Shown: positions 1 through 64,000 of the stretch, piece by piece
Numbering within the stretch: the first letter of the stretch is position 1
How the letters are laid out: the number at the start of each line of letters is the position of its first letter
Virus record (IMG/VR): IMGVR_UViG_3300047994_000025
Coordinates: 3,360 to 67,359 of that record
Reading direction: 5' to 3' (one strand)
DNA length: 64,000 bases
Source: a virus
The notes under the pieces: model-generated
The model's database searches: none
What the model saw: the letters and a program-made list of their open reading frames with translations, nothing else
Told to the model about the DNA's origin: nothing
Program-made: the position numbers and the translations under genes

Positions 1-1679
1 CCGGCGAAGAAGACTTCGATCGACGGGCGGCGAGCGTCACCGTCATTGTCCACCAGAACAGCCGGGAAAACCTGCCAACCCTGCATAGGCTGTGGAGCCG
101 GGAACGACGGGATAAGCGGAATGGTTTCGTATTCCAGCTTGTCAGTCGCGGGGTTCCAATCGTAATCGTTCGGATCGTTTTCACGGATCGTCACACCCTG
201 AAGGAACGACGACTCGCCGGTGATCTGTTCAAGATCGAACTTCTTGTCTTCGTACCCATTGTGCACCGATGACCACGACACGACGTCAAGCGGTTCAAGC
301 ATCCACGCTTCGGGCGGCAAGTATTGTTGATGGCGACGGAACCGGCGACCGTTCAAAAGAGCCGCCAAGCCGATGCGCTGCGCGGTCGTGTTCGTGAGAA
401 CGTACGGAAGGCTGACCGACATCGGAAGTTCGCGATTGTCGTCGGACGCGATCATACCATTATCGCGGCGTTCCGGCGCTTCTTTGTTCGACCACTTTTC
501 AGCCGGTTCGGTGTAGTTCAGGCGTACAATGTTGTACGTTTCTTCCAAACCGGGGAACGGGTCGTATCCCTGTTCACGTGTGATGACGATGTTTTCGTCG
601 GTGAACGCATAGACCGACGCACCCGGTGCACCAATGCGGATTTTGTAAATGCCGCCGACTTCGGCGATCAGTCCCGACGAAGAGCGCAACAGTTCTTCAA
701 GCGTGCGAGCGACTTCGACGTCACATTCGACCATGCCGCCGCCGTTGAACTGACGTTCACCGTCGACAATGACATCACAAGCATTCATTCCCGCCATCCA
801 CGACGAAGCCGGGAGACGGAACGCGGGCCAATTCTGACCGCCGTAAACCCATTCGTCGCCGTAGTAAATGCCGCGCGCGACGTTGTACGCCTGAACCATG
901 TAGTTGTTCGACGCTTCCCATGTCGCCGGGTTCGACCAACGGTGCGCGCCGGAGCCGCCGACCGACGAATCCTTGCGGATATCGTACAGACGGATCGATG
1001 GGATTTCGATCGTGAGAGACGGGAAGCCACCGGCCCACAGTCCGTTGTTCTGGTAACGCGCGGTGAACGTGATGTACGCAACACCACGACCGATCATGTC
1101 GTATTGCCAAGGGTACGTCGGATGCGTGCCGAACTTGCCGATCAGATAGCCGTCAACACCGGTCTGCGTGCCGTCGTGGTAATCGATCCACGCGTAATCA
1201 ACGCCGTTCTTGCGGTACTCGGCGACCGGCCATCCTTGCGCCTGTTTCGGCTGGTCGAACATGATCGTGACCTTTTGGTCATTCATCCATACGACCGGGT
1301 TCCCCGGAGCAAGCGGGAGCGACGACACCGCGATAACGTCGACCGCGAATTCATTCGGCGTCTTGCCGTTCGCCCATGTGCCGCAATAGACACGAAGGCC
1401 AGCCGTCGCGTTGCGACCGAGCGGGAAGAACAGCGAGTTATCACCGCCGACCTTTAGGTCAAGCGATGTGCCGGGGTCTTTCGCGCCTTCCTGTTTCTTC
1501 GTGAACAAGCCTTTGAGCAAGCTTGCGCCGACCGACAAAGCGATACCGATGACCGCCTTGACAATGAACCCGCCGATCGCCGAAGACGCGAAGGCACCGA
1601 TCGCAGCCACAACCGGACCGGCTTGCGCCGTCCCTGTGAAGATCAGTAGCGCGATCAGGGTCGAAAGTATCAGGTTCAT
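1..1679 (-). CDS. Tail tip / central tail (host-specificity J-like) protein, runs off window start
   Basis: Hand-translated from ATG at 1679 (ATGA overlap with upstream stop): MNLILSTLIALLIFTGTAQAGPVVAAIGAF...DPGTSLDLKVGGDNSLFFPLGRNATAG. Position after NlpC-like gene. Absent from the ORF track, presumably because the stop lies outside the window. Confidence 0.8.
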   Translation of the reverse strand, partial: MNLILSTLIALLIFTGTAQAGPVVAAIGAFASSAIGGFIVKAVIGIALSVGASLLKGLFTKKQEGAKDPGTSLDLKVGGDNSLFFPLGRNATAGLRVYCGTWANGKTPNEFAVDVIAVSSLPLAPGNPVVWMNDQKVTIMFDQPKQAQGWPVAEYRKNGVDYAWIDYHDGTQTGVDGYLIGKFGTHPTYPWQYDMIGRGVAYITFTARYQNNGLWAGGFPSLTIEIPSIRLYDIRKDSSVGGSGAHRWSNPATWEASNNYMVQAYNVARGIYYGDEWVYGGQNWPAFRLPASSWMAGMNACDVIVDGERQFNGGGMVECDVEVARTLEELLRSSSGLIAEVGGIYKIRIGAPGASVYAFTDENIVITREQGYDPFPGLEETYNIVRLNYTEPAEKWSNKEAPERRDNGMIASDDNRELPMSVSLPYVLTNTTAQRIGLAALLNGRRFRRHQQYLPPEAWMLEPLDVVSWSSVHNGYEDKKFDLEQITGESSFLQGVTIRENDPNDYDWNPATDKLEYETIPLIPSFPAPQPMQGWQVFPAVLVDNDGDARRPSIEVFFA

Positions 1680-2095
1680 ATTTTAAATACCGCTTCGGCT
1701 TCTAACAAGTCGATCGTACCGATTCCATCCGGACGACGGAAAAAGATGCGGTCGCGGTTCACTATACCAAGCGAATACCCCAATGGCGAGGTATCGCGCA
1801 CGACGGCGATGTCGCCGGTGAAGCCTGTCGACGGATGCACCGGTTCGCCAAGGAACGAAGCGACGGCGTCCTTCAGGTTTTCGAACCCGGCTTCTTTCAT
1901 CTTGCGGATCGCGCCCGCACGCGTCTTGTACGTGCCGATGTAATCAGCGGCGGGGTTCGGCTTGCCGGTCAAGACTTCAACAACGCCACCGGCCCACGCC
2001 GGACCGCAATCCGTCTTACCCCATTCGAACGGGACATACCGCATGGTGTCGATGAAAGTCACAAACCGTGAGTGCCAATCGGGAAGTCTGGTCAT
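1676..2095 (-). CDS. NlpC/P60-like tail assembly protein (DUF6950-like)
   Basis: MTRLPDW...PFEWGKTDCG...GDIAVV motifs; ATGA overlap at 2092-2095; synteny. Confidence 0.75.
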   Translation of the reverse strand: MTRLPDWHSRFVTFIDTMRYVPFEWGKTDCGPAWAGGVVEVLTGKPNPAADYIGTYKTRAGAIRKMKEAGFENLKDAVASFLGEPVHPSTGFTGDIAVVRDTSPLGYSLGIVNRDRIFFRRPDGIGTIDLLEAEAVFKI

Positions 2096-2709
2096 GACGG
2101 GTTGGCTCCCCAATACAGACGCACGTCGCCCATGACATCAACGTAACGCAAGAACCGGTCACCGCCGCGACGCATGATCGAAGCATCGGACATTTTCGCC
2201 GGGTTGGTGCGCGTCAGTTCGTTCGTGATCGACGTACAGGTCAGTTCGATCGCACCTTCGCCGCCGACCTTACCACGGCGCGGCTGTGCCTTGTTGACTG
2301 TACCCATGAAATGCAACATGGGCGGGTCAGCGTTCAGGTTCGTCGCCGGGTCGATCACCGATCGGTGAATCTCGATACGCGCGTTGCGCACGTCGTTACC
2401 GCGCACCAGTTCGTTCACATGCGCGTCGATGTTGGAAAGCTGAACACCGATCGTATAGACGTTCAAGCCGACCGACAGCGTGATCGGGTCAACGTTCCGG
2501 AGCGCGCCCGCGCCATAGTATCGACGGTTGACCGCAAAGCCAGTCTGACCGGAAATGACCGGGATAGTCACATCGGGGTCGATGTCGTTATAGAAGCCGA
2601 ATTCGACCAGACCTGTGACGGTCTGAATCCAGACGTAATCGCGGAACGACGCGCCGTTTTGCGCGGCATTGCGAAGGACGTTGTATGTATTGGTCGGTAA
2701 CGATCTCAT
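2092..2709 (-). CDS. Minor tail / baseplate hub protein
   Basis: YYGAGAL motif and C-terminal GDRFLRYV...YWG; lies between Dit-like and NlpC-like genes. Confidence 0.6.
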   Translation of the reverse strand: MRSLPTNTYNVLRNAAQNGASFRDYVWIQTVTGLVEFGFYNDIDPDVTIPVISGQTGFAVNRRYYGAGALRNVDPITLSVGLNVYTIGVQLSNIDAHVNELVRGNDVRNARIEIHRSVIDPATNLNADPPMLHFMGTVNKAQPRRGKVGGEGAIELTCTSITNELTRTNPAKMSDASIMRRGGDRFLRYVDVMGDVRLYWGANPS

Positions 2710-3329
2710 AGCTTTTGCACCGCTTCGAACCGGAACCCGGTTGCTTTCCAGTTGGACGAATCGAACGTTGCGTATTCGATGCTATCCGGCATGAACTGGC
2801 ATTTCACCTTCGGCTGTTTCAAGATCACCGTCATGTTCGCGGTGATACCAGCCGGGAGACCGGGGAACACGCGGAACGCCGACGTCACGCCGCCCGAACC
2901 GGCTGTCGCCGCCTGACTCACTTCGAAGAACCCGCGTCGACCAGCGTAATCGATTTGCATGAAATCGCCCGGTGCAAGCTTATAGCCAGCCGGGAGACCC
3001 TTCAAGGTCACAGTGCTGTCGGTTGTCGAAACCGTGTCGACCAGTACGTTCGCCGAACCGAGAATGGAGCCGTCCGGATCGTTGCGCGGATACGCGGCGA
3101 TCGGGTCGTACACTTCGAATGTTTGACCGGGCCGGTTCAGGTCGTTCATGATTGCGCGGATCGCGCGCCCGTCATCGAACGTCGAAATCGGTGTATCGAT
3201 TCCGATCTTCCACAGCGGTGTCGCTAGCTCGGCGCGCAAAATCTGACCCGACCCGATACCTTCGGTTTCGTCGTTCCGCATGGGGCTGATTGTGATGCTG
3301 GTGATTTCGATGACGTCGTTTAAGACCAT
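2706..3329 (-). CDS. Distal tail (Dit-like) protein
   Basis: Immediately downstream of the tape measure gene; GLPAGYKLAPGDF motif. Confidence 0.6.
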   Translation of the reverse strand: MVLNDVIEITSITISPMRNDETEGIGSGQILRAELATPLWKIGIDTPISTFDDGRAIRAIMNDLNRPGQTFEVYDPIAAYPRNDPDGSILGSANVLVDTVSTTDSTVTLKGLPAGYKLAPGDFMQIDYAGRRGFFEVSQAATAGSGGVTSAFRVFPGLPAGITANMTVILKQPKVKCQFMPDSIEYATFDSSNWKATGFRFEAVQKL

Positions 3330-3332
3330 GAC

Positions 3333-5627
3333 TTAGCGTATCCGTGGGTTCTCTTGCACTCGTTGCATACTTTGCGGTAGCTTGTGAGTGTCATAGTCGT
3401 CAAGCCCGTCGATGACCGCGTCGTACGCGATCTTCTTGATCGTTTCGTCACCGTTAGCCGAAAGATGCTGAACGATAGTCACACCGCCGCGATTGTCGTT
3501 TGCAGCGGGCGCGAAAGTCGGGGTCGACGGAACGGCGATGCGGTTGTTCGGCACGACTTGCGAGCCGCCCGGAACCTTCATCAATTCCGGACCCTTTTCA
3601 CCAACCATCTTCCAACCGCCCGACGAATACGACGTACCCGAAGCGTGACCACCGGTGATCCAACTAAACAGACCGCCGAGAATGCCGCCACCGCCGCCCG
3701 TGCCGCCCGCGTTCCACAGACCATCGAACAGACCGTCAAGCGCGGAATCAAGTAGCTTGTCGGCGATCTTTTGCAGTGCGTTCGAAGCGGCGTTCGCGAA
3801 TGATTCCCACAAGCTCTTGCCTTCGATTAGACCGTCTTTAAGGTCGGTGAAGAACCCCTTGAACGTATCCTTGCCGAAGTCATACGCGGCCTTCAAATCC
3901 TTGGTGCGCTGTTCGGCTTCCGCCATCTGTTCAGCGAGACCGTGGATTTCCTCTTTCTGTTGCTGCGTAAGCTTGATGTGCGCGTCAGCCGCCTTGTTCA
4001 GCATTTCCTGTTCGTAGCGAAGCGCGGCGGCGGCTTGCTCGGTCATGCCGATCGCTTCAGCTTCAAGGTTTTGCTGTTCGATGAACTGTTTCGAATCCCG
4101 GATGATCTTTTCGTACGGGTCTTCTTTTTCCTTCGCGCCCTTCTTCTTTTTCTTCGACAGGCGTTCGTTCATCGCTTCGACGGAATTCGCTTTCCACGCG
4201 TCGTAAAACTCGCCGAGCGGATCGGAATTTTCGATTTCGTCGTGACGCTTGTTGCGCGCATCCAACTGCGCTTTCATGTCGGCGACGATCTTGTCGGTAT
4301 TGGCGCGGTCTTCGATCTGGTAGTTCTTCGGGTCGATCATACCCAACGCATCTTGCGATGCGTCATAGCCGGGGATTTTCGACAGTACGCCGTTGATCGC
4401 CGCCGATAGCTTGTTAATGCCGTCAAGCGCATACGAAATCATTCCGTTGATTCCGTCGATCACCATGTTCGTCGCACCAGCGATACCGAGCGCGACGACA
4501 TTCGGGATTTGCTTGAAGATATATTTCAGGTCGTTGTACACATCGGTGAACGACTTAATGATCAGATTGCCCGTCGCGACCGTTGCGTCAACGATCCAAT
4601 CCCACACGGGTTTCAGTGTGTCCATGAGCGGCGAGAACGCGTCGCTGACACCGTCCTTAACGGTCTTCCAAAGACCCGACATGATGTCGCCGAATTCGAT
4701 CGACTTGTGACCAGCGTCGACAAGTTCGTTCTTCAGCTTGAAGACCGTTACGGCACCGATCGCAGCGGCGGCAGTCAACAGCGGAAACTTGGTGATCAGA
4801 CCGAGAATCATCTTGCCAGACTCGCTGAATGCGCGCCCGATACCGCCTTCGTTCGTTCCCCAAATCTGCGCGATCTGTGGTCCTTGCTGAAGAAGGACCA
4901 TCAGCGGCGGCATGCCGAGTGCGAGCGACTGACCGGTGTCGAGCAACTGAAACGACAGGTTTCGCTGTTGCCACGCAAGGTTCTTCGTGACACCCGAAGC
5001 CTTGTCGACAAGGTCGTTACTCTTGCGCATAGACGATGACGCGTTCGTGTAGCTGGCGTTAAGCTGATCGACCATCACAGACGCTTGACGCCCGTTGATG
5101 ATGTTTTGTTGCAGCGCCCGATTAATGTCGCCGAGTTCGGTTTCGTACTTCACGGATGCGGCGTAAACCGAATCGATCTTCATACGAAGCTGATCGAACG
5201 ACGACGTCGGAAGCGGCGGAACCTTCAGCTTTTCAAGCTCGGTGTTCAGCATCGACACTTGCTTTTCAAGCTCGGCAATGCGTGCCGACATAGTCGCCGT
5301 GTCAGCCGCTCCGGACGCCGCGAACTGACCCATTGCAGCGATCAGCGATTGCGTCATGCGTTCGATCGACTCTTCGGCGATCGACACCGTCGTCAGGGAT
5401 TTTGCAAGCTGAACAGCGTTGTCGTTTGCCGCGCGCATGGAAGACTGAAGCTTCGACATTGCGGCAGATGCACCGCCGAACGACATCCGACTTCCGGAGC
5501 CGCCCGACAGTGACTTGTTGAAGGATTCGAGTTCGCGGCGGGCTTGCGCAAGATCATTACGGAGCGGGGTCAAATCCCCGTGCACCGGTACGGTTAGTTC
5601 AGCTACCGTTTGACCTTGCGTCGCCAT
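3333..5627 (-). CDS. Tail tape measure protein
   Basis: 764 aa helical Ala-rich protein; NLSFQLLDTGQSLALGMPPLMVLLQQGPQI (lambda-type TMP motif); C-terminal VGEKGPEL. Confidence 0.92.
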   Translation of the reverse strand: MATQGQTVAELTVPVHGDLTPLRNDLAQARRELESFNKSLSGGSGSRMSFGGASAAMSKLQSSMRAANDNAVQLAKSLTTVSIAEESIERMTQSLIAAMGQFAASGAADTATMSARIAELEKQVSMLNTELEKLKVPPLPTSSFDQLRMKIDSVYAASVKYETELGDINRALQQNIINGRQASVMVDQLNASYTNASSSMRKSNDLVDKASGVTKNLAWQQRNLSFQLLDTGQSLALGMPPLMVLLQQGPQIAQIWGTNEGGIGRAFSESGKMILGLITKFPLLTAAAAIGAVTVFKLKNELVDAGHKSIEFGDIMSGLWKTVKDGVSDAFSPLMDTLKPVWDWIVDATVATGNLIIKSFTDVYNDLKYIFKQIPNVVALGIAGATNMVIDGINGMISYALDGINKLSAAINGVLSKIPGYDASQDALGMIDPKNYQIEDRANTDKIVADMKAQLDARNKRHDEIENSDPLGEFYDAWKANSVEAMNERLSKKKKKGAKEKEDPYEKIIRDSKQFIEQQNLEAEAIGMTEQAAAALRYEQEMLNKAADAHIKLTQQQKEEIHGLAEQMAEAEQRTKDLKAAYDFGKDTFKGFFTDLKDGLIEGKSLWESFANAASNALQKIADKLLDSALDGLFDGLWNAGGTGGGGGILGGLFSWITGGHASGTSYSSGGWKMVGEKGPELMKVPGGSQVVPNNRIAVPSTPTFAPAANDNRGGVTIVQHLSANGDETIKKIAYDAVIDGLDDYDTHKLPQSMQRVQENPRIR

Positions 5628-5874
5628 TCTTCTTCCGCCCTGTTACCGCGTTATGTGTGGCGGCGAAATTACGAATTTCATGCGCCGTCACTTTTTTTCC
5701 GGGCTTGTCGTCCGCCGAGCCGAAGACGGCTTTAAGCATTTCGACTTTACCTTGATGACCTAGAACGATATTGTTCATGTTCATCGTTTCGACTTCTTCT
5801 TCGGATAACCCTAGCCATCCAATCCCGATCTTGACTAGCCAATCGAGATATTCAGGTAGGGTTAGGCGTTTCCC
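5599..5874 (-). CDS. Tail assembly chaperone -1 frameshift extension (gpGT-like)
   Basis: Slippery G GGA AAC at 5874-5868; the -1 frame reads KRLTLPEYLDWLVKIGIGWLGLSEEEVET straight into ORF 5599..5784. Confidence 0.85.
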   Translation of the reverse strand, partial: GKRLTLPEYLDWLVKIGIGWLGLSEEEVETMNMNNIVLGHQGKVEMLKAVFGSADDKPGKKVTAHEIRNFAATHNAVTGRKKNGDARSNGS

Positions 5875-6221
5875 CCGGCTTCACCGTCCGCGTCGACCGC
5901 GTCGGTTTCTTCCTTCGGCGGCTTGCCACCGTTGGCGAGGATGTGCACATAACGCACCAGCGGTGCGGCAAGTTCGTTCATGCCACGACGCCAGATGCGA
6001 TCGTCAAGCCCTGCCTTGCCGGTTTCAGTGAAGCCGACGCCGAGTTCGATCACTCGCACGAAGGTGTCAAGGTTCAGCGCCATGATTTGCTGAACTGTGG
6101 TCATCAAGCCGCCTTCATTGCGCGAAAGAAGCTTCGTGGCCTTGATCGACGGCTTCAGGACAAGCGTCTTCATTTCGCCGTCAGAACCCGGCAGTGTGAT
6201 TTCGATTTCTCCGGTACTCAT
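5862..6221 (-). CDS. Tail assembly chaperone (gpG-like)
   Basis: Between major tail and TMP genes; ends G-G-N-A-stop over slippery GGGAAAC. Confidence 0.85.
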   Translation of the reverse strand: MSTGEIEITLPGSDGEMKTLVLKPSIKATKLLSRNEGGLMTTVQQIMALNLDTFVRVIELGVGFTETGKAGLDDRIWRRGMNELAAPLVRYVHILANGGKPPKEETDAVDADGEAGGNA

Positions 6222-6247
6222 ATGGTAGTTTGCTCCGTTGGTAGTTG

Positions 6248-6760
6248 TTACGTGGCGGCGTCTTCCACGATTTTCGAATTGACACCGATCGGGAAGGACT
6301 GACGAACGACGTTTTCGACGTTGCCGACGTTACGACGCTTCGACATGACCTTGCCGATAAAATAGAGGATCGTCGGCGTACCGGCTTCCGTGATCTGATC
6401 GTTAAGTTCGATCTTGAACGGATAATCAAGGTCCGACGCGAAGGCGGCGATCATGGCTTGCTGACCTTCGTCTTCCGGATCGGAGCCGGTCTGTACGGTC
6501 ACAGTACCGCCGTTGAACGTACCCTTGAACTTACGCACGCGGCGGTTCTTCAGTGCGGTGAACGTGATTTCCGACGCTTCGTCGCCGAACTCGCCAAGGT
6601 CTTCGGTCTCGCCGACTTCGACCCAAGCCAGCGCTTCGGCGGCGGTGATGATGGCCGAGTCGGTCGACGCTTCGTTATTGATCAGCGTCACGAAGGACGG
6701 GGTTTGCGGCGCAATGTAAATTGCGGAACCGGCAGCGGTATTGACGCCCATGTTATTCAA
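6248..6760 (-). CDS. Major tail tube protein
   Basis: WVEVGETEDLGEFGDEASEITFTAL...RKFKGT tail-tube motif; synteny. Confidence 0.85.
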   Translation of the reverse strand: MNNMGVNTAAGSAIYIAPQTPSFVTLINNEASTDSAIITAAEALAWVEVGETEDLGEFGDEASEITFTALKNRRVRKFKGTFNGGTVTVQTGSDPEDEGQQAMIAAFASDLDYPFKIELNDQITEAGTPTILYFIGKVMSKRRNVGNVENVVRQSFPIGVNSKIVEDAAT

Positions 6761-7190
6761 TCCTTACAATCAGGGTTGTGGCACGTGCTACGACCGACTC
6801 GGAGTCGGTTGGCGCAACAAATGGTCCTGTTACGTTGATACTTATCACGTGGTACGGCGTATTGCCTAGCGACCAGCGTTGACGGTGAAACACTTCGCGC
6901 AACAGTTCGCCGATGGCTTCGACCCCGCGCGTGTGATCTTCAGGCGTACCCGGAGCCGCGACACGACCGTACGCGATGATGTCAAGCGTGATGACTCCGC
7001 GTTCCTTGTTCAACGCGTCTTCGTTCCCGTACGCGATGTTCGGAGATACGACAATCATCGGGAATTGCGCATCGGTCGGAACCGGGCGGCGAGTGAACAC
7101 AGCGGGTTCGTTGTTCCATTGTGACAGATAGTTGGTGATGTCGGGTTGCGCCAAGATCGCGGCGCGAATAGCGGGTTTCAAATCGGTCAT
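6753..7190 (-). CDS. Tail terminator (DUF3168-like)
   Basis: Size, PTDAQFPMIVV motif, position upstream of tail tube. Confidence 0.7.
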   Translation of the reverse strand: MTDLKPAIRAAILAQPDITNYLSQWNNEPAVFTRRPVPTDAQFPMIVVSPNIAYGNEDALNKERGVITLDIIAYGRVAAPGTPEDHTRGVEAIGELLREVFHRQRWSLGNTPYHVISINVTGPFVAPTDSESVVARATTLIVRIE

Positions 7191-7624
7191 GTGCGCAATG
7201 CCCTTATGATTTCGTTCGCGATACCTTGGCGGATTTCCGGCGTCACTTCCTGAAGCGCCGGTCGCGCAAATGGGCGCGGTGCCATGTCGTATGTACGACC
7301 AAGTGAGTCTTGTCCGACGAAGCCGTGTTCGAGACGTCGACCGTAATCGGTCCCTACGTTCACAGTACCGGTCAACGTCGTTGAATCGTACAGCGTCGTG
7401 ATGTTCCGCACCAAGTTACCGGTGTCGTTCGCCGGGGACTCGCCGCCCGCCGATGCTTGGTGATACCGGTTCTTTCCACGGTAGTACAGGATACCGGTTT
7501 TCGGCGGTTGCATGACACGTTCGATCATGCGTTCGCGAAGACGCTCGGTTCCGCTGATCACGCCACGCATGACAGCGCGTTCCAACCCCGCAATGACCGT
7601 ATCGCCGAACCAACGGAGCGTCAT
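7187..7624 (-). CDS. Neck / tail completion protein (HK97 gp10-like)
   Basis: HQASAGGESPANDTGNL...YGRRLEHG...MAPRPFARPAL. Confidence 0.85.
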   Translation of the reverse strand: MTLRWFGDTVIAGLERAVMRGVISGTERLRERMIERVMQPPKTGILYYRGKNRYHQASAGGESPANDTGNLVRNITTLYDSTTLTGTVNVGTDYGRRLEHGFVGQDSLGRTYDMAPRPFARPALQEVTPEIRQGIANEIIRALRT

Positions 7625-7986
7625 GCGACGTACCCTGACCAACGATAGGTCGCGTTCGCCGGATCGACTTCGACTTGCTTTCGAAGCTGGTAGGTCTTTC
7701 CCCGGATCGTCACACGGTCATCTTTCGTCGGAACGGTCTTGATCGACTGTGCAAGAATGAGGATGGACACATCACCGTCAGGAATGCCCGCTTGGTTGCG
7801 GTAAAACGCGGTGAAGTTCTCGGCGAACCCTTCGAACGCGAACGTCGTTGTCGTCGGCGCGATCGGATCACCATAAGCGTCAAGCGTGCCGCCCGATGAA
7901 CGGGTCAGCACGCCTTTCAGAAGCTTGCCTTTAAATCCAGCGTAAATCGCCTTAGCGATCTGACCTTCAAGAAGACTTGCCATCAC
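7621..7986 (-). CDS. Head closure / head-tail joining protein
   Basis: ~120 aa, PTKDDRVTIRGKTYQ...DPANATY; synteny. Confidence 0.7.
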   Translation of the reverse strand: MMASLLEGQIAKAIYAGFKGKLLKGVLTRSSGGTLDAYGDPIAPTTTTFAFEGFAENFTAFYRNQAGIPDGDVSILILAQSIKTVPTKDDRVTIRGKTYQLRKQVEVDPANATYRWSGYVA

Positions 7987-8476
7987 CTAGAGCCTTGTCG
8001 ATTTCGGTCTGAAGGCGCTTGGCCTTCCATCGACCATCAACTTCAATCCCTAGTTCTTTTGCGTCGGCGCGAAGCTTTTCAAGTGCGGCTTCGTCGTCGG
8101 TTTCTTCCGTCTCCGGCGCGGGCGGGGTCGGTGTAGCACCGGGCAAACCGGGAAGGCTTGCAACGGGTGCGACCGGCTCGGCGGGCGCGGGTTCCGGTTC
8201 TGCGACAGGTTCCACCGGTTCCGGTTGTGCGACAGGTTCCACCGGTTCGGCGAACGGATCGGTCATGAAGTGTGTGACGCCATTCAACAGCGCTTCATAG
8301 GTGACCCGATGGACGACATGTCGCATGTCGAAGAGTTGCCGGAGTCGGCGCGGAGAAACCGCCGACTCCGGTACAGTTTCCCCCGGAGCAAGGGAAACAT
8401 CGCCCGCCACCAATTCGCGGCGGGCAACTAGATCAGTGCTGGCGTCGAACGGGAGCGACCAGACACCTTTACGCAT
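7967..8476 (-). CDS. Hypothetical protein with Pro/Glu linker and C-terminal HeH/Rho-N-like helical motif
   Basis: EPVEPVA repeats; LRADAKELGIEVDGRWKAKRLQTEI; follows major capsid gene. Confidence 0.55.
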   Translation of the reverse strand: MRKGVWSLPFDASTDLVARRELVAGDVSLAPGETVPESAVSPRRLRQLFDMRHVVHRVTYEALLNGVTHFMTDPFAEPVEPVAQPEPVEPVAEPEPAPAEPVAPVASLPGLPGATPTPPAPETEETDDEAALEKLRADAKELGIEVDGRWKAKRLQTEIDKALGDGKSS

Positions 8477-9500
8477 CGGCGGCAACCGCGTTGTTGAAGA
8501 ACACACCGAGCGCAGAACCGATCAGGCGCTGATCCCATGCACCTTCGATTTCGATGCGGTCCGATGCAAGGTTTTCCATGCGGAACTTCTTGACACGGAA
8601 GCCCTGACGCGATGCGCCAAGCCAGCCATTCCAAGAGAAGGTCAGACCAGCGGCGGGCATCATCGTGGATGCGACGCGCGGGGTGTAGACCAGCAGTGCA
8701 CCGGTGCTGAAGATGAAGTCGGTGTCAGCATTCGAGCCGGGGAGTGCACCGACCGTGTTGCTGTTGATGACCGCTTCAGCGACAAGCACTTCATCGACTT
8801 CGAACAGTGCGGCGAGCGCTTGCATGTTCACAAGGGCGGCACCGTTCGGCGTCTGACCGTACTTGACGCGGTCAACGATGTCCGGATGATCGATCAGATC
8901 GTCGTACGCCTTCTTGCCGAGAACAAGCTTGTTCGGCGAAAAGCCGGTGCGGGCCGAAACGCGACGCTTCTGTTCGCGAATGTCTTCGATCGGGGTCGAA
9001 GCGGCGTTGTCCCACTGAAGGAACTGACCGGCACCCGGTGCGGAAGCGACGCCGGTGACTTCGGTGTCCCACTTGCCGGTGGTCAGGTACGACTGAACGA
9101 AGCCGACTTCCTTGCGGATCATTGCGGCGTTGGTCAGCAGGTCGGTTGCTTGACTGTCAAGCGAGAAGACGGAGTCGGCGTTGCCGCGCGTCTGGTCGGA
9201 AATGTCGTGATGCAGCGCCCAAACACTCGCGAAGTAGTTTTCGAGCGTCTGAACCATACCGACGCCAGCCGACTCGGTGGCCGGTGCGCGCTGACGCATC
9301 AAGTCCTTGTTGAACTGTTCCGGGCTGAAGTTCCAGATCAGATCGGACTGCTTCGCGACCGTGACGATCGGAAAGACCTTGTCGGCGATGAAGCGGGTAG
9401 CGGATTGCATGTAAGCGACGCTGACGTTCGTCAGTGCAGCCTTGACATGCACGTCACCGGGCATCGTGATAACACCGGCTTTATGGATAAGTTCACTCAT
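8469..9500 (-). CDS. Major capsid protein
   Basis: 343 aa; LTNVSVAY...FIADKVFPIV...QWDNAASTPIEDI...PNKLVLG. Confidence 0.88.
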   Translation of the reverse strand: MSELIHKAGVITMPGDVHVKAALTNVSVAYMQSATRFIADKVFPIVTVAKQSDLIWNFSPEQFNKDLMRQRAPATESAGVGMVQTLENYFASVWALHHDISDQTRGNADSVFSLDSQATDLLTNAAMIRKEVGFVQSYLTTGKWDTEVTGVASAPGAGQFLQWDNAASTPIEDIREQKRRVSARTGFSPNKLVLGKKAYDDLIDHPDIVDRVKYGQTPNGAALVNMQALAALFEVDEVLVAEAVINSNTVGALPGSNADTDFIFSTGALLVYTPRVASTMMPAAGLTFSWNGWLGASRQGFRVKKFRMENLASDRIEIEGAWDQRLIGSALGVFFNNAVAADA

Positions 9501-9518
9501 GTTCTGTTTGCCCTTTGT

Positions 9519-9887
9519 TTACGCAGCCGGGAGTTGCAGCTTTACCGGAACCACGTCGCCAGCGTCGCCGCCGAGAACGAAAGTGCCGAGTGCCTTGGTG
9601 CCACCGGTGACAGCGACGCCGTTCGCGCCAGCATGTGCCGCCTGACCCTTGGTGACAGTTCCGCCGAGAACGACCGGAACGATACCGTCGATGACCACGC
9701 GACCAGCCTGACCTTGTTCGAAGTTACCGGTCAGCACGCCGTAAGCGGCGGCATTTGCACCGGCGAGCGTGACGCCACCGGAACCGAGAACGACGAAACG
9801 GTTCGCACCGGGGATAGCCGCATCGGAAGAAGCGTCGAAGTTGACGATTTCCGAAATTGCCTTTGTGTTTTCTTCAAAGTACGACAT
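9519..9887 (-). CDS. Capsid decoration/cement protein (DUF2190-like)
   Basis: Gly/Ala-rich 122 aa directly upstream of MCP; GDVVPVKL C-terminus. Confidence 0.7.
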   Translation of the reverse strand: MSYFEENTKAISEIVNFDASSDAAIPGANRFVVLGSGGVTLAGANAAAYGVLTGNFEQGQAGRVVIDGIVPVVLGGTVTKGQAAHAGANGVAVTGGTKALGTFVLGGDAGDVVPVKLQLPAA

Positions 9888-9901
9888 GTGTCAGTCGCTC
9901 C

Positions 9902-10969
9902 TTATTCGTACAGATCGGGGTTGGCGGTCATCACGGCCACCTTGGCGATTTCGAGCGTCGTGCCGGGGTGTTCCGTCTGGTACGCCTTGGCAAGCTGTTC
10001 GATCTTGGTCGACTTGGCGATGTCCTGAACACCGGCAGACGTGCCACGTTCTTGGAATGCACCGGCCAGACCAGCATTCGCAGCCTTCAGCATCGCGGTA
10101 AGCGTGCCGCGCTCGGCTTCCGACATGCCGTCCATCTTCTTCAGAACAGCGACCTTTTCGGAAGCGGTGCCGGGAAGATTGCCGTAGTCGGTATCGGCGA
10201 CCTTCGTCAGTTCGACGGTGCGGGCTTCGTCGCGTGCCTTGGCAAGCTCGGCGCGCTGTTCGACCAACGCTTCGTCTTGCTTCTTCAGCAGTTCGAAGAC
10301 GCCGGAGCCGACAGACGACTTGTGAATTTCCACACCGGTGACCGACTTGAAAACTTCGTCTTCCGTCGAAGCCTTTTCGATCATCTTCTTGCGCTCTTCG
10401 TCGGTCGCAGCCTTGAAGTTGTCGGCGGCGGTCTTGTCGGCCTTCGCCAGATATGCCTTTTCGGCGTCGGAGAACTTGGCGACCGTTTCAGCGTCCGCAA
10501 GCTTCTTCGTCAGATCGGCGATTTCCGCCAGTGCCTTCTTGAGTTCTTCACTCATTGTTTCGTGTTCCTTTGCGATAACTGTGTTGAACAGTTTTTCGAT
10601 GTCTTCAGGTGTAACACCCGTTTCGGGGGATTGCATAGCGGCCACGAACTGTGATACCGTTTCCGCTATTTTCGTCTGACGATCTTCGTCGGACAACGAC
10701 TCGTCGGCGACGATAGACGACACGGACGAATTGAAAGCCGACAGAAGCGGCCATACCTGTTCTTGCGCTTCCCACTTGCGCTTGCATTCCTGATCTTCAG
10801 CAAGAAACGCGTCGAACGACTGTGCGCCTTCCGTGGTCGAAAGGTACTTGACGATCGGAATTTCTTCGCTCTTCATGATGGACACAAGCGCGGGGGATTG
10901 TGCCGGGATAGTCACACCGCTGATTTCCCGAAGGTTCAGGGTCTTGACGATCTTTCGTTCCTTGGTCAT
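9902..10969 (-). CDS. Head scaffolding protein
   Basis: N-terminal LREISGVTIPAQ motif; K/E/A-rich coiled coil; upstream of decoration and MCP genes. Confidence 0.65.
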   Translation of the reverse strand: MTKERKIVKTLNLREISGVTIPAQSPALVSIMKSEEIPIVKYLSTTEGAQSFDAFLAEDQECKRKWEAQEQVWPLLSAFNSSVSSIVADESLSDEDRQTKIAETVSQFVAAMQSPETGVTPEDIEKLFNTVIAKEHETMSEELKKALAEIADLTKKLADAETVAKFSDAEKAYLAKADKTAADNFKAATDEERKKMIEKASTEDEVFKSVTGVEIHKSSVGSGVFELLKKQDEALVEQRAELAKARDEARTVELTKVADTDYGNLPGTASEKVAVLKKMDGMSEAERGTLTAMLKAANAGLAGAFQERGTSAGVQDIAKSTKIEQLAKAYQTEHPGTTLEIAKVAVMTANPDLYE

Positions 10970-11709
10970 GCGGGTACTAGCTCCCCTGATCCACCGATCG
11001 AAAAGCCGCTATATTCGCCAGATCGGAATTTGTTCAACATGTCACTCTTGGTCGCATCGGGCTTCATCGCGATCATGAGTCCCGTCTGATCAGAACGGAG
11101 ACCCATCGCCTTTGCGATGTCCGTCGTGACCGGGAACATGAACACAACCTTGCCTTTTTCTTCGCCAACATGCATTTCCTTCGCGATCGCGCCGTTTTCG
11201 GCGTATTCAGCGACGGCTTTAAGCATCACTTCTTCGGGGATGTGATGGCCTTGCGTGTCGAAATAATCTTGTCCGTCGATCTTCGAAATGATCGCCCAAC
11301 CGAACACCAGACCCAACGAATCATCGACCTTCGTCAGCTTGACCTGATTGGTCACCGGCGAGATATCGGCGAAGTGCGCTTCAAGCGTGTCGGCACCGTC
11401 AAGCCATTGTGCGGCGGCGCGGTGATGACCGTCCGCAATGTACGATTTACCGTTGTGGATCACGACCAGCGGTTTCTTGCCGGTCGAATCAGCACTTGCA
11501 CGGATCGCATCGACCTTGCCGTTCGACACGCGGTTTTGCATCGCGGTCAGCGCGTTCATTGCGAACGGCATGGTCGGCAGCGATTGCGTGTCGGTCAAAG
11601 CACCGAAGAAACGCGGTACTTGGTCTTCCCGGAGCGAACCGAGAACGTTACCGTCATAGTTGAACGGAATAGCCGAATGTTCCGTGTCGATGGGTGTGAG
11701 TGTGCGCAT
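10966..11709 (-). CDS. ParB/Srx-like domain fused to XkdF-like putative prohead serine protease
   Basis: N-half PLVVIHNGKSYIADGHHRAAA; C-half GLVFGWA...DTQGH...EMH...GEYSGFSIGG. Confidence 0.75.
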   Translation of the reverse strand: MRTLTPIDTEHSAIPFNYDGNVLGSLREDQVPRFFGALTDTQSLPTMPFAMNALTAMQNRVSNGKVDAIRASADSTGKKPLVVIHNGKSYIADGHHRAAAQWLDGADTLEAHFADISPVTNQVKLTKVDDSLGLVFGWAIISKIDGQDYFDTQGHHIPEEVMLKAVAEYAENGAIAKEMHVGEEKGKVVFMFPVTTDIAKAMGLRSDQTGLMIAMKPDATKSDMLNKFRSGEYSGFSIGGSGELVPA

Positions 11710-11801
11710 TATTTTTCATTACCATGCGGTTCGGGGGATTGACTACGGCGCAACGGGTCGGCTAGTTTGTCGTCACTTGTCAACAAACGGAGAAACGGGC
11801 A

Positions 11802-12940
11802 ATGATTTACAACTTCGCATTCATCATCACAGACGGAACCGTTTTTATCGACGGGTACGGTAAGGAAACGACGGACAAGAAGCGCGCCGAGCGCTATCCG
11901 TATCAGTGCGAAGCACAGCGCGCCGCCGCGACGTTCGGCAAACAGTACCGCGTTCGGGAGATTGACTAATGTTGGAAGTCGGCAAGCAGTACGAACACGC
12001 GTTTTCCCGGCGTACCGTTGAAATCGTGTACGCCGGGAAACAGATTGCGGTCGGTAAGACAATCGCACCCGGCACCACGGACGCCGACCCTGATGACGAA
12101 GTCGTCATTCGTGACGATCAGTACGGAAATTGGGTTCCGTACGTTCCGGAAATCGTCAAGTCGATTGTCGTTGACGTCATGATGAATACGGAAAGCGACG
12201 ATGTATGGTTTTCGACGCGTACATCACCGAATCCGGCTCCGTGCTATCCGGTTGCGGTCAAACGGTTGATGTCGTTCAGGTTTGACCATTCGAGCAAGAC
12301 CGGAACAACGTTTACGGAAGTGACGGAATGACGGTCGCGGCACAAGTCGCACTCGGCGTGATCATCGCCGTTTGCTGGTGGTTCGCAATTTACAAGGCGC
12401 TTAACCCATGATCGAACGACTCGTGCAACACAGTCGGCACGTCGCCGACGAAGCAACGGTAACGGCGGATGTCCTGAACGACGCCGCCGACCTACTCAAA
12501 GAAGCACAAGAGCATATCCTTTCGGTGTGCCGCGAATACGAAAAGGTGCTTCGCGCTTACGGCTATTCGGAAAGCACCGACAGCATCCGCGCGGCGCGCG
12601 ACTTCATCAAGGAAAAGCTGACATGACGACGTGGCCGGTAAACGCACAAGTCGGGCAACGGGTGGTTTGCATCTATCAGCTTCAAGACGAAGCTGTGAAA
12701 TACATGCCGGAAAAGGGGAAGGTTTACACGATCCGCGAAATCGTGCACCGGCAATCAGTATGGGGCGGATTCAAAGTCGGCTTTTTGCTGAAGGAAATCG
12801 TCAACCCGGTTCAGCGTACAATCATCAACGATATTGTCGAAGTCGCATTCATCTATACGGCATTTCGACCGGTCGATGAAACGAAAATCGACGTCTTCCG
12901 CAAGATTGCGGCGAACCCGCGCGTGCCGGTCGACGCTTAG
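11802..12940 (+). other. Counter-oriented island of four small ORFs (11802-11969, 11969-12331, 12408-12626, 12623-12940)
   Basis: TTGACT-N17-TAGTTT promoter at ~11739, AACGGAGA RBS, overlapping start/stop codons; first ORF (55 aa) hand-translated. Confidence 0.7.
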
Positions 12941-14538
12941 AACACGATCCGATATGAACAGACGCACCGGCAGCGAACCCGATCTTCTGCCGGTGCGCGA
13001 ATATCTCCGGGGAACATCAGCTTGTTACCGAGACCCGACGTGAACAACGTATCGATACCACGAACCGTGTTGTTCGCAGCCGCGCCAAGATAGACGTGTG
13101 ACGGGCGCGTTCTTCCGTCCTTCGTGGAATTCCATTTCTTTTCGACGTCACCCGGATCGATATCGGCTAGTTCGATAGTCTGCAACATCGCTTCGTGGTT
13201 CGCCGCGCTGGTCGCGGTGGTCGACTCCGTCAGCGCAATCGTATCGGCGCGGTATTCGATGTACCGTTCGCGGTATCGATCGACCATCTTGTCAATCTGA
13301 TCTTGCGACAACGGCTTTTCGTCGGCTCGGCGAACGGTCGGATCGAAACGACGATCGCGCAACGAACGGTCAAGCGCTTCTTTCGATCCGCTTTGCAGCA
13401 ATCGGCGATAGTTTTCGACGGCTTCATTCTGTTTCGGCGTCAGTCCGATCGCATCACGGAACGCGGCGGAAACCTGTTTCGGGTTCTTGCCTTCCGCAAG
13501 CGCGCGGGTCACAGCGTCACGAACGGCGTCGCGTTGCTCTTGCGAGACCTTGCCTTGAATGAATTCGTACGTCAGTTCGTTCGCGGCTTGCGCGGCACGC
13601 GGGTTCGTCGGGTCGAAGTTGATACCGACAGACGGGCGCAAACCACGTGCCAGCGCTTCAATTGCCTGTGCGTCTTGCTTTGCCTCTTGTGCCGCGCGTG
13701 CCGCTTCCCGTGCCGCCTGTGCGGCTTTGTCAGCCTGTGCAGCGGCTTGTTCGGGCGATGACGTAAGCATCGCTTGCGCGCGGTCGGCGAGCTTCGCAGC
13801 ATCTTCAGCCGCTTGGATGGCTTTGCGTGATGTATCGGTGATCGCGCCGGTCACGTCGCCGGGGATTGAACGGAGCTTCGCCGCCGAATCGAGCGCGGCT
13901 TGTATCGACTTCATGGCGCGTTGCGCGGATAGCCGAGCTTCTTGCGCGTCCCATACCGCTGTTTTCGTCGCGTCCTTCGACAGCTTGACTTGTTCTTCGG
14001 TCGCGGTGATTGCGTCAACCGCATTGCGTACCGCGTGTGCGCTGTTCGTTGCGGACGCTTCAGCGACTCGAGCCGGTTCGGCGACGTTCGTGAATATCAC
14101 AGGTGCCGTCGAAGGTCGCATGCCTTCAAGCGCGGCGGTGAAGTCGGCGGTGATGTCCTTACCGACTGTTGCATATCCGGATTGGATCGCTTCGGCGACA
14201 CGCATCAACGGTGCATCAATCAGGTCAATCGCTTCGCTGACACTGTTGCGCGCGATCAGTACCGTAATGGTGTTCATGAATTCGTCGGATCGCAGCACCC
14301 GGACATAGTCAATGAACGCACGCTTGATCTTCACAGCCACAAGCAACGCCAGCGCGGCGAGCTTGGAATCGCTGATCATCCGCAACGCCGACGTGATCGC
14401 GCCACCTTCGACAAGGTCAGCGACCGCACCGATCAGTTCGTTATCGTCGGATGTTTCCACGAACCGTGTGAACGTCGGTCGGTACTTCTTCGGTACTTTC
14501 GTTTCGATCAGGTCCGCTAGGCGGCTTGCATTGCTCAA
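12937..14538 (-). CDS. Head morphogenesis protein (SPP1 gp7 / Mu gpF family)
   Basis: RADTIALTE...KKWNSTKDGRTRPSH...MFPGD...RCRC; probable TTG start overlapping the upstream stop. Confidence 0.88.
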   Translation of the reverse strand: MSNASRLADLIETKVPKKYRPTFTRFVETSDDNELIGAVADLVEGGAITSALRMISDSKLAALALLVAVKIKRAFIDYVRVLRSDEFMNTITVLIARNSVSEAIDLIDAPLMRVAEAIQSGYATVGKDITADFTAALEGMRPSTAPVIFTNVAEPARVAEASATNSAHAVRNAVDAITATEEQVKLSKDATKTAVWDAQEARLSAQRAMKSIQAALDSAAKLRSIPGDVTGAITDTSRKAIQAAEDAAKLADRAQAMLTSSPEQAAAQADKAAQAAREAARAAQEAKQDAQAIEALARGLRPSVGINFDPTNPRAAQAANELTYEFIQGKVSQEQRDAVRDAVTRALAEGKNPKQVSAAFRDAIGLTPKQNEAVENYRRLLQSGSKEALDRSLRDRRFDPTVRRADEKPLSQDQIDKMVDRYRERYIEYRADTIALTESTTATSAANHEAMLQTIELADIDPGDVEKKWNSTKDGRTRPSHVYLGAAANNTVRGIDTLFTSGLGNKLMFPGDIRAPAEDRVRCRCVCSYRIVF

Positions 14539-15119
14539 AGCGGACCACCGAACCCGAAGCGACCACGTCGACCAACTGTCGCGTCCATACACGTGCCGAA
14601 CGACGTCGCACCAGCGTTACCCGCCGAGCCGCCGCGCGCGCAAAGCCAGTCACCCAACACGCTCATGATGTACGAAGGGAACGGAGCGACCGAGCCGTTA
14701 CCGAACACCGTGAACGACAGGTTGCGGAAGTATTCGATTTCGACCGACCCGGCCTTCAGTCGCTTGGTTCCACCGTCCGCCGACCCGGCGACATTGCCGA
14801 TCATCTGGTCAGGAAGTTCAGGGTTCGACGCGATCAGGATCGATAGAAGGATCGTTGCCATTTCAATCTGTGGAGCGACCGGGATAGTCACACCCGCGAT
14901 GACGCGCGGCCATTTGAGCGGTTGATCCGGATCGACCTTGTCACCAATCCAGCACTGTGAATCGATCCACCGGGTAGCGGTGACAACCGCGCGACCCTTG
15001 TCGTCTTCAAGCAACGCGTCCCAATCAGCGACGTTCAGCGAACCGTTCGCATAATCATCGACCTGTTCGACCGTGGCGTACGTTTCGTATGTCTTGCCGT
15101 TGATTGTGACGTTTGGCAT
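14535..15119 (-). CDS. DnaT-like head-tail connector protein
   Basis: TYATVEQVDDY...ATRWID...QPLKWPR...KAGSVEIEY. Confidence 0.75.
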   Translation of the reverse strand: MPNVTINGKTYETYATVEQVDDYANGSLNVADWDALLEDDKGRAVVTATRWIDSQCWIGDKVDPDQPLKWPRVIAGVTIPVAPQIEMATILLSILIASNPELPDQMIGNVAGSADGGTKRLKAGSVEIEYFRNLSFTVFGNGSVAPFPSYIMSVLGDWLCARGGSAGNAGATSFGTCMDATVGRRGRFGFGGPL

Positions 15120-15188
15120 GCATTAAAGCCCGCTCATGATGGATAATGAGCGGGACAATAACAGCAAATTTGCCGAATGACTATGGTG

Positions 15189-15404
15189 TCAGGTAGTCGA
15201 CATGATTCCAGCGGTCTTCAGCGCAGCAAGCAACGCGTCATATTCCGCTTTTGTCGGGTTCGCACCGGCAGCATTGGCAACAAGTGCCGCCTTCTTGACC
15301 GTACCGGCGACGGTGGTCGTCGCGGCGGCGGTTACACTGCGTCCGTCCGGGGTCTCGAAACCACCGGCTTTGATGACACGCTTGTCGATTTTATTCACGC
15401 CCAT
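15189..15404 (-). CDS. Small head fibre-like protein
   Basis: GTVKKAA...PTKAEYDALLAALKTAGIM. Confidence 0.6.
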   Translation of the reverse strand: MGVNKIDKRVIKAGGFETPDGRSVTAAATTTVAGTVKKAALVANAAGANPTKAEYDALLAALKTAGIMSTT

Positions 15405-16749
15405 TGTTCGGGACTCCTTCGGTTAGGGGAACGTATTCTTCGGCTTCACTCACGCCGAGCAAGGTGCGAACGTCGTTGATGACAGGATCGGTCGGCGATA
15501 GGATCGCACCGGCTGTCGCCATGTCACGAAGTGCGGCGGTGATTTCTTCGACGCTCTTGAAGCTGACATCTTCCGGCTGAAGCGAAGGCATAAGGTCTTC
15601 GTTCAGACCGTTCATTTTCCACAACGGACCGAAAAAGTCCTTGTCCATTGCTTCGCCGATATCCTTGGTGCAGGAATTGACGTTCAGGTACAGATTGCGC
15701 GACTTGTCTTCCGACAGCGCACGCGATCCGCTATCCTTGCCAACGAGAAGCCCTTCGACGCCGAGAATCAACGCCATGTCGTACGCTTCACGATTGATCG
15801 CTTCGCCGACCGCTTCGATCCCCTGTGAACTTCCCGTCAGAATATCCATGTCCCATTTGGGAGCGCTTGACGGTGTCTCGCCGGTGTCGGTCTTGCTCAT
15901 GTACACAGAACTGTCAAGCAACAGACCGGTGTTCGTGGATTTGGCACGGAGCGAAACGAATTGTGCCATGCCGTTGATCATCGCGTCGGCTTGCGCGCGT
16001 GTGATCTGACCAGCTTCGACGGCGGCTTCGACTTCGGCGCGCGGCGCGCGGCCCACGGGGATACCCCGGAAGTCACGTTCAAAGCCGGAACCTTCGATGC
16101 GCTTATATTCCATGTACCTGTCGGCGGGTTCGGCAAGGTGACGCACAAGCCCGAAGCCTTCCGGACTATCCGTCAACGAATCATCGACCAGATAAATCAG
16201 CTTCCCGCGCGGGATATAGATCGGCTGGTACGTCAGCGGCGAGAACTGCACAACGCCCTTGACGTCGCCGTTATTATCGATGTCCCATTGCTGAATCGTA
16301 TGTTGCGGGCGCGGCGCGACACGCTTGAAACCAAGCTTCCCGTCCTTGCGCTTCTTCGCCGTCCATTCCTGAAGCCCGAAGCCGTAAAAGCGGAACATCG
16401 CCGATCGGCGAATAATCCGGTGCCACGACTGATCCATGTCGTACATGCATTCTTCGGCGAACTCGGCGAGTGCCTTCGCTTCCGACGAATCGTTCTTCGG
16501 TTCGATCTTCCATTCGGGAGACGCGACAAGGTTCAGGAAGTAGTGAATACCAGCGGCGACGATCGAAACGTTCGCTAGGATATCCGAAGCGGTGATATAC
16601 TTCTGTTCGCCGATCAGGCGCGGATTGCGCTCTTCCGGGGTGTTGATATAGCCGCCGACAACCTGAAAACCCGGAACGCCCATGTTCTTCATGGGTTTCA
16701 CGGGTTCAGGTGCTACACCGACTGATGTGACTCCGGGTAAATCTGCCAT
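15391..16749 (-). CDS. Portal protein (DUF935-like)
   Basis: 452 aa; FYGFGLQEW...APRPQHTI..W...DSPEGFGL...GSRALSEDK. Confidence 0.85.
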   Translation of the reverse strand: MADLPGVTSVGVAPEPVKPMKNMGVPGFQVVGGYINTPEERNPRLIGEQKYITASDILANVSIVAAGIHYFLNLVASPEWKIEPKNDSSEAKALAEFAEECMYDMDQSWHRIIRRSAMFRFYGFGLQEWTAKKRKDGKLGFKRVAPRPQHTIQQWDIDNNGDVKGVVQFSPLTYQPIYIPRGKLIYLVDDSLTDSPEGFGLVRHLAEPADRYMEYKRIEGSGFERDFRGIPVGRAPRAEVEAAVEAGQITRAQADAMINGMAQFVSLRAKSTNTGLLLDSSVYMSKTDTGETPSSAPKWDMDILTGSSQGIEAVGEAINREAYDMALILGVEGLLVGKDSGSRALSEDKSRNLYLNVNSCTKDIGEAMDKDFFGPLWKMNGLNEDLMPSLQPEDVSFKSVEEITAALRDMATAGAILSPTDPVINDVRTLLGVSEAEEYVPLTEGVPNNGRE

Positions 16750-16783
16750 ACCGTGACACTTATCACAGCGTCACGGGGAATGA

Positions 16784-17371
16784 CTAGGTCATGACGATCC
16801 GTCTTCGTTTCAGACCTTCGTCACGGTTCATCGGTTCGCCGACATGCCAGAACCCACAATGTCGGCACTTGAACGGAACGCGAACTTCGCGGTCGTGCTT
16901 GCGACGGATGTCCTTCGCGTCATATGCCGCGTGGTGAAAGTTTCGGTACTCTTTCTTTCCATGGCAAGTCGTCATGTTCCGAACCTTATCCTGACCGGGT
17001 TCTGTCGCTCGGCGGCGGCTTCGCTGGCAAGCCAGACCAGTGCGGCGAGCATCGGCGCGTCAATCGCGACGTGCGTGTTCTCGGCGGCAATGTGTGCGAT
17101 CATGCCCGACATTTCAGTCAAGCCGCCTTGTTCAAGATAAGCGACGATCGGTGCGATTTCACTCGGCGGTTTCTGCATTGGTCTTCACCTTGACGTTGAT
17201 TCGGTACAAGACCTTACCACGATTGCGACCGACTTTCATCGCCTGATCGCACGAAGGATGCGGGAAACCCATCATATGAGACGTGATCATTCCACCGCGA
17301 TACACGTTGATCACCGCGTCACGAATGTTTCGCTCTTGGTCGAAGATTGGGAGATTATATCGATCAATCAT
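16784..17371 (-). other. Three small hypothetical ORFs (16784-16975 with CRHCGFWH zinc motif, 16972-17178, 17159-17371)
   Basis: Overlapping, translationally coupled ORFs in the track. Confidence 0.6.
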
Positions 17372-17601
17372 GGTGCAACCATCCTTGCGAAATCTTCAAC
17401 GGTTCGGCAGTCCTGAAACGACTCGGCGCACCGGGGGAACGCATCGTACAGTGCCGTTTCAAGCTGGTCGCGCTCCTTGCCGACCAAACCCCAATCGATC
17501 GCCACATCATCAGATCGTTCGACCTTGTGCGCCGGAATGCCGAAGATGCGTTCGATCAAGTTCGCGATTTTGTCACAGATAGAAAGATGCGTCATGATCA
17601 C
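17368..17601 (-). CDS. Acyl-carrier-protein-like protein lacking the phosphopantetheine serine
   Basis: 77 aa; KIANLIERIFGI...DWGLVGKERDQLETALYDAF...TVEDF parallels the ACP pattern ...[20 protein letters not shown]...TVQ. Confidence 0.6.
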   Translation of the reverse strand: MIMTHLSICDKIANLIERIFGIPAHKVERSDDVAIDWGLVGKERDQLETALYDAFPRCAESFQDCRTVEDFARMVAP

Positions 17602-18320
17602 ACCGCCTTTCGGAATGCGACGACATCGTTAGGTGTAGCGGTCAAGCTGCGAGACCAATCAATCGCACTGACCACGTATTCACTAAGCCGAGTGCCGTTC
17701 CGAAGCTGAACTTCGACAATATCATTCAGTCGCAATTCAGCCGGATAAGCGCCTTTGCCGTGCCAATCGATCCACGGACGATCCGGTTGCGCCGGTTCAG
17801 TAATTTTTCGATACGACACCACTTCGATACCGCGCCGATACGCTTTCGAATACGACCAGTCGATGACGTCGACACGTTCTGTCATCGCACCGCCGTTACG
17901 GAGTCGCACTTGAACGTAATCCGACATCTTCAGTCCTTCCGGAACGGAGCCGTTACCGTCCCAATCGATCCAACCGTCATCAACGGCAAACTGATTCGCA
18001 TCGATCGTCGTACGGGTCTTTCCGTCCGCTGATGTGACGGTCATTCCGACATCCACACCGCCGACCGAAACCCTGCCTTCTTCATTGATCCGAATAGGCG
18101 TCGCGGCCACGGACATTGCTTCGATGTTGCCGAAGTCGGTGTTTGCGATCAACCAAGGCGAAGACGAATCACCCTGTCGCATCGTTTCGAGTTCTTCAAC
18201 TACCGCTTGCCGAATTTGCTGTTCGGTCGTTGCGCCCGTGACGCCGCGATATAGCTTCAGCGCTTCTTTCGCGCTATCGGCTTCGATCGTGAAGCCTTCC
18301 CATGTGATCATGACAGCCAT
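17598..18320 (-). CDS. Hypothetical protein with two tandem WIDW...VxLRNG...IDWS...VVx(Y/F)RK domains
   Basis: Internal repeat visible in translation; AACGGAGA RBS before ATG 18320. Confidence 0.7.
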   Translation of the reverse strand: MAVMITWEGFTIEADSAKEALKLYRGVTGATTEQQIRQAVVEELETMRQGDSSSPWLIANTDFGNIEAMSVAATPIRINEEGRVSVGGVDVGMTVTSADGKTRTTIDANQFAVDDGWIDWDGNGSVPEGLKMSDYVQVRLRNGGAMTERVDVIDWSYSKAYRRGIEVVSYRKITEPAQPDRPWIDWHGKGAYPAELRLNDIVEVQLRNGTRLSEYVVSAIDWSRSLTATPNDVVAFRKAV

Positions 18321-18441
18321 GCTTATGCCCTTCTCCGTTGAACTGACGAAACGATAAATTCGATCGTTGTCAGGTGTCAAGCTGTTGACAAGCGACAACA
18401 GCTAAAATAGTTGTACGGCAGTCAAAACGGAGAATCATCGA

Positions 18442-21400
18442 ATGTCTGAACGTCTAAAACAGTTCTATCGCGAATATCTCGCATGGGTCGAAGCCGGTTG
18501 CCCGCACAGTGATATATTCGCCACAAACTGGGGTCTGTGCACATGCTTGGATGGTTGGTCGGGCGATGACGACGTTCTTCATGAGGAACAGGCATCTTTG
18601 TTTCGGTCTGCTGGACTAAGTGTGGCGTACCCGTTTAACGAAGACATGGTGTGCTACGGCTACGAACACAACAAGACGAAAAATGAAGCCCGTATATCAT
18701 GGGTACGGGAGCAAGCGGCATGACGATCAGACACAACGGCTTGCGGATCGACCACGCGCGGTTCTACACACCCGAAACGACGAAGTTCGACGGAACGCCG
18801 TTGCGCGCTCCCCGCTTCGAAATCATGTTCAAGGAAGACGCGAACCCTGACCGCCCGGAACTGCCTTGGCGGTCTTCGTCGCGCGACCCGGCGCGCACAC
18901 GATACGCCGTCTATGCTGCGACAGCCACACCACGCTTGACATTCGCCAAACCGGAAGATTACGTGAACCTGATCGCACTTCACAACGTGTTCAAGGTGCG
19001 CAACATTCCTCTTGATTTGATGTTCCGTGGCGCGCTGTGCGACCTGATCGTCAAGGAATGGGAACGCAACGATGAAACGGTGTTGCAGTTCTCCGAACTG
19101 ATCTTCGCCGACATGACCACATTCAACATAAACGGAGATTTACCAGCATGACAAACATAATCACAGGTCCGGGTTTCTATCGCACTGTCGACGGTCGTCG
19201 CGTCGAACTGATCTTACGACCCGGTGGCGACATTGCCGAAGCACTGAACCTTGAATGCTTTGACGGCACCCGTAACGGACCCCTTAGAGTTCCGGATTCG
19301 AAACAGAAATACTTGTTGACCGGCGCGGTGTACAATATGAGACCCGGCGAAGAAAACGATCGGATCGTCGGACTATAGTCCGACGATCCGAAGGTCGGCG
19401 AAACGTGGTACGGTCGTGCGTGCTATGTCCCGTACAAGATCGAAGCGGTTGCGGCTGGTCACGTGATCGTCAGCAAAGAGCCGAACTATTCAAGCGCAAT
19501 GGACCTACATTCGTTTCATCTGTCGTATCAACCCGCGCCGCGTTTTATCGACGGTTGGGTCAATCTGTGGCACGACGGCGACAAGCACTTGGCGACCGTC
19601 GAAGTCGAAAGCGTGCCGACATGATCATTCCGCGTTACGACCTGATGTCCGATCTTGAGCTTGAAATGTCGCTGATGACGATCAAACTCGCATTGAACAC
19701 AACGTATGGGAACCCGTTCTTGTGTTACGCGCTCATGTCACTTGTTCGACATGAAATGAAAAAGCGGGTTGCGGCGCGCGCCGCGATCGGCTAACAGTTG
19801 ACATCAGACAACAACGGAGAACCTATCAATGATCATTCGTCTTCGCCGCTACGTGAAGCGCATCACCTATCCGGACGGCGACATCAGCAAGCCGGAAGTC
19901 ACCAACGAACTTGTCTTGGATAAAGGCTTGCGTGTTCAGACCGTGCCGCGCGTCGGCGAGTACGTCGGATATCGCCGATACGAAAACGGTAAACTGTTCA
20001 TGGTGAAGCACGTCGGTCATACGATTGATCAGGCGCGACCCGGCGACACCGATCATGACATCGTTGTGGAGATTGACTAAATGACACAGCCGATCAAACC
20101 GAGCGACGTCGCCGCACAACGACGAACGATCATCCCCGAAGGTGTGATCAAGGTTTTTAACCACCTGATCGCCGAGAATTACGCGGGCGGTGAATCGATG
20201 GTCAAGCAAGAAGCCGTGATTGAATGCCTTGTTCGCGGCGGCTTTAACCGATCGCAAATCTTCGATAAAGGGTGGTTGAACGTCGAAGAACTCTTTCGTG
20301 CGTCGGGTTGGGAAGTCGAATATCACAAGTCGGATTATACCGACACATACGATTCATATTTCGTGTTCAGGGGAGCGTGACACATGGCTGATTTCTGCCA
20401 ACAGTGCACCATGACGACGTTCGGACCAGAAACCCGTGATCTTGCCGGTCTGTCGACACCTGAAGACACCGTGAAAGGTCTGTACGCCGTCGTGCTGTGT
20501 GAAGGGTGCGGCCCGACACTGGTCGACCATGAAGGCAAGTGCATGTGCGAGGATTGCTTAGAAGGACATGGGAAACAATGAGCAAACTAACCAAGAAACT
20601 CGAATGGCGCGAAGTCGAAGAAGGCTGGTACGCTGTCAATCGCGGCGACGAACAACTGTATTCGCCCGTTCCACCGTACGAAGTGCGGATTACGTCACGC
20701 GGCGAAGTTCGCGTTCGTGGTTTTGCTTCACTGAACCGCTTCGAAACATTCGACGGCTCGGTCGAACAGGCAAAGGCGGCTTGCCATGATCATTTCGAAA
20801 GGCTGGTGACTGAATGGCTAGTCTGAAGATCATTCAAATCGCCGTCGAACTTGAAGACGAATCGATCGCTGTCGTATCGCTCCCGCAAGAGCGCATGAAC
20901 ATGCTGATCGGCTTCATTGAAGCGTTGTCGGAAGGTCCGATCAAGCTGGTCAAGCTCCCCGGAATGAAGCGCGTGCCGCTCGCTGAAGCGGTGACAGAAT
21001 GACCGCTCGAGTCGTACTGTTGATCACCCTGACCACTGTCACAACATCGCTTGTGACAAGCTTTTTCCTCTTTGCACTGGTGGCACGATGAAACAGAAAT
21101 ACGAATTGACCGAAGCCGACATCAAGCGAGCTATCGCGCTGTATATTATGACCGAAAACCCCAAAGTGACGAACGTCGAATATTCGAAGGTGTATCTTTC
21201 CGCATCGGCGAATATCGATGATCGATACGGCACGTCATACGGCCACACAATCAGCGCAACGGTGGATGTGCAGTGATGAACATTCGAGCGCAAGCGGTGA
21301 ACATAACGGCGACTATCGCCGGGTTGTACAAGGAACTTGGTCAGCTTCAAGAGACCTGTACGCACGAAACGAGTGCGTACAGTCCGAAAGGCAGTTCGGG

Positions 21401-21873
21401 CGGATGGGACCGGGATAGTTATTACTGGTACGAATGCCATTGTTACGACTGCCGCAAGTCGTGGACGGTCGACCAGAGTGTCGGCAAAGCACCGTGCAAG
21501 CTGAAGGTCGAACGGGTTGACTATTTGGCGAACCCGGAGAAAATCGCACTGTTGATCAAAGTGGAAGAATGTCGATGAAAGAGCTATGCGAAGGCGAAGC
21601 GCTGTTGATTATCACCCTTCGTATTGCGATCGAACTCGGCATGTACTTTTCGTATCAGGGTGAAATCTGGTACGATCCATACGAACTAGCTTATTGGGGA
21701 GCCTGATCACGATGCTAGACGAAGTTCCGAATTGGCGAGCCGGTCACTACGTTCGTTTCGAAGATATTGAATTCATGGTGACCGATATCCGGTACAACGA
21801 CGAATATAACCGGTTCGAATACCGACATGGTCCGCGCTGGTATAATCAAAAGCACTTGGTGTTCGTGCGTTAA
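18442..21873 (+). other. Island of ~13 small hypothetical ORFs between portal and TerL
   Basis: Promoter TTGACA at ~18385, AACGGAGA RBSs (~18426, ~19814), coupled ORFs e.g. 18442-18723, 19829-20080, 20081-20380, 20384-20581, 21088-21276, 21273-21578. Confidence 0.7.
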
Positions 21874-23348
21874 CCCGCCATCGGAACAGCCACAGGCGCG
21901 GCGAGCGCGTAAATCTTTTCGGGCGTTTCGACAAAGACGCGGTGCGCGTTCGACACCGCGTCGACTTGGTCTTTCCACTTACCACCGGGGAACATGCACA
22001 GTTCGTCAATGAAGGCGTCGTTCCAATCCGCGACCAGAATGTCGACGTTCCCGGCTTCACACTGTGCGGCGAACGGCAAGGCGCGCTCTTCCTTGTCGCC
22101 CATTTCCTTCTTAGCCTTGATGTTGAAACCGTCCATATGTTGGATGATGTCTTTCGCCTGATACTTGCCGCCCGCGCCGGGGTCTTGCGGGATGAAGATT
22201 TCAACGTTCCCGTATTGGTTCTTATCCGACGTGCCTTGCGCCTTCATATTCGTGCGCACCGTGTGTGACTCTTCTTGAAACCGCGTAACGTGCGCGACGA
22301 TGTACCGACCGCCCGCCATCTTGCCGAGCAACACACCGCACGTGTAAGCCGCGTTCGCATCCTTCGTCGCCGCCAAGTCCCACCAGCGAACCCAACGCAC
22401 GTTTTTCGGTAGTTCGTTGACGAAGCAACCGTCGAACCACGAACGTTTGAACATGCCACCGTCGCGCGGTACTGGTCGTTGCTGAAGCTGACCGGCTGTC
22501 GCATACGCACCAAGGATACGTTCAAGAGCATCGACCGCACGTTCGCTGTAACGCTCCGGGAAGAGCAATTCACCGTCGACCGTTCGCCAGTCGAGCGGAT
22601 CAGGACGTTCGGCGTCGAAGCGCATCGGCAAGATCACACACCGATAACCAAACCGATCGGGTTCCGCCAAGATGATACCGGACGGATCGACTTCGTTCAG
22701 TCGTTGCATGATCATGATGATCGCCGACTCGTCGTTGTTGATACGAGTCGGAAGCGTTTCACGGAAAATACGTGCGGCTTCGGTCAGGTGCGCCGGACTG
22801 TTCGCGTGTTCAGCCGATAGCGGGTCGTCAATGATGACGAAGTCGGAACGTCGACCGGTCAGCGAACCGAACGGCATTGCCTGACGAAAGCCGCGATGTT
22901 CGTTTTCAAAGATCGTCTTCGCGTTCTGGTCGGCGGCGAGCTTCAGCGGCCACCGTTCCTGATACCATTCGCTTTCCACGATGATACGCATTTTACGCGC
23001 GTCGCGGATCGCCAAGCCTTGTTCGTGCGCCGCGCCGGTGAACGACTTCGACGGGTTGATCGTCCATACCCATGCCGGGAACATGACCGACGTAAGAATC
23101 GACTTCATCGTTCCGGGCGGAACGTTCATCAGCAATCGTGGTTGAAAGCCCGGTTCGAACAAGACACGTTCAAGCTCGCCGCACATCACGTCAAGGACAT
23201 GACCCCATACAAGCTTTGTCGACGGTTCGATGATCGGCCATGCGCGCTTGACGAATTCGGTTAAGCTTATGCATTCGCGCCGATCACGTTCGATCCGGAC
23301 ACGCTTCAACTCCCCGGCGATGTCGTTCGGTATCGCGAATTGCAGCAT
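21870..23348 (-). CDS. terL: Terminase large subunit
   Basis: Walker A NVPPGTMKS, Walker B VIIDDP, nuclease WDLAAT and DQVDA. Confidence 0.95.
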   Translation of the reverse strand: MLQFAIPNDIAGELKRVRIERDRRECISLTEFVKRAWPIIEPSTKLVWGHVLDVMCGELERVLFEPGFQPRLLMNVPPGTMKSILTSVMFPAWVWTINPSKSFTGAAHEQGLAIRDARKMRIIVESEWYQERWPLKLAADQNAKTIFENEHRGFRQAMPFGSLTGRRSDFVIIDDPLSAEHANSPAHLTEAARIFRETLPTRINNDESAIIMIMQRLNEVDPSGIILAEPDRFGYRCVILPMRFDAERPDPLDWRTVDGELLFPERYSERAVDALERILGAYATAGQLQQRPVPRDGGMFKRSWFDGCFVNELPKNVRWVRWWDLAATKDANAAYTCGVLLGKMAGGRYIVAHVTRFQEESHTVRTNMKAQGTSDKNQYGNVEIFIPQDPGAGGKYQAKDIIQHMDGFNIKAKKEMGDKEERALPFAAQCEAGNVDILVADWNDAFIDELCMFPGGKWKDQVDAVSNAHRVFVETPEKIYALAAPVAVPMAG

Positions 23349-23454
23349 TTCGAATGATAAATACGCGGTGGATGTCGAATTGTCAAAGAAGGGGTGTTGA
23401 CAGGCGACAACGGAACGACATATAAACGGTCATCAACCACGGAGAATCAAGGCA

Positions 23455-24989
23455 ATGAAGAAGTCTGAAACACGCGAAGCCGCCCGCCTTGCACTTGTAC
23501 GTTTTGTGCATCTCGGCAAAGAGGAACGCGACACAGCCGATTATTCAACCGTTGTTTATCGTAACGAATGCCAGATCATCGTTACGTTCGTCAGCCCCAC
23601 TAAGCGTAATCCGGATCGTCTGACGCAGCACGTTTACAGCATTGATTGCAAGTTCCAGTACGCAACATCATTCTAAGGTGACCAGCATGTTCCGACAGAT
23701 ACACCCCGTCAGCGGGGAAACGATCAGGGAAGGCGTGACGGCTGACGATATCATTCGCCACTGTGTATTTGCGAACGACCGCACGCTTCCGTCAATCGTC
23801 GCACGGATCGTCATCGAAATCGAAGCCGGTCGAATGACGGGTCAGATCGAATGCGACGACGGCACCGTATGGGCGAAGGATTAGTCACTTGGTAAACGCC
23901 CGTCACGGCGCGGCGCTTATCCGGTCACTGATGGCCGATAACGAAAGGGAAAAACATACATGCGTAAAACTGCAATGATCGCGCTTTCCATGGCGCTTCT
24001 GATGTCCGGTTCTGCTATGGCCGCGCCGTCTTGCACACTGGTCACGTGGGTCGACACGGGTTGCACCGTGGACAACGGCGGGTTCGGATCGACCGACTCG
24101 AACGGGCTTCAGATCGGCGATGTATCGGCACCAGCCGCGCCGAGTGCACCAAGCGTCGAACCGTCCGCACCATCGGAAGAGCCGAGCGTTGACCCGACCC
24201 CCGGCGACGACGAACCTTCGGAGCCTTCCGACCCGACTCCGGGCGATGATGACGGTGACGACGGCGACACGGGCGGTTCGGTTCCCTCGACGCCGATCGG
24301 TCCGGCACACCCGACCCATCCGTCGCATCCGACGCACCCGACGCATCCGGGCCGCAAGTAACAACAGATAGGGGCGCGAATGCCCCTTCAATCTTTCACA
24401 GGTGACGGACCATGAAACCTTTTATCATCGCACCAGCCGTCCGACTGACACATCCCGAAGCACTCGTGCACCGACAAGAGCTTGTTCCGCAAACGCTGAA
24501 CCAACAGTACGGTTCTATGTATCGCGTCGACCTGAAGCTTGACCCGGACACATTCGCGAAGGTGACAAAGTCGCTGTTCGCCGAACGTCAAAAGATCGGT
24601 CGTGCGCTCCGTCCGCGTAACAATCGGATCAGCATCAAGAACTTCGACGGCTCGGCGGGGTACGAAGTGTACGACGAAAAGATCGGCAACCGCGTGCGAT
24701 ACGTGACGAAGCTTTACAGTCATGGGATGTTCATCACGCGACTGGTCAGCAAGCGTAGGAAGCTCGCAATCGCAAAAGGTCAGGATTGGCTCATATGACC
24801 GAAGGTTTCGTATCACACCCTACATCGGGTGAAACTGATGTCGCGATCCTGAAGGCGCATAACGACAAAATGGCGCGGGCGTTGCTCATGGTCCTTGAAG
24901 ACTGGTGGCCGCTGGTACACGATCGGACATCGCGCTTCACTGTCGCAGCGCAAGGCGATATCGTTCGGAAGGCGTTGAACAATGAATGA
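23455..24989 (+). other. Counter-oriented island of five ORFs between TerL and TerS
   Basis: TTGACA (23397)...TATAAA (23421) promoter and ACGGAGA RBS; ORFs 23455-23676, ~23687-23884, 23960-24361, 24412-24798, ~24795-24989. Confidence 0.7.
23960..24361 (+). CDS. Secreted Pro/Asp-rich protein with C-terminal His-Pro repeats
   Basis: Signal peptide MRKTAMIALSMALLMSGSAMA; DPTPGDD x2; HPTHPSHPTHPTHPG. Confidence 0.75.
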   Translation: MRKTAMIALSMALLMSGSAMAAPSCTLVTWVDTGCTVDNGGFGSTDSNGLQIGDVSAPAAPSAPSVEPSAPSEEPSVDPTPGDDEPSEPSDPTPGDDDGDDGDTGGSVPSTPIGPAHPTHPSHPTHPTHPGRK

Positions 24990-25262
24990 CGCCGAGCGCG
25001 CCGAGATTGTCCGAAAGTCGATAGTTGATCACTTGACCCGCTAAACGGCGCAATACTCCCCGTCACCCTGCAAATTCATCCACGTGTGAAGGTCCGTCAT
25101 ATCGTACGGACCTTCTTCATTGAAAGCGTCCCACAAAGCGCGCAATTCGTCCCGGCTCATATGCTGAAAAAGACGCTTCAATCGTTCTTCTTCGCAAGCA
25201 CGACGTATGATGTCACCTAAAACCATGCTTCAAACCCATACAGATCGTCACAGGCGCGTTTT

Positions 25263-25928
25263 CTAACCTTCGGCGGGCTTAGACGCCATCGCGATCAAGA
25301 ACGCTTCGTATGCGCTCAATTGTTCAGGCGTCATATTTGCGATGTCCGGCCCGGTCGTTTCGATCTTGCCGCTGTGGTCGACCTTCTCCGTGATCAAGCC
25401 GAGCATCTTCGCCATGTCCATCATGACGGCGCGCTTGTCGTGTAGCTTGATCTTCACGCCTTCCTTGGTGTTCCCGATTTCCATGACGCTGTACGACGCG
25501 TTGCGCGTCAGGTCGTCGGACGGGATAAGCTGAACACCCGCCGAGACGATCAATGCGCCGTCCTTGGCGCGTCTTTCGCTGGTCTCCGGACCCCATTCCG
25601 CAACGTCGCGCATGTCGGTGTCCACCATGCGACGCATGCGTTCTAGCAACCAATCCCGATCGACTTCCGAACGATCGAACAGTTCTTGCTTGGCGAACCT
25701 GATCCGACGTTTGATCTTCGGACGCTGCAACAACGCATAGCCGATCTGGCTAGCTCCGGTTTCCGAATAACCCGCTTCACGTGCCGCCTTGGTGGCTGAC
25801 CAGTGCACGACGTACCGTTGAACGAACAGTTCTTGCTTTGCGGTCAATCCTTCGTCGTTCTCGACTTCCGGTTCAGGTGCGCCGACCCCCGGAAGGTTCG
25901 TCACCGTCACACCCGGCAGATTCGCCAT
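25263..25928 (-). CDS. terS: Terminase small subunit
   Basis: LTAKQELFVQRY...ATKAAREAGYS...KIKLHDK. Confidence 0.92.
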   Translation of the reverse strand: MANLPGVTVTNLPGVGAPEPEVENDEGLTAKQELFVQRYVVHWSATKAAREAGYSETGASQIGYALLQRPKIKRRIRFAKQELFDRSEVDRDWLLERMRRMVDTDMRDVAEWGPETSERRAKDGALIVSAGVQLIPSDDLTRNASYSVMEIGNTKEGVKIKLHDKRAVMMDMAKMLGLITEKVDHSGKIETTGPDIANMTPEQLSAYEAFLIAMASKPAEG

Positions 25929-25929
25929 T

Positions 25930-26317
25930 TTACATACTCCAACCCGTTTTCTGTATTTCCCTATACATAATCACAAACCAAGGAATTGACAACGGCGTCA
26001 CGAGACGTCTTAGGAATCGCGACTTTTCAAAGTTCGTGACATCGTTGTTTTTGCAAGCTTTTCGATCCAAAAACACAGTCTGAATTAACTTGATGACACA
26101 AACTTTTACTCCCCTACTACATAATATGTACATACGATTCATATTATTAAATACTATATGTACATATTTCTTACCTACTGAATATAAATAACTTAGTATA
26201 GAGTCATGGAGAAGAAAAAGATCAATGATTTCAACAATGTCACGAACTTTCCTTTCGTGACGCAACGTGTCATGTCGTGACGCCTATTGACAATCACGTA
26301 AAGGGACGGTTAGAACC
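25930..26317. other. AT-rich non-coding region with GTCACGA repeats (candidate packaging site or origin)
   Basis: Strong AT tract ~26080-26230; GTCACGA/TCGTGAC at ~25997, 26034, 26239, 26255, 26275; divergent transcription on each side. Confidence 0.5.
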
Positions 26318-26731
26318 TTGAATATGATTAAGAATTTGACAACCGGTGCAACTTACACAGACGCCACGGAAGCCGCCAGAGCCCTTGGAGTCACGAAAAG
26401 ACATGTACATAATTGTCTGAACGGCTATTACGTACACATTAATGGGAACCGTTTACGCACGATGAAGCCCCCTATAAAATCAAAAATTTGTACACGTCCC
26501 GATTTGGCGAAACCTGTTCGGTGTATCGATAACGGCAGAACGTACACATCCCAAGCGAGCGCGGCACGTGGTGCAAGGGTTCCTGAAGAAGTGATGTCGC
26601 GTCATCTGAACCGGATCGGTCATCGTTTGATCAACGGTATGATGTACGAATATGTACATAAGCGCGATCGTCCGGAGCCACCGACGCCGAAGGGCTTGGA
26701 GCGCTGCAATACGCGAGACCTTTTCAGATGA
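26318..26731 (+). CDS. Tandem NUMOD1-like HTH DNA-binding protein
   Basis: TGATYTDATEAARALGV and KPVRCIDNGRTYTSQASAAR repeats; no nuclease motif seen. Confidence 0.7.
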   Translation: MNMIKNLTTGATYTDATEAARALGVTKRHVHNCLNGYYVHINGNRLRTMKPPIKSKICTRPDLAKPVRCIDNGRTYTSQASAARGARVPEEVMSRHLNRIGHRLINGMMYEYVHKRDRPEPPTPKGLERCNTRDLFR

Positions 26732-27090
26732 GTAAGGCGCTAAGGCTGAATGAAGGCGGGAAGATTTTCCGATCGGCGGCAGCTTGTGCCGCATGGCTCG
26801 GGGTCACGCGCTCGGCTGTAACGAACCATTTGAAGGGACGCGCACCGACCGTCAAGGGCTTCACGATTTCATATATACAGTCGGTGCCGCATAGATTCCC
26901 CCCGGCTACACATCCGCCGAAACGGATCATCTTCGGCGACGACGGGCGGTTCTATCTGACATATTCGGAAGTGGCGCGGGCGAACGGTATAACCCCGGCG
27001 AAGGCTCGGTCTATCATTCTGTCACAGCCTGACGGCGTGTTCCGCATGCCGAAGCCTAAGAAGGCATACACCGGCGATCTGTTCTCTTAA
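26728..27090 (+). CDS. Second NUMOD1-like HTH DNA-binding protein
   Basis: GKIFRSAAACAAWLGVTRSAVTNHL and GRFYLTYSEVARANGI. Confidence 0.65.
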   Translation: MSKALRLNEGGKIFRSAAACAAWLGVTRSAVTNHLKGRAPTVKGFTISYIQSVPHRFPPATHPPKRIIFGDDGRFYLTYSEVARANGITPAKARSIILSQPDGVFRMPKPKKAYTGDLFS

Positions 27091-27098
27091 CATGAAGC

Positions 27099-27130
27099 GG
27101 CCCGGACGCTGTGTGCGGACGTCCGGGCCT
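27099..27130. terminator. GC-rich hairpin between convergent genes
   Basis: GGCCCGGACG...CGTCCGGGCC inverted repeat. Confidence 0.45.
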
Positions 27131-28060
27131 TCGGCGATCCCACGGGGTGGTTTGCGGGTCAGCCGAGTCTGAATATCTCGCACATACGATTAACCGATAC
27201 ACGTTCGTACATGGCGAGTGGTGCGCCGGTCACATGGTCGCGGAACGATACATTGAACAAGCCGTCACGAACACTTGTGATCTTCACAACCGCATTGGAA
27301 AGACGGAACAACAAACCATCGTCTTCCGCACACAGATCGGACGCATCAACGGCGGACACGAAACGCCCGCCGCCTAGCTGGTAGAGAATGACATTAGCGA
27401 CATTCATTCGGATGTCTCCCCTTGCCGAACCCGGCGATTATAAGCCGTTCCGCATATAGGAGTCAAGAATTTTTCGAGAAGGTCGGCTAACTCCTTGTCA
27501 GTCAAGTCAATGGTTCCTTTCCGTTCCTAAGCGCCCGCTGACCCTTTAACGGTCTCATGACCGGATCGATTCCTTTCATGCGCGCCAATCTTTTCAAGAC
27601 CCTACATGCCTTCGGGTGGTCGACGTAATGATGCTTACCGTTTTTCCCGATGATGTATGCGTTACGACCCCCGCGTTCGTCGCGAAGATCGATTCGAAGG
27701 CCGAGCGTTGAAGCCAGTTGCAAGGGTGACCATTCGTCAAACACGGATGAACTTCCCCGGTGCGTAGCAAAACATTTCATGTGCCTGATTGACGAAGCCG
27801 CCAAGCTGACCAGCCGAGTTTGTGAGAAGGATAGACGCGGCGGCGATCTGCGAACGCTCTTCGTGTGCCGAGCCATCAACGGTGCATACGCGGAAACCGC
27901 GACCGTTAAGAGCCTTCACACGAACCTTGATACCGTGGGCGGCAAAGGCGTTCTTGATTTCGTTGCTGGTCATGTCCGTAAAATCTCCGTTTCAATGACT
28001 ACGTTTATAAGCTGTTTCGGTGCGGATCGTCAAGCGAAAATCCGCACCGGGTTCAACGTT

Positions 28061-28900
28061 TTATTCGTTCCTGTAAAGCGCCGATTCGTCCCAACCGCGA
28101 AGCATGAAGTCGTCTTTCGCGCGTGCCGCCTTGACGGGCGTCTTGCTGCAAAACTTGTCCCACATGTTCGCGAACAGGCTGTACGTCTTGAAGTCGGCGC
28201 GGCGGATACCCTTCGCCCGTTCCTTGATCAGCATTTCACGGAGCGCGTGCGCCGCATCGCCCTTGTAATCGGGAACCCCCGTCTTGAAGACTTGCACGAA
28301 CGCATTGGCTCGGTCCGCTTCGTTCTGAAGCGTCGCGCCGACGTAGTGAATTGCCGCTAGGATTGCCGGTCGCGCTGGTGACGAATTCAGCGTCAAGGTT
28401 GCGCTTTCGATAATGCCCGGATGAAGCTCCATCAGGTGCACGTATTCCGCCGCCGTAGGTGTTGCCGCAAGGTCTTGCTTTGCGAAGATCACAAGGTTAC
28501 GGATCGCCGCCGAAACGGCCTTGCCGCCTTGCACACCGTACGTCATGGTCAGCGTGTCGCCGATGTTTCTCGGTCTGCCGCGATCAATGGTTAACTGATC
28601 TTCCCGGTCGACGCCGGTGATCAGAACCGTTTGAAACGTCACGTCGGCAATGACACACGCCGTCAGGCGGTGCTGACCGTCCTTCAACTCCCCGTCGACA
28701 CCGATTCGGATCGCGTCACCATTCAAGCGCCACTTGCCTTGTTGCATGTCACGCACCATCGCGGCGACCGCATTCTTTGAAATGGTTCTGTTTTTTGGAT
28801 TGGCGGAAAGAAGACGTGTGGCCCACTCCGGAGTCATGGTTACGATTGTAACATTTCGTGATTCTTCAACCGGCAGTTCTTTTTTTGCTACGTTTTTCAT
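28061..28900 (-). CDS. ParB-like / DGQHR-motif protein
   Basis: NRTIS...MVRDMQQGKWRLNGDAI...DGQHRLTA...IDRGRPR. Confidence 0.75.
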   Translation of the reverse strand: MKNVAKKELPVEESRNVTIVTMTPEWATRLLSANPKNRTISKNAVAAMVRDMQQGKWRLNGDAIRIGVDGELKDGQHRLTACVIADVTFQTVLITGVDREDQLTIDRGRPRNIGDTLTMTYGVQGGKAVSAAIRNLVIFAKQDLAATPTAAEYVHLMELHPGIIESATLTLNSSPARPAILAAIHYVGATLQNEADRANAFVQVFKTGVPDYKGDAAHALREMLIKERAKGIRRADFKTYSLFANMWDKFCSKTPVKAARAKDDFMLRGWDESALYRNE

Positions 28901-30529
28901 GTGGATAACCCCTTGATCTGTCGGAATTGACAGTAAGCAACAAATTATAGTGCTTGACTAAAATTTCAAGGGAAAATATTAGCCGCTTCGGTTATGGTTT
29001 ATGAAAGGGCTTGAACATGACTCCATGGTCTAACGAAATTCCCGGCAAGCATCCCCTGAAACTTACGTCGAAAGTACGGGTTCAATACCGCGACGGTAGT
29101 ATCAGCCAGCATCTTTCAACGGTGCGCGATCACCACGGAATCGGCGACGAAAGTAGTAATTGGTTCAGCGCCGGAGAACCTGAAGACATCGTCGCATATG
29201 AGGAAATCGCCGCATGAGTCAGCACTGTCGCGCGAACCCCTGTTGCGGTGACATACCGTGTTCAGGTATTCCAATTCCACAACACGCATCTGGATTGACT
29301 TTTCATAATCCGCCCGGTGTTAGGTTTGACGATAAGAACCGCGCAATCGTTGGTGTCGTGGTTGACGATCCCGCCGTTATCGGTGAAATGAACGGCGTTA
29401 AGTTTTACGACCCGTGGCACGTCCGGAACGAATTCCCGTCGTGCAAATGCGACGCCAGCGGCACGCATCAAGTCACGGTCGTTCGTGAAGTCACCACGAC
29501 GTACAAGTTCTATGTCGCGCCGGGTCAAGACCCACACGAAGCGTTCGATAATTACGTCAAGGCGATGGGCGTGCAACGGATCATCAGGAAATCGGAGCCG
29601 CGTAAAGCATGAACAACGTCGTAACGCCGTTCGGTAATCCGCTGGTGCACCGAGTATCGGCAGCAACGAACAAGATGGAATTGGCACGCTGTGCCAAGGA
29701 CGCGAACCCCGGAAACATCACGTACGCGTTTGATTACCACCGGGCGAAACAAGAACGTGAAGCGGCAATCCTAGCGCTCCGCGCAACCTTCAAACTAGTA
29801 TGGGTAAACCCCGATGTTAAGTAAGAACGAAGCGGAATGCCTGACCGCGTGGTCGAACACCGTCGAAGAGTGGGACGTCTTGTCGTTCAAGCTCATCGGC
29901 GAACAGTGCACGCTTGATAAGACGCTGATCCGTCGAACCGTACGCGCATTGGCGCGTAAGGGATACACCGTCTTCGTGCGCGGATGCATGAACGACGAAG
30001 GAATGGTATGCGGTAGCGGATACGCGTTGACCGCCAAGGGAAGACAACATGTCACAGGCTAACATTCTAAACATTCTCAAAGACCCGTACGTTCAGCAAC
30101 ATGGTATCACCATTGATGAACTGTGCGATCGTCTCTATCGCGATGACCCGCAAGGCGGACCGTCGCATCCGCACGACTCGGCACGCGTGATGATCAGCCG
30201 CTTGAAGAGCAAGGGTTACAAGATCACAAACCAGTTCATCGGGCGCGGCAACAAAGCGGCGTACCGTTTGAGTATCGGCAAGGAAGCGCTGACACTCGGT
30301 TTGCGTTATGCGCGTGAAGCGCACCGTCTAGCCGGAATGACGCTCGGTCACCTGTCGCAACAGCTTGACCCGACACAGATGGAAGAAGCGAAAACCCGGT
30401 ACGCCGAAATCGCCGAGCATATTCGCATCATCGAAACGGAGATTAACGCCGTATGACCGAGTACACCGACGCAGAATTCCGAAGGTTCGATCGCCTCACA
30501 CGGGAAACCGGAAGCCGCGATCAGGTCGT

Positions 30530-30817
30530 TACGATGATGTTGACGCGGTCATTACAAACCCGCCTTGGTCGCGTCCGATCCTTCATGCGATGATCGTTCA
30601 CTTTGTCGAGACGGCGCACGAATGCTGGCTTCTCTTCGATTCGAACTGGTGGAACACGCAACAATCTGTACCGTTCGCGAAGTGGTGTACGGACATCGTT
30701 CCGATCGGGCGCGTCAGGTGGATCGACGGCACGAAGAACGACGGCAAAGACGATTGTTCATGGTATCGGTTCAGCGCCGACTCGAGCGGTCAAACTATTA
30801 TTCATCCACGGTGTTGA
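30530..30817 (+). pseudogene. C-terminal remnant of an amino (N6A/N4C) DNA methyltransferase
   Basis: VDAVITNPPWSR...WLL...PIGRVRWI...GKDDCSWY present; no SAM-binding motif I and no credible in-frame start upstream. Confidence 0.65.
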
Positions 30818-33280
30818 CACCCGACGACGAAACAGCTTATGACCATTGCCAGTGAAACGGAGAATCACACAATGCTTGAACGGTTTGACGAACTCGCCAG
30901 TTTGGCGCGTATTTACGTTGAAGACGGCGCACCGCTAACAGCGGCGAAAAAGTTGAAACAACTTGCTGAAGAACTTGAAGAGTTCGACCGGCAGAAAACC
31001 GCAACACTGAAGAAAATTCGACGTCGCCGGGGGTCTTGACAATGGCACGGAGACACATAGTCGGGTTGGATGACTTCAGAAGTCACACCCTTGACGGAAC
31101 GTTGGCGGGCGATAGCCGCGCCGGTAAGCGTCTTGATGTCGAATATTTCGTCGCGAATATGACGGCTCGATATCACCTTCACATCGCGGGCGAACAGCTT
31201 CAGACCTTCGATTCGTTCGAAGACGCGATCACCGCTTATAATGAGGTAGGATGATGATCAAACAGCTTAATTGGTCGGAAGATTGCGACGGTGATTTCAC
31301 CGCATCAAGCGTATTCGGTGCGTATGGTGTGTTTCGCGGTGGTCATCGTACGCACAACATGTACACGCCTTCGGCAAATAATCCGAAAGTCTTTGATGCC
31401 GGGAAACTACGGGGTTGGTTCTGCTATGCGATCCACCGTGGCGCTTTCATCATGTGCCAGCCGACCAAGTGGCGGGAGATTCCGGAATGACCGATTCATG
31501 TCATCCTTCCCATGTTACGCGCGCTAGTGACGCTAGTACGTTTGATGAAGTTTGCACCAATTGTGGCGCGACAGACATCGCCGGTGGCGGGTGGGGTAAA
31601 CTCGCAGAACCGTGCGTACTTGCTTCACGTCACAATGATTCAACCGGCGAATGCGAAAGCGTTGATGTCGAACCGACAAAAGTCGCACAGCTTCGCGAAA
31701 AAATAAGCAACCGCCCGACTGTCACAATGTCGGCGGTCAAGGTGCTGGCAATCCGTGACGCGCTGATCGCCGAAGACTATGAAGAAGCGTATCACCAGCT
31801 TTACGGCGCGGTCGATCCGACATTCACCAAACTTGAACCATGGGCTGAACTCGAAAGGATTCGTGATGAAATACGAAGGACGTGACCCATACGGGAAGAA
31901 GATCGTCGGCACTCTTCACAAGGAGTGGTCAAACGGTATCACCATCGAATACGAAAACGGTGTTCGGGAGTTCATCAACAAGGAACGGGTGATTGGTCCC
32001 GTTGTCGAACAGTATTCGGGGGATTTGTTCAAATGAGCGAACGCATTATCGGCGTAGCGGTGCGCCTTGACGGCGAAGTCTACCCACTTCTAGCGCCTGC
32101 TAGGCACGGTCAGGCTATCCGCCTGATCACTGCTTGCATGCCCGATGACCCTGACGCCGGGTTGAAGGCCGAACAGGGTTTCGTCACGGATCGCGCCCGG
32201 TTCGTGACGCGCGAAGAAGCGCGAGAACTGGTCAAGTCGTTCATGAAAGAAACCAGCATGTGGAGCAGTGTCATGAGTAGCTACGTGACTCGAATGTCCG
32301 TGGTGCGGAAAACGTACCCGCGCGCCGAGAACCACGGGGAACCGGATAACCCGGAGCCGTCACGCCATCCGACCGAACTGTTCAGCGAGGATTTGTGGTA
32401 ACGTGACCGGTCCGCAACTTTTCAGGTGTGACCGCTGTTGTCGCCCGTACGCCCGCAAAGACTTCGCTTGTCCGACATGTCCTGATCCGATCAAGGAGCT
32501 TGTCGCCGAACGCTACGTCGGCGCGGAACACTTGACGACGCGGGAACTGATCGAACTGCGTCGTTCCGTGTGTATCGAACTGTACGAAAAGCATCACCTG
32601 TATTACTCGCACATTGCGAAGTACATGAACAGCGACCCGTCGACCGTCAAGTACCTGATCAATTCGAAGCCGAAGAAAGGCTATCCGATACTTGAAGTTT
32701 TAACGGAGCCGATGCGAACGAAACAGGTCGCGAAAGCGATCGGTTCAGCCGAAGAATGGACGCGTTTGAAGCTTCACGAATTGCTTGATTTACGTCGTGT
32801 TAAGCGTCGTGCCGATGGCCTATGGACAAGGGTTTAAAAACAGCATATAAACGACTCACTCAAACGGGAGTGATTGCAATGCTGTTGATTACCGCTGTAA
32901 CTATCGTTGCGATCGTTTTCGTTATCGCAACACCAAGAAAGGGATTCTAATGTTCAAGGAGAACATGACGGAAGAGCGTCACAAGCGCTTTGTCGAAGTC
33001 GTTATGCGCAACGGTGAATGGGAAGGTTACGCGATCCGTGACTTTCACGTCACGTCCGAACCTGACGGCACGGTGACGGTCGTTTGGAGCGGCGACAAGC
33101 TGGCACGCACGCCGGAAGAACACGAAGCGCTGACGATGCAACTTCAGTTCGCGCTGAACGGCTACCGGAAGCGTTTGAAGGAATGGCGTGAACAGTCGGA
33201 ACGTTGCGACGAATACGCGCAAACGTACCTTGAATGCATCAACGACACCAAGCTTCAGGCGCGTCGCATGGGGGTGACTC

Positions 33281-33610
33281 TTGATAACGCTTAATCCAGA
33301 ACAACGCGAAGCCGTCCCGTTCCTTCGTGCGGAACTCGCCAAGGGTGGCGAAATGACGTTCAACGCGCCGACCGGAGCCGGGAAGACGATCGTTCTTCTT
33401 GAAGCGATCCGGGACATTCCGCGCGTCGCGTACATATCGCGGAACCCGACCATGCATCGACAGACCGGGGAACTTGCAAAACAGATGGGTGTCACGAACC
33501 TGACGCACGTCGACCCGCGAACCGGGATGATCGGTTACTTCGAAGTCGTGATCGCGTGCGAGTCGGTTCGCGACGTCAAGATCAATCATCATTGCGTGGT
33601 GCGGCTGTGA
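33281..33610 (+). CDS. Stand-alone N-terminal SF2-helicase-like P-loop fragment
   Basis: LNPEQREAV (Q motif) and APTGAGKT (Walker A); only 109 aa. Confidence 0.6.
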   Translation: MITLNPEQREAVPFLRAELAKGGEMTFNAPTGAGKTIVLLEAIRDIPRVAYISRNPTMHRQTGELAKQMGVTNLTHVDPRTGMIGYFEVVIACESVRDVKINHHCVVRL

Positions 33611-34261
33611 ACGACATGATAACCCTTCGTCGTATTCTCATTCTTGCGTGCGCGCTGTGCCTGATCGGCGACCTTGTGCTTTTGCACAACGAACTGAAGG
33701 CGCAAGGAAAAGCATTCGTTGAACGGAGTCGGGTATGACATACGCGCGACTGATGATCGAAGCCGACGCGGCGGATCGGTGCAAACGTTGGCAAGAAGCC
33801 GCCGATATGTACACGAAGGCGTTGCACGTTCTATTGTTCAATGCGATGTTGCCGGTGACCGACGAACAGGTTCGTCATGTTCAGCACAAGCGCTTTATGT
33901 GCTTCATGCGGGTTCGATCCGCGACCAGTCGGCGTTAAGTCTCGCATGCATCATACGTGCCGCTCTTAGCGTTTCAAAGAGCGCTTCTTGCCGTACGCCT
34001 TCGTCATTGTCCCATCGGACGCGCCATCGCTTCCCACGTGGCACGTAGGGCCGGGAAAGTATCTCCTTGACGGCGCTTTCGTCCATCCCGAAGCGTTCCG
34101 CGATCAGACACGTTTCGACGTGATAGACGCGTGATAATTGATGAATTTTTTCGACGTCGCGCGGGGTGCACCGCTCTTCGTCACGTTGTGTTTTCGCCAA
34201 GCGTTTAAGTCTCCGTTTGGCCGCTTTTATCGCACTTCGTTGATTATTTCAACGGGTACTG

Positions 34262-34310
34262 TTGACACGTGTTCCGAAACGACTTATAAACGGGTCATCG
34301 CAACGGAGAA
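34262..34310 (+). promoter_or_regulatory. Representative sigma70-like early promoter with phage RBS
   Basis: TTGACA-N17-TATAAA...CAACGGAGAA; similar copies at 23397, 55040, 56942 (+) and 28033 (-). Confidence 0.75.
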
Positions 34311-35438
34311 CACGAACATGAACAAGGTACGCCGCAACGAACTGAACACCCTTCATGACCGGATAACTGAACTGAAGTCGAAGATCGAAGAAACGCTTCG
34401 TAACGCGGCTGAAGAAATGAGTAACATCCGGGATGACCTGAACGCGGTTCGTGACGACGAAGACGAAGCGTTCAACAATCTTTCCGAAGGTTTTCAGAAT
34501 TCGGAGCGCGGCGAAACGATGCAAGAGGCGATCAATCAGATGGACGAAGCAAGTGTGACACTTGACCGTTTGTCAGACGAAATCGACTTCGAAAATATCG
34601 AACGTCAGCTTGACGAAGCGTTTGAAGCTATTGAAAACGCCAAGGGTGAAGCCTGATCAACCACCACAACCCACGGAGAACAACGGACATGATCAACATC
34701 AAGCTCAAAGCGCACACTAGCACAGCGCCGACCACTACTGACGGCGTCTATCTGACCGACACAGGCGGCGACATCGTCGCGACCTTCGTATCGCTGGCAA
34801 CGTTCTACATCGTCACGGGCTTCAGAACCGTCGAAGCGTACAACGCGCATCAGGACCAACAGCCGACCAAGTTTCTTGTATGGGAAAGGAAGCACTGACG
34901 ATGTCGAAGATCACAGACGCCAACGACTTCGCCGACATGAAGGCACTTCGGAAGGTTGCACGAAACAAGCTGATCGAAGAGATTGAAGGCGGCGGGATGG
35001 ACGAAGGTCGCGTCTTCCTTCATCTGGTCGACGGTTACGAATTCACCGGTCACGGCACGACGTGTTTAAGCGTTGGTGACGCCGCCGAAATCGAATATGC
35101 GCTGTCGCTGATCGTCAAACAGGTGAAGAAATGACCGAGACGATCGACATCACGCCGACTTGGAAGGGCATTTTACCGGTTCTTACTCTGGCGTTAGAAC
35201 TCGGTTCCGACAAAGGCAGGGACTCGGCAAGGCAAGAACTTGCGCGAATGGCTGAAGCGGCTGATCGTTTCAGCGAAACAACTAAGGTCCGGGAAATGTT
35301 GGCGACAATGACCGGTCTCGTGAAGCTGAAGTACGGTAATTTAGACCCGGAAATATGGAAACTCATAACGGACGCTGAAGCGATTACCGGCAATCATTGC
35401 GAGCGCGTACCCGACGAAATTCCATTGAACAATATGGT

Positions 35439-37856
35439 CTAATTCGCAAAACCCTGTGCCATCAAGTAAGCCGCTGTCGATGTATCAACGCCAGCGGCTT
35501 TCAATTCGCGTTTGATCCACAGTACCGGGCGTGTACCGGCTTCGGCCATGATCATCTGCGAAGAGCGTCCGATTTCCACATAACCGAGCGTTTCGAGCGC
35601 GGCACGGCGGCGGGAACGGTTTGTACGAAGGCGCTTCGATTCTTCAAGCTGTGTGAGTGCTACCGACGAAATCCAGCCGTTCAGGAAGCCTTGACGTCCT
35701 TCGCCGATCGCTTCAAGCACTTCGTGTTCATAGTTACCCATCGACGCGCCGATCGCTTCATGAGTGCTTGACGTCTCCGGTGCACGGGCGCGCGCCGCGC
35801 CTGATCCGCATGGGTTATAATCCGGATGCAATTCACGGGTTTGAAGGTAGTGGGTCAGATACGCGAAGCCGCCGCCGCGAAGCCATTCCCACATGTCAGG
35901 GAAGTATCCGCCCGGAAAATCCCGATGCACGTCTTCGGCGGTCTGTTGCGCGGTGAAGAACGGCGCATAACGGCGCTGATTGGCGTCGATCGGAAGCGAG
36001 TTCTTGAAGTTGGAAAGGATGATCCAGTTCGACTTATTCGGGCGCATCGACTTCTTGCCGCCCTTTGCCTGCATTTCGATTTCGTCGGCGGTCAGCCACG
36101 TTTTCAGATTGTTTTCGACTTCGTACCGGCCTTCAAGCGTCAGTTCTTCGACCACGATCAGCAACCGGTTTTCAAGCCAGTCGTTGAACTTGTTCGCCAA
36201 GTCATCGCTGAACGGTTCGTGTGTGTACATCACGCCGACCGCGCGCTTCATGAACGCCGCGATCATCGACTTGCCGTTACCCGGTGCACCCTGAATGAAC
36301 GGAGCCCATTGGAACTTTTCGCCGGGGTTTTGCACGACCGCCGCAAGATACGTCCAAATGATTTCGCGGTCTCGGTCGTTCGGGAACAGCTTTTCGAAGT
36401 GCCGGAGCATCGGCGAGACGTCGCCGGGTTCAGATCGAACGTTCGGATCGGGCCGGTACACATTGACCTTGCGGTTCTCGATATGACCGAACGGAAGCTT
36501 CGGTTCAAACATCGTCGCTTCGACCTTCGGGAACTGGTGCGCGCGGTTCTCGGTGAACGCTTCGAATGCGTTCTTCGACGGACCTGTACCGTCTGCCGAC
36601 ATGATGAAAACGTGACCGCCGTATGTGGCTTTGAATTGCTCCGGCTTCAAGAACGTTCCGTTCGCGGTCAGCACTTGGTGAAGCGTTGACACATACACAC
36701 AGCCGCGAAACTTTTCGATCTGGTCTTGTATCAAGAGCATTTCTTGCGGCACGCCGAGAACTTCGCCGTCTTGTGCGACTGCGACCGTTCCAACGCCGGG
36801 GAGACCGGGAACACCCGGCAGTGTCGCGGCGGGCGCGGCTGGCAAGCGAGCTTCGCGCACGACGTTGTAAATCGCGGTACAGTTCTTGACGGCTTTCCCG
36901 ATCGTCAGCGCGCGATACGATTCGCGTTCGTATTTGTCCGGGCGATAGAGACCAGACATGCGGAACAGGCGATCCATGCGTTTGCCGTCCGCGCCGGTGA
37001 AGAACGCCAAGTGTGCGAGCAACGCCATGTCGGCGGCGGAATGATCGCCCGCATAGAACTTGTTCAGCATTTCCGCGTCGCCGCGCCATAGATCGCTGAT
37101 AGACGCCTTGTTGCCGAACATCGTCGCCAAGCCGCCACGGCTGGCAAGCATCAGCTTGATAAGTTCCTGATCGTCAGCCGGTCCCGTATATCCTTCACGT
37201 GGGCCGTCCGGAAGCTCTTCGGCGTGATTGATGGCTTCGGACGCCGGGAACGCGCTGACAAGCGACTGTGGCGCGTACGTGGCACCATTGAACGGAAGGA
37301 TCAGCGTTGATTCGACAGGCACGCGACCAAGACCGCGTTTCTTCGCGTCCGGGTAATTGATCGTACCGGGCAACCGAAGCAAGCGGTCGATATTCCAGCA
37401 ATGATCGGCGTTGAAGCGGTCGCAGATTCCACGGTTGATCTGTTCGATCGTCGCGATATCCGTCGACTCGGTAAGCCACCACAGCGCTTGAAGCCCGTTG
37501 CCGCTATCGATGACCACAGACGGCGCACCGCGCGCGATCAGGTCGTTATACGCGGCTTGCTTGTCCCACGTGGCGACGCCCTTCGGCGGATCGATGTCGA
37601 CGTGTGCGACTCGAGTCCCGACGATATTCGATTTGTTCGGCTTCTTGTTCAGTCCCGGCGTGACAAGGTTCACCGTGAAGTACGTGTTACGACCCTTCGC
37701 GTTCTCGGTCCTGACCCACGCCGTCGCACCTTCCCAATCCGCGCCGAAGAACCGACCGCTGACCGCGTGTTCGGTGTCGAACGCATCCGGAGTGATCGCG
37801 CACACGTGGATGTTCTGTGATGGCGCTAGATAGTCGCGAAGGAATATTTCAAGCAT
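35439..37856 (-). CDS. Primase-helicase (RepB-like primase, helical bundle domain, D5/DUF5906-like SF3 helicase)
   Basis: HVDID, IDSGNGLQALW, RLLRLPGT; DHSAADMAL...RLFRMSGLYR; GAPGNGKS...KFNDW...VEE. Confidence 0.88.
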   Translation of the reverse strand: MLEIFLRDYLAPSQNIHVCAITPDAFDTEHAVSGRFFGADWEGATAWVRTENAKGRNTYFTVNLVTPGLNKKPNKSNIVGTRVAHVDIDPPKGVATWDKQAAYNDLIARGAPSVVIDSGNGLQALWWLTESTDIATIEQINRGICDRFNADHCWNIDRLLRLPGTINYPDAKKRGLGRVPVESTLILPFNGATYAPQSLVSAFPASEAINHAEELPDGPREGYTGPADDQELIKLMLASRGGLATMFGNKASISDLWRGDAEMLNKFYAGDHSAADMALLAHLAFFTGADGKRMDRLFRMSGLYRPDKYERESYRALTIGKAVKNCTAIYNVVREARLPAAPAATLPGVPGLPGVGTVAVAQDGEVLGVPQEMLLIQDQIEKFRGCVYVSTLHQVLTANGTFLKPEQFKATYGGHVFIMSADGTGPSKNAFEAFTENRAHQFPKVEATMFEPKLPFGHIENRKVNVYRPDPNVRSEPGDVSPMLRHFEKLFPNDRDREIIWTYLAAVVQNPGEKFQWAPFIQGAPGNGKSMIAAFMKRAVGVMYTHEPFSDDLANKFNDWLENRLLIVVEELTLEGRYEVENNLKTWLTADEIEMQAKGGKKSMRPNKSNWIILSNFKNSLPIDANQRRYAPFFTAQQTAEDVHRDFPGGYFPDMWEWLRGGGFAYLTHYLQTRELHPDYNPCGSGAARARAPETSSTHEAIGASMGNYEHEVLEAIGEGRQGFLNGWISSVALTQLEESKRLRTNRSRRRAALETLGYVEIGRSSQMIMAEAGTRPVLWIKRELKAAGVDTSTAAYLMAQGFAN

Positions 37857-38369
37857 TTACACACGATTCTTGTATTCGGCGATATAGCGCCGGTAATCAT
37901 CCGGGGATGTCGCGAAGCCAGCGATTGCGCCGAGACTAGCCATGTGGGTTAGGCACGTCAACTGCGCGCGTTCGCGTTCGTTCGACGGGCGGTTCAGATC
38001 GCGCGGGTTCCACGATGCGTGTTTGACTTCGATGAACGTCGCGATACCGACAGTTCGACCGACATGACGCGGTTCGATGACCATCTTCGTGACGCCGATC
38101 AAGTCCGGGCTTCGCCAGTCTTTCCACCATGACGCTGAATCGTTGCCGAGACCGTAGCGAACCGGGCGTGTTTCAGTTTCCGCAACCCCGGCGTTGTTAC
38201 GACCGAGCCACCCGCCTTCGTACGGGGACGCAAGACGAATAAGGGACTGAATACGACCTTCCGACGAATCGTCTTCTTCGGCGACGCGCTCCGGCGTGAC
38301 GTGTGACAGGAAATCGGCAACCGCTTCTTGCGGAATATTCCACCGCGCCGCCCATTCGTGGAACAACAT
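37857..38369 (-). CDS. VRR-NUC family nuclease
   Basis: RNNAG...VRYGL...SPDLIG...FIEVK...Q...GAIAGF. Confidence 0.8.
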   Translation of the reverse strand: MLFHEWAARWNIPQEAVADFLSHVTPERVAEEDDSSEGRIQSLIRLASPYEGGWLGRNNAGVAETETRPVRYGLGNDSASWWKDWRSPDLIGVTKMVIEPRHVGRTVGIATFIEVKHASWNPRDLNRPSNERERAQLTCLTHMASLGAIAGFATSPDDYRRYIAEYKNRV

Positions 38370-38371
38370 CG

Positions 38372-38545
38372 TCAGATACCCGTTAGTTTCGCGGAAACAA
38401 GCGCGATGAACATGAACCCAAACGCAAGATAGAGACGAATCAAGCCGCCGAAAACGGTACGGCTTCGGATGATACCAATCAGAAAAAAGGCTGCAACGAT
38501 CGCGCTGAAAACCGTCAGCACGGAGCCGATGACTGTTGTGACCAT
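38372..38545 (-). CDS. Small two-TM membrane protein (57 aa)
   Basis: Hand-translated MVTTVIGSVLTVFSAIVAAFFLIG...; own TTGACA and AACGGAGA RBS upstream. Confidence 0.6.
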   Translation of the reverse strand: MVTTVIGSVLTVFSAIVAAFFLIGIIRSRTVFGGLIRLYLAFGFMFIALVSAKLTGI

Positions 38546-38579
38546 GTAAGGGGTTCTCCGTTGTGTTGCGTTTGATACG

Positions 38580-40292
38580 TCAGGCGGCGACGGGTGTCAA
38601 CCGCCGTTGCGTGTGTTCCCTGATCTTGCTTTCGAGTGCTTCGACTTCCGGTCTGGAATCAATGATTTGCGCGCTCATGACGTCAACACCAAACATCAGG
38701 TAAAACCGGCGATAGAGTTCCGAATCGCTTTCACGATGAACGTCACGACCGACGCCCGCCCAAATCGATATCGCGTCGGCAAGCCGGGTGTGTGCTTCCA
38801 ATAGTTCGCGGCGACGTTTCTTGACCGAATTGACCACCACTTCGGACGCACCGAGCGGAACCGCCGCTTCGACGTTTCGAAGCTTGTTGAATTGACCGTG
38901 AAGTCGTGCCATGAACTCCGGGCTGAATTCCGTAAGATCACCGTCGACAAACTCCGGCCCGCTGCGACCCACGGGTTCCGGCTTATGGTCACAATGCGGG
39001 CATTTCGATTTGACGCGTTCGTACGGCTGTTTGCAGTTCTTGCAATTGGTCAGCGGAATATCGTCTTCCTTTTCCCGCGTCTTCTTGCCCTTCTCTTCAC
39101 TAAGCAAGTACCAGCGCTTCGGGCTGGCTGGCATCTTGTGAATCATCCAATTGTTCACGTGATCAATGACAACACCCTTCGGCTTCTTACCCGCCGCCAT
39201 GGACGCAAGTCGACCTTCACGCGTCATCAGATCGAAGCCGGGAGCGTAAACCGGGCGGATCATGCGGCCCGCTTGCTGTCGGAACTTGCCGAGTGACATT
39301 GTCGGTCGACCCATCGACACGACTTCAACGCCGGGGATGTCAAGACCTTCGTCAAACAGGTCGACGTTCACAAGCTGCAACAACCGACCTTCGGCGAACT
39401 TGTCCATCAATCCGGCGCGCACCGAATCAGGTGTCTTGCCGGAGATTGCCGCCGCTGGTACACCGGCGCGATTGAACGCTTCAGCCGTCGCGATAGCGGT
39501 GTCGACGTCGACCACGAACGTGATACCGGCGAGACCCGCCACGTTATCAAGGTAGGTCTGAACGATGTCGCCGACGATCTTTGATTCGTGCGATTTCTTG
39601 CGAACCGCGTCGTTCTTCCATTCGCCAGTCGATTCGCTGATGTCGGCTTGTTCCATGACGATCGACGGCTTTTCGGCGATATACCGATAGTCGGACAAGA
39701 ATCCTTCTTCGATCATCCAAGCCGGTGTCGGACCTTCGACCATTTCATGAAACACACCGCCTTGCGAAAACGCCAGCGATCGACGGTCACAACGGAGCGG
39801 CGTCGCGGTCGCACCGAGACCCCACGCGTTCGACATCGCCTTCGGGATTTCACCGAACTGATTGTTCGAAAGGAAATGGTGCGCTTCGTCGCCGATCCAC
39901 AGGCGAACCGACGCGATCCATTGCTTCAGTTCTTCGAAGCGTTTGACAAGCGTCTGAATACTGACGACGCCGACCGGGCTTTGCTGATGAACGAACGACT
40001 GACCGAACCGCTTGACGTGGCGCGAAACGCACAGTGCGACCGTCGACTTCGATCCGACGACACGGTGATAGATACCGAGCAATGCGAGCGATTCGGACAA
40101 CTGCGCGACAAGCTCGGCGCGGTGCACTGACAAGCACGTCGGAACAGCCATGTCTTTGATGATCGACGCGACGGTGATCGTCTTGCCTGATCCGGTCGGT
40201 AGAACCGCTAGAACGTTCTTGTTCCCGCCGTTCCATGCATCATAGATTTTCTGTTTTACGTCGATCTGATACGAACGGAGATTCACCGTCAT
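38580..40292 (-). CDS. SF2 (DEAH) DNA helicase with C-terminal Zn ribbon
   Basis: LRSYQ, PTGSGKT, DEAHH, TATP, EGLDIP, QQAGR; CKNC...CPHC. Confidence 0.93.
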   Translation of the reverse strand: MTVNLRSYQIDVKQKIYDAWNGGNKNVLAVLPTGSGKTITVASIIKDMAVPTCLSVHRAELVAQLSESLALLGIYHRVVGSKSTVALCVSRHVKRFGQSFVHQQSPVGVVSIQTLVKRFEELKQWIASVRLWIGDEAHHFLSNNQFGEIPKAMSNAWGLGATATPLRCDRRSLAFSQGGVFHEMVEGPTPAWMIEEGFLSDYRYIAEKPSIVMEQADISESTGEWKNDAVRKKSHESKIVGDIVQTYLDNVAGLAGITFVVDVDTAIATAEAFNRAGVPAAAISGKTPDSVRAGLMDKFAEGRLLQLVNVDLFDEGLDIPGVEVVSMGRPTMSLGKFRQQAGRMIRPVYAPGFDLMTREGRLASMAAGKKPKGVVIDHVNNWMIHKMPASPKRWYLLSEEKGKKTREKEDDIPLTNCKNCKQPYERVKSKCPHCDHKPEPVGRSGPEFVDGDLTEFSPEFMARLHGQFNKLRNVEAAVPLGASEVVVNSVKKRRRELLEAHTRLADAISIWAGVGRDVHRESDSELYRRFYLMFGVDVMSAQIIDSRPEVEALESKIREHTQRRLTPVAA

Positions 40293-40294
40293 CG

Positions 40295-41206
40295 TTATGC
40301 CGCCTGTCGTACGCTTTGATCTAATGCGATCTGTTTGAAAAGGTGTGCAATCACTTCAACCGTCCACCCATTACCGAGCATCTTGTATCGTTGTGACTTC
40401 GGCGCAAAACCCGTGTAATTTTCGGGAACAGTCTGAAGTCTTTCGCATTCCAAGGGGGTCATTGCCCGCCATGTCGTAACACCGTTTTTCTGCGTTATAA
40501 CGGCAGTGCCACCAGAACCACAAGGATTACCGGCATTCCAAGCGCCAAGACATGCTGATTTTTCGTCAAGGTCTCGAAGATTTATGGACAATCTTTCGCG
40601 CGATAGTTTACCCTTTGATCCGCCAAAAAATTCGTCGTTCTTTTCAACCTTGTGTCTTGAAATATCCTTGACGTTGCCTTCAATGATGTCACGGATTGTC
40701 AGCTTTTTATCAATCCATTCATGAACCGGGAAATTCGTCCAATACAATCGTAATCGGTTTTGAGCACTAAAATCCGAACTGTTGATCAGTATTGGTTTTA
40801 CACCGAGAAACCCCGAAATGACGTCTTGCCAGTCCTGTTTCATGTTGACGTTTTCAAGTAAGAAATAACGCGGTTTGAGTTCTCGCATTAGTCGGACGAA
40901 CTCAAAAAATAGCTTTGATCGCGGGTCTTCAAAATTCAAACCTTGTCCGGCTGTGGAAAACCCTTGACACGGTGAACCACCCATCAAGAGCGATATTTGC
41001 GGCAAGCGATCGACATTGACTTTTGTCACGTCACCAAGCTGTACCGTACGTGGGAAATTTTGCTGCGTTACGGCAATTGCATGCTTGTCGATTTCCGACG
41101 CAAAGTAACGACCGTATTTCACGCCCGCGCGGTTCAACGCCAGTTGGCCGCAAGACATTCCATCGAAAAGCGAAGGCTTTTCGGAATAACGTGTGGATTT
41201 GTCCAT
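40295..41206 (-). CDS. C5-cytosine DNA methyltransferase whose native N-terminus (41689-41645) is displaced by an insertion
   Basis: SLFDG, GGSPCQ, LENV, QNRLRLYW, ERLQ, LGNGW; original start MTGDLFGGGFNVLSL lies 477 bp upstream. Confidence 0.9.
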   Translation of the reverse strand: MDKSTRYSEKPSLFDGMSCGQLALNRAGVKYGRYFASEIDKHAIAVTQQNFPRTVQLGDVTKVNVDRLPQISLLMGGSPCQGFSTAGQGLNFEDPRSKLFFEFVRLMRELKPRYFLLENVNMKQDWQDVISGFLGVKPILINSSDFSAQNRLRLYWTNFPVHEWIDKKLTIRDIIEGNVKDISRHKVEKNDEFFGGSKGKLSRERLSINLRDLDEKSACLGAWNAGNPCGSGGTAVITQKNGVTTWRAMTPLECERLQTVPENYTGFAPKSQRYKMLGNGWTVEVIAHLFKQIALDQSVRQAA

Positions 41207-41651
41207 GATATGTGCTATCCTGTTTTCGGATTAACGTGTGGATTGGAGAGCCTCGATGACCCTGAAGCCAGTGAGAGAAACCGTCGCCCGGATGGTTGAC
41301 CCGTATTCCTTCATGCCCGACAACAGCGGAGACGATTTGATCGGTGAGATGGTTCGGAACGGTCGAGATGATGCGCTTCGCAAGGCAGACCGCATCATCT
41401 CCGCAGTTCTCTCTGCGGACACGATGACCCTTCAAGAGCCTAAGCGTCCTAACCTCGATGCCAGCAATATGAAGTTCGGCAACTGCCATCAGTGCGGCGT
41501 TCGCGACAATCTCGGAATGACTGAAGATAACGCCCTTATCTGCGGGTCGTGCGCTGATGCCAATCACTTGGCTGACTGGATTGACTACGCTCGGGCGCTG
41601 CGTGGAATTATCTGTTCCGACTCCACACGTTAATCCGAACGCGGAAGCGAA
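41168..41651. mobile_element. Element E1: 470-bp transposase-less insertion with 7-bp target duplication
   Basis: AAGCGAA at 41168-41174 and 41645-41651; TTCGGA(A/T)TAACGTGTGGA at 41180 and 41225, inverted at 41622-41639; removal restores NVLSL|FDGMSCG. Confidence 0.85.
41256..41633 (+). CDS. E1 cargo: 125-aa protein with CxxC...CxxC zinc site
   Basis: GGAGAG RBS; CHQC and CGSC; stop codon lies inside the right repeat. Confidence 0.65.
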   Translation: MTLKPVRETVARMVDPYSFMPDNSGDDLIGEMVRNGRDDALRKADRIISAVLSADTMTLQEPKRPNLDASNMKFGNCHQCGVRDNLGMTEDNALICGSCADANHLADWIDYARALRGIICSDSTR

Positions 41652-41685
41652 AGCACGTTAAAACCGCCGCCGAACAAATCACCCG

Positions 41686-41880
41686 TCATCGTGAAGCGTA
41701 CCTTTTTAGAACTGCAATCAATGTGTTCAATTCGTTGACGGTGAACAGCGCGTACGGCTGATTCTGGTGATAGGTGTTCAGTCGCACCGTCACGACGTCG
41801 CCTTTTCGGGAAACGCCGAGATTACCTATGATTTCGACCTTTGTCGATTTCGGAACCCCGGCGAACAGATCACCCGACAT
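41686..41880 (-). CDS. Small hypothetical protein (N-terminal SGDLF)
   Basis: Coupled to neighbouring genes by overlaps. Confidence 0.6.
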   Translation of the reverse strand: MSGDLFAGVPKSTKVEIIGNLGVSRKGDVVTVRLNTYHQNQPYALFTVNELNTLIAVLKRYASR

Positions 41881-42301
41881 AACGGATCATTACCCCGGCT
41901 TCATCCGCCATTGTGTTCGCGGCGGTGAACTCTTCCTTCGGCATGGATGTTTCGCCCGGACCGACGACAACGCACGTGATACCGGCTTGAATGATCGACT
42001 TCATACAGCCGGAGCAAGGCGAATGCGTTGTGAAGATCGTACAGCCGAGCAACGACACTCCGTTACGTGCGGCGAAGGCGATTGCGTTTTGCTCGGCGTG
42101 GCTGGCGAACAGATACTTCGCCGGTCGTTCCCGACGTTCCGGAAGATCACGAACACCGCGCGGCGGACCGTTGAAGCCCGTCGACCTGATTTCGTTCGTA
42201 CCGGTGCCAGCGATCACCGCGCCGACCTGTGTCGAGTCTTTTGACATTGTCGCGGCATGTTCCGCGAAACCCATAAGATACTTGTCCCACTTGTCGCTCA
42301 T
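41870..42301 (-). CDS. dCMP deaminase
   Basis: SKD.STQVGAVI, TGFNGPPRG, HAEQNAI, PCSGC. Confidence 0.93.
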   Translation of the reverse strand: MSDKWDKYLMGFAEHAATMSKDSTQVGAVIAGTGTNEIRSTGFNGPPRGVRDLPERRERPAKYLFASHAEQNAIAFAARNGVSLLGCTIFTTHSPCSGCMKSIIQAGITCVVVGPGETSMPKEEFTAANTMADEAGVMIRYVG

Positions 42302-42474
42302 TTCCGACCCCAACTTAAGGCGGCATTGAACACGAAGCCTTGTGCCGACGCGACCACGAAACCGAAGAAATAGGAAGACCAGTCAACCGGCCCGCTGTAC
42401 CACGTCCGCGCGATCGGATAGACCGCCGCGCACAACGCAAATCCAATAATCCAACGTCCTACTGTGTTCATCAT
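42298..42474 (-). CDS. Small membrane protein (58 aa)
   Basis: Hand-translated MMNTVGRWIIGFALCAAVYP...; ATGA overlaps on both sides. Confidence 0.55.
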   Translation of the reverse strand: MMNTVGRWIIGFALCAAVYPIARTWYSGPVDWSSYFFGFVVASAQGFVFNAALSWGRK

Positions 42475-43022
42475 GCGGACACCGGACGGGAAAGCTTCGC
42501 CTTGGCGGCTGCAACAACCTTTGCTTGGTGGATTGCGTCATCAAGGGCGTAGTGTTTGACACCGACGAATTCGACCGTCTTTTGATCGAATTCGGAAATA
42601 TCGATCAAAGTTCGAAGGCAGCGCGGCGCGCGGAAGTGCCATGGCAAGTTCCCCTTGTTGCACGCGTAATAAGCCGCTTCGGTTAACCCGACGTCGAACT
42701 GTGGCGGCTTCGCCCATAGCTGTTTCACTTCGTACGCGCCGCGATACCATTCGGTAAACGAATCGAGCGCTTCAGGAAGTGGACGGCGATCGTTCATCAG
42801 GAAGTGTCGGGCTTTGAGGAATTCCGGATCGGTCGCCCATAGACGACGCGTTGTTTCGTCTATGCACAAGCCATGATCAAGCGATGACCACAGGTCGATG
42901 TTCACATAGAACCGATCGACAATCACGCCGTCGTTGGGGTCGAAAGCACATGCGCCGATTGACAATACGACCGCGCCGGGGTGCTTTCCAAGTGTTTCGA
43001 TATCAATTGATACGTCAACCAT
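42471..43022 (-). CDS. DEDDh 3'-5' exonuclease (DUF5051-like)
   Basis: IDIETLG, SIGAC, FD, HYALDDA. Confidence 0.88.
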   Translation of the reverse strand: MVDVSIDIETLGKHPGAVVLSIGACAFDPNDGVIVDRFYVNIDLWSSLDHGLCIDETTRRLWATDPEFLKARHFLMNDRRPLPEALDSFTEWYRGAYEVKQLWAKPPQFDVGLTEAAYYACNKGNLPWHFRAPRCLRTLIDISEFDQKTVEFVGVKHYALDDAIHQAKVVAAAKAKLSRPVSA

Positions 43023-43161
43023 GCTAAAGGTTCTCCGTTCATTAGCGGGTGTCAAATCGCATGGATTAACGATCTATGTCAAATGCAAAATACCTGTTGA
43101 CAGGTGACGCCGTTCAAGCATACAAGCCAAACCGTCAACGGCAACACGGAGAAAATTGCAC

Positions 43162-43920
43162 ATGGCAAATCGGAAATTCACAGTGACGTTTGATGTCGCT
43201 GACGATGAATTCGAAAACTTCATGACCCGTCTTTCGGGCGGCAAGATTTTCGAAGGGGAAATTCCCCGCAATCTCACACTGAACACCGGCGAAGGTGACG
43301 AAGGCGACGGCCCGGTTAACACCGGATCGGTCGACAAGTTCGGCGTAACTTGGGATGCTCGATTCCACGGCGTCGCCAAGAATACGAACAAGGATGGTTC
43401 GTGGAAGCGCACCAAGGGTCTGTCGGACGCCGTCAAGGCTGAAGCCGACGCTTACGAAGCCGCACAGAAGGCGGCGTTTACCGGCAATGTGACCGGACCG
43501 GCTGTCACGGAACCCACTCCGGCACCTGTCGCCGCGCCTGTAACTGCCGCACCTGTGGCCGAACCCGCTCCGGTCGCCGCACCTGTCGGAATGCCCGGAC
43601 TGCCGGTCGCAGCGCCCGCCGCTCTTCCGCTTCCCGTCGCTCCGGTAGCGAAGCCGCCGATCAGCTATGAAGAAGTCGTCGCGCTCTTCGGTCAGGCGTC
43701 CGCGAAAGACCCGTCGATCGCCGCGAACTTCGCACAGCTTTACGCGGAATGCGGTATCAGCGATCCGAACGCGCTGACCACCGACGAAACTCTTCGTCGC
43801 AAGCTCGCCGACCGGCTTGAAGCCGTAATCGCGGCGGCTATCCGACTTTCGGGGTTGGAACCTCAGTCGAACAGACCTGCTCTCAAATCGCACTCCAAGG
43901 TTGACAGGTTGACCCCATGA
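43162..43920 (+). CDS. Conserved-looking hypothetical replication-module protein with Pro/Ala linker; C-terminus extended by element E2
   Basis: DKFGVTWDARFH...KDGSWKRTKG motif; native end LEAVIAA* now sits at 45470-45503. Confidence 0.7.
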   Translation: MANRKFTVTFDVADDEFENFMTRLSGGKIFEGEIPRNLTLNTGEGDEGDGPVNTGSVDKFGVTWDARFHGVAKNTNKDGSWKRTKGLSDAVKAEADAYEAAQKAAFTGNVTGPAVTEPTPAPVAAPVTAAPVAEPAPVAAPVGMPGLPVAAPAALPLPVAPVAKPPISYEEVVALFGQASAKDPSIAANFAQLYAECGISDPNALTTDETLRRKLADRLEAVIAAAIRLSGLEPQSNRPALKSHSKVDRLTP

Positions 43921-44183
43921 CCAATCGTCGTGTTCATAATCTTATCGTAGTCTGGATCGTTCAGCCTGATGCTGAAGTCGTAGATATCGATCAAGCGCTT
44001 GGTGCCGTACTTCAGCAGCGCCTTGGCTCGGAGCGTCTCCAGATCGTAGCCACGACCGCCGCACTGCTCGACGACCGGATCGGTGATGATCGTGTCGACG
44101 TACAACTTCCCGTCCAGCTCTTCGGTCTCCATGGCCAGGTAGCCATCCAGCCGCAGCAGATCAAACCCAACAATTCCCCGCAT
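43863..44183 (-). CDS. E2 cargo: hypothetical protein (106 aa)
   Basis: Protein-like composition, G-rich RBS before ATG 44183, stop just inside the left end. Confidence 0.55.
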   Translation of the reverse strand: MRGIVGFDLLRLDGYLAMETEELDGKLYVDTIITDPVVEQCGGRGYDLETLRAKALLKYGTKRLIDIYDFSIRLNDPDYDKIMNTTIGHGVNLSTLECDLRAGLFD

Positions 44184-44248
44184 GCCCGTCCCCGCTTTCG
44201 GCGCGGACATTACCGGGACCGGGTTACCAGTCAACTAAGGGTCGCGGC

Positions 44249-45394
44249 ATGACGGCTTACTACAACGAGATCGATCCGTACGCCGCTCAGTGGCTTCGCA
44301 ACCTCATAAGCAAAAACCTCATCGCTCCGGGCGATGTCGATGAAAGGAGCATCGTGGATGTCCATCCCGACGACCTCAAAGGGTACAGTCAGTGCCACTT
44401 TTTCGCAGGCATCGGAGGCTGGAGCCTCGGGGCACGGCTCGCAGGATGGCCAGACGATCGACCTCTTTGGACTGGTTCCTGCCCGTGCCAGCCGTTCTCA
44501 GCGGCAGGAAAAGGCGAAGGGAAAGCAGACAAGCGTCACCTCTGGCCAGTCTTCTTCAACCTCATCCGTGCCCAGCGGCCCCATGTCGTCATGGGAGAAC
44601 AGGTTGCGGCTGCGGTTGGAAAGGATTGGCTCGACGGAGTGCATTCTGACCTGGAAAGCATCGACTACGCCTGCGGGGCTGCCGTTGTCCCGGCTTGTGC
44701 CGTCGACGCGCCCCACAGAAGAGATCGCCTCTGGTTTGTGGCCCACCCCGACCCTGCCGAACGGCGGGAGATCGATAGCCTGCGCGGACGAATGGCGCGG
44801 CAATACCCCGTACCACAAAGGCAGGAAGCTTCAGGTGGACCTTTCCCAGACGGTAAGGATGGTCAAGGGCATAGCCCTGTGGCCAACGCCGAACAGCCAG
44901 ATCAGTGGGGATACCCCAGAGACGCACGAAGCGCGGCAAGCCAGGGTGGTGGCAAAGCATGGGCGCAGGATGGGGACACCATTGGTCGTGCATGCGATGC
45001 ACGCGGAATCGGGAACCACGATAGCGGCTCTATGGGCGACACCAAAAGCGTCGGACGGGAAGGGCAACATCTACCTACCAGAACCAGATTGCAGGCGGGT
45101 GGAGCTTCGGAAGCAGGTCGGCGGAATAGCACTTCATGGTCAGGAGCAGAGTTCATCGTCGGAGCGGACGGAAAAGCCCGGCGCATTGAACCCGGCATTC
45201 GTCTCCTGGCTCATGGGGTTCCCGCCAGAGTGGGAAGATTGCGCGCCTACGGAAACGCCATCGTCCCGCAAGTCGCGGCAGAAGTGATCGGCGCATTTAT
45301 GGAGACACACAGCCCGTCCGCCCGATCCGCTCCGAGCTTTGATCCACTACTCGGATCGGGCGGACTACCGTTGGAGCAAGGGAATGAGCAATGA
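44249..45394 (+). CDS. E2 cargo: C5-cytosine methyltransferase, large polypeptide
   Basis: FFAGIGG, TGSCPCQPFS, GEQV, HRRDRLWF, YGNAIVPQVA. Confidence 0.9.
   Translation: MTAYYNEIDPYAAQWLRNLISKNLIAPGDVDERSIVDVHPDDLKGYSQCHFFAGIGGWSLGARLAGWPDDRPLWTGSCPCQPFSAAGKGEGKADKRHLWPVFFNLIRAQRPHVVMGEQVAAAVGKDWLDGVHSDLESIDYACGAAVVPACAVDAPHRRDRLWFVAHPDPAERREIDSLRGRMARQYPVPQRQEASGGPFPDGKDGQGHSPVANAEQPDQWGYPRDARSAASQGGGKAWAQDGDTIGRACDARGIGNHDSGSMGDTKSVGREGQHLPTRTRLQAGGASEAGRRNSTSWSGAEFIVGADGKARRIEPGIRLLAHGVPARVGRLRAYGNAIVPQVAAEVIGAFMETHSPSARSAPSFDPLLGSGGLPLEQGNEQ
44334..45287 (+). CDS. E2 cargo: nested alternative-frame methyltransferase partner polypeptide (motif IX, WPTP repeats)
   Basis: 317-codon +1-frame ORF; LWPTP x2 and LWATP; LNPAFVSWLMGFPPEW. 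Confidence 0.75.
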   Translation: MSMKGASWMSIPTTSKGTVSATFSQASEAGASGHGSQDGQTIDLFGLVPARASRSQRQEKAKGKQTSVTSGQSSSTSSVPSGPMSSWENRLRLRLERIGSTECILTWKASTTPAGLPLSRLVPSTRPTEEIASGLWPTPTLPNGGRSIACADEWRGNTPYHKGRKLQVDLSQTVRMVKGIALWPTPNSQISGDTPETHEARQARVVAKHGRRMGTPLVVHAMHAESGTTIAALWATPKASDGKGNIYLPEPDCRRVELRKQVGGIALHGQEQSSSSERTEKPGALNPAFVSWLMGFPPEWEDCAPTETPSSRKSRQK

Positions 45395-45536
45395 TCGTAT
45401 CAACCTCGGAAGACGAAAGCAGGAGGGGACCCCCGAATGTCAGATCAACCTCAGAAATCGGAAAGCCCCCGCCGACCGGCTTGAAGCCGTAATCGCGGCT
45501 TAACACCGTCGACGGGCGCGAATGCCCGTCAAACAT

Positions 45537-45612
45537 TGGGGAGTCGCCAAGCGGTAAGGCACCGGCTTTTGGGTCCGGCATTTCATAGGTTCGAATCCTA
45601 TCTCCCCAACCA
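45537..45612 (+). tRNA. tRNA-Gln(UUG)
   Basis: Acceptor TGGGGAG/CTCCCCA, D arm GCCAAGCGGTAAGGC, anticodon loop TT-TTG-GG, GTTCGAATC, encoded CCA. Confidence 0.92.
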
Positions 45613-45634
45613 CTTCTTTTTCACCGGGTAAAAC

Positions 45635-46723
45635 ATGACGTATAATCTTCGACCGTCAGCGTCCGGTATATGGACGAAGTGCGCCGCAAATCCGCGCATT
45701 GCACAGAATGCAAAGACGATACCCGGCAGCACCGACGCCGCACGCGAAGGAACATGCGCGGCATGGGTCGCGGAATGTGTTCTTAAAGGCGGGTCGACGT
45801 GCGCCGACATGGTCGGTAAAGTGCACGAAAACGGTTGGGTCGTGGACTCCGAAATGGCGTATCACGTTCAAGGATACGTCGACATGGTGCGGTCGCGCGG
45901 TGGCACGATCAACGCCGAAATGTTCGTGCGTCTGACCGAGACGATCGCCGGTACGTATGACTCTTCGACGGTGTCGAGTGACGCCGAAACACTCTTCGGT
46001 GATGACCTGAAATACGGGTTCAAGATTGTCGACGTGTGGGAATGCACACAGTTGATTATCTATCTGTACGCCGAGTATATCCGGCTCGGTTGTCCGCCGT
46101 CGATCAAGAAAGTCACAATGGGGATTTACCAGCCGCGCGCGTTCCATCCAGAAGGCATTCACCGCACGTGGACGATATCAATTCAAGAACTGTACGAACG
46201 CGCCGCCAAGATCGCCGAGCAAGGCGAAGCGTGCCAAGACCCGAACGCCGTCGCGACTGCCGGAGCGCATTGCGAACACTGCAAAGGTCGGCTGGAATGC
46301 TTGACATTGTCGGCAAATCTTGGTGCGATGTACGAACGAATCGAGCGTGCCGAAAGCGGTCCGATGACGTCCGAACAGTTGGCGGAAGAAGCGAACTTCT
46401 TAGTCACCCTTGAGTCGATGCTGAAGGCGCGCAAGACGGCTGTTGAAGCCGAGCTTGAAACGCGACTTGACAACGATGAATACATCCGTGGATGGGGTAA
46501 GAAAGACCGTTTCGGCAATCGCGTTTTTACGGTTGACCCTGTCACGGTTCATCTGTTAACAGGTGTCAACCCGTTTGAAACGGTGACGATCACACCGGCG
46601 AAGTTGGAGCAAGCCGGAGCGAACAAGAACATCGTCAAGAGCATCACCCGCCAACCGAAAATCGGTTCGGCGTTGAAACAAACCACAGACAAAGATTTCG
46701 GGAGAATGTTACGTGACCGTTAA
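45635..46723 (+). CDS. Cas4-like PD-(D/E)xK exonuclease (DUF2800-like)
   Basis: LRPSA...W..C, AREGT.A, GTYD, DLKYG, QL..Y, IYQPR, HCEHC. Confidence 0.85.
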   Translation: MTYNLRPSASGIWTKCAANPRIAQNAKTIPGSTDAAREGTCAAWVAECVLKGGSTCADMVGKVHENGWVVDSEMAYHVQGYVDMVRSRGGTINAEMFVRLTETIAGTYDSSTVSSDAETLFGDDLKYGFKIVDVWECTQLIIYLYAEYIRLGCPPSIKKVTMGIYQPRAFHPEGIHRTWTISIQELYERAAKIAEQGEACQDPNAVATAGAHCEHCKGRLECLTLSANLGAMYERIERAESGPMTSEQLAEEANFLVTLESMLKARKTAVEAELETRLDNDEYIRGWGKKDRFGNRVFTVDPVTVHLLTGVNPFETVTITPAKLEQAGANKNIVKSITRQPKIGSALKQTTDKDFGRMLRDR

Positions 46724-47153
46724 AGAATGGATCGACGCCGTCATTCGCGGCGAACGCGTAAACGTCGGGCTTGTACTTGTTGGTCCGCGCGGATCGGGCA
46801 AGACCGTGGCAATCGAATTACTGAAGTGCATCGTTCCGGGTTACGGCGTCGCTACGTTTAAAACGTCATACGCGACACGTGACGTCGCGCGATCAGCTAG
46901 CGAAAATGACATAATCGTTTTCGACGGTATGATCAGTATGCACGACGTCGAAGTCGCCAAGGCTTACGTCGCTGAAAAGCAAGTCGAAGTCGTTCAGATC
47001 GGCAAGACCAACGAAATTCGCGACATCAAGGCGAACGTCATCGGAACCGCCGAGTTCTTCCCGGTCAATTTGATGGGTGAAGACGGACGTCGTTTTATCA
47101 CCGTCACACCGATTGCGTTCATTGCGCAACTGATTCCGTACCTTGCACGCTAA
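46713..47153 (+). CDS. Small stand-alone P-loop NTPase resembling the DUF5906/SF3 helicase core
   Basis: LVLVGPRGSGKT, IIVFD, DGRRF. Confidence 0.6.
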   Translation: MTVKEWIDAVIRGERVNVGLVLVGPRGSGKTVAIELLKCIVPGYGVATFKTSYATRDVARSASENDIIVFDGMISMHDVEVAKAYVAEKQVEVVQIGKTNEIRDIKANVIGTAEFFPVNLMGEDGRRFITVTPIAFIAQLIPYLAR

Positions 47154-47167
47154 CCGGAGAACATCGC

Positions 47168-47428
47168 GTGAAGAAAATTATCACCCTTGCGCTTGTCGCT
47201 GTCGCACTGTCAGCTTGTGAAGAAGGTAGTTACTTCAACGGCGACACCGTTCAACTTCGTTCCGACAAAGTCGGTCGACTCGAAGCGGTCGGCAACGACC
47301 TTCGTGTATATGAGTTCACCCCTCAAACCGATAAGACGATGCAATGCGTTTTCGTCTCCGGGGAGAAAAAGGGCGGTCTGCAATGCTGGAAAAAGTTCGG
47401 CTATGCAGGTGTTACACCAACGCGCTAA
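47168..47428 (+). CDS. Small lipoprotein
   Basis: MKKIITLALVAVALSAC lipobox. Confidence 0.75.
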   Translation: MKKIITLALVAVALSACEEGSYFNGDTVQLRSDKVGRLEAVGNDLRVYEFTPQTDKTMQCVFVSGEKKGGLQCWKKFGYAGVTPTR

Positions 47429-47483
47429 CGCGAGACGCGCGCACGGTTCTTTCATCCACTCGCAACTAGGAGACTAAAAGCAC

Positions 47484-48383
47484 ATGGCGCAAGACGCTAT
47501 TCACCTTCTTACCCCGATCGGTCGACTCGTTCGCGGTTCCCTGACCGAGCGTCAGAAGACGGACTATGACGGAAACCCTTACGAAGAAGGCAAGGGTCCG
47601 TTTGAACTCGGCTTCGCCGTTCGCAAGGACGACCCCGGCATCAACGACTTGCTCGGCAAGATTTACCAGCACGCGCACGCGGGCTATGGTGCGAATCCGA
47701 CCATTCAACAGCGCATGCTTGCCGAATACCAGTCCGGCTTTGCCATGGGTACGTTCCGGTTCAAGATTCGCGACGGGGACAAGCCGAACCAAGAAGGTCG
47801 TGTCAACGAAAACACGGTCGGGCATTGGGTGTTCAACCTGTCGTCGTACATCGCGTTCAAGGCGACTTATGTCACCGGCTACGGTCTGCCGAAGTTCAAG
47901 AACGCTTCGGGTGTCGACATTGAACCGATGACGGAAATTCAGCCTTCGCTGATCAAGATCGGCGATTACTGCCACATCAATATCGGTGTGAAGACCAACG
48001 ACAAGACCGACCACACGGCGGGTCTGTACATGAACGTGAACGCCGTCATTCTCGGCGCGTACGGTAACGCCATCACGGGCGGCATCGACCTTGCCACCGC
48101 GACGGCTGGTCTTGTCATCGGTGCACTTCCGGTCGGTGCGAGCGTCGCGCCTGTGTCCGGTGGCGGCGCACCCGCCGCGCTCCCAAACCCGACAGGCGGT
48201 GCGCCCGTTGCGGCGGCTCCCGTGATGGCGGCTCCCGCACCTGTGCAGGCAGCACCGGGCTTACCGGCTCCGGCGACTGCATCCCCTTCTAACGTCGCAC
48301 CGCACACGCAGTTCTTGCAAGGTCCGGGCGCGGTTGGCGGCGGTGCGCCTGTCGGTCTCCCGATCCCCGGTCAGACCGCGTAA
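47484..48383 (+). CDS. Single-stranded DNA-binding protein (DUF2815-like) with Pro/Ala tail
   Basis: TPIGRLV.GS, FKIRDGD, IKIGDY, GLYMN; position between nuclease and polymerase. Confidence 0.75.
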   Translation: MAQDAIHLLTPIGRLVRGSLTERQKTDYDGNPYEEGKGPFELGFAVRKDDPGINDLLGKIYQHAHAGYGANPTIQQRMLAEYQSGFAMGTFRFKIRDGDKPNQEGRVNENTVGHWVFNLSSYIAFKATYVTGYGLPKFKNASGVDIEPMTEIQPSLIKIGDYCHINIGVKTNDKTDHTAGLYMNVNAVILGAYGNAITGGIDLATATAGLVIGALPVGASVAPVSGGGAPAALPNPTGGAPVAAAPVMAAPAPVQAAPGLPAPATASPSNVAPHTQFLQGPGAVGGGAPVGLPIPGQTA

Positions 48384-48392
48384 CGAAGCAAC

Positions 48393-48420
48393 GGGACGGT
48401 TTAACAGCCGTCCCACTTTC
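48393..48420 (+). terminator. Hairpin after SSB gene
   Basis: GGGACGG...CCGTCCC followed by ACTTTC. Confidence 0.45.
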
Positions 48421-48436
48421 AACGGAGAAAATCGGA

Positions 48437-49012
48437 ATGCGTGATTTCAATGCGTTGGCGGCGGACATCCATCGTCGTAATCACAAGTGGTGGCACACCG
48501 AAGACGGCGTTCGTCTTGAACGCGAAGCCGGTGAACTGTTCATGCTTGCCGTATCGGAAGTCGCCGAAGGCATGGAAGGCGTTCGCAAGTCGAAGCCCGG
48601 TGCACCGCTGATGGACGACAAACTTCCGCACCGTGAAATGATCGAAGTCGAACTTGCCGACACGGTGATTCGCTTGCTCGATTCGTCGGTCGGAATGAAT
48701 ATCGGTATCGATACGAGTCTGATTGAACTTCGCGACCCTGTCGAAACGAACCGTGCGGCGGCGTTGCTCGGCATTGTGGCTTTCATTGTCGATCTGAACG
48801 AATGCTTCGCGATCGGCGGACAATCGCCGCTTGACGGTCGTCAGGAAGACGCACGCAACGCGATCAGCATGGCAATTGGCATCTGCTATGACTACGCGGC
48901 GCAATACGGTCACGACCTTGACGGCGCGATTGACGAAAAGCTAGCCTATAACGACAATCGGGCTGACCATTCGTACGAAGCGCGCAAGGCGGCGGGCGGA
49001 AAGGCGTTCTGA
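48437..49012 (+). CDS. MazG-like NTP pyrophosphohydrolase
   Basis: SEVAEGMEGVRK...EVELADTVIRLLD...AIDEKLAYN..RADH. Confidence 0.8.
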   Translation: MRDFNALAADIHRRNHKWWHTEDGVRLEREAGELFMLAVSEVAEGMEGVRKSKPGAPLMDDKLPHREMIEVELADTVIRLLDSSVGMNIGIDTSLIELRDPVETNRAAALLGIVAFIVDLNECFAIGGQSPLDGRQEDARNAISMAIGICYDYAAQYGHDLDGAIDEKLAYNDNRADHSYEARKAAGGKAF

Positions 49013-50158
49013 TGTCGGTCACCACGTGGGAACTGACACCTTGGTATCTCCGAATCTTCGGGTGGCCGGAGTACCGTCGCTTGCGTGGCGACACATGGGA
49101 ATATTACGATGAAGAAAAGCACGGGCGCGGACTATGGGTGAAGTGATCCGCGTCGGCGACACCGTGAAGATCATCACACCGGAAAGGTTTATCCGGTGTG
49201 GCTACCCATTCGATCAGGTCAAGGCGACTGACGATCTGATGACCTACTATCGCGACGAAATCGACGCGCTGATCGAAAAGGTCGATCCTAACCCGAAGTA
49301 TCGCAATTACATTCCGGAAGGCGACTATCGCGCGCTGTGTGGTCGTATCGCACGGATCGTCGCACAGCGCCAAGGGTTCGGCGGCAAGGAACGCACGCTT
49401 CATACCGAGCGTGACGAAACGCTGACCGGGCTTCGCTGCGAAGTTCGGGCGCGTAAAGTACACAAGACCGGGACGTATTTCCCGGCGACGGGCGGTCGTT
49501 CGTACAGTGTCGATTACGGGTACGACGATTACTTCGAACCGGGCGGCTTGTCGGACGAAAAGACACACGTCATTTTGACGCTTCAGCCGTTGTGGCATTA
49601 TGACGACTACGGATGCGCGACGAACTATAACCCCGACGTGGTCACGCCGATCATGATCGAACGAATTCATGTAGAGAAAGAACAGCCATGAACGAACAGA
49701 ACCAAGCCGCGAAATTCTTCCGCGAAATGACGCGCCGCAAATTCGGATGGCAGTCCGTCGCCGACGTGCTGATACTCATGGTGTCGTCATATCTGATGTC
49801 GATCGCGCCGGGTAATCAGGAAGCACAGCTTTCCGGCCTTGCCGCGTTTACCAAGGAAATCGAACGTCGCTTGAAGGTCGTGGGTCTGACCAACGAAACG
49901 GTGAACTGATGCTTCCCGGCGTCAACCCGCCCATTAACCCGCTGGCTTTCCCGTTGCCGAAGCCAGCGGCACCCACCGTGCGACACAACACGTGTTACGG
50001 GGAACCGCCGACCGACGAACATATCTTCGGTGATGAACACGGGCGCTTGCATACAGCGGAACAAGTGATTCGAGCGGAAGAAAATCGAGCGCATTGCACA
50101 ATCGGCCCGTTGCCTTTTATACTGTTGCGCAAAAACGTTATAACTGCCGAAGAATTTC

Positions 50159-50452
50159 TTGAAGCGGTTCAAGCACAAGGCTTCTATCTTGTCTGACGAA
50201 AAACCAGTCGTCTTGAACATTGATCTTGTCGGAATTTCACATGGCGGTTCGGTTTACATCGGTCGTTCGACAAAATACGGAAATCCTTACAAGATCGGCA
50301 AAGACGGTGACCGCGATGAAGTCTGCGAACTCTTCGAACGAAACGTGTTACCTACGTTAGACGTTTCGGAATTACGCGGGAAGAATTTGATTTGTCATTG
50401 CGCCCCTAAGCGTTGTCACGGCGACTCGATACTGGTGAAAGCGAACAAATAG
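50159..50452 (+). CDS. DUF4326 family protein
   Basis: VYIGRSTKYGNPY...LRGKNLICHCAPKRCHGD. Confidence 0.85.
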   Translation: MKRFKHKASILSDEKPVVLNIDLVGISHGGSVYIGRSTKYGNPYKIGKDGDRDEVCELFERNVLPTLDVSELRGKNLICHCAPKRCHGDSILVKANK

Positions 50453-50453
50453 T

Positions 50454-52487
50454 ATGTCTGACGAAAGAACACTGCCGTACCCGCAAGACGTCGCGTATGA
50501 CTTGGAAATTTACCCGACCACGTTCACTTGCATTCTAGTTCACATCGAAACCGGGCGGCGGTGGATTTACGAAATTTCCGATCGGATAAACCAATCCGCC
50601 GAGCTATACGCGATGATTTACCACATGCGCGCTTGTAAAATGCGCATGGTCGGTTTCAACAACGTCGGGTTCGACTACCCGGTACTTCATGAGTTCATGC
50701 GGATTTTCGCAAGTCAAGGTATCGTTTACGCGCACCAGCTTTACGCAAAATCGTCTTCGATCATCCACAGTGAAAGCCGCTTCGGCTCCGTCATTTGGCC
50801 GCGCGACCGGTTCGTTCCGCAACTTGACCTTTACCTGATCCATCACTTCGACAACCCGGCGAAAACGACCAGTCTGAAGGCGCTGGAAATCAACATGCGA
50901 TCGTACACTGTCGAAGACCTTCCGTACGATCCGCTGTACGCCCTTCAAGACTTCCAAATTCCGAAGCTGATCAAGTACAACGCGCACGACGTTGACGAGA
51001 CCATCAAGTTCTATATGTACAGCCTGAAGGCTATCGAAACGCGAATGTCGCTGGTCGATAAGCTCGGCGAAGACGTGATCAATTACAACGACACGAAGAT
51101 CGGCAAAGAGTTCTTTATCGCCGAGCTTGAAAAGGCTGTTCCGGGGATTTGCTTCGATCGGTCGACCCGTAAGAAGGTGCCACGCCAGACGCCACGCCCG
51201 CACGGCATCAAGCTCGCCGATGTGATCTTCCCGTACGTTCAGTTTCAACACCCGGAATTGCAGCGTGTGCTTACCTACCTGAAGACGGTGACGATCACCA
51301 ACACGAAGTCGTCGGAAGAACTCAAAGACCTTCATGCGATCATCAACGGGTTCCGGTTTGACTTCGGCACGGGTGGTATTCACGGATCGGTCGAAAAGCG
51401 AATCATCCGGTCGTCGGACACACACATCATCGTTGACGCCGACGTCGCGTCCTTCTATCCGAACCTTGCGATCAAGAACGGCGTGTTCCCGGCGCACCTG
51501 TCGGCGGTGTTCTGCGAAGTCTATGCACAGCTTTACGAAACGCGTCAGAAATACCCGAAGAAGTCCGCGACGAACCTTCTGTACAAGCTGGCACTGAACG
51601 GCGTGTACGGCGACAGCAACAACGTTTACGGGCCGTTCCTTGACCCGCAATACACGATGACAATCACCGTCAACGGTCAGTTGCTTCTGTGCATGTGCGC
51701 CGAACTGATCATTGCCGAGTGCGACGCTGAAATGATCCAAGCAAATACCGATGGCTTCACGGTTCGCATCCCCCGTGACAAGCGCGCCCGGTACGATGAA
51801 ATTTGCCAATGGTGGCAAGACCTGACCAAGTTGACGCTTGAATTCGTGGACTATGAATCGATGTTCATCCGCGACGTGAATTCATATATCGCGAAGTCAA
51901 CGAAGGGTAAGATCAAGCGCGTCGGCGCGTACCAGTACGTCACGCCGGTCGATCAGGAAGCCTTTGCGGCGACACCGGAACGCGGTTGGCACCAAGACCA
52001 CAGCGCCATGATTGTACCGAAGGCGGCGGAAGCGCACATGCTGACCGGCGTCGACATCGAACAGTATATTCGCGCGCACACCGACGCGTTTGATTTCATG
52101 ATGCGCGTCAAGGTTCCGCGTTCATCAAAGCTGTTACTTGTCGATCAGGTGAACACGGTCACCGAGACCCGCGAAACTGAAACGGTGAACGGGTATGTGA
52201 TCACCGAAGACGTCGAAGTACCTGTCGAACGGCAAGTGCAGAACATTTGCCGGTACTACGTGGCGCACACGAACGACAAGCTTGTGAAGGTCATGCCACC
52301 GACCCCGAAGGCACCGGAGAAGGAACGCCGGATCGGTGTCGAAGCCGCATGGAACGTCAAGATTTGCAACACCCTTGACGAATGGGACTGGTGGAACGTC
52401 GATTACCGCTACTATGTCGAAGAGGCGAAGAAGCTGGTATTGACAGATGACACCAAACGCATCTATTACGACCTATTCGCAGCGTAA
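50454..52487 (+). CDS. Family B DNA polymerase
   Basis: Exonuclease YDLE, GFNNVGFD, YNAHDV; polymerase DADVASFYP, KLALNGVYG, NTDG. Confidence 0.92.
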   Translation: MSDERTLPYPQDVAYDLEIYPTTFTCILVHIETGRRWIYEISDRINQSAELYAMIYHMRACKMRMVGFNNVGFDYPVLHEFMRIFASQGIVYAHQLYAKSSSIIHSESRFGSVIWPRDRFVPQLDLYLIHHFDNPAKTTSLKALEINMRSYTVEDLPYDPLYALQDFQIPKLIKYNAHDVDETIKFYMYSLKAIETRMSLVDKLGEDVINYNDTKIGKEFFIAELEKAVPGICFDRSTRKKVPRQTPRPHGIKLADVIFPYVQFQHPELQRVLTYLKTVTITNTKSSEELKDLHAIINGFRFDFGTGGIHGSVEKRIIRSSDTHIIVDADVASFYPNLAIKNGVFPAHLSAVFCEVYAQLYETRQKYPKKSATNLLYKLALNGVYGDSNNVYGPFLDPQYTMTITVNGQLLLCMCAELIIAECDAEMIQANTDGFTVRIPRDKRARYDEICQWWQDLTKLTLEFVDYESMFIRDVNSYIAKSTKGKIKRVGAYQYVTPVDQEAFAATPERGWHQDHSAMIVPKAAEAHMLTGVDIEQYIRAHTDAFDFMMRVKVPRSSKLLLVDQVNTVTETRETETVNGYVITEDVEVPVERQVQNICRYYVAHTNDKLVKVMPPTPKAPEKERRIGVEAAWNVKICNTLDEWDWWNVDYRYYVEEAKKLVLTDDTKRIYYDLFAA

Positions 52488-52501
52488 CGGAGAAATGAAT
52501 T

Positions 52502-53008
52502 TTGGGTTTGCCGGGTGTTTCAGTCAAGACTTGCGCACAGTGCGGGGTTTCGAAACCACTCGGTGAATACTATAAACAGGGCGAAAACAGACGTCGTGCC
52601 GTTTGTGTAAATTGCTACGCTTCCCGTAATCAAATTATGAGAAGAAAGCACATATCGAAACGGATTTCTTACGACAGATCGCGCGGGAGTGGTTGGGAAA
52701 GAAACGGGCGCGACAAGTGGGAACTTTCGGAGCGCGACAAACATGACAAGTACCTGAAGCGAACTTATGGTATTTCGATTGAAGAATTTGAAGCGATGTT
52801 CGAAGCACAGGGTAAGGTTTGTGCGATCTGTCGGGACAACTGTAATAGAAGCACATCGGAAAGGCTTTGCGTTGATCACGACCATGTTACTGGCGAAATT
52901 CGCGGATTGCTTTGTTTCCAATGTAACGTCGGGTTAGGTAAGTTCAGGGACGACAGTCAGTTACTTGAACAAGCATCTGATTATCTTAAACGGAGTAGAA
53001 CGAAATGA
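52502..53008 (+). CDS. Endonuclease VII-family (homing-type) nuclease
   Basis: YGISIEEF..M...Q...CAIC, VDHDHVTGEIRGLLCFQCNVGLG; lower GC than neighbours. Confidence 0.9.
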   Translation: MGLPGVSVKTCAQCGVSKPLGEYYKQGENRRRAVCVNCYASRNQIMRRKHISKRISYDRSRGSGWERNGRDKWELSERDKHDKYLKRTYGISIEEFEAMFEAQGKVCAICRDNCNRSTSERLCVDHDHVTGEIRGLLCFQCNVGLGKFRDDSQLLEQASDYLKRSRTK

Positions 53009-53361
53009 GAATATACCTAGCAGGGCCGATGAGCGGTATCCCGCTTTTCAATTTTCCCGCCTTCCACAAAGCCGCCGCCGAGCTTCGCGCCGGTGGTCAT
53101 GAGGTATTCAACCCGGCTGAAGCGGATATCGAACGTTCGGGTGTCGATCCGTCTGTTCTGAACCCGGAAGGTGATCCGAACGGATCGACGTCCACAATCC
53201 CCGGCCTTTCGCGCCGTGAATGCCTTGCCGCCGATATGCAATGGATCGCCACGCACGCCGAAGCAATCGCCCTTCTTCCGGGTTGGATGAATTCAAGCGG
53301 CGCACGGGCGGAACTGGCACTTGCCGACGCACTCGGTCTGACGGTGATCCGCCTTGGTTGA
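53005..53361 (+). CDS. DUF4406 / nucleoside deoxyribosyltransferase-like protein
   Basis: RIYLAGPMSG...NFPAF...FNPAE...LPGWMNSSGARAE. Confidence 0.85.
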   Translation: MRIYLAGPMSGIPLFNFPAFHKAAAELRAGGHEVFNPAEADIERSGVDPSVLNPEGDPNGSTSTIPGLSRRECLAADMQWIATHAEAIALLPGWMNSSGARAELALADALGLTVIRLG

Positions 53362-53556
53362 ATACATCCACAGTGTCGGGAAAATGAAGCTTGATCTTCT
53401 GGCAATGATGCTGTCGAAGGGATGGCCCACGAACGCCTGTGTCGAACTCGCAAACGACTGCGTGAACGAAGGCAAGGTAAACACGTTTTGGCGCGGGAAG
53501 ATGGGCGACGAAGCCGCCGACGCGCTTGACAACGATCTGAAAAGGATGACGAAACA

Positions 53557-53883
53557 ATGACGCACACAAGCGACGGTCAGGCACGACCGAACAGCGGTAG
53601 CGCGGCGCTATCTGACGGTGAACTGTCGGCGGCGAAGGAACTAAACGATATCGTGGAACGTATCGAGCGACTCGAAGAAGAGAAGCGCACGATCGCCGAC
53701 GACATCAAGGACGTTTACGGCGAAGCGAAGGGTCGCGGGTACGACACCAAGGCCATTAAAACGCTGGTCAGGGAACGAAAGAAAGACGAAAACGAACGAC
53801 TCGAAGAAGAGTCAGTTCTGGATACGTATCGTTCCGCGCTTGAACGCCTGAAGGCCGGTCACCTTCCGGGTACGTCGCAATGA
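53557..53883 (+). CDS. GapR-like (DUF2312/UPF0335) DNA-binding protein
   Basis: [34 protein letters not shown]. Confidence 0.9.
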
Positions 53884-54179
53884 GTGTGCGCGTTTACACT
53901 CTTCTGACGGATGATCAGAAGTCGCGGCTTTCCGAACTCGCCGGTCTCGTTGATCGTTCCATGTCGTACCTGATCGCGCGCGCCATTGACGAACACGTCG
54001 CCAGCGCCACACCGTCTAACAAGACGAAGGACGACGCGCCGAACAAGTTGTTCACGCGAACGACTGTTTCGGCGGCTGTGAACGTCAAGGAACGCGCCAC
54101 GCTTACCGAATGCCACGATTGGCAGATCGTCAACGCCTGTGTCGAAAGGTATCTTCAAGATGCGCTTGATCACGTTTAA
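53880..54179 (+). CDS. Ribbon-helix-helix DNA-binding protein
   Basis: [19 protein letters not shown]...[13 protein letters not shown]. Confidence 0.7.
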
Positions 54180-54705
54180 CGGCCCGATGCAATGCGGGAA
54201 GTCGTGGGTCGTTAAGAACCTTGTTCGCCGGTTCCCCGATGTGAACTTCATCCCGGTTTCGTTTCAGGATACGTTGGCGAAGGCCACGCAAACGCTACTC
54301 GGCGTCGAACACGTTCCGTACGAAGAGTTCAAGAAGACGCAGTATTACGGGCGGACCGGGCGTCAACACATGATCGACGTGGCGACTGAAAAGCGTCGCC
54401 ACGATCCGTACTTCTTCAGTCGAGTGATGGCGGACCGCATGCGCGCGCACCCGATCATTGCCCGGAAGAAACTGTTCGTAGCCGACTCGAACGGTTTCCC
54501 GGACGAACTCGAATTCATGCGTGTTCAGATGGATATCGATCTTCTTACTTGTTCGATCGAACCACCTGATGCGCCGGAGCGCGGTTGTCAGTATCCCGGC
54601 GATTCACGCTTCAATCTTGCGCACATGTGCACGATCATTGCGAAGGATTCAACGTTGATGCTTGACGCCGTTTCGAGCGCAATTATGCGTCGCAACTGGC
54701 ATTGA
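54160..54705 (+). CDS. Deoxynucleoside monophosphate kinase-like protein
   Basis: [33 protein letters not shown]. Confidence 0.7.
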   Translation: MRLITFNGPMQCGKSWVVKNLVRRFPDVNFIPVSFQDTLAKATQTLLGVEHVPYEEFKKTQYYGRTGRQHMIDVATEKRRHDPYFFSRVMADRMRAHPIIARKKLFVADSNGFPDELEFMRVQMDIDLLTCSIEPPDAPERGCQYPGDSRFNLAHMCTIIAKDSTLMLDAVSSAIMRRNWH

Positions 54706-54734
54706 CAGCACCGCGAATCGTGCTAGTCTTTGCG

Positions 54735-55000
54735 TATTGAGACGGAACGGATCGGCGCTAAAGGTCGGTTTTAAGGTTCCGGGTCAACTACGGTGATTGA
54801 AAGATCAACTGTGACAACGGAGAAACGTCATGTAGATCGCAACGCGGGGCGCGTCGGGACCGGAAACGGACCACCTACCTTGAAACCCTACGTATTTGAC
54901 TGAAATGGAAGCGTGAAATCCCACGCGGTAAGAAGGTGTCCGACCCGTTAACCGGGTGTCATGAGCGACCTTTCAAAGACGGATTGCGATAGTCCTTACC
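54735..55000 (+). ncRNA. Candidate structured non-coding RNA
   Basis: ORF-free gap between promoter (TTGACA 54702, TGcTAGTCT 54721) and terminator (55001); nested long-range helices and two GAAA tetraloops. Confidence 0.6.
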
Positions 55001-55038
55001 AAACCCCGGACGGGTAATGCGTTCCGGGGTTTTTCTTT
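55001..55038 (+). terminator. Rho-independent terminator
   Basis: AAACCCCGGA...TCCGGGGTTT followed by a T-run. Confidence 0.85.
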
Positions 55039-55096
55039 GTTGACAGGTGACAACGAACGACATATAAACGGGTCATCGAAACACGGAGTGACTCGC

Positions 55097-55945
55097 ATGG
55101 CATACGTTCCACACCTTTTCATCGGCGTCGGCAAAGATTATCATTTCTTCACGCTCCGTGAAACGTACCTTCACACGACGTACATTCCCGGCCCGAACGG
55201 CAACGCTGTGATGAACGGCGTGTATCAGGGAACGGCACAGACCGAAGAACGGTCTTTCCATCATTTCAACCTGTCGCAAGACCCTGACGAAGCGTACGCA
55301 AAGGCAGTTGAAGCCGCCGCGAACTTCGGTCTGAAGCTGAATTGCACGCGCGAAGAACTGACGGAACAATTGCTTGATATCCAGCGCGCCACGGCTGAAC
55401 AGCTTGCACAGCGCGAAGCGGCTCGGCTGGCACAGCAAGAATTCTGGAAACAGGAACGTGAAGCGCTTCTTGCCGAGAAGATCGCGAAGACGAACACGGG
55501 CATCTTTGCATTCGGTCGTTACACCGACAAGCCGTTCGCCGACGCCGATCCGACGTATCTCGGTTGGTTGGTCGACCAGCGCTTCGACTTCGAAGAAGGT
55601 TCGTTGCCGCGTGTGACCGCCGACGCAATCCTTCGTCTTGCCGCCGATCTGTTGCCGGTGAAGCCTGACGCGAACAAGACGGTCGGCAAGGTCGGCGAGC
55701 GCATCGACGTCACCGTCACAGTGTCCCGCGTGTTCGGTTTCTGGCGTGACTCGTATTCCGGGTACGGTCAGGAACGCGTGTACATCACGACAATGGTCAC
55801 AGACGATCGCGCTTGCGTCGTTGTCAAGTCTGGTGCATTTTGCCCTGAAGTCGGCGCGATGTTCAAGCTTCGCGGCACCGTCAAGGAACATTCGGAATAC
55901 AAGGGTCAAATGCAGACCATTCTTCAACGCGTAAAGGTAATCTAA
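55097..55945 (+). CDS. Hypothetical protein with FAFGRY motif and C-terminal OB-fold-like domain
   Basis: FAFGRY...YLGWL; GKVGER...LRGTVKEHSEYKG..QTILQR; strong promoter at 55040. Confidence 0.65.
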   Translation: MAYVPHLFIGVGKDYHFFTLRETYLHTTYIPGPNGNAVMNGVYQGTAQTEERSFHHFNLSQDPDEAYAKAVEAAANFGLKLNCTREELTEQLLDIQRATAEQLAQREAARLAQQEFWKQEREALLAEKIAKTNTGIFAFGRYTDKPFADADPTYLGWLVDQRFDFEEGSLPRVTADAILRLAADLLPVKPDANKTVGKVGERIDVTVTVSRVFGFWRDSYSGYGQERVYITTMVTDDRACVVVKSGAFCPEVGAMFKLRGTVKEHSEYKGQMQTILQRVKVI

Positions 55946-56194
55946 ATGACACGCAATCTTGCAATTGAAATGTTCGTCCACCAGCAACGTAAATCGCTGT
56001 TCATGGCGTACGTGCTGTGGTTCTTCGGCATGCATCGGTTCTACCTGTTCGGGTTTTGGCGCGGGCTGATCCACATCGCCTTGTGTTGGGTGCTGATCGG
56101 GTTGATCATTCATGCGTTCGACTTCTTCACCATGTCTTGGTTGATCGACAGCCGCGACAAGAAGCTTCGCAACAGCCTGAAGGCGGTCGCGTGA
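55946..56194 (+). CDS. TM2-domain membrane protein
   Basis: RKSLFMAYVLWFFGMHRFYL. Confidence 0.8.
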   Translation: MTRNLAIEMFVHQQRKSLFMAYVLWFFGMHRFYLFGFWRGLIHIALCWVLIGLIIHAFDFFTMSWLIDSRDKKLRNSLKAVA

Positions 56195-57257
56195 TGTTTT
56201 ACGTAGGTCGCGATAACCTTCGCATGGCAGGGTTCAAGATTTTCATCGGCGTCGTTAGGCGATCCAAGGTGAACCCCGGCGAGCATAAACACAGGCTTTG
56301 CATTTCGTTGCACGCCAGTTTCAAGTTCGGTATTGTCCTGACGGTCTATACATACCCAGCGTGGCGCGACGTGCGATCCGTGGTCGAAGAATACGAACGA
56401 ACAATGGATTGGAACCTATGAACTACGGCGATCAGTTCATGACGTGTCCCATGTGCGGCGGTCTCGCCGAGTCGGATTGTGTCGACGTCGGGGTCGGGCT
56501 TTACATCGCCGGGAACTACCATTGCGGTAAATGCGATTGGGATATCGACGGGCCGGTTCAGCCGGAACTAAAAATGGACGAAAGACCGTTCGCACCGGTG
56601 GAGTCGTACGATGATTAGATATGTCGTGCTAGACGTCGACAACGACAAGCCTGTGTCGGTTTGGGCGTATCGTGATCAGGCAGAACGGAGCGCGCTTGCA
56701 TATGAACAACGAACAGGTTTCCAAACCCGAATCATCACCGAGCGTCACACACTTCGTCGGGTTCCGTGGTGAAGAATATTGGTCGGCTGTGCGGGTGTGG
56801 GGTCTGCCTCACTACGTGCACCGGGGATGGGATTTGCGGGCGCAACGGGAAATAGCCGAAGGTGACATCGTCGTGTTTGCGTTCGGCGAGCATGATCAGG
56901 AACCGCGCGTGAAGAGTTTCAACGATCTGAACGAATGACGCTTGACGGCCAAGTCTAAACAGCTTATAACCGTTGCATCAAACCAACGGAGAACAGACCG
57001 ATGACCGTCGACATTGAAAAGATCGCTTACGAAATGGCCCGTCTTATGGCTGGTGCCAATGATGACGATTGCGGCAACTTCGCACATTTCTTCCCTAATG
57101 AAGTTTACGACGATGAAGGAAACGGCCCGATCTGGAATGCGATCTGTGATCGCGCAACCGAGCTTGTTCCGACGATCGTCGTCACCCGCGAAGAGCGTAT
57201 CGCATGGGCGAAAGCGGACCGTGAATTCAACGCCTGTGAACGCGCGGAAGGGCGCTA

Positions 57258-58481
57258 TTAACCGCGCTGAACCATTTCAGGTGACAGTGTCATTCGTGAC
57301 ACTTCGCCGAACTCCCGGTGATATACGATCGCCTTGGCGTCACGCTTCGACAACCACCCGCCGCCCGCTGCGTACGAATCAGACGGCGCAAGCGTGCGGT
57401 GGCGTTCGATCTTCATCAGGTTCGAATCCTTCGCTTCGTCGTTGTGCAAATGCCCGACGTGACCGTACGAATGCGGGCAACGACCGAAGATTTCCCGGAA
57501 CATCCCGGCGAATACCGCGTCAACGTTGTTCACCTGTCGGCGGTGTCCGTGGTGATAGAACAGCGCCGTCTTGCCGAATTCGAAGACGTAGTATTCAGCC
57601 GGAGACGTGTCGACAAACACACGCGGTTCGTCTTCGTACAGCGCGGCGAGACTTTCACGAAGCCAGCCGGACGAATACGGGTCATGGTTCGCCTTCGCCA
57701 TGACGATATGCACATGCTGATGTTTTTCGAGAAGCATCCCGATCACTCGGCGAATGGTGCGAATGATCACACGGATCATCTTTTGCGGGCGACTGTCGCC
57801 GTCGACAATGTGCTTGTGCGCTGGTGTGACGGTTTCCATACTGTCGTAATGCGCAAGGTCACCGATCTGCGCGAAAACCGCTGTGTGCGCCGCTGGCGAC
57901 ATCGCAATCGCGGCACTGAACCAATCGGTCAGAAGCTTTTCGGCGATCTGCAAATCATAATCGGCGTCTTTCGTTTCTTCCGCCCATGCGAGCATACCGA
58001 AATGAAGGTCCGTCACGGTGTACTGAACGCAAAGCTGATCGTTGACGAAGCTCGGCGCGGCAATCGCCGGTACGCGCGGGATACTCGATTTGAATTCGTC
58101 AAGACCATCACGCCACGCTTGCGCGACCGGGTCTTCGACTCGAGTCTTGACCCACTTGATAATTTCCCGCCCATCTTCGCTCACCAGCGCCGACACGCCC
58201 TTGACGACATGTCCTTCGGGAACAATAAAGCCGTCGCCGCGTTCTGGCTTCTGTTGAATGAATTTACCGTTCGGACCGCTGGTCACCTGTGCGACGCGGA
58301 ACCCCGGCATGACAGGTTCGAAGCCGAGCATCCCACGTTCGGCGCACTTCTTCAGACGCCCTTGCATCGACTGCCGGGTGATACCGAGCGCGTTCGCGGC
58401 ATGTGTGACATTCTTGTTCGCGTCGTTGAACGCGGTGACGGTTTCGACCAACTGTTCGTCGGTCAGTCTTGCATTGCTCAT
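57258..58481 (-). CDS. Calcineurin-like metallophosphoesterase with N-terminal HTH
   Basis: NVTHAANALGITRQS; TDLHFG, GDLAH, ANHD, HHGH, GHLH. Confidence 0.85.
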   Translation of the reverse strand: MSNARLTDEQLVETVTAFNDANKNVTHAANALGITRQSMQGRLKKCAERGMLGFEPVMPGFRVAQVTSGPNGKFIQQKPERGDGFIVPEGHVVKGVSALVSEDGREIIKWVKTRVEDPVAQAWRDGLDEFKSSIPRVPAIAAPSFVNDQLCVQYTVTDLHFGMLAWAEETKDADYDLQIAEKLLTDWFSAAIAMSPAAHTAVFAQIGDLAHYDSMETVTPAHKHIVDGDSRPQKMIRVIIRTIRRVIGMLLEKHQHVHIVMAKANHDPYSSGWLRESLAALYEDEPRVFVDTSPAEYYVFEFGKTALFYHHGHRRQVNNVDAVFAGMFREIFGRCPHSYGHVGHLHNDEAKDSNLMKIERHRTLAPSDSYAAGGGWLSKRDAKAIVYHREFGEVSRMTLSPEMVQRG

Positions 58482-58686
58482 GTTGATTGCCCCAACCACT
58501 TGTCACGTAATTTTTTCGGGAGAACCATCGATCGAACATAACAGTTGTTCGCGTCAAAGATCGCGACGAATACGTTCGAAGCGCCTTCGGTTTCGACGGT
58601 TGATGTCGTCTCGGTAACGGTGCGAATGTACGCCAGATTGTTCTTTTCAAGCAACCGGATCACATCGGCGTCATTCACACATGCGT

Positions 58687-59118
58687 TCATTCGGAGACCG
58701 TAAATTCGATCGGCGGCGAGTTCACGACGATTGGCCATCCGACTTTATGCAGGAAGTTGCAATAATAGTTCAATGTCACTTCGTACCACGCGCGACCGAT
58801 AGCGGCGTTTTCGGGAACGGTGATTGATCGTTGATAGGTCTCCCGGCCTGCCAAGAGCTTCATACCGACCGTATAAGACGGGATGGCGTGCTTTATACCT
58901 TCCGCATCAATGACCCATCGTTTCGCGACGGTCGGGCAAATGCGGGTTCGGAACACTTGGAATTCCACATCCAAGTTCCCGCCGCGCTTGACGGTCGGCT
59001 GAATGGCCCGTGCGCCTTCGTACGTGATCGGTGGCGTTCTGTCGATCGCCATCATTGTGAAAGAGAAGCTTCCGAAAGAAGCCATGATGCACACGACAAC
59101 CGCAAGAACTGTTCTCAT
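58687..59118 (-). CDS. Membrane-anchored hypothetical protein of the lysis region
   Basis: N-terminal hydrophobic helix MRTVLAVVVCIMASF; coupled to the upstream gene. Confidence 0.6.
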   Translation of the reverse strand: MRTVLAVVVCIMASFGSFSFTMMAIDRTPPITYEGARAIQPTVKRGGNLDVEFQVFRTRICPTVAKRWVIDAEGIKHAIPSYTVGMKLLAGRETYQRSITVPENAAIGRAWYEVTLNYYCNFLHKVGWPIVVNSPPIEFTVSE

Positions 59119-59435
59119 TTCGGCCCACCTGTGAGAAACAAAGCTTTGAACGCAGCCGCCGCACTGGCACCCGCAATCACAGCACCCATCAACCACATGC
59201 CAAAACGCCCGAAGCGCTTCATCGTTCGAAGATTTTCAAGACTTTCGTTGATAATCTTCAAGTCTTCCATCGTGAAACGTTTCACGACGAATTCAAGCTT
59301 TTCGCGCTCCGTGGCGTCAAGGTTCGCCAGCATTTCCAGATTGGGAATTTCGGTGTCACGAACGCCCGCCAAGAAAAGGCGCATGGTCTCGCTAAGGTCT
59401 GGCAATCTGTGCGGAAGAGAAGGGTTCGATTCCAT
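59115..59435 (-). CDS. Small membrane protein with one C-terminal TM helix
   Basis: RFGMWLMGAVIAGASAAAAFKALF. Confidence 0.55.
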   Translation of the reverse strand: MESNPSLPHRLPDLSETMRLFLAGVRDTEIPNLEMLANLDATEREKLEFVVKRFTMEDLKIINESLENLRTMKRFGRFGMWLMGAVIAGASAAAAFKALFLTGGPK

Positions 59436-59485
59436 ATCGCCATACTGTCGGTGCAAAGAAACGTTCATGCACGTGACCTTATCGG

Positions 59486-59827
59486 TCACCGTGGGGATTG
59501 AATACCCCGTGCGGCTTCGTCCTGTCGCTTGTCGTACCATTGGGCGCACCAGATGATACGGGCGTTCGCCTGTTCCCATACGACCTGATGTCGGTATTCG
59601 GTCCACCGCCACTTTTCGCCGAGCTTCGGGATTACCTTCGGGATTTCTTCGCGGCAGTACGCGGGCCAATCGGGAAGGTTCACCGGCGTTTCGATGACGG
59701 CACGTTGCGCGGCGGACGTCGCGACGGTCTTAACGTCCGTTGTTGTGCAGCCAATCAAGATCGGACTGGCTAACAGTAGCGCCGTCATCGCTGGAATCAG
59801 CTGCGACCGTTTGATCATATCGTTCAT
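59486..59827 (-). CDS. Outer-membrane spanin (Rz1-like lipoprotein)
   Basis: Lipobox LLLASPILIGC; overlaps the i-spanin in another frame; Pro-rich. Confidence 0.7.
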   Translation of the reverse strand: MNDMIKRSQLIPAMTALLLASPILIGCTTTDVKTVATSAAQRAVIETPVNLPDWPAYCREEIPKVIPKLGEKWRWTEYRHQVVWEQANARIIWCAQWYDKRQDEAARGIQSPR

Positions 59828-60152
59828 TGCTTTCAATCCTCTTGAGCTTGTCGACCTGTGCTTGTTCGACGGCTTCTTGTGCGGCCTTGCGGTTCCGTTC
59901 GGCTTCGACACGGAACTTCTCGGCTTTCGCTTCAGCCACGGCGAGCAACCCGGCGTCGACCATGTTCTTCGTGGCGATCTTGACTTGTTCGTCGGCGTAT
60001 GTGTGTTTCCACCCGGCGAACTCCCCGATGATAGGGATACTGGTCATGTAGGGGATGCGTGCAAGGCCGGGAATGCCTTCATAGCAGAACAGCATTACAA
60101 ACGCGCCTAGCGCACCGTACGCGGCGGCTTTAATGCATTCGAACGGGTTCAT
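59730..60152 (-). CDS. Inner-membrane spanin (Rz-like)
   Basis: N-terminal TM then Ala/Glu coiled coil; downstream of endolysin. Confidence 0.7.
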   Translation of the reverse strand: MNPFECIKAAAYGALGAFVMLFCYEGIPGLARIPYMTSIPIIGEFAGWKHTYADEQVKIATKNMVDAGLLAVAEAKAEKFRVEAERNRKAAQEAVEQAQVDKLKRIESNERYDQTVAADSSDDGATVSQSDLDWLHNNGR

Positions 60153-60300
60153 CGCAATACCTCACATGATCGTTGACGATCGCCAGCGCGTCTTTCTTCA
60201 GGATGTCGCTAAGTTCAGGATACGGCTTGCACCCGCGCCCGGTGTTCGCACATGCCGAGACGATGAACGCGACCATGAAAATCACAAGCCGGTTACGCAT
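60130..60300 (-). CDS. Extra small lipoprotein (56 aa) in the lysis cassette
   Basis: Hand-translated MRNRLVIFMVAFIVSAC|ANTGRGCKP... Confidence 0.55.
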   Translation of the reverse strand: MRNRLVIFMVAFIVSACANTGRGCKPYPELSDILKKDALAIVNDHVRYCDEPVRMH

Positions 60301-60866
60301 AGTTCAGCTTCTCCGATTCGAGTCTTGTCGCCCATTTCGCGACGGTTGACCAATCCGATATAGACCTGACCGCCCGCCTTGTTGAATGCCGTCGCGGCGA
60401 TGCAACTTTGCTGATACTTGCCTTCGCGACCGAGACGCGCGGCGGTCGAATTGCAGGTCGCGCCCGTGCCGATGTTCCACGCAAGCGAATCCATCATCGC
60501 ACGCCACGACAGCGGCTTCTTGTCGAAGTACGGAATGCACTTGACCAGCGCCGGACGATATACGGTTTCCATCTTGACCGTTACACGGCGATTACAGCCT
60601 TCGTCGGTTTCCACCATTCCCGGCTTGACGTCGGTCGTGTCACCGTCACAGATCGTCCACACGGGCGGTTTCGCCAGCTTGTCGAGATACGCGACCTTCT
60701 TCCGGCCTTCCCACGGTCCCACCAGTTCCTTGACGGACAAGGCGACGTCGTCGTGCACGGGCGCTTGACCAGTAAAGAGCGTTACGAACCCACCAATCGT
60801 GACGGCGGCGATAGACGCGATACCGACCTTTGCGCGCTTCGAAGGCTTGATTTGATTTACTGGCAT
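60282..60866 (-). CDS. Endolysin (GH24 lysozyme, probable SAR anchor)
   Basis: WEG...AYLD...WTICDGDT triad, AWNIG, GLVNRR; weakly hydrophobic N-terminus. Confidence 0.9.
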   Translation of the reverse strand: MPVNQIKPSKRAKVGIASIAAVTIGGFVTLFTGQAPVHDDVALSVKELVGPWEGRKKVAYLDKLAKPPVWTICDGDTTDVKPGMVETDEGCNRRVTVKMETVYRPALVKCIPYFDKKPLSWRAMMDSLAWNIGTGATCNSTAARLGREGKYQQSCIAATAFNKAGGQVYIGLVNRREMGDKTRIGEAELCVTGL

Positions 60867-61089
60867 TGTTGCGTACTTCCCTTTGAGCGATTAGACGTGC
60901 GATAGTCGCGGCGATCGATGTGATTGTCGCCAGACCGGCGAACGATCCGGGCGGTATCCACGAAGGCAGCGTTCCGGGGTCAACGAGCGTGAAATAGACT
61001 TCCACACCGCCGAGCAACACCGCGACAATGTTCAGCCGGAACGACCAAGCCTTTCTCGCGATGCGTTTCCAGTCGTCGGCAAGTCTCAT
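60646..61089 (-). CDS. Holin
   Basis: MRLADDWKRIARKAWSFRL...two TM helices...ARLIAQ; upstream of endolysin. Confidence 0.75.
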   Translation of the reverse strand: MRLADDWKRIARKAWSFRLNIVAVLLGGVEVYFTLVDPGTLPSWIPPGSFAGLATITSIAATIARLIAQREVRNNASKSNQAFEARKGRYRVYRRRHDWWVRNALYWSSARARRRRLVRQGTGGTVGRPEEGRVSRQAGETARVDDL

Positions 61090-61418
61090 TTGATCGCCGC
61101 GCCGTCTCGCCACAACTGATCAATATCAGTCGAAGTCATGTTTTGCATAGCTCCGAAGAATTCCACAAACCAATTTGACCGTTCGAAGTCGCGCGCACCG
61201 GCGAACGCCATGCGTGCTTGCCAAGCGATATCTTCGTCGGGAATCAGGTTGATCAGGTTGTCGATCGCAGCCGGGAGCGCGCCGAACGTGACGGCGTCAA
61301 GGGCTTCTTGTTTGGTGATCAGGTCTCGATTTGCCAGCACTTGGAAGAACTGACGGGAACTGATCGACGGGGGAACGAAATCGAATGTGACGATGTTCCC
61401 CCACGTGGTAGCGGCCAT
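61086..61418 (-). CDS. Tail-fibre-associated small protein
   Basis: VPPSISSRQF...FER...IDQLWRDG; follows the fibre gene. Confidence 0.6.
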   Translation of the reverse strand: MAATTWGNIVTFDFVPPSISSRQFFQVLANRDLITKQEALDAVTFGALPAAIDNLINLIPDEDIAWQARMAFAGARDFERSNWFVEFFGAMQNMTSTDIDQLWRDGAAIK

Positions 61419-61431
61419 GTGTAGTTGCTCC

Positions 61432-64000
61432 TTACGACTGTTGCAGGACGACGCCCGACGCAATGATGTTCTTCCCGGTCAGCGTCTTGAACCGCCAAGC
61501 CATCAATGTGCCGCTCGGCTGACCCGTGAGACTGACCGTCCCTTCGTACATTTTCACACCGCCGAAGAGCGGCATTGTCAGTGCGAGCGTGACCGCCGAC
61601 CACGTGTTGCCGCCGTCGCGCGATACTTCCATCGTGAAGTCGGTGTTTGGTGTCAGTGCGAGCGTGTCGGCAAGCTGAACGGCGACACGACCAGTCGACG
61701 GCACGGCTGATGCGGTGTAGTTCACCGACAACAGCGTCATGTTGTTGTAACTCGTTGGCTGGAAAAAGACTATCTGACCAAAGAATAGGTTTGTACCCGC
61801 CGCGCCGCTTGTCTGCATCCTAACCCATCTATGATCAAATACCGTCGTTGTATCTGAGCTTGTTATCGTTCTAGGGCTACTCTCGTTTGTAACTTCCGCG
61901 AATGTTATTGACCCAAGTACAACACCATCTGTTTCGTTTGCCGGTGCTGTTCCAACCTTACCGTATAAAGTAAGAGTGATGTTCTGAATCCCCGACGCCG
62001 CGTCGTAACCGGCATTGTTTGAACCGTACGTCTGCACACTCCCTATTGTACTTGAGTGAGTTTTCCCAAGCCATCCGGTAGCAACAGAAACAGCCGCCGC
62101 CGCAACTGACGTATCTTTGTTAGTCGTGCCGTTGAATGCAGATGCCAAACCACCGTTCGATGTGAAGTTCCCGAAGTTTGTACCAAGCGCTCCGGATATT
62201 GCCGCCCCGCCGCTTAGGCTTGGCGAAAACCAATCGTTCGTCGCGTCATAAACGAAGTTCGAAGAACCCAAAGTGTCGGCGAAGAATGCCACGTTGTAAG
62301 GCGTGAAATTCGCCGTGTAGCGAGCGACGTTAGAGATTCGAACTTCGTCTATGTTACCGGTGAAGAAATCAGCCGCGCTATAAGAGCAACCGATTCTCAC
62401 ACCAGCGGCGGGCGAAGCGTAATTTGACGAGTCCGCATAAGCAACACCTTCCTGCACACCGTTGATGTACAGTCGAGTCGTTCCTGATGCCCTTACAAGC
62501 GCCAAGTGATACCACGTATTAGCCGCAAGTACCGTCGTGCTTGTGATCCGGTTTGCGCTCGCCGTATAGTATCCAACCGTTGCCCCATTCAGGATATAAA
62601 GAACCGGGTTTGCCGTCTGCGATGACGAACGAAAGTCGATCAGGTTCCCGTAAGGGGTCGTGCTTGGTCTAAACCACCCTTCAACGGTGAAGTCTCCCGT
62701 CCCAAGAGCGAAAGCACTGGAAACAGCCGTTGTCAGATAGTCGCCCGCTCCGTCAAGGATTAGCGATGATCCGCCGAACTTCGATTGCGCCGTGCTTGTT
62801 TTTGCGTCACCGGTTGCCGTCACAGACACAGGGGACGGTGACGAATCGGGGAAAGACGTCGATCCGTTAGCGCCATCCATGTGCAACAAAAGAGTAGCGT
62901 TCGCGTCATTACCGCCGACCACGTTGTAAGGCATAGTCGGCGGGGTGAACGCCGCTGTCCAACGGGCGACACCCTTGGTGATGCGGAATTCGTCAATGTA
63001 GCCGGCTATGCTATTGCCTGCCGTCTTGGCGTACTGATTGCCGACTATCAGGCTTGTTGCGACGTAATTGGTTGCGTCCGTGTAGCTGTTTCCATCCTGA
63101 ACACCATTTAGGTAAATGCGAGTAACACCGGCGCTGCGAACCAGAGCCACGTGATACCAAGTATTCGTTACAAGCGTAGTCGCACCAGTAACGACGTTCG
63201 CTCCACCAAGGAACAATGTCACCTTGCCGCTGGCGATGTAAAGGCAAACGGAGTTGGCCGTATCTGCTGTACGCATATCAACGAAGAAATGCGACGTGGT
63301 GATTGCATCAAGATTGAAATTGAAATCAATCGTGTAATCGCCAGTTCCAAACGACAAATCCGCGAAACTGGTAGACTGAATGTATCCGCCCGCTCCGTTC
63401 GCGCCGACGTACAGTGACGCGCCTCCAAACTTGCTCTTTGTGGTGCTGATCTGCGCGACGTTAGTTGTCCACGCACGACCACTAAACGCGGAGTCCGTAA
63501 TTGTGGTTGAACCGTTCGTACCGTCAAGGTGAAGAGCAACATTCGTATATTGATCAATACCGCCGATAACCTGTGTAACGACGCCGGTCTGATCATCGAA
63601 CGAGTCAGCCACACCGCCGACCATACCCATACGTTGACCGAGAAGGTCGGCGATCTGAATTGCGAACAGTGCGTCGTTCTTGCCGCCGCTGTTGCCGATC
63701 GCATTGATAGCCGCCTGAACGGTCGTCGGGTTGCCGGGAAGGTTTGCCGTCGTGTTGTCAAACGTCGTGTTAGCGGCAGTCATGCCGATCAGGGTTCGCG
63801 CCTGTGCGGACGTCAGTTGCTTGATAAGCTTGCCGGTGACGCCGTCGAACGCCGCGAAGTTGCCGTCAGTCGCGCCAGCCGGACCGACCACGTCACCCGT
63901 ACCGGTGCCGTCTTGTCCCTTCTGTGCGAGCAATTGCCACCAAGCGTTCGATGTCGTCGGGAGCGTCGGCGGTGCATTGCCGGTCGTGTCAGCGATGGCG
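61432..64000 (-). CDS. Tail fibre / receptor-binding protein with two LamG (ConA-like) domains, 5'-truncated by window end
   Basis: LH(L/M)DG.NGST...SKFGG.S...GTGD(Y/F)T...WYH.ALVR...IDE.RI twice; frame open to 64000. Confidence 0.88.
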   Translation of the reverse strand, partial: AIADTTGNAPPTLPTTSNAWWQLLAQKGQDGTGTGDVVGPAGATDGNFAAFDGVTGKLIKQLTSAQARTLIGMTAANTTFDNTTANLPGNPTTVQAAINAIGNSGGKNDALFAIQIADLLGQRMGMVGGVADSFDDQTGVVTQVIGGIDQYTNVALHLDGTNGSTTITDSAFSGRAWTTNVAQISTTKSKFGGASLYVGANGAGGYIQSTSFADLSFGTGDYTIDFNFNLDAITTSHFFVDMRTADTANSVCLYIASGKVTLFLGGANVVTGATTLVTNTWYHVALVRSAGVTRIYLNGVQDGNSYTDATNYVATSLIVGNQYAKTAGNSIAGYIDEFRITKGVARWTAAFTPPTMPYNVVGGNDANATLLLHMDGANGSTSFPDSSPSPVSVTATGDAKTSTAQSKFGGSSLILDGAGDYLTTAVSSAFALGTGDFTVEGWFRPSTTPYGNLIDFRSSSQTANPVLYILNGATVGYYTASANRITSTTVLAANTWYHLALVRASGTTRLYINGVQEGVAYADSSNYASPAAGVRIGCSYSAADFFTGNIDEVRISNVARYTANFTPYNVAFFADTLGSSNFVYDATNDWFSPSLSGGAAISGALGTNFGNFTSNGGLASAFNGTTNKDTSVAAAAVSVATGWLGKTHSSTIGSVQTYGSNNAGYDAASGIQNITLTLYGKVGTAPANETDGVVLGSITFAEVTNESSPRTITSSDTTTVFDHRWVRMQTSGAAGTNLFFGQIVFFQPTSYNNMTLLSVNYTASAVPSTGRVAVQLADTLALTPNTDFTMEVSRDGGNTWSAVTLALTMPLFGGVKMYEGTVSLTGQPSGTLMAWRFKTLTGKNIIASGVVLQQS

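What the first reader, a model, noticed from the sequence alone, without database searches (positions are those of the whole stretch)
41168..45499. Candidate new family of transposase-less mobile cassettes with a shared three-box end code (E1 and E2)
Seen in sequence: two insertions with unrelated cargo and opposite orientation share end architecture. The E1 left end (41175-41243) and the reverse complement of the E2 right end (45467-45399) align without gaps at 38/69 positions (hand count). The shared scaffold is GGCTTT.CG-N9-GT.GAT...TCCTG.TTTCG-N9-GT.GAT, i.e. a box repeated exactly 45 bp apart in both. Each element has a third, inverted box at its other end with the CG at positions 8-9 from the boundary, followed by AGTCG(G)AACAGA. 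The 9-nt core is similar among the three boxes of one element but differs between elements (E1 GA(A/T)TAACGT; E2 ATTTCTGAG/TCTTCCGAG/ACTTTCGGG). Flanking duplications differ in length (7 vs 30 bp), unlike the fixed TSDs of DDE transposases. I recognised no transposase, integrase or reverse transcriptase in either element or in the window. Inference: a non-autonomous gene-delivery system mobilised in trans, with the core setting specificity. It superficially recalls mycobacteriophage MPME elements and MITEs, but I cannot match it to a described family.
Basis: partly seen in the sequence, partly recalled or inferred. Interest (0 to 1): 0.9.

Follow-up and report, generated by a model that had tools for sequence, protein, structure and literature searches.

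The report
Crippled ISL3 transposons in a phage
The two inserts are worn-down, cargo-carrying copies of a well-known family of bacterial jumping genes (ISL3) that can no longer move by themselves, so they are real mobile elements but not a new kind.

Summary
The sequence observation is confirmed. The two ends match at 38 of 69 positions (0 of 100,000 shuffles reach this), both box pairs lie 45 bp apart, and the flanking repeats are 7 and 30 bp.

Full-length relatives with the same ends encode ISL3 DDE transposases and mostly have perfect 8-bp target duplications.

E2 (43836-45467) keeps a 123-aa in-frame remnant of that transposase and carries a C5-methyltransferase passenger. Two independent runs hold a ~97% identical relative with the E2 site empty.

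E1 (41175-41644) is a transposase-less cassette made of a two-box left end, a truncated passenger gene and an internal pseudo-end. It sits in codons 13-15 of the phage's own methyltransferase and supplies a new start codon.

The "three-box code" is a terminal repeat plus a phased subterminal copy at one end, and a terminal repeat at the other end. The same layout occurs across ISL3 lineages, including a Tn7546-like element in Lactococcus.

E2's 30/32-bp duplication remains unexplained.

This scan has already described phage-borne ISL3 cargo elements and transposase-less ISL3 cassettes on other DNA (one search lists 8 of 18 matching notes, in at least 18 genomes). This is a new member of a known kind.

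The parts
41168..41174 (.). Left copy of the E1 target duplication (AAGCGAA)
   Evidence: 7-nt exact direct repeat; the best 8-mer match is 7 of 8
41175..41644 (+). E1: 470-bp transposase-less ISL3-derived cassette (mobile insertion cassette type)
41175..41199 (+). E1 terminal inverted repeat of the two-box end (box 1, IRL)
   Evidence: GGCTT tip plus the box; 17 of 24 identical to the other end
41220..41244 (+). E1 subterminal direct copy of the repeat (box 2), 45 bp inside box 1 and directly upstream of the RBS and ATG of the inward ORF
   Evidence: 21 of 25 identical to box 1; the same 45-bp spacing in L013, L014, L016, L019 and L020
40295..41206 (-). Phage C5-methyltransferase 1. It now starts at an outward-facing ATG (41204-41206) in the spacer between boxes 1 and 2, so its first 11 codons (MDKSTRYSEKP) come from E1.
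   Evidence: L020 has the same outward MKKSTRYSEKP fused to its neighbouring gene
41256..41633 (+). E1 passenger ORF of 125 aa, a zinc-ribbon protein truncated at about residue 116; its stop codon lies inside box 3
   Evidence: no family hit; 63% identity to a 202-aa Ensifer 'zinc ribbon domain-containing protein' and 57% to a 127-aa ENA protein
41617..41644 (-). E1 right end: inverted box 3 with a CCGCG tip in place of GGCTx, a pseudo-end that is internal in the full-length relative L020
41645..41689 (-). Orphaned original 5' end of methyltransferase 1 (MTGDLFGGGFNVLSL); it includes the right copy of the duplication at 41645-41651
   Evidence: rejoining gives NVLSLFDGMSCGQ, the exact N-terminal motif of 17 of the 24 homologues examined
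43804..43835 (.). Left copy of the long duplication flanking E2 (exact 30-mer at 43806-43835; 31 of 32 from 43804); it encodes the native C-terminus ...ADRLEAVIAA
43836..45467 (+). E2: 1,632-bp defective ISL3-family transposon (passenger-carrying IS with a deleted transposase)
43836..43859 (+). E2 terminal inverted repeat of the single-box end (IRR), next to the transposase stop codon
   Evidence: 17 of 24 identical to the other end; identical to the IRR of the G003 element
43863..44234 (-). Transposase remnant of 123 aa: residues 1-41 and 376-440 of the 440-aa ISL3 transposase joined in frame, so the zinc ribbon and the whole DDE domain are deleted
   Evidence: 88% and 91% identity to P0001; about 1 kb missing relative to L007; domain positions
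44249..45394 (+). E2 passenger: C5 cytosine methyltransferase (frame A). An overlapping ORF at 44334-45287 (frame B) also matches a methyltransferase family.
45316..45365 (+). Conserved hairpin (14-bp stem, 22-nt loop) in the 160 bp next to the two-box end
   Evidence: (I19), 75: 6 of the 14 stem pairs show compensatory changes on both sides across 6 copies
45399..45422 (-). E2 subterminal copy of the repeat (box 2), 45 bp inside the terminal repeat
   Evidence: 16 of 24 identical to box 1; a second box at 45-46 bp in all 10 relatives examined
45444..45467 (-). E2 terminal inverted repeat of the two-box end (box 1, IRL). The spacer holds AGGAGG and an outward ATG at 45437.
45468..45499 (.). 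Right copy of the long duplication; it is followed by the native stop codon, a terminator hairpin and tRNA-Gln (45537-45612)

Best explanation
E1 and E2 are non-autonomous derivatives of two sub-lineages of the ISL3 family of DDE insertion sequences. These sub-lineages live largely in phage and prophage DNA and keep a passenger-gene slot beside the transposase gene.

The 'three boxes' are transposase recognition sites. Box 1 is the terminal inverted repeat of the left end. Box 2 is a direct copy 45 bp further in; it lies 55-56 bp in for some relatives, which is one helical turn more. Box 3 is the terminal repeat of the other end.

E2 is a passenger-carrying ISL3 element whose transposase gene suffered an in-frame deletion of about 1 kb. 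Both of its ends are intact.

E1 consists only of the two-box end, a truncated passenger gene and a third box. In the full-length relative L020 that third box lies internally, between the passenger gene and the transposase gene. E1 therefore moved as a mobile insertion cassette that used an internal pseudo-end.

Inferred, not shown:
- Both elements were inserted by a transposase supplied in trans, from a full-length relative in the host or in a co-infecting phage.
- The transposase binds the boxes and cuts a fixed 5 nt outside them.
- Box 2 acts as an extra, phased binding site for transpososome assembly or for repression of the inward promoter.

The two-box end carries no outward stop codon and holds an outward start codon. 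This is why the methyltransferase gene split by E1 still has an open reading frame.
For: - The strict 69-nt scaffold (27 fixed bases) retrieved 5 further IMG/VR loci, all with E2-type ends and all with different DNA outside the GGCTTT tip.
- The full-length copy in L007 encodes a 440-aa protein with PF01610 (E = 1.2e-47), the ISL3 zinc ribbon, and NF033550 at 231 bits against a cut-off of 180.
- The window's 123-aa ORF equals residues 1-41 and 376-440 of that protein.
- 4 of 4 complete E2-type elements in other virus records have perfect 8-bp duplications.
- In a wider set, 9 of 10 loci have a perfect 8-bp duplication, and all 10 have a second box 45-46 bp inside the end.
- The E1 box occurs in 12 further IMG/VR loci, and 7 of these hold ISL3 transposases.
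- One of those loci is phage Bcep22, where GenBank annotates 24-bp 'putative insertion sequence boundary' features around an ISL3 transposase.
- L020 shows IRR - transposase - box 3 (the same CCGCG tip and the same 30 nt as the E1 right end) - small ORF - two-box IRL. The unit as a whole is flanked by a duplication of 7 bp, or 8 bp if the ambiguous terminal G is counted with the flank.
- Removing E1 and one repeat copy restores NVLSLFDGMSCGQ, the N-terminal motif found exactly in 17 of 24 homologues examined and nearly so in the other 7.
- E2 empty site: contigs of runs X3 and X4 join 43805 to 45470 (skipping 1,664 bases, with 30 letters fitting both sides) in a ~97% identical relative. The site is also empty in Rhizobium phage RHph_TM3_3_9 and in L036.
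- The record itself holds no PF01610 match.
- A Tn7546-like ISL3 element (merR, merA and transposase) on a Lactococcus plasmid has the same layout, with its second box 56 bp inside the end.
- Published ISL3 features agree: Tn7546 has the IR GGGTCTTCGGA and an 8-bp repeat (PMC9782665, passage read), and ISPpu12a carries passenger genes (PMC4133298, passage).
Against: - E2 is flanked by a 30-bp repeat (31 of 32), not by 8 bp.
- E1 has a 7-bp exact repeat (7 of 8), and its right tip is CCGCG rather than GGCTx.
- No source of transposase was found. The record has none, and 0 of 301 sampled genomes of the family of a Neorhizobium MAG hold the E2 end with up to 2 mismatches.
- Among E1-type elements, 3 of 10 gave no clear duplication with my boundary calls (L011, L018b, L021). 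One E2-type locus (L131) gave none either.
- Binding of the transposase to any box, and any role for box 2, is inferred only.
- I could not consult ISfinder.
Confidence: 0.9

Rival explanations
1. A new family of transposase-less cassettes moved by an unknown, non-DDE recombinase, in which the 9-nt core sets specificity.
For: Neither element encodes an intact recombinase, and the record has no ISL3 domain. The flanking repeats of the two window copies differ in length.
Against: Identical ends surround intact ISL3 transposase genes in other virus records, with 8-bp duplications at unrelated sites. E2 holds a remnant of that very gene. The core differences follow the transposase lineage, which is about 29-36% identical between the two types.
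Confidence: 0.02
2. E2 entered by site-specific (integrase-type) recombination, or by homologous exchange through a 30-bp attachment-like identity with the 3' end of the target gene, as integrative elements do.
For: The 30-bp exact repeat duplicates the gene's 3' end, and the native stop codon follows the downstream copy. The empty-site allele holds the 30-mer once.
Against: E2-type relatives sit at unrelated sites with 8-bp duplications and carry no copy of this 30-mer. Pfam and PHROG scans of E2's ORFs named only methyltransferase families, and tblastn matched its small ORF only to the transposase. The upstream gene copy is not restored, because it reads on into E2 for 27 extra codons.
Confidence: 0.03
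3. The element is the same (E2 is ISL3-derived), but its insertion here was non-canonical. Either two independent 8-bp insertions 24 bp apart in sister phages were recombined within the element, or an excised copy was captured at a staggered break by end-joining with 2 filler bases.
For: The repeat is 32 bp with one mismatch at its second base, or 30 bp plus 'CC'. Canonical relatives give 8 bp. A recombinant of insertions at positions 1-8 and 25-32 would give exactly 32 bp and could carry a polymorphism. That many alphaproteobacteria have Ku/LigD end-joining is recalled, not tested.
Against: No sister phage with either single insertion was found. X3 and X4 show only the empty site. A single aberrant transposition followed by a point mutation is not excluded.
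Confidence: 0.35
4. E1 never moved as a cassette. A full-length L020-like element inserted into the methyltransferase gene and later lost its transposase gene and true right end by deletion in place.
For: L020 shows that the E1 module exists as part of a full-length element. E1's right tip is not a canonical GGCTx tip.
Against: A 7-bp direct repeat abuts the CCGCG tip exactly 5 nt outside box 3, the normal tip-to-box distance. Removing E1 and one repeat copy restores the conserved NVLSLFDG. Recombination between box 3 and the true right-end box, which are direct repeats, would leave a GGCTA tip and not CCGCG (inference).
Confidence: 0.08

Closest known systems
ISL3 family insertion sequences that carry passenger genes (ISPpu12a; Tn7546 with merR, merA and an ISL3 transposase; the annotated IS of Burkholderia phage Bcep22)
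   Same: The full-length relatives have the ISL3 DDE transposase. The terminal repeats begin GG(C/G)T.T.CGGA, compared with GGGTCTTCGGA for Tn7546 (PMC9782665 passage; L123). Relatives have 8-bp duplications. Passenger genes sit beside the transposase gene (PMC4133298 passage). Outward expression signals at an end are known for ISL3 members (PMC9330008 and PMC13216065 passages).
   Different: The window copies are defective: E2 has a deleted transposase and E1 has none. E2 has a 30/32-bp flanking repeat. E1 uses an internal pseudo-end. The phased second box inside the left end was not described in any paper I found, but I could not consult ISfinder or TnPedia.
Mobile insertion cassettes (MICs, e.g. 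MIC231 of Bacillus cereus)
   Same: These are units bracketed by IS-type inverted repeats, without a transposase gene, carrying passenger genes, flanked by a target duplication and mobilised in trans by the cognate transposase (definition read in PMC3913671). E1 fits this definition, and E2 fits it functionally.
   Different: MIC231 derives from IS231 of the IS4 family, whereas these derive from ISL3 and sit in a phage genome. Mobilisation in trans has not been shown here.
MITEs and mycobacteriophage MPME elements
   Same: They are small non-autonomous inserts with terminal inverted repeats, found in some phage genomes and absent from close relatives.
   Different: MITEs are usually non-coding. 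MPME properties are recalled only and no sequence comparison was run. The ends here belong to ISL3.

Membership tests
ISL3 family (IS / passenger-carrying transposon) | Encodes a DDE transposase of the ISL3 type (PF01610, NF033550) | tested here: inconclusive
   Full-length relatives with the same ends meet it. E2 holds only a 123-aa remnant without the DDE domain. E1 has no transposase gene, and the record has no PF01610 match. The window copies are therefore derivatives, not autonomous members.
ISL3 family (IS / passenger-carrying transposon) | Terminal inverted repeats of the family type (begin GG..., about 15-39 bp; the length range is recalled) | tested here: met
   E2: 17 of 24 identical, with both tips GGCT. 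E1: 17 of 24, with the left tip GGCTT but the right tip CCGCG. The boxes are shared with 12 IMG/VR loci, with the annotated Bcep22 IS, and resemble the Tn7546-like ends.
ISL3 family (IS / passenger-carrying transposon) | 8-bp target-site duplication | tested here: not met
   E1 has 7 exact (7 of 8). E2 has 30 exact (31 of 32). Relatives meet it: 4 of 4; 9 of 10; among 10 E1-type elements, 4 exact, 2 more if the ambiguous terminal G is assigned to the flank, window E1 at 7 of 8, and 3 unclear.
Mobile insertion cassette (MIC) | IS-type inverted repeats bracket passenger gene(s), with no transposase gene and a target duplication | tested here: met
   E1 has boxes at both ends, one 125-aa passenger ORF, no transposase and a 7-bp repeat. 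The definition comes from a PMC3913671 passage.
Mobile insertion cassette (MIC) | Mobilised in trans by the cognate transposase | not testable with these tools
   Only indirect evidence is available: a precise insertion with a duplication and an empty-site allele for E2.
Integrase-type integrative element (att sites) | The same attachment identity segment flanks independent copies, and a tyrosine or serine recombinase is linked | tested here: not met
   Other E2-type copies have different 8-bp flanks. Family and tblastn scans of the ORFs of E1 and E2 found no integrase.

The most novel reading that the evidence does not exclude
A phage-dwelling branch of ISL3 may have become a modular vehicle for DNA-modification and anti-defence genes. 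It would have four features: a left end with two helically phased transposase sites; an outward start codon that lets the element land inside genes without silencing them; a swappable cargo slot; and, in the E1 lineage, an internal third site that lets the cargo slot leave alone as a cassette.

Cargo seen here includes C5 methyltransferases, PAPS-reductase-like genes, a Vut_1/YhhQ-type transporter and an Aca2-linked small ORF.

E2's 32-bp duplication would then mark a second, non-canonical route of entry into phage genomes.
Probability: 0.25. Interest if true: 0.5.

Novelty: new member of a known kind. Interest (0 to 1): 0.28.

Why it matters
The result turns a candidate 'new mobile system' into two annotatable ISL3 derivatives.

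It also documents, in one lytic-type Rhizobium-like phage, how IS-derived cassettes both break a phage DNA-modification gene (methyltransferase 1, now running from an IS-supplied start codon) and deliver one (methyltransferase 2).

The recurring two-site left end has conserved phasing of 45 or 55-56 bp across distant ISL3 lineages. This is a concrete, testable feature of ISL3 transposition that I did not find described.

Insertion sequences are reported to be rare in wild-type phages (PMC3091744 passage). Here 53 of 50,697 phage records hold an ISL3 transposase match.

Tried and rejected
- The loose box motif alone (TTCG-N9-GTNGA) is not enriched in the window (7 found against 6.07 expected), so I did not use it as evidence.
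- A sigma-70 and terminator consensus scan of 41000-45700 found no promoter in either element end. It found only a weak terminator-like hairpin in the E2 spacer, and the counts were at shuffle level. It gives no support for, or against, outward promoters.
- Pfam, PHROG and NCBIfam gave nothing for the E1 ORF or the E2 123-aa ORF. tblastn with the full-length transposase solved the E2 ORF.
- I looked for an uninterrupted close homologue of methyltransferase 1 as an E1 empty site. The 80 loci returned were 41-54% identical, so none is a true empty site. I examined the N-termini of the first 24 only.
- I searched for the genomic context of the E1 cargo homologues. The single genome-contig scan found only a partial match at a contig end of a Neorhizobium MAG, with no E1 ends there.
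- The E2 end was not found in the 301 sampled genomes of that MAG's family. These are a sample, so this does not show absence.
- Runs X3-X5 gave no cover of 40900-41683 (methyltransferase 1 and E1). That says nothing about an E1 empty site.
- Paper searches for a description of the subterminal second box in ISL3 returned nothing relevant by title or passage. I did not read those papers in full. ISfinder and TnPedia could not be consulted, and supplementary files were not seen.
- Three older papers were not held. The general ISL3 family ranges (IR length, size) are therefore recalled.

Full report
**Setting.** The window is bases 3360-67359 of a 67,359-bp IMG/VR virus record. It is related to Rhizobium phages of the RHph_TM3_3_9 / RHEph19 group, with 78% nucleotide identity over the helicase gene. 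The gene order around the finding is: helicase, C5-methyltransferase 1 (40295-41206, minus strand), E1, a 64-aa ORF, dCMP deaminase, a small ORF, an exonuclease, then on the other strand a 254-aa gene (43156-43920, phrog_29341), E2, tRNA-Gln (45537-45612) and a DUF2800 protein.

**Observation.**
- The direct boxes are 45 bp apart in both elements, the E1 third box is a perfect 18-nt inverted copy, and the 30-nt flanking repeat of E2 is exact.
- The 18-nt E1 box occurs three times in the window against 0.09 expected and nowhere else in the record.
- The hand-counted 38 of 69 is correct. It exceeds all 100,000 shuffles (maximum 36) and every other ungapped 69-mer of the window on either strand (next best 33).
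- The loose motif TTCG-N9-GTNGA by itself is at chance level.

**What E2 is.** A scan of IMG/VR with the strict 69-nt scaffold (27 fixed bases) returned five loci. All carry the E2 version of the end, and in each the similarity stops exactly at the GGCTTT tip, with unrelated DNA outside it.
- One locus (L007) also holds the E2 left end, with about 1 kb more DNA between the parts that match E2. That extra DNA completes a 440-aa ORF (P0001).
- P0001 is an ISL3-family transposase: PF01610 at E = 1.2e-47, the ISL3 zinc ribbon, and NF033550 at 231 bits against a cut-off of 180.
- The window's 123-aa ORF (43863-44234, minus strand) is residues 1-41 (88% identical) and 376-440 (91% identical) of that protein joined in frame. 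The zinc ribbon and the whole DDE domain are therefore gone.
- Both ends of four further elements were located in their virus records. All four have perfect 8-bp flanking repeats: GGGCCGGT, CTGGCGTG, GGTGCTGG and TTGAGAAG.
- A profile of four such transposases (A3) found 14 loci. I could place both ends in 10 of them. Nine have a perfect 8-bp duplication (L131 has none), and all ten have a second copy of the terminal repeat 45-46 bp inside the end upstream of the cargo. Four of the ten are the elements, and L126 and L127 look like the same insertion.
- The passenger slot lies between the two-box end and the transposase gene. It holds C5 methyltransferases (window, L005, L006/G002, L008/G004, L126), PAPS-reductase-like genes (L007, L131), a Vut_1/YhhQ-type transporter with a phrog_15826 protein (G005), or proteins of unknown function.

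**E2 is a recent insertion.**
- In Rhizobium phage RHph_TM3_3_9 and in IMG/VR locus L036, the homologue of gene 43156 ends ...KIAA* or ...PVAA* and runs straight into a terminator and tRNA-Gln.
- More decisively, contigs of two runs from another study (X3 record 11 and X4 record 17) join 43805 directly to 45470. They skip 1,664 bases, and 30 letters fit both sides. The left flank there is about 97% identical to the window, and the 231 bases laid on the right flank are identical.
- These are contigs, so they show that the empty form exists. They do not show its frequency.

**What E1 is.** The E1 box is found exactly in 12 more IMG/VR loci. Seven of them encode ISL3 transposases that are 29-36% identical to P0001.
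- One locus is Burkholderia phage Bcep22. Its GenBank record already marks 24-bp 'putative insertion sequence boundary' features around gp34, gp33 and an ISL3 transposase. A paper lists Bcep22 among the few phages known to carry an IS (PMC3091744, passage read).
- The other loci hold 570-900-bp elements with the same ends and one or two passenger ORFs but no transposase (L010, L011, L015, L017 and two in L018). One of them carries an Aca2-family regulator (E = 7e-18) behind a small ORF.
- The flanking repeats of E1-type elements are exact 8-mers in L010, L015, L017 and L019. They are 8-mers in L018a and full-length L020 if the ambiguous terminal G is given to the flank. They are 7 of 8 in the window. 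They are unclear in L011, L018b and L021.
- L020 is the key relative. Its order is right end, transposase gene, then a box with the same CCGCG tip and the same 30 nt as the E1 right end, an unrelated 85-aa ORF, and a two-box left end that matches E1 for 79 nt (by eye). The whole 1,734-bp unit is flanked by AACAAAG(G).
- E1 is thus the left module of such an element. In the window it is bounded by its own 7-bp repeat, placed exactly 5 nt outside box 3, which is the normal tip-to-box distance.
- Homologous recombination between box 3 and the true right end would have left a GGCTA tip. I therefore read E1 as having transposed on its own with box 3 as a surrogate end. That makes it a mobile insertion cassette in the published sense (PMC3913671, passages read).
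- The E1 passenger is a zinc-ribbon protein with only two database relatives: a 202-aa Ensifer protein (63% identical) and a 127-aa ENA protein. The E1 copy is cut off at about residue 116 and finishes inside box 3.

**E1's target.** E1 lies in the 5' end of methyltransferase 1. The orphaned start reads MTGDLFGGGFNVLSL (41689-41645). Removing E1 and one repeat copy gives ...NVLSLFDGMSCGQ. Of the 80 homologous loci returned, I examined the first 24: 17 begin with exactly NVLSLFDG and the other 7 differ at one or two positions. The gene now starts at an ATG in the spacer between boxes 1 and 2 (MDKSTRYSEKP-SLFDG...). L020 has the same outward MKKSTRYSEKP fused to its neighbour. The E2-type end likewise carries an RBS-like AGGAGG and outward start codons, and in L005 an outward frame from such an end is fused in frame to a truncated methyltransferase gene. 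Outward expression signals are documented for ISL3 members (PMC9330008 and PMC13216065, passages read). No promoter was detected here by a simple consensus scan.

**The 'three-box code'.** Box 1 and box 3 are the terminal inverted repeats (17 of 24 identical in each element). Box 2 is a direct subterminal copy.
- The spacing is 45 bp in window E1, L013, L014, L016, L019 and L020.
- It is 45 bp in window E2 and 45-46 bp in all ten E2-type loci.
- It is 55-56 bp in L018a and L021.
- It is 56 bp in a Tn7546-like merR-merA-transposase element on a Lactococcus plasmid. That element's published counterpart has the IR GGGTCTTCGGA and an 8-bp repeat (PMC9782665, passage read).
- A difference of 10-11 bp keeps the helical phase, which suggests that a protein binds both sites. 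That box 2 helps transpososome assembly or represses the inward promoter is inference.
- The 9-nt 'cores' differ between E1 and E2 because the two belong to different ISL3 sub-lineages. They do not define a separate specificity code.

**Unexplained.** E2 is flanked by 30 exact bp (31 of 32 with the preceding two bases), whereas its relatives make 8 bp. The empty allele holds the 30-mer once, so this is a true duplication made at or after insertion. Three possibilities are open, and none was testable here:
- recombination within the element between two sister phages that carried independent insertions 24 bp apart;
- end-joining capture at a staggered break with two filler bases;
- an aberrant strand transfer followed by a point mutation.

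The upstream gene now reads 27 codons into E2.

**Source of transposase.** None was found. The record has no PF01610 match, and 0 of 301 sampled genomes of the family of a Neorhizobium MAG hold the E2 end (a sample only). ISL3 transposases are common on plasmids (3,296 records matched) and present in 53 of 50,697 phage records.

**Earlier notes of this scan.** Notes on the same genome describe the E1 split of the methyltransferase and the E2 30-bp repeat; I checked both independently. A word search shows that follow-up agents have already described phage-borne ISL3 elements with DNA-modification cargo, and transposase-less ISL3 cassettes, on other DNA. It reported 18 matching notes in at least 18 genomes, of which 8 were listed. 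My reading was reached before that look-up and agrees with them. I took from them the pointer to the MIC concept, which I then verified in a paper.

**Verdict.** This is a new member of a known kind, with modest interest resting on the phased two-site end, the pseudo-end cassette and the anomalous 32-bp duplication.

Noticed in passing
window 44249-45394 and 44334-45287 (+): The E2 methyltransferase region is open in two overlapping frames, and each matches a different PHROG 'DNA methyltransferase' family over its whole length: frame A phrog_363 (E = 3e-82) and frame B phrog_1008 (E = 2e-36). Against the L005 copy, differences fall on frame A third positions in 44249-44570 (34 of 43) but favour frame B third positions in 44746-45235 (37 of 78). 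This suggests a frame switch or two overlapping genes that is conserved between copies.
   Followed up: partly
window 45316-45365; aligned copies in L005-L009: A 14-bp stem with a 22-nt loop, about 100-150 bp inside the two-box end of E2-type elements, keeps pairing through compensatory changes on both sides at 6 of its 14 pairs in 6 copies. Its role is unknown. It could be an RNA element downstream of the cargo gene or a DNA structure.
   Followed up: partly
L017:1042-1936: An 895-bp transposase-less ISL3-type cassette with an exact 8-bp duplication carries an Aca2/YdiL-family regulator (E = 7e-18) preceded by a 101-aa ORF with no family hit. This is the layout of an anti-CRISPR operon.
   Followed up: partly
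L123 (NZ_CP042409.1 58700-63300): A Tn7546-like merR-merA-ISL3 element on a Lactococcus lactis plasmid has a second copy of its terminal repeat 56 bp inside the left end. The two-box end is therefore not confined to phage elements.
   Followed up: partly
L005 / G001 (IMG/VR record with direct terminal repeats): Only the cargo methyltransferase and the two-box end of an E2-type element are present; no other end was found with up to 3 mismatches. The end abuts a second, N-terminally truncated methyltransferase gene of the same family, with an outward frame of the end fused in frame to it.
   Followed up: partly
L120, L122 and rows: On many plasmids the gene annotated just upstream of the ISL3 (ISSm4-type) transposase gene is a type I restriction endonuclease or DEAD/DEAH helicase gene. 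I did not check whether it lies inside the element.
   Followed up: no
window 41667-41689 and 41858-41880: Two neighbouring minus-strand genes (the orphaned methyltransferase start and the 64-aa ORF) begin with near-identical 23-nt stretches (87% identical) encoding M(T/S)GDLF(G/A)G.
   Followed up: no
window 43572: The related phage in runs X3 and X4 has 12 extra bases in the Ala/Pro-rich repeat region of gene 43156-43920.
   Followed up: no

Follow-up and report, generated by a model that had tools for sequence, protein, structure and literature searches.

The locus considered here raises the question of how a mobile element comes to sit inside a phage gene: a minus-strand C5 methyltransferase gene is interrupted by a short insertion (E1), and one would wish to know what kind of element this is, how it arrived, and whether its end is built to re-initiate translation downstream so that insertions are tolerated, as the first-pass annotation of the sequence had proposed. 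The DNA analysed (the window) is a stretch of 64,000 nt within a phage record of 67,359 nt; on the basis of Pfam matches the phage is a tailed one, with a tape-measure protein and a Mu-type portal and terminase. (An N4-like phage was considered and rejected, as the relevant matches cover only the dCMP deaminase gene and there is no giant RNA polymerase.) Since nearly all bases of a phage genome are coding and its genes are translationally coupled, phages are believed to tolerate insertion sequences badly.

E1 is a discrete insertion of 470 bp (41175-41644) with a 7-bp target duplication, and in the methyltransferase it separates the NVLSL strand from the FDG motif (Table 1). That it splits this gene, as claimed at first pass, is confirmed both by alignments of homologues and by a 252-nt contig from an unrelated run (X4) of a different study, which joins 41167 to 41645; relative to the window, 477 nt are skipped, seven letters fit on either side of the joint, and the two sequences are otherwise identical. 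The contig thus establishes the existence of an empty-site allele, its joint fixes the terminus of E1, and, since a near-identical phage without E1 exists, the insertion is recent. The two direct 18-nt boxes at one end of E1 are spaced by 45 nt, while the inverted box at the other end is complementary to the inner of these at 18/18 positions and to the outer at 17/18; allowing up to three mismatches, the box matches three times in the window, as against 0.25 expected, and 1 of 100 shuffles reached three. The target duplication is exact over 7 nt and reaches 8 only if one mismatch is allowed, and at the single-box end the 5-nt extension is not the canonical one with which elements of the family terminate. 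A scan of 40900-42000 for terminator-like sites gave none inside E1 (and one outside it).

Table 1 Features of the E1 and E2 regions, in window coordinates.
Feature	Position	Strand	Remarks
Target-site duplication, second copy	41168..41174	-	empty-site joint and repeat comparison
Outer box of E1 with 5-nt extension (E1 terminus)	41175..41197	.	box 41180-41197, extension 41175-41179
Spacer (27 nt) between direct boxes	41198..41224	.	inward -10-like element; outward AGGA and ATG
Inner box of two-box (left, promoter-side) end	41225..41242	.	abuts ribosome-binding site of passenger gene
E1 passenger gene, 125 aa, CxxC...CxxC zinc ribbon	41256..41633	+	ORF and translation
Single-box end of E1	41622..41644	.	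18-nt inverted box 41622-41639, 5-nt terminal extension 41640-41644
Target-site duplication, methyltransferase 5' side	41645..41651	-	exact 7-nt direct repeat of 41168-41174
Orphaned 5' methyltransferase piece	41630..41689	-	19 codons and TAA; start overlaps upstream stop as ATGA
Possible restart ORF, 303 aa	40295..41206	-	11 element-encoded residues, then SLFDG and remaining C5 methyltransferase
E2, decayed ISL3-type element, second end type	43836..45469	.	boxes 45399-45418, 45444-45463
Perfect 30-nt direct repeat flanking E2	43806..43835 (left), 45470-45499 (right)	.	far longer than family duplications (7-8 nt)

The nature of E1 becomes apparent from other elements that bear the same boxes. 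The exact 18-nt box is found in 13 IMG/VR stretches (12 contigs, GC content 34-63%), and the two-box pattern, with a period of exactly 45 nt, in 14 IMG/VR stretches and 14 Ralstonia plasmid records; the pattern had no match in any of 401 genomes sampled across the phylum. Using tblastn, an ISL3 transposase was located inward of the two-box end in 14/14 of the two-box IMG/VR loci and in both of the Ralstonia loci examined, the Pfam family DDE_Tnp_ISL3 was matched at 8.3e-64 for locus L088 and 1.6e-56 for L112, and the record of phage Bcep22 annotates an ‘ISL3 family transposase’ and, at these very boxes, a ‘putative insertion sequence boundary’. Elements that carry a transposase and have these boxes as their ends lie in L088, L098, L100-L115 and Bcep22, and in L088 the transposase ORF actually ends within the terminal box. 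An 8-nt target-site duplication is a hallmark of the ISL3 family, and duplications of exactly 8 nt flank nine of the related elements, with 7 nt in L112 and in E1. There are also transposase-less cassettes of 760 nt in L086 and L091, which occupy different sites and have different 8-nt duplications. These box and transposase matches reveal an ISL3 origin for E1; neither it nor E2, a second ISL3-derived element in the window (below), had been recognised at first pass as a derivative of this family.

No ISL3 transposase was found in the whole phage record using Pfam PF01610, and tblastn with two ISL3 transposases gave no match in the window. Because it encodes no such transposase, E1 is a derivative of ISL3 rather than an autonomous member; it has the anatomy of a mobile insertion cassette, with insertion sequence ends flanking a non-transposase gene, no transposase and a target duplication, and, since occupied and empty sites both exist, it moves as a unit. 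The element in L112 agrees with E1 over 30/30 nt at the single-box end and about 68/75 nt (by hand count) at the two-box end, while the interiors of the two do not align. In L112 the 30 nt in question belong to an inverted box inside the element, with the passenger gene on one side and the transposase gene on the other. Such an internal box was sought in 15 autonomous relatives, where it is clear in L112 and marginal in L103 (7 of 300 shuffles reach its level); as it is absent from the 13 others, the idea that it might be a general feature of the group was discarded.

Taking all this together, we regard as probable an explanation in which E1 is a recent, non-autonomous ISL3-derived cassette, mobilised in trans, with a promoter and a conserved outward ATG in its spacer. 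Such a cassette would consist of the two-box left end of the parent element, a gene for a 125-residue zinc-ribbon passenger protein and an inverted box resembling a right end. The cuts, 5 nt outside each outermost box, would have been made by an ISL3 transposase acting in trans, whether from the host or from a co-resident element, and the cassette would then have been pasted into codon 15/16 of the methyltransferase gene, duplicating 7 nt of target; mobilisation in trans is suggested here by the anatomy together with the empty site. The 7-nt duplication, the deviating extension at the single-box end and the rarity of the internal box among autonomous relatives count against this explanation. 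The last three codons and the stop of the passenger gene fall within the inverted box. The protein itself matched no Pfam or PHROG family, and its three homologues (57-63% identity) include one named ‘zinc ribbon domain-containing protein’. Searches for relatives gave little context: viral contigs gave none, genome contigs gave one partial match at a contig end, metagenome contigs gave one domain-shuffled match, and of 401 genomes sampled within a single bacterial family two had partial matches.

The short spacer between the direct boxes can be read in both directions. On the plus strand (inward) it contains a -10-like element, TGn followed by TAnnnT, at 41213-41221, and on the minus strand (outward) it contains AGGA at 41221-41218 and ATG at 41206-41204. 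The inward TAnnnT occurs at the same place in 15/15 distinct ends, as against 1.99 expected, and is preceded by TGn in five of these (0.12 expected). Given that the hexamer is fixed in all 15 ends, the spacer is primarily a promoter region belonging to the element, and to judge from this -10-like hexamer it is most likely an inward promoter of the extended -10 type; a scan of 40900-42000 with the sigma-70 consensus gave no promoter-like site in either direction. In such ISL3 elements the two boxes mark the end on the promoter side, and the transposase-binding boxes to either side of the spacer probably regulate its promoter.

As to the outward ATG, its conservation in homologous ends had been suggested at first pass as a check, and this conservation was indeed found. 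An in-frame ATG, open to the terminus, is present in 13/15 distinct ends of the E1 type, where shuffles would lead one to expect 1.78, and an outward ATG is kept in 4/4 of those of the E2 type; none of 400,000 simulated sets reached 13/15, these shuffle statistics overstating the independence of ends that share descent. The ATG usually falls within a CATG palindrome (so that 12/15 spacers read ATG inward too), and it is present also where the outward frame enters antisense or non-coding DNA, for instance in Bcep22. It is inherited from the autonomous ISL3 elements, being a feature of that group of insertion sequences. What was not upheld as a conserved feature is the replacement ribosome-binding site that the first-pass annotation saw in E1: ends of this type mostly have no Shine-Dalgarno sequence (by eye, a GGAG- or GGA-like motif lies near the ATG only in L102 and, weakly, in L110), and the AGGA of E1 is 11 nt from the ATG and is the reverse complement of the conserved inward -10-like hexamer. 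The proposal that the end is built for re-initiation is thus plausible, being supported as regards a conserved, in-frame ATG but not as regards a conserved ribosome-binding site in ends of the E1 type.

Through the terminal box the ATG is in the reading frame that stays open, and at the opposite end this frame specifies the final residues of the transposase; it follows that insertion in the right frame creates a fusion ORF. A mini-ORF with a co-directional flanking ORF was found, by judgement, at six of the 16 ends examined, and in five of these six (the window, L108, L110, L112 and L115) the outward ORF either continues in frame into the flanking ORF or terminates on, or adjacent to, the start codon that follows, L114 being the exception; it should be borne in mind that these counts are small, that some of the flanking ORFs are unannotated, and that the deposited annotation of L115 is on the other strand.

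In the interrupted gene itself, as elsewhere, every feature listed at first pass was found at the coordinates given. An upstream 64-residue ORF (41686-41880, minus strand) and the native start at ATG 41689 share an ATGA, in which the stop of the one overlaps the start of the other; from this start the frame reads MTGDLFGGGFNVLSLPRSD before ending, as stated, at a TAA inside the inverted box (41632-41630), after which five more in-frame stops follow within E1. The spacer ATG at 41206 is likewise in frame with the remainder of the gene (41689 - 41206 = 483 = 3 x 161), and would here yield a methyltransferase fusion of 303 residues. This candidate restart ORF matches Pfam DNA_methylase over residues 12-293 (E 7.5e-45), and in 77 of 80 IMG/VR homologues the similarity starts at its residue 12. 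A strand of the xVLSL type immediately precedes FDG(M/I)S, usually straight after the start codon, in 79/80 homologues (the one locus not counted, L006, was missed by the search pattern), while in the candidate restart form the NVL of this first strand is replaced by the eleven residues encoded by the element. A restarted enzyme, having lost most of strand 1, is probably impaired, and if ribosomes do start at 41206 the product is probably destabilised. In the minimum-energy fold of the methyltransferase-sense RNA the restart region is paired with the native start region, a predicted pairing that would hinder initiation. Were initiation nevertheless to occur, translation of the 900-nt gene body could prevent polar effects on the helicase gene downstream. 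For any single insertion, the chance expectation of an in-frame landing is one in three.

E2 offers a second and much more divergent instance of such an end. Its direct boxes again have a 45-nt spacing, and between them, in agreement with the first-pass annotation, lie AGGAGG (45421-45426) and an outward ATG (45437), offset by 1 nt from that of E1 in an ungapped alignment of the ends and out of frame with the target, as read against the last codons of the target gene. The element contains a C5 methyltransferase gene (44249-45394, plus strand) and a truncated minus-strand transposase ORF, listed as 43863-44234, in which similarity to the transposase begins at ATG 44183; over 41 N-terminal residues it agrees at 36 with the ISL3 transposase encoded in L117. 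The right-hand 160 nt of E2 are 84-85% identical to three IMG/VR loci that have the same terminus and three different flanks. Ends of this type all carry AGGAGG or AGGAAG with the ATG (4/4), and they keep a second outward ORF, which overlaps the stop of the passenger gene; the stop of the spacer ORF overlaps the start of the next gene in L117 and L118, and that of the box-frame ORF does so in L116. The 30-nt repeat around E2 far exceeds the 7-8 nt duplications of the family. In searches against phages E2 was matched in its methyltransferase only, and against plasmids its ends gave a single 20-nt match, which is at chance level.

Several explanations of the insertion and its ATG must be weighed. 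Phage genes often carry introns, intein-like or homing-endonuclease elements, and if E1 were one of these, removed from RNA or protein, the methyltransferase would remain intact; insertion and duplication do together amount to 477 nt, a multiple of three. However, there are six in-frame stops within the insertion, its sole conserved ORF is on the opposite strand, and no Rfam family apart from a tRNA was matched in 40000-46500 at E up to 1, while the inverted repeats, the target duplication and the identical ends around ISL3 transposase genes are those of a DNA transposon. In view of the in-frame stops and the lack of an Rfam intron match this explanation was rejected, and we regard it as exceedingly improbable. 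A much stronger candidate, to which we would assign a little less than an even chance, is that E1 is simply a knock-out of a dispensable methyltransferase, the ATG being conserved for some other reason (for example as a protein-binding or promoter-associated motif) and lying in frame here by chance. This would fit with the palindromic character of the motif, with the fact that the best-conserved feature of the spacer is the inward -10-like hexamer, with the presence of a second C5 methyltransferase in the same phage, within E2, and with the loss on restarting of most of a strand that nearly all homologues keep; moreover, because the insertion is recent, no long selection on the fusion need be supposed. 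Against it, the ATG lies outside any -35 or -10 region of the proposed promoter, its frame relative to the box is fixed despite shifts in position of 3 or 9 nt, in one case judged by eye (L103) the inward ATG is followed immediately by a stop, and in E2-type ends the ATG is joined to a strong Shine-Dalgarno sequence.

More ambitious is the proposal, made at first pass, that the two-box end has been selected as an outward translation start, such that insertions into genes or operons would be tolerated, through restart or coupling and without polarity. On the sequence evidence this seems to us possible but rather doubtful. It would account for the excess of open, in-frame ATGs in a spacer that is otherwise variable except for the -10-like hexamer, for the retention of the ATG, the Shine-Dalgarno sequence and a second outward ORF in the very divergent E2-type ends, for the overlaps with the next gene in L116-L118, and for the frequency with which co-directional E1-type cases are in frame with, or abut, the next start. 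However, E1-type ends have no conserved Shine-Dalgarno sequence and the AGGA of E1, distant from the ATG by 11 nt, is the complement of the inward hexamer; the outward ORF enters antisense or non-coding DNA in about half of the loci, and many outward ORFs end 4-10 nt from the terminus. It must also be remembered that the ends have shared ancestry and the counts are small, and that the in-frame or coupled cases could be survivors, representing those insertions that were tolerated.

Whichever of these holds, two ISL3-derived elements occur within one 67-kb phage, one of them caught together with its empty site, and public data show the same group, with its swappable passenger gene, in more than 12 phage contigs. 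It is conceivable, if unlikely, that in this phage-frequent ISL3 group an outward start codon, backed in the E2 type by a strong Shine-Dalgarno sequence, has evolved as an anti-polarity device through which a transposon can persist in a viral genome; on a similarly tentative footing, one might picture an element with a variable slot for passengers behind its two-box left end and a start codon in frame with its terminal repeat, which on entering a densely packed, translationally coupled phage operon would either restart the interrupted gene or carry ribosomes on to the next. If the outward start codon does drive translation of the flank, this would explain the persistence of such elements in phages, and the familiar outward promoters of insertion sequences would have an equivalent at the level of translation; if it is inactive, E1 is an unremarkable case of a small cassette that has recently inactivated a methyltransferase the phage can do without.

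Among known elements, that of Burkholderia phage Bcep22 (AY349011.3, 18217-20374; gp34, gp33, gp32 ‘ISL3 family transposase’) is like E1 in having the same 18-nt boxes, a two-box end with the 45-nt period and a location in a phage genome. Its two-box end lies upstream of its genes, the 3' end of the transposase gene extends over the single box at the far end, and its target duplication is 8 nt. In contrast to E1 it is autonomous and 2158 nt long, with two small genes before the transposase, whereas E1 has no transposase and its second end is a box of the internal inverted type. The in-frame ATG of the Bcep22 element is 6 nt farther from the outer box than that of E1 and 9 nt beyond the commonest position, and the frame read outward from it enters, in antisense, a terminator and the gene next to it. 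The L112 element (on a contig shared with L097) resembles E1 in having a nearly identical two-box end, outward ATG included, a 7-nt duplication and the 30-nt-identical inverted box after its passenger gene; it differs in being 1734 nt long, with a 445-residue ISL3 transposase and a canonical far end, in having an unrelated 85-residue passenger, and in lying upstream of a gene, whereas E1 interrupts one.

Mobile insertion cassettes, of which MIC231 of Bacillus cereus, derived from IS231, is an example, have insertion sequence ends around a non-transposase gene, a target duplication and no transposase, and are presumed to be mobilised in trans; passenger-carrying ‘transporter’ insertion sequences are also known. 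Cassettes of the MIC231 type differ from E1 in belonging to the IS4/IS231 family rather than ISL3, and in coming from bacterial chromosomes and plasmids. Neither an ISL3-derived cassette in a phage nor a start codon directed outward was described in the literature searched, which included passages of PMC7371123 and did not extend to ISfinder or to much of the subscription literature. A functional parallel is perhaps the insertion of ISAba1 in adeS, which is reported to create a truncated but expressed protein (PMC3498117). In that source an outward promoter is credited with the effect, whereas a simple scan found none in E1; what the two have in common is an intragenic insertion after which the downstream part of the gene is expressed, or in the case of E1 may be expressed, by means of signals in the end of the element.

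E1, the insertion with a two-box end and a single-box (inverted box) end that splits the minus-strand C5 methyltransferase gene, is both discrete and recent. When public contigs were aligned on 40700-42100, a 252-nt contig of run X4 (depth only 2.1, and from a different study from the two candidate source runs of the window) was found to join 41167 to 41645, skipping 477 nt, with 7 letters fitting either side and otherwise no difference; taken together with the 7-nt repeat, this joint defines E1 as 470 nt plus a 7-nt target duplication. An intron can be set aside, as there is no Rfam intron and six stops occur in the native frame inside the insertion.

Judged from its sequence, E1 is an ISL3-family mobile insertion cassette, and it and E2, the second element of the window, are both ISL3 derivatives, which the first-pass annotation had not recognised. 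The 18-nt box is found without mismatch in 13 IMG/VR stretches, which belong to 12 contigs (GC 34 to 63%), and in two comparison loci (L088 and L098) a 442-aa ORF that reads through the box as its last stretch is an ISL3 transposase (Pfam DDE_Tnp_ISL3 8.3e-64, with ISL3 zinc ribbon and HTH). The transposase-less cassettes of L086, L091 and L094 (760-895 nt) are bounded by inverted repeats, each a single box that carries a conserved terminal extension of 5 nt. A further cassette without transposase, that of L087 (884 nt), has two boxes at one end, the period being 44 nt. Each of the four shows an exact duplication of 8 nt, and L095 (572 nt) has neither transposase nor exact duplication. The cassettes of L086 (710-1469) and L091 (1496-2255), both 760 nt and on AT-rich phage contigs at different sites with different 8-nt duplications, have near-identical ends; inside each lies a promoter-like region, with a terminator hairpin abutting one box, and the two resemble mobile 'morons'.

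A search for the two-box arrangement yielded 14 IMG/VR stretches, all with exactly a 45-nt period, and 14 Ralstonia plasmid records. An ISL3 transposase is encoded in all 14 of the IMG/VR loci and in both Ralstonia loci examined, always inward of the two-box end (starting 314-1019 nt from it, behind a variable passenger gene), so that this must be the upstream, left end of the group; nine elements have exact 8-nt duplications. The variable passenger slot measures 314-1019 nt between two-box end and transposase gene in L100-L115 (IMG/VR, Bcep22 and Ralstonia plasmids). In two Ralstonia plasmids its gene is annotated as a DNA methyltransferase, and an E2-type passenger (L117) has a PAPS-reductase domain; where a passenger can be named, it is of the DNA-modification type. 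The passenger gene is the one conserved gene of E1, and its protein has three homologues (57-63% identity) and matches no Pfam or PHROG family. The family is modular: in a metagenome contig (L003, 574-711) its N-terminal 46 residues make up the C terminus of a longer ORF.

Features of the window discussed in the text
Feature	Positions	Strand	Remarks
NUMOD-like ORF	26318-26731		I-HmuI NUMOD-like DNA-binding domain, E 4.5e-05
NUMOD-like ORF	26728-27090		I-HmuI NUMOD-like DNA-binding domain, E 1.7e-06
Helicase	38580-40292	-	same operon, downstream of C5 cytosine methyltransferase
Remaining methyltransferase ORF	ATG 41206 to 40295	-	Pfam DNA_methylase E 7.5e-45, residues 12-293
E1	41175-41644		target duplication 41168-41174, 41645-41651
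E1 inward hexamer	41216-41221		-10-like
E1 passenger gene	41256-41633	opposite to methyltransferase	125-aa protein, CxxC...CxxC zinc ribbon
64-aa ORF	41686-41880	-	directly upstream of methyltransferase
dCMP deaminase	41870-42313	-	first of operon listed
E2	43836-45469		at 3' end of gene 43156-43920 (plus strand; PHROG family, function unknown)
E2 flanking repeat	43806-43835, 45470-45499		perfect 30-nt direct repeat
Region with second outward ORF of E2	45391-45490
tRNA-Gln (anticodon TTG)	45537-45612		38 nt past E2 right repeat

In the case of E2, the termini make up an inverted repeat with gaps, of a style like that of E1 (by eye), and at the right end AGGAGG and an ATG stand between two boxes that are 45 nt apart. 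This terminus pattern recurs in three IMG/VR loci, where the last 160 nt are 84-85% identical to E2 with the same end base and three different flanks, and AGGAGG or AGGAAG plus ATG is kept in 4/4 ends of the type. The neighbouring minus-strand ORF of L117 is an ISL3 transposase (DDE_Tnp_ISL3 2.5e-27), of whose first 41 residues 36 match the 123-aa ORF of E2, with divergence after, which makes E2 an ISL3 element in decay whose transposase gene is truncated. As passenger it carries a C5 methyltransferase (phrog_363, 3.4e-82), and in elements of the E2 type the passenger points outward, to the two-box end. A further outward ORF, with an ATG or GTG start overlapping the passenger stop (about 1940-2070 in L116-L118), runs through both boxes to the terminus, so that with the spacer ORF two outward frames are open at such an end. 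The flanking repeat of 30 nt compares with family duplications of only 7-8 nt; it repeats the final ten codons of the target gene, the upstream copy reading on into E2 and adding 29 residues.

The window is nearly the whole of a 67,359-nt virus record, that of a tailed phage with tape-measure protein, Mu-type portal, terminase and replication module (Pfam). Elsewhere in it, two adjacent small ORFs match NUMOD-like domains, and no nuclease domain was found in either. The native methyltransferase start, ATG 41689, overlaps the upstream stop as ATGA, and its frame now runs for 19 codons to a TAA inside the inverted 18-nt box, in agreement with the first-pass annotation. In 79 of 80 homologues (counted by pattern, which missed L006) an xVLSL-type strand lies directly before FDG(M/I)S, mostly right after the start codon. 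In the window NVLSL belongs to the orphaned 5' fragment and SLFDG to the 3' fragment, so that E1 does indeed split the gene, and exactly between the two. Similarity to the ORF restarted at the spacer ATG begins at residue 12 in 77 of 80 related IMG/VR loci. Since 477 is a multiple of three and 41689 to 41206 is 483, this ATG is, as had been claimed, in frame with the rest of the gene. Over their first 23 nt (41667-41689 and 41858-41880) the methyltransferase ORF and the 64-aa ORF are 87% identical (MTGDLFGG and MSGDLFAG), which suggests a duplicated translation-initiation region; homologous methyltransferases mostly begin ten codons later, right at the NVLSL strand.

The spacer (27 nt between outer and inner direct boxes) had been proposed to supply a replacement ribosome-binding site as well as a start codon, with conservation of both as a check. 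As regards the start codon, an ATG in the outer-box frame with no stop before the terminus is found in 13 of 15 distinct ends, as against 1.78 expected from shuffles of each spacer (a value of 13 being reached by 0 of 400,000 simulated sets), bearing in mind that the compared ends share ancestry. It lies at spacer nt 22-24, 19-21 or 13-15, the frame always being kept, and this putative start codon is a conserved feature of the ISL3 group; no description of such a start codon, or of ISL3 cassettes in phages, was found in the literature covered, which took in neither ISfinder nor much of the subscription literature. In 12 of the 15 spacers the inward strand reads ATG as well, the motif being in most cases a CATG palindrome. 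Descent accounts for the frame being open through the box: at the other element end the same frame encodes the last residues of the transposase. The ribosome-binding site fared less well: by eye, a Shine-Dalgarno motif is clear only in L102 among E1-type ends and weak in L110, E1 and L112, and the AGGA of E1 is the reverse complement of its inward -10-like hexamer and lies 11 nt from the ATG, a spacing beyond the usual optimum. An inward TAnnnT hexamer is present in 15/15 ends, as against 1.99 expected from shuffles; it begins at spacer position 17 or 19 and has TGn just upstream in five (0.12 expected). The passenger gene's ribosome-binding site directly follows the inner box. The spacer is probably an extended -10 promoter of the element itself, set between two boxes that would bind the transposase, though a simple consensus scan gave no full sigma-70 site.

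Among 16 two-box ends compared with their flanks, an outward ORF is lacking in two, many of those present end within 4-10 nt of the terminus, and several (including that of Bcep22) are antisense to neighbouring genes. Six ends, by the author's judgement, combine a mini-ORF with a co-directional flanking ORF: that of the window is fused in frame; that of L108 is joined to the final 54 codons of an interrupted ORF, its end overlapping the next start; that of L110 ends 3 nt short of the next start; that of L112 shares the frame in which the next gene starts; that of L115 has a stop overlapping a possible start, although the depositor's annotation is on the other strand; and L114 does not fit the fused or coupled pattern. 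In the window the restart form of the METHYLTRANSFERASE, if translated, would keep SLFDG and, as the first-pass annotation foresaw, have the NVL of its first strand replaced, here by eleven polar or proline-containing element residues; such an enzyme is expected to be unstable or inactive. The helicase start, 40292, is 2 nt after the methyltransferase stop, and through translational coupling and Rho-dependent polarity translation of the 900-nt methyltransferase body could matter for downstream expression. In the predicted sense-RNA fold the single-box end pairs with the inner box, and the restart region with the native start region. Of the runs listed as containing this stretch, none is an RNA run.

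Turning to known elements, the same boxes enclose gp34, gp33 and gp32 (the last being the 'ISL3 family transposase') in Burkholderia phage Bcep22, where they carry the annotation 'putative insertion sequence boundary'. With no ISL3 transposase in the whole phage record, E1 would have to have been mobilised in trans. Its closest relative is the element of L112, the two-box ends agreeing at about 68 of 75 nt (hand count). After an 85-aa passenger gene L112 has an internal inverted box, the 30 nt of this box being identical to the single-box end of E1, and beyond it a transposase (DDE_Tnp_ISL3 1.6e-56), a canonical far end and a 7-nt duplication; such an internal box is clear in only 1/15 autonomous relatives. 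The two passengers do not align, but the shared ends argue that E1 is the left-end module of such an element, moving alone.

What the first reader, a model, noticed from the sequence alone, without database searches (positions are those of the whole stretch)
54702..55038. Self-contained ~270-nt structured RNA gene with possible pseudoknot
Seen: a promoter, a terminator, and no ORF between them in an otherwise gene-dense genome. Pairings found by eye: AAAGGTCG 54760-67 with CGACCTTT 54966-73; nested TTCC/GGAA (54777/54907), GTCAA/TTGAC (54783/54896) and TACG/CGTA (54789/54891); hairpins TGATT-GAAA-GATCA, CCG-GAAA-CGG, GCGTG..CACGC, ACCCG..CGGGT and GGATT..AGTCC. GGTAAG 54927 with CTTACC 54995 would cross the first helix, giving a pseudoknot or a switch. 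I found no RNase P, tmRNA, hammerhead or intron signature. Inference: an unclassified phage ncRNA (ribozyme-sized scaffold, protein sponge or anti-defence RNA).
Basis: partly seen in the sequence, partly recalled or inferred. Interest (0 to 1): 0.75.

Follow-up and report, generated by a model that had tools for sequence, protein, structure and literature searches.

The report
Phage small RNA with start-stop module
A Rhizobium phage carries a conserved, roughly 300-base non-coding RNA gene whose core, a ribosome-binding site, a start codon, an immediate stop codon and a GC hairpin, recurs in otherwise unrelated phages, so it probably works by engaging a host ribosome; its purpose is untested.

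Summary
The unit is real. It has a promoter (54702-54729) and a terminator (55001-55038), with about 300 nt between them and no conserved ORF. It sits at the same place in 9 GenBank Rhizobium phages and one IMG/VR contig. No Rfam 15 family, tRNA or tmRNA matches it.

- The fold energy is no better than shuffles (z -0.76).
- The 8-bp long-range helix, and so the pseudoknot, is found only in this window.
- GGTAAG/CTTACC is conserved, but it is nested and closes a 3' junction.

The new result is the core at 54819-54854: SD, 5-8 nt, AUG, stop, a 6-nt linker, then a 5-bp GC hairpin.
- I found 15 instances in about 11 unrelated phage or prophage contexts, one copy per genome. One lies in a Rhizobiales isolate genome.
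- The hairpin covaries (G-C, A-U and U-A).
- The second codon is UAG in 14 instances and UGA in 1, so a stop is kept through a double change.
- The SD is kept although the flanks are unrelated.

Best reading: an unclassified phage small RNA built on a portable start-stop ribosome-docking module. Expression, ribosome binding and function are untested.

The scan had already noted the AUG-UAG on this window (e1-6182050). It had also noted a similar idea, on different sequence, in a marine phage (e1-5763600).

The parts
54702..54729 (+). Promoter P1: -35 TTGACA (54702-07), 16-nt spacer, extended -10 TGcTAGTCT (54721-29); predicted start near 54736
   Evidence: Sequence. Only TTGAC + extended -10 site in the window. 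TTGAC and CGAATCGTG invariant in 5 of 5 aligned relatives. Not listed by the consensus scan. No transcript data.
54743..54813 (+). Variable 5' hairpins (54743-54781 and 54789-54813)
   Evidence: MFE fold. A 5'-proximal hairpin of different sequence is predicted in window, L130, L002 and L003, but not in the MFE of L001. This stretch is only 16-20% identical between clades.
54819..54822 (+). Shine-Dalgarno GGAG, within AACGGAGAA, the phage's usual RBS
   Evidence: 23 of 52 ACGGAG sites in the window precede a start codon with an ORF of 40 aa or more. An SD-like word is kept in all instances; its pairing energy to the anti-SD ranks in the top 0.6-8% of positions in 9 of 11 loci and the top 19-20% in the other 2.
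54830..54835 (+). Start-stop: ATG (54830-32) directly followed by TAG (54833-35)
   Evidence: With the second codon left free, the scan returns only TAG (7 of 7). L262, found through another motif, has ATG TGA.
54836..54854 (+). Linker ATCGCA (54836-41), then hairpin ACGCG (54842-46), loop GGG (54847-49), CGCGT (54850-54); the hairpin starts at +13 from the A of ATG
   Evidence: Alignment A3 of 14 instances. 70 of 70 cells pair; 2 of 5 pairs change on both sides; 0 of 500 shuffles reach the covariation score. Model R1 scores 52.6 bits here and at most 7.6 bits elsewhere in the window.
54857..54908 (+). Middle region with the CCG-GAAA-CGG hairpin (54860-69); conserved with L130 only
   Evidence: 71% identity to L130, 29% to the Y60 and Y5A clades.
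54911..54926 (+). Hairpin GCGTG (54911-15) / CACGC (54922-26)
   Evidence: pair U-A here against C-G in the 3 other clades.
54927..55000 (+). 3' junction domain. GGTAAG (54927-32) pairs with CTTACC (54995-55000) and closes it. Inside lie the hairpin AAGGT (54933-37) / ACCTT (54968-72), which carries an inserted hairpin ACCCG/CGGGT (54943-57), the conserved AAAGACGGA, and a 3-bp helix (GGA/TCC or GAC/GTC). The invariant GGTAAGAAGG resembles a Shine-Dalgarno word.
   Evidence: Alignment A2. My structure gives 96.7% of 122 cells paired. RNAalifold predicts the same helices on its own. There are only 4 clades, so statistical weight is modest (21-27 of 500 shuffles do as well).
55001..55038 (+). 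Intrinsic terminator: stem 55001-10 with 55023-32, then a T run to 55038
   Evidence: Pair A-U here is G-C in L130.
55040..55068 (+). Promoter P2 of the next gene (TTGACA, 17 nt, TATAAA). It borders the RNA unit and is not part of it.
   Evidence: it belongs to a recurrent promoter family of this phage (also at 23397, 34262, 56942 and others). The next gene starts at 55097.

Best explanation
This is an independently transcribed, non-coding phage RNA of about 300 nt (about 54736-55038). It is probably made by host RNA polymerase from its own promoter and ended by its own terminator.

Its functional core is a portable module: a Shine-Dalgarno word, an AUG 5-8 nt later, an immediate stop codon, a 6-nt linker and a 5-bp GC hairpin that begins at +13.

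Inferred mechanism: a host ribosome initiates on the AUG with the stop codon already in its A site, while the hairpin sits at the mRNA entry channel. The ribosome therefore docks and is released without making a peptide or unwinding the RNA. I infer that this docking acts on the RNA that carries it. It could protect the RNA from nucleases or from Rho, or set how the downstream part folds. In this phage family the downstream part is a three-way junction with a sequestered SD-like word.

Shown here: conservation of the unit, covariation of the hairpin, retention of the SD and of a stop codon, one copy per genome, and spread of the module across unrelated phages.

Inferred, not shown: transcription, ribosome binding, and any effect.
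For: 1. A real conserved unit. It lies in the same place, between a dNMP-kinase-like gene (phrog_139) and a phrog_3628 gene, in 9 of 9 related GenBank Rhizobium phages (4 fetched) and in L124/L130. Identity to the other clades is 71-84% in the module, against 64-71% in the flanking genes and 16-20% in the 5' part.

2. Not a protein. No conserved + strand ORF exists. The minus-strand frame across the module would suffer R to H/C and R to L/S changes exactly where the stem covaries.

3. The module is shared. Pattern scans found it in L127, L128, L129, L131, L132 and L133, L136, L151 and L152 and L155, a Rhizobiales isolate genome. L262 was found through an unrelated motif. The flanking proteins of these loci are unrelated to the window's, apart from L130 and two marginal hits.

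4. One copy per genome in 5 of 5 records searched, 4 of them complete, and one copy in the window.

5. Hairpin. 70 of 70 cells pair. The closing pair is G-C in 11, A-U in 2 and G-U in 1. The third pair is G-C in 11, U-A in 2 and A-U in 1. None of 500 shuffles reaches the covariation score. The three instances found with the outer stem left free (L151, L152, L155) all pair perfectly.

6. Start-stop. With the second codon free, the scan returns 7 of 7 TAG. L262 keeps a stop as TGA, which needs two changes.

7. SD. Pairing energy to the anti-SD lies in the top 0.6-8% of positions in 9 of 11 loci, although the upstream sequence is otherwise unrelated. In the window the SD is the phage's ordinary RBS.

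8. Precedent. Translated start-stops and a two-codon leader minigene affect expression in E. coli (passages of bioRxiv 10.1101/520783; abstract of PMC3262186).
Against: - No expression data. No RNA run holds the stretch, so the transcript, its ends and ribosome occupancy are unobserved.
- The fold energy of the whole RNA is ordinary (z -0.76).
- The SD-AUG stretch is not predicted to be more open than the rest of the RNA (mean unpaired probability 0.44 against 0.42 overall, 15 sequences).
- Two of 11 loci have weak SD scores (L132 and L133, top 19-20%).
- Much of the module's invariance was imposed by my search patterns. Only the second codon, the three outer stem pairs and the upstream region were ever left free, and only L262 was found independently of the module.
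- Near-identity of 24 nt across unrelated phages could reflect recent transfer of a small cassette rather than constraint. Perfect 22-nt direct repeats flank the element in L127 and L152.
- The invariant linker and GGG loop are not needed for simple ribosome docking and hint at a specific binding partner.
- The module has no complementarity to a Rhizobiales 16S rRNA beyond what shuffles give.
Confidence: 0.5

Rival explanations
1. Protein-recognition or antitermination element of the nut/put kind. The invariant linker, the GC hairpin and its GGG loop would be bound by a phage or host protein, or by RNA polymerase, soon after the promoter. This would modify transcription so that it reads through the terminator at 55001-55038, or through the long leaders of the other phages. 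The start-stop would be secondary.
For: The module always lies about 70-110 nt after a promoter-like site where one can be seen: window, L130, L132, L133, L136 and L152. In L127, L128, L131, L136, L151, L152, L155 and L262 it sits in the leader of the first gene of an operon. In L152 this is beside two HTH repressor-like genes. The linker and loop never vary, which suits a sequence-specific binder better than a ribosome. In the window a strong terminator follows. There is one copy per genome.
Against: This reading gives no reason for the retained SD or for a stop codon kept through a double change. No boxA/boxB-like consensus was recognised, but that rests on memory and is not a test. In L129, L132 and L133 the module is followed only by a terminator, and in the window the next gene has its own promoter. 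No candidate binding protein is shared among the loci.
Confidence: 0.15
2. Trans-acting base-pairing small RNA. The RNA would regulate host or phage mRNAs through conserved single-stranded words, such as AAAGACGGA or the CCUU-containing anti-SD-like strands. The start-stop would only tune its stability.
For: It has its own promoter and an intrinsic terminator with a U tail, as a classical bacterial sRNA does. It has conserved words outside the helices (AAAGACGGA and GATAGTCC are invariant in 4 of 4 clades). L129, L132 and L133 are short promoter-to-terminator units.
Against: No target was sought or found. The CCUU strands are paired inside the conserved junction. The only part shared with the other phages is the start-stop module, not a seed-like single strand, and half of the instances are leaders of genes rather than free-standing RNAs.
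Confidence: 0.15
3. Cis-regulatory leader or attenuator of the downstream phrog_3628 gene. The 3' junction with its sequestered SD-like GGUAAGAAGG would decide whether transcription stops at 55001-55038, in the manner of a riboswitch.
For: Relatives of the module are leaders of genes. The 3' domain ends directly in a terminator, and its SD-like word is paired to two CCUU strands. The arrangement with the downstream gene is kept in all 10 relatives.
Against: A strong promoter of the phage's own recurrent class lies between the terminator and the gene. No alternative antiterminator pairing is conserved; the one candidate, 54760-67 with 54966-73, is found only in this window. No riboswitch family matches. 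Homologues of the downstream gene in Yuavirus and Vojvodinavirus phages lack the element.
Confidence: 0.1
4. No functional RNA. The conserved blocks would be DNA-level sites (operators, an origin, or the scar or ends of a small mobile cassette), and the hairpins incidental.
For: The fold energy is ordinary. No expression data exist. 22-nt perfect direct repeats flank the element in L127 and L152. Close relatives show no substitution in 54679-55068 but 12 in the preceding 130 nt, which could mark a recombination boundary.
Against: Compensatory changes keep Watson-Crick pairing in the module hairpin and in three other helices. An asymmetric DNA site would not require this. The SD and stop-codon retention are strand- and frame-specific. 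The promoter and terminator face the same way in all family members.
Confidence: 0.07

Closest known systems
Start-stop minimal ORFs (AUG directly followed by a stop), e.g. within E. coli yecJ and hslR (Ribo-RET study, bioRxiv 10.1101/520783; passages read)
   Same: An SD-like word, a start codon and an immediate stop. In E. coli these were shown to bind ribosomes and to modulate expression of the RNA that carries them.
   Different: The E. coli cases lie inside genes, are not conserved modules and have no fixed downstream hairpin. Here the start-stop is joined to an invariant linker and a covarying hairpin at +13, lies in non-coding RNAs or leaders, and is shared by unrelated phages. Ribosome binding is untested here.
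Two-codon minigene (AUG AAA UAG) in the ~170-nt leader of the EHEC LEE1 operon (PMC3262186; abstract read)
   Same: A tiny translated ORF ending in UAG in a long leader. Its translation and its position matter for expression of the next gene. This resembles the leader-type instances (L127, L128, L131, L136, L151, L152, L155, L262).
   Different: That ORF has two codons rather than one, has no conserved hairpin, and occurs at one locus in one bacterial lineage. The window's copy is not in a leader but in a terminated RNA followed by a separate promoter.
Phage lambda bar minigenes (recalled; only the title of Hernandez-Sanchez et al. 1998 was seen, in the reference list of PMC2490762; PMC1170711 is not held)
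   Same: Phage-borne SD plus mini-ORF elements with no protein product that act through the translation machinery.
   Different: As I recall them, bar minigenes have two sense codons and act by peptidyl-tRNA drop-off in Pth-deficient hosts. A one-codon start-stop makes no peptidyl-tRNA beyond fMet-tRNA, so that mechanism does not carry over.
Classical phage and bacterial trans-acting small RNAs (own promoter, intrinsic terminator)
   Same: The gene layout: promoter, 100-300 nt without an ORF, then a terminator with a U tail.
   Different: No seed or target is known, and the conserved core is a translation-initiation look-alike rather than an antisense word. No Rfam sRNA family matches.
Mini-ORF-capped folded RNA of a marine T4-like phage
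   Same: The same idea: an RBS and a very short ORF ending just before a stable fold in a phage non-coding RNA.
   Different: Different sequence, a 2-4-codon ORF, a pseudoknotted fold and a different phage group. It is not a homologue by anything tested here.

Membership tests
Any Rfam 15 family (4227 models) | Match to the covariance model at or above the gathering score | tested here: not met
   Whole window: only a tRNA, at 45537-45609. For 54600-55150 at E up to 10 the best hit is 20.8 bits against a gathering score of 39 (AS1890), and all hits are far below threshold. In 11 module-bearing loci the only hit is a tRNA.
tRNA / tmRNA | Cloverleaf or tRNA-like domain with a tag reading frame | tested here: not met
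   ARAGORN finds only tRNA-Gln at 45537-45612. The frame after GCA is not conserved between clades (reading).
Small self-cleaving ribozymes (hammerhead, twister, pistol, hatchet, HDV-like) | Match to the family's core and fold | tested here: not met
   No ribozyme family appears among the matches at E up to 10. Cleavage itself cannot be tested here.
Start-stop minimal ORF element | SD-like word at a working distance from a start codon | tested here: met
   GGAG at 54819-22, 7 nt before the ATG at 54830. An SD is kept in the other instances.
Start-stop minimal ORF element | [quoted passage not shown] | tested here: met
   14 of 15 instances read ATG TAG and 1 of 15 reads ATG TGA. Only the scan and L262 left this codon free.
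Start-stop minimal ORF element | Ribosomes initiate there (toeprint or Ribo-seq peak) | not testable with these tools
   No RNA or ribosome-profiling data. Predicted openness of the site is average.
Lambda bar-type toxic minigene | At least one sense codon after the start, giving peptidyl-tRNA drop-off | tested here: not met
   The stop follows the start directly. The definition of bar minigenes is recalled, not read.
Trans-acting sRNA | Own promoter and intrinsic terminator | tested here: met
   on sequence only.
Trans-acting sRNA | Conserved unpaired seed complementary to target mRNAs | not tested
   No target search was run. The conserved words AAAGACGGA and GATAGTCC are candidates.
nut/put-type antitermination RNA | Promoter-proximal hairpin that makes RNA polymerase terminator-resistant; a boxA/boxB or put fold | not testable with these tools
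   The position fits. No model of these sites was at hand, and the resemblance is judged from memory only.
Riboswitch / attenuator leader | Mutually exclusive terminator and antiterminator pairings conserved in relatives | tested here: not met
   The only alternative partner of the 54966-73 strand (54760-67) is found in this window alone. A separate promoter follows the terminator.

The most novel reading that the evidence does not exclude
Phages of Rhizobiales share a portable ribosome-parking cassette: SD, AUG, a stop, an invariant linker and a GC hairpin placed at the ribosome's entry channel. They graft it onto the 5' part of early non-coding RNAs and operon leaders, perhaps as a small mobile element, since 22-nt direct repeats flank it in two phages. 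A 70S ribosome and a release factor would then be structural or regulatory partners of a non-coding RNA. That would be a class of ribosome-engaging RNA I found described nowhere in Rfam 15 or in the literature searches listed under Tried and rejected.
Probability: 0.35. Interest if true: 0.8.

Novelty: new variant of a known kind. Interest (0 to 1): 0.66.

Why it matters
Start-stop mini-ORFs are known as scattered curiosities in E. coli, plants and some viruses. A start-stop that is fused to a covarying hairpin at a fixed distance, kept in one copy per genome and shared by otherwise unrelated phages would be the first conserved family of this kind that I am aware of. If so, docking a ribosome without translation is a selected function of the RNA.

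It also gives a directly testable system. Cultured Rhizobium etli and R. phaseoli phages (RHph_Y60, RHEph19 and relatives) carry it. The question they could answer is what a parked ribosome does for a non-coding RNA: stability, protection from Rho, control of folding, or titration of initiator tRNA or release factor.

For annotation, it adds an unclassified RNA gene to a group of Rhizobium phages in which this roughly 350-nt gap is blank in the four records I fetched.

Tried and rejected
Known families. Rfam at gathering score and at E up to 10 gave nothing. ARAGORN gave nothing at the locus.

Thermodynamic signal. MFE z-scores are ordinary on both strands. Single-sequence MFE folds of the five relatives disagree outside the 5' hairpin, the 3' domain and the terminator.

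Hidden protein gene. No conserved + strand ORF exists. A 26-29-aa minus-strand frame over the module looks conserved, but it only mirrors the nucleotide conservation and is contradicted by the stem covariation.

First 14-mer scan. After filtering for a second motif nearby, the only survivor among the 118 scan stretches was one chance match (L090); the four other loci that passed were the GenBank relatives fetched earlier (L001-L004). No new family member was found.

The 3' domain pattern. It found only L130, so the 3' domain is specific to this phage group.

Chance matches set aside. L137, L139-L143 and L153, L154 and L156 lie in or at the end of coding sequence and lack the SD, the ATG or stem pairing.

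The downstream gene's relatives in Yuavirus and Vojvodinavirus phages have no such intergenic RNA. L125 and L126 also lack it.

Base pairing of the module to 16S rRNA is no better than shuffles: 58% of shuffles do as well for the module, and 80% for the start-stop plus linker.

Predicted openness of the SD-AUG stretch is not above average.

A conserved long-range switch was not found. The best long-range duplexes in the relatives use non-homologous segments.

More copies. Model R1 found none in the window, nor in the 119 loci that carry the second block. Among 128 second-block sites only L262 has an upstream start-stop, and 1.6 are expected by chance, so the second block in general does not travel with a start-stop.

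Other collections. Plasmids gave no match to the RNA or to the L155 leader. GenBank phages gave no match to the L155 leader. The 51-nt module query hit only the 9 Rhizobium phages plus 2 weak matches at E = 1.

Expression. No RNA holder is listed for the stretch. The runs laid were contigs of DNA or of unknown kind.

Literature. Searches found no description of this element or of these phages' intergenic RNA. One search returned only unrelated primer matches. Theta (HDV-like) ribozymes were considered for the second block and rejected, because those lie at the cleavage-site side of tRNAs (passages of PMC10879173), whereas the block here lies 5' of tRNAs. Supplementary files were not opened and may hold motif lists I could not see.
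Full report
**What the window is.** The window is 64 kb of a 67.4-kb IMG/VR virus record, 97% complete by CheckV. Its closest named relatives are nine Rhizobium etli and R. phaseoli phages (RHph_Y60, RHph_TM3_3_9, RHEph19, RHph_Y5A, RHph_Y21 and others), at about 77-80% nucleotide identity over 30-46% of a 10-kb stretch.

The finding lies between a 188-aa gene (54139-54705) and a 282-aa gene (55097-55945). The first matches phrog_139, a deoxynucleoside monophosphate kinase, at E 2.6e-14. The second matches phrog_3628, of unknown function.

The promoter is TTGACA (54702-07), a 16-nt spacer and TGcTAGTCT (54721-29). The tool's consensus scan does not list it, because its -10 hexamer matches only 3 of 6. 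It is, however, the only TTGAC + extended -10 site in the window, and its TTGAC and CGAATCGTG are invariant in all five aligned relatives.

The terminator is real by sequence. Immediately after it comes a second promoter (TTGACA, 17 nt, TATAAA at 55040-68). This one belongs to a recurrent promoter family of the phage, also seen at 23397, 34262, 56942 and elsewhere. The region is therefore a separate unit and not simply the leader of the next gene.

ORFs in the gap are at most 53 aa and none is conserved as a protein.

Nothing in Rfam 15 matches, at gathering score or at E up to 10, and ARAGORN finds no tRNA or tmRNA there.

**Relatives of the whole unit.** All nine GenBank phages have an unannotated gap of about 350 nt at the same place (four fetched). 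So does an IMG/VR contig whose downstream protein is 67% identical (L124 = L130).

More distant homologues of the downstream gene lack the gap. This holds for Pseudomonas Yuavirus and Bordetella Vojvodinavirus phages and for L125 and L126.

Conservation inside the gap is patchy:

| Segment | Identity of the window to the other clades |
|---|---|
| Module 54812-54856 | 71-84% |
| Flanking genes | 64-71% |
| 5' part | 16-20% |
| Middle part | 29% to the Y clades |
| 3' domain | 54-73% |
| Terminator plus second promoter | 65-86% |

In contigs of four sequencing runs that hold close relatives, 12 substitutions are listed between 54547 and 54678. None is listed from 54679 to 55068 in the contig that spans the region. 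One other run has a change at 54712. This may reflect selection or a recombination boundary.

**Structure.** An alignment of the 3' half from the four clades (A2) supports the following helices:
- a hairpin GCGYG/CRCGC (U-A here, C-G in the others);
- a helix GGUAAG/CUUACC that closes a junction (U-A, with U-G in L130);
- an inner hairpin AAGGY/RCCUU (U-A here, C-G in L130, U-G in the Y clades), which carries an extra inserted hairpin in the window and L130;
- a 3-bp helix;
- the terminator (A-U, with G-C in L130).

My structure pairs 96.7% of 122 cells and has two pairs changed on both sides. RNAalifold predicts the same helices without my input. With four clades the statistics are weak, since 21-27 of 500 shuffles do as well.

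It has no positional counterpart in the relatives. The proposed pseudoknot is therefore not supported, and GGTAAG/CTTACC is an ordinary nested helix.

A 5'-proximal hairpin of unrelated sequence is predicted in four of five relatives.

**The core module.** The best-conserved block is AACGGAG-N7-ATG TAG ATCGCA ACGCG GGG CGCGT, with the SD at 54819-22, ATG at 54830-32, TAG at 54833-35 and the hairpin at 54842-54.

Scanning public collections with this block gave the following.

| Collection and pattern | Result |
|---|---|
| viral contigs, strict pattern | 7 stretches: one is L130, six are new (L127, L128, L129, L131, L132, L133) |
| metagenome contigs, strict pattern | 5 stretches: three repeat those contigs, one is new (L136), one is a chance match (L137) |
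| genome contigs, strict pattern | 0 |
| viral contigs, pattern without the ATGT | 12 stretches: the same 7, plus 5 coding-region matches from two sequence families with no SD and no ATG; about 2-3 chance families are expected |
| viral contigs, second codon left free | the same 7, all TAG |
| viral contigs, three outer stem pairs left free | two more, L151 (stem GCACG/CGTGC) and L152 (GCTCG/CGAGC), both perfectly complementary and both with SD and ATG TAG |
| genome contigs, the same relaxed pattern | one true instance in a Rhizobiales isolate genome (L155), plus three chance matches |

A further locus, L262, was found through an unrelated conserved block. At the homologous place it has GGGAGAACGGCC ATG TGA ACCGCA followed by a GCTG...CAGC hairpin. 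The stop is kept although two letters changed.

In total there are 15 instances in about 11 independent contexts. The proteins flanking them are unrelated to the window's, except for L130 and two marginal hits. Each of five phage records searched whole has exactly one copy, and four of those records are complete. The window also has one copy, scoring 52.6 bits against at most 7.6 elsewhere.

On the 14-sequence alignment the hairpin pairs in 70 of 70 cells. The closing pair is G-C in 11, A-U in 2 and G-U in 1. The third pair is G-C in 11, U-A in 2 and A-U in 1. None of 500 shuffles reaches the covariation score.

Upstream of the ATG the sequences are unrelated, yet all have an SD-like word. Its pairing energy to the anti-SD lies in the top 0.6-8% of positions in 9 of 11 loci and the top 19-20% in two. 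In the window the SD is the phage's ordinary RBS: 23 of 52 ACGGAG sites precede real-looking genes.

A minus-strand frame over the module (RAPRCDLH) looks conserved. The compensatory stem changes would turn its arginines into H/C or L/S, which argues for RNA and against a peptide.

**Caveats on the module.** Most invariant positions were fixed by my own patterns. Only the second codon, the outer stem and the flanks were ever free, and only L262 is independent of the module pattern.

The SD-AUG stretch is not predicted to be more open than average (0.44 against 0.42). The module has no complementarity to a Rhizobiales 16S rRNA beyond shuffles. No RNA data exist.

**Contexts.** The instances fall into three layouts.
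- In the window family the module is followed by the 3' junction and a terminator.
- In L129, L132 and L133 it is followed shortly by a terminator-like hairpin, with promoter-like sites upstream in L132 and L133.
- In L127, L128, L136, L151, L152, L155 and L262 it opens a leader of about 200-250 nt before the first gene of an operon. In L131 a gene starts about 60 nt later.

The downstream genes differ from locus to locus. L152 has two HTH repressor-like genes nearby.

**How it most likely works.** From recalled knowledge of ribosome geometry, mRNA must be single-stranded to about +11 or +12 from the first base of the P-site codon. A hairpin starting at +13 would therefore abut the entry channel of a ribosome sitting on the AUG. 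With the stop codon already in the A site, the ribosome can bind and be released without moving or unwinding the RNA.

I therefore read the module as a ribosome-docking cap for an otherwise untranslated RNA. It would act on that RNA's stability, its exposure to Rho or its folding.

The precedents are the translated start-stops in E. coli (passages of bioRxiv 10.1101/520783) and the translated two-codon minigene of the LEE1 leader, which is needed for full ler expression (abstract of PMC3262186).

The invariant linker and GGG loop are not explained by this reading. They keep a protein-binding or antitermination reading alive.

**Novelty.** No Rfam family matches the window RNA or 11 other module-bearing loci. 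Literature searches found no description.

I class it as a new variant of known kinds, namely phage small RNAs and start-stop or minigene elements. It is not categorically new, because both ingredients have precedents and the function is untested.

**Seen in passing.** The second conserved block of the leader-type relatives is a hairpin, TCCTG(A/G)GCA(A/T)GA(A/C)NNNAAA(A/C)NGC(T/C)C. It is absent from the window.

It usually lies just after a stop codon and a few bases before a tRNA gene, a DUF2800 RNA or an SD. It matches no Rfam family at E up to 0.1 in nine loci. It deserves its own follow-up.

Noticed in passing
The stem covaries (GAGCA/TGCTC against GGGCA/TGCCC). It usually lies just after a stop codon and a few bases before a tRNA gene, a DUF2800 RNA (RF02960, L164:285-445) or an SD. 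It matches no Rfam family at E up to 0.1 in 9 loci, and it is absent from the window.
   Followed up: partly
L127 (oriented: -63 and +136 from the ATG) and L152 (-80 and +115): Perfect 22-nt direct repeats, both beginning CGGCCAG, flank the stretch of about 200 nt that holds the start-stop module and the second hairpin motif. The 13 other loci checked have no such flanking repeat (L132 has only a 14-nt GC-rich repeat). This could mark insertion of a small mobile cassette, or alternative pairing partners.
   Followed up: partly
window 23397, 28033(-), 30814, 34262, 55040, 56942 (and 18380(-)): A recurrent phage promoter family, TTGAC(A/G)...GAAAC(A/G)(A/G)C(T)TATAAAC, with a conserved spacer. 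It is distinct from the single extended -10 promoter of the RNA gene at 54702. The two promoter classes may be used at different times.
   Followed up: no
window 54927-54937 and homologues (A2 columns 19-29): The invariant GGTAAGAAGG(T/C) in the 3' domain resembles a full Shine-Dalgarno word with one mismatch. It is paired to two CCUU-containing strands. No start codon follows it.
   Followed up: no
window 54500-55200, laid with runs X3, X4, X11, X14: Sequencing runs of two coded organisms (A and B, 500-830 million letters each) hold 23-48% of the sampled words of 52000-58000, so close relatives of this phage occur in those samples. In them the end of the dNMP-kinase-like gene has 12 substitutions, while the RNA gene has none listed in the spanning contig.
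   Followed up: partly
window 55097-55945 (P0002): The downstream phrog_3628 protein has full-length relatives, at about 47-50% identity, in Pseudomonas Yuavirus, Bordetella Vojvodinavirus and Sphaerotilus phages. Some records call it a 'DNA binding domain protein'. Its C-terminal ~90 aa also match mycobacteriophage proteins.
   Followed up: no
L132:5390-5448 (-): A partial tRNA gene lies about 400 nt from the short module-plus-terminator unit, at the end of this 15.5-kb viral contig. It may mark an attachment-site neighbourhood.
   Followed up: no
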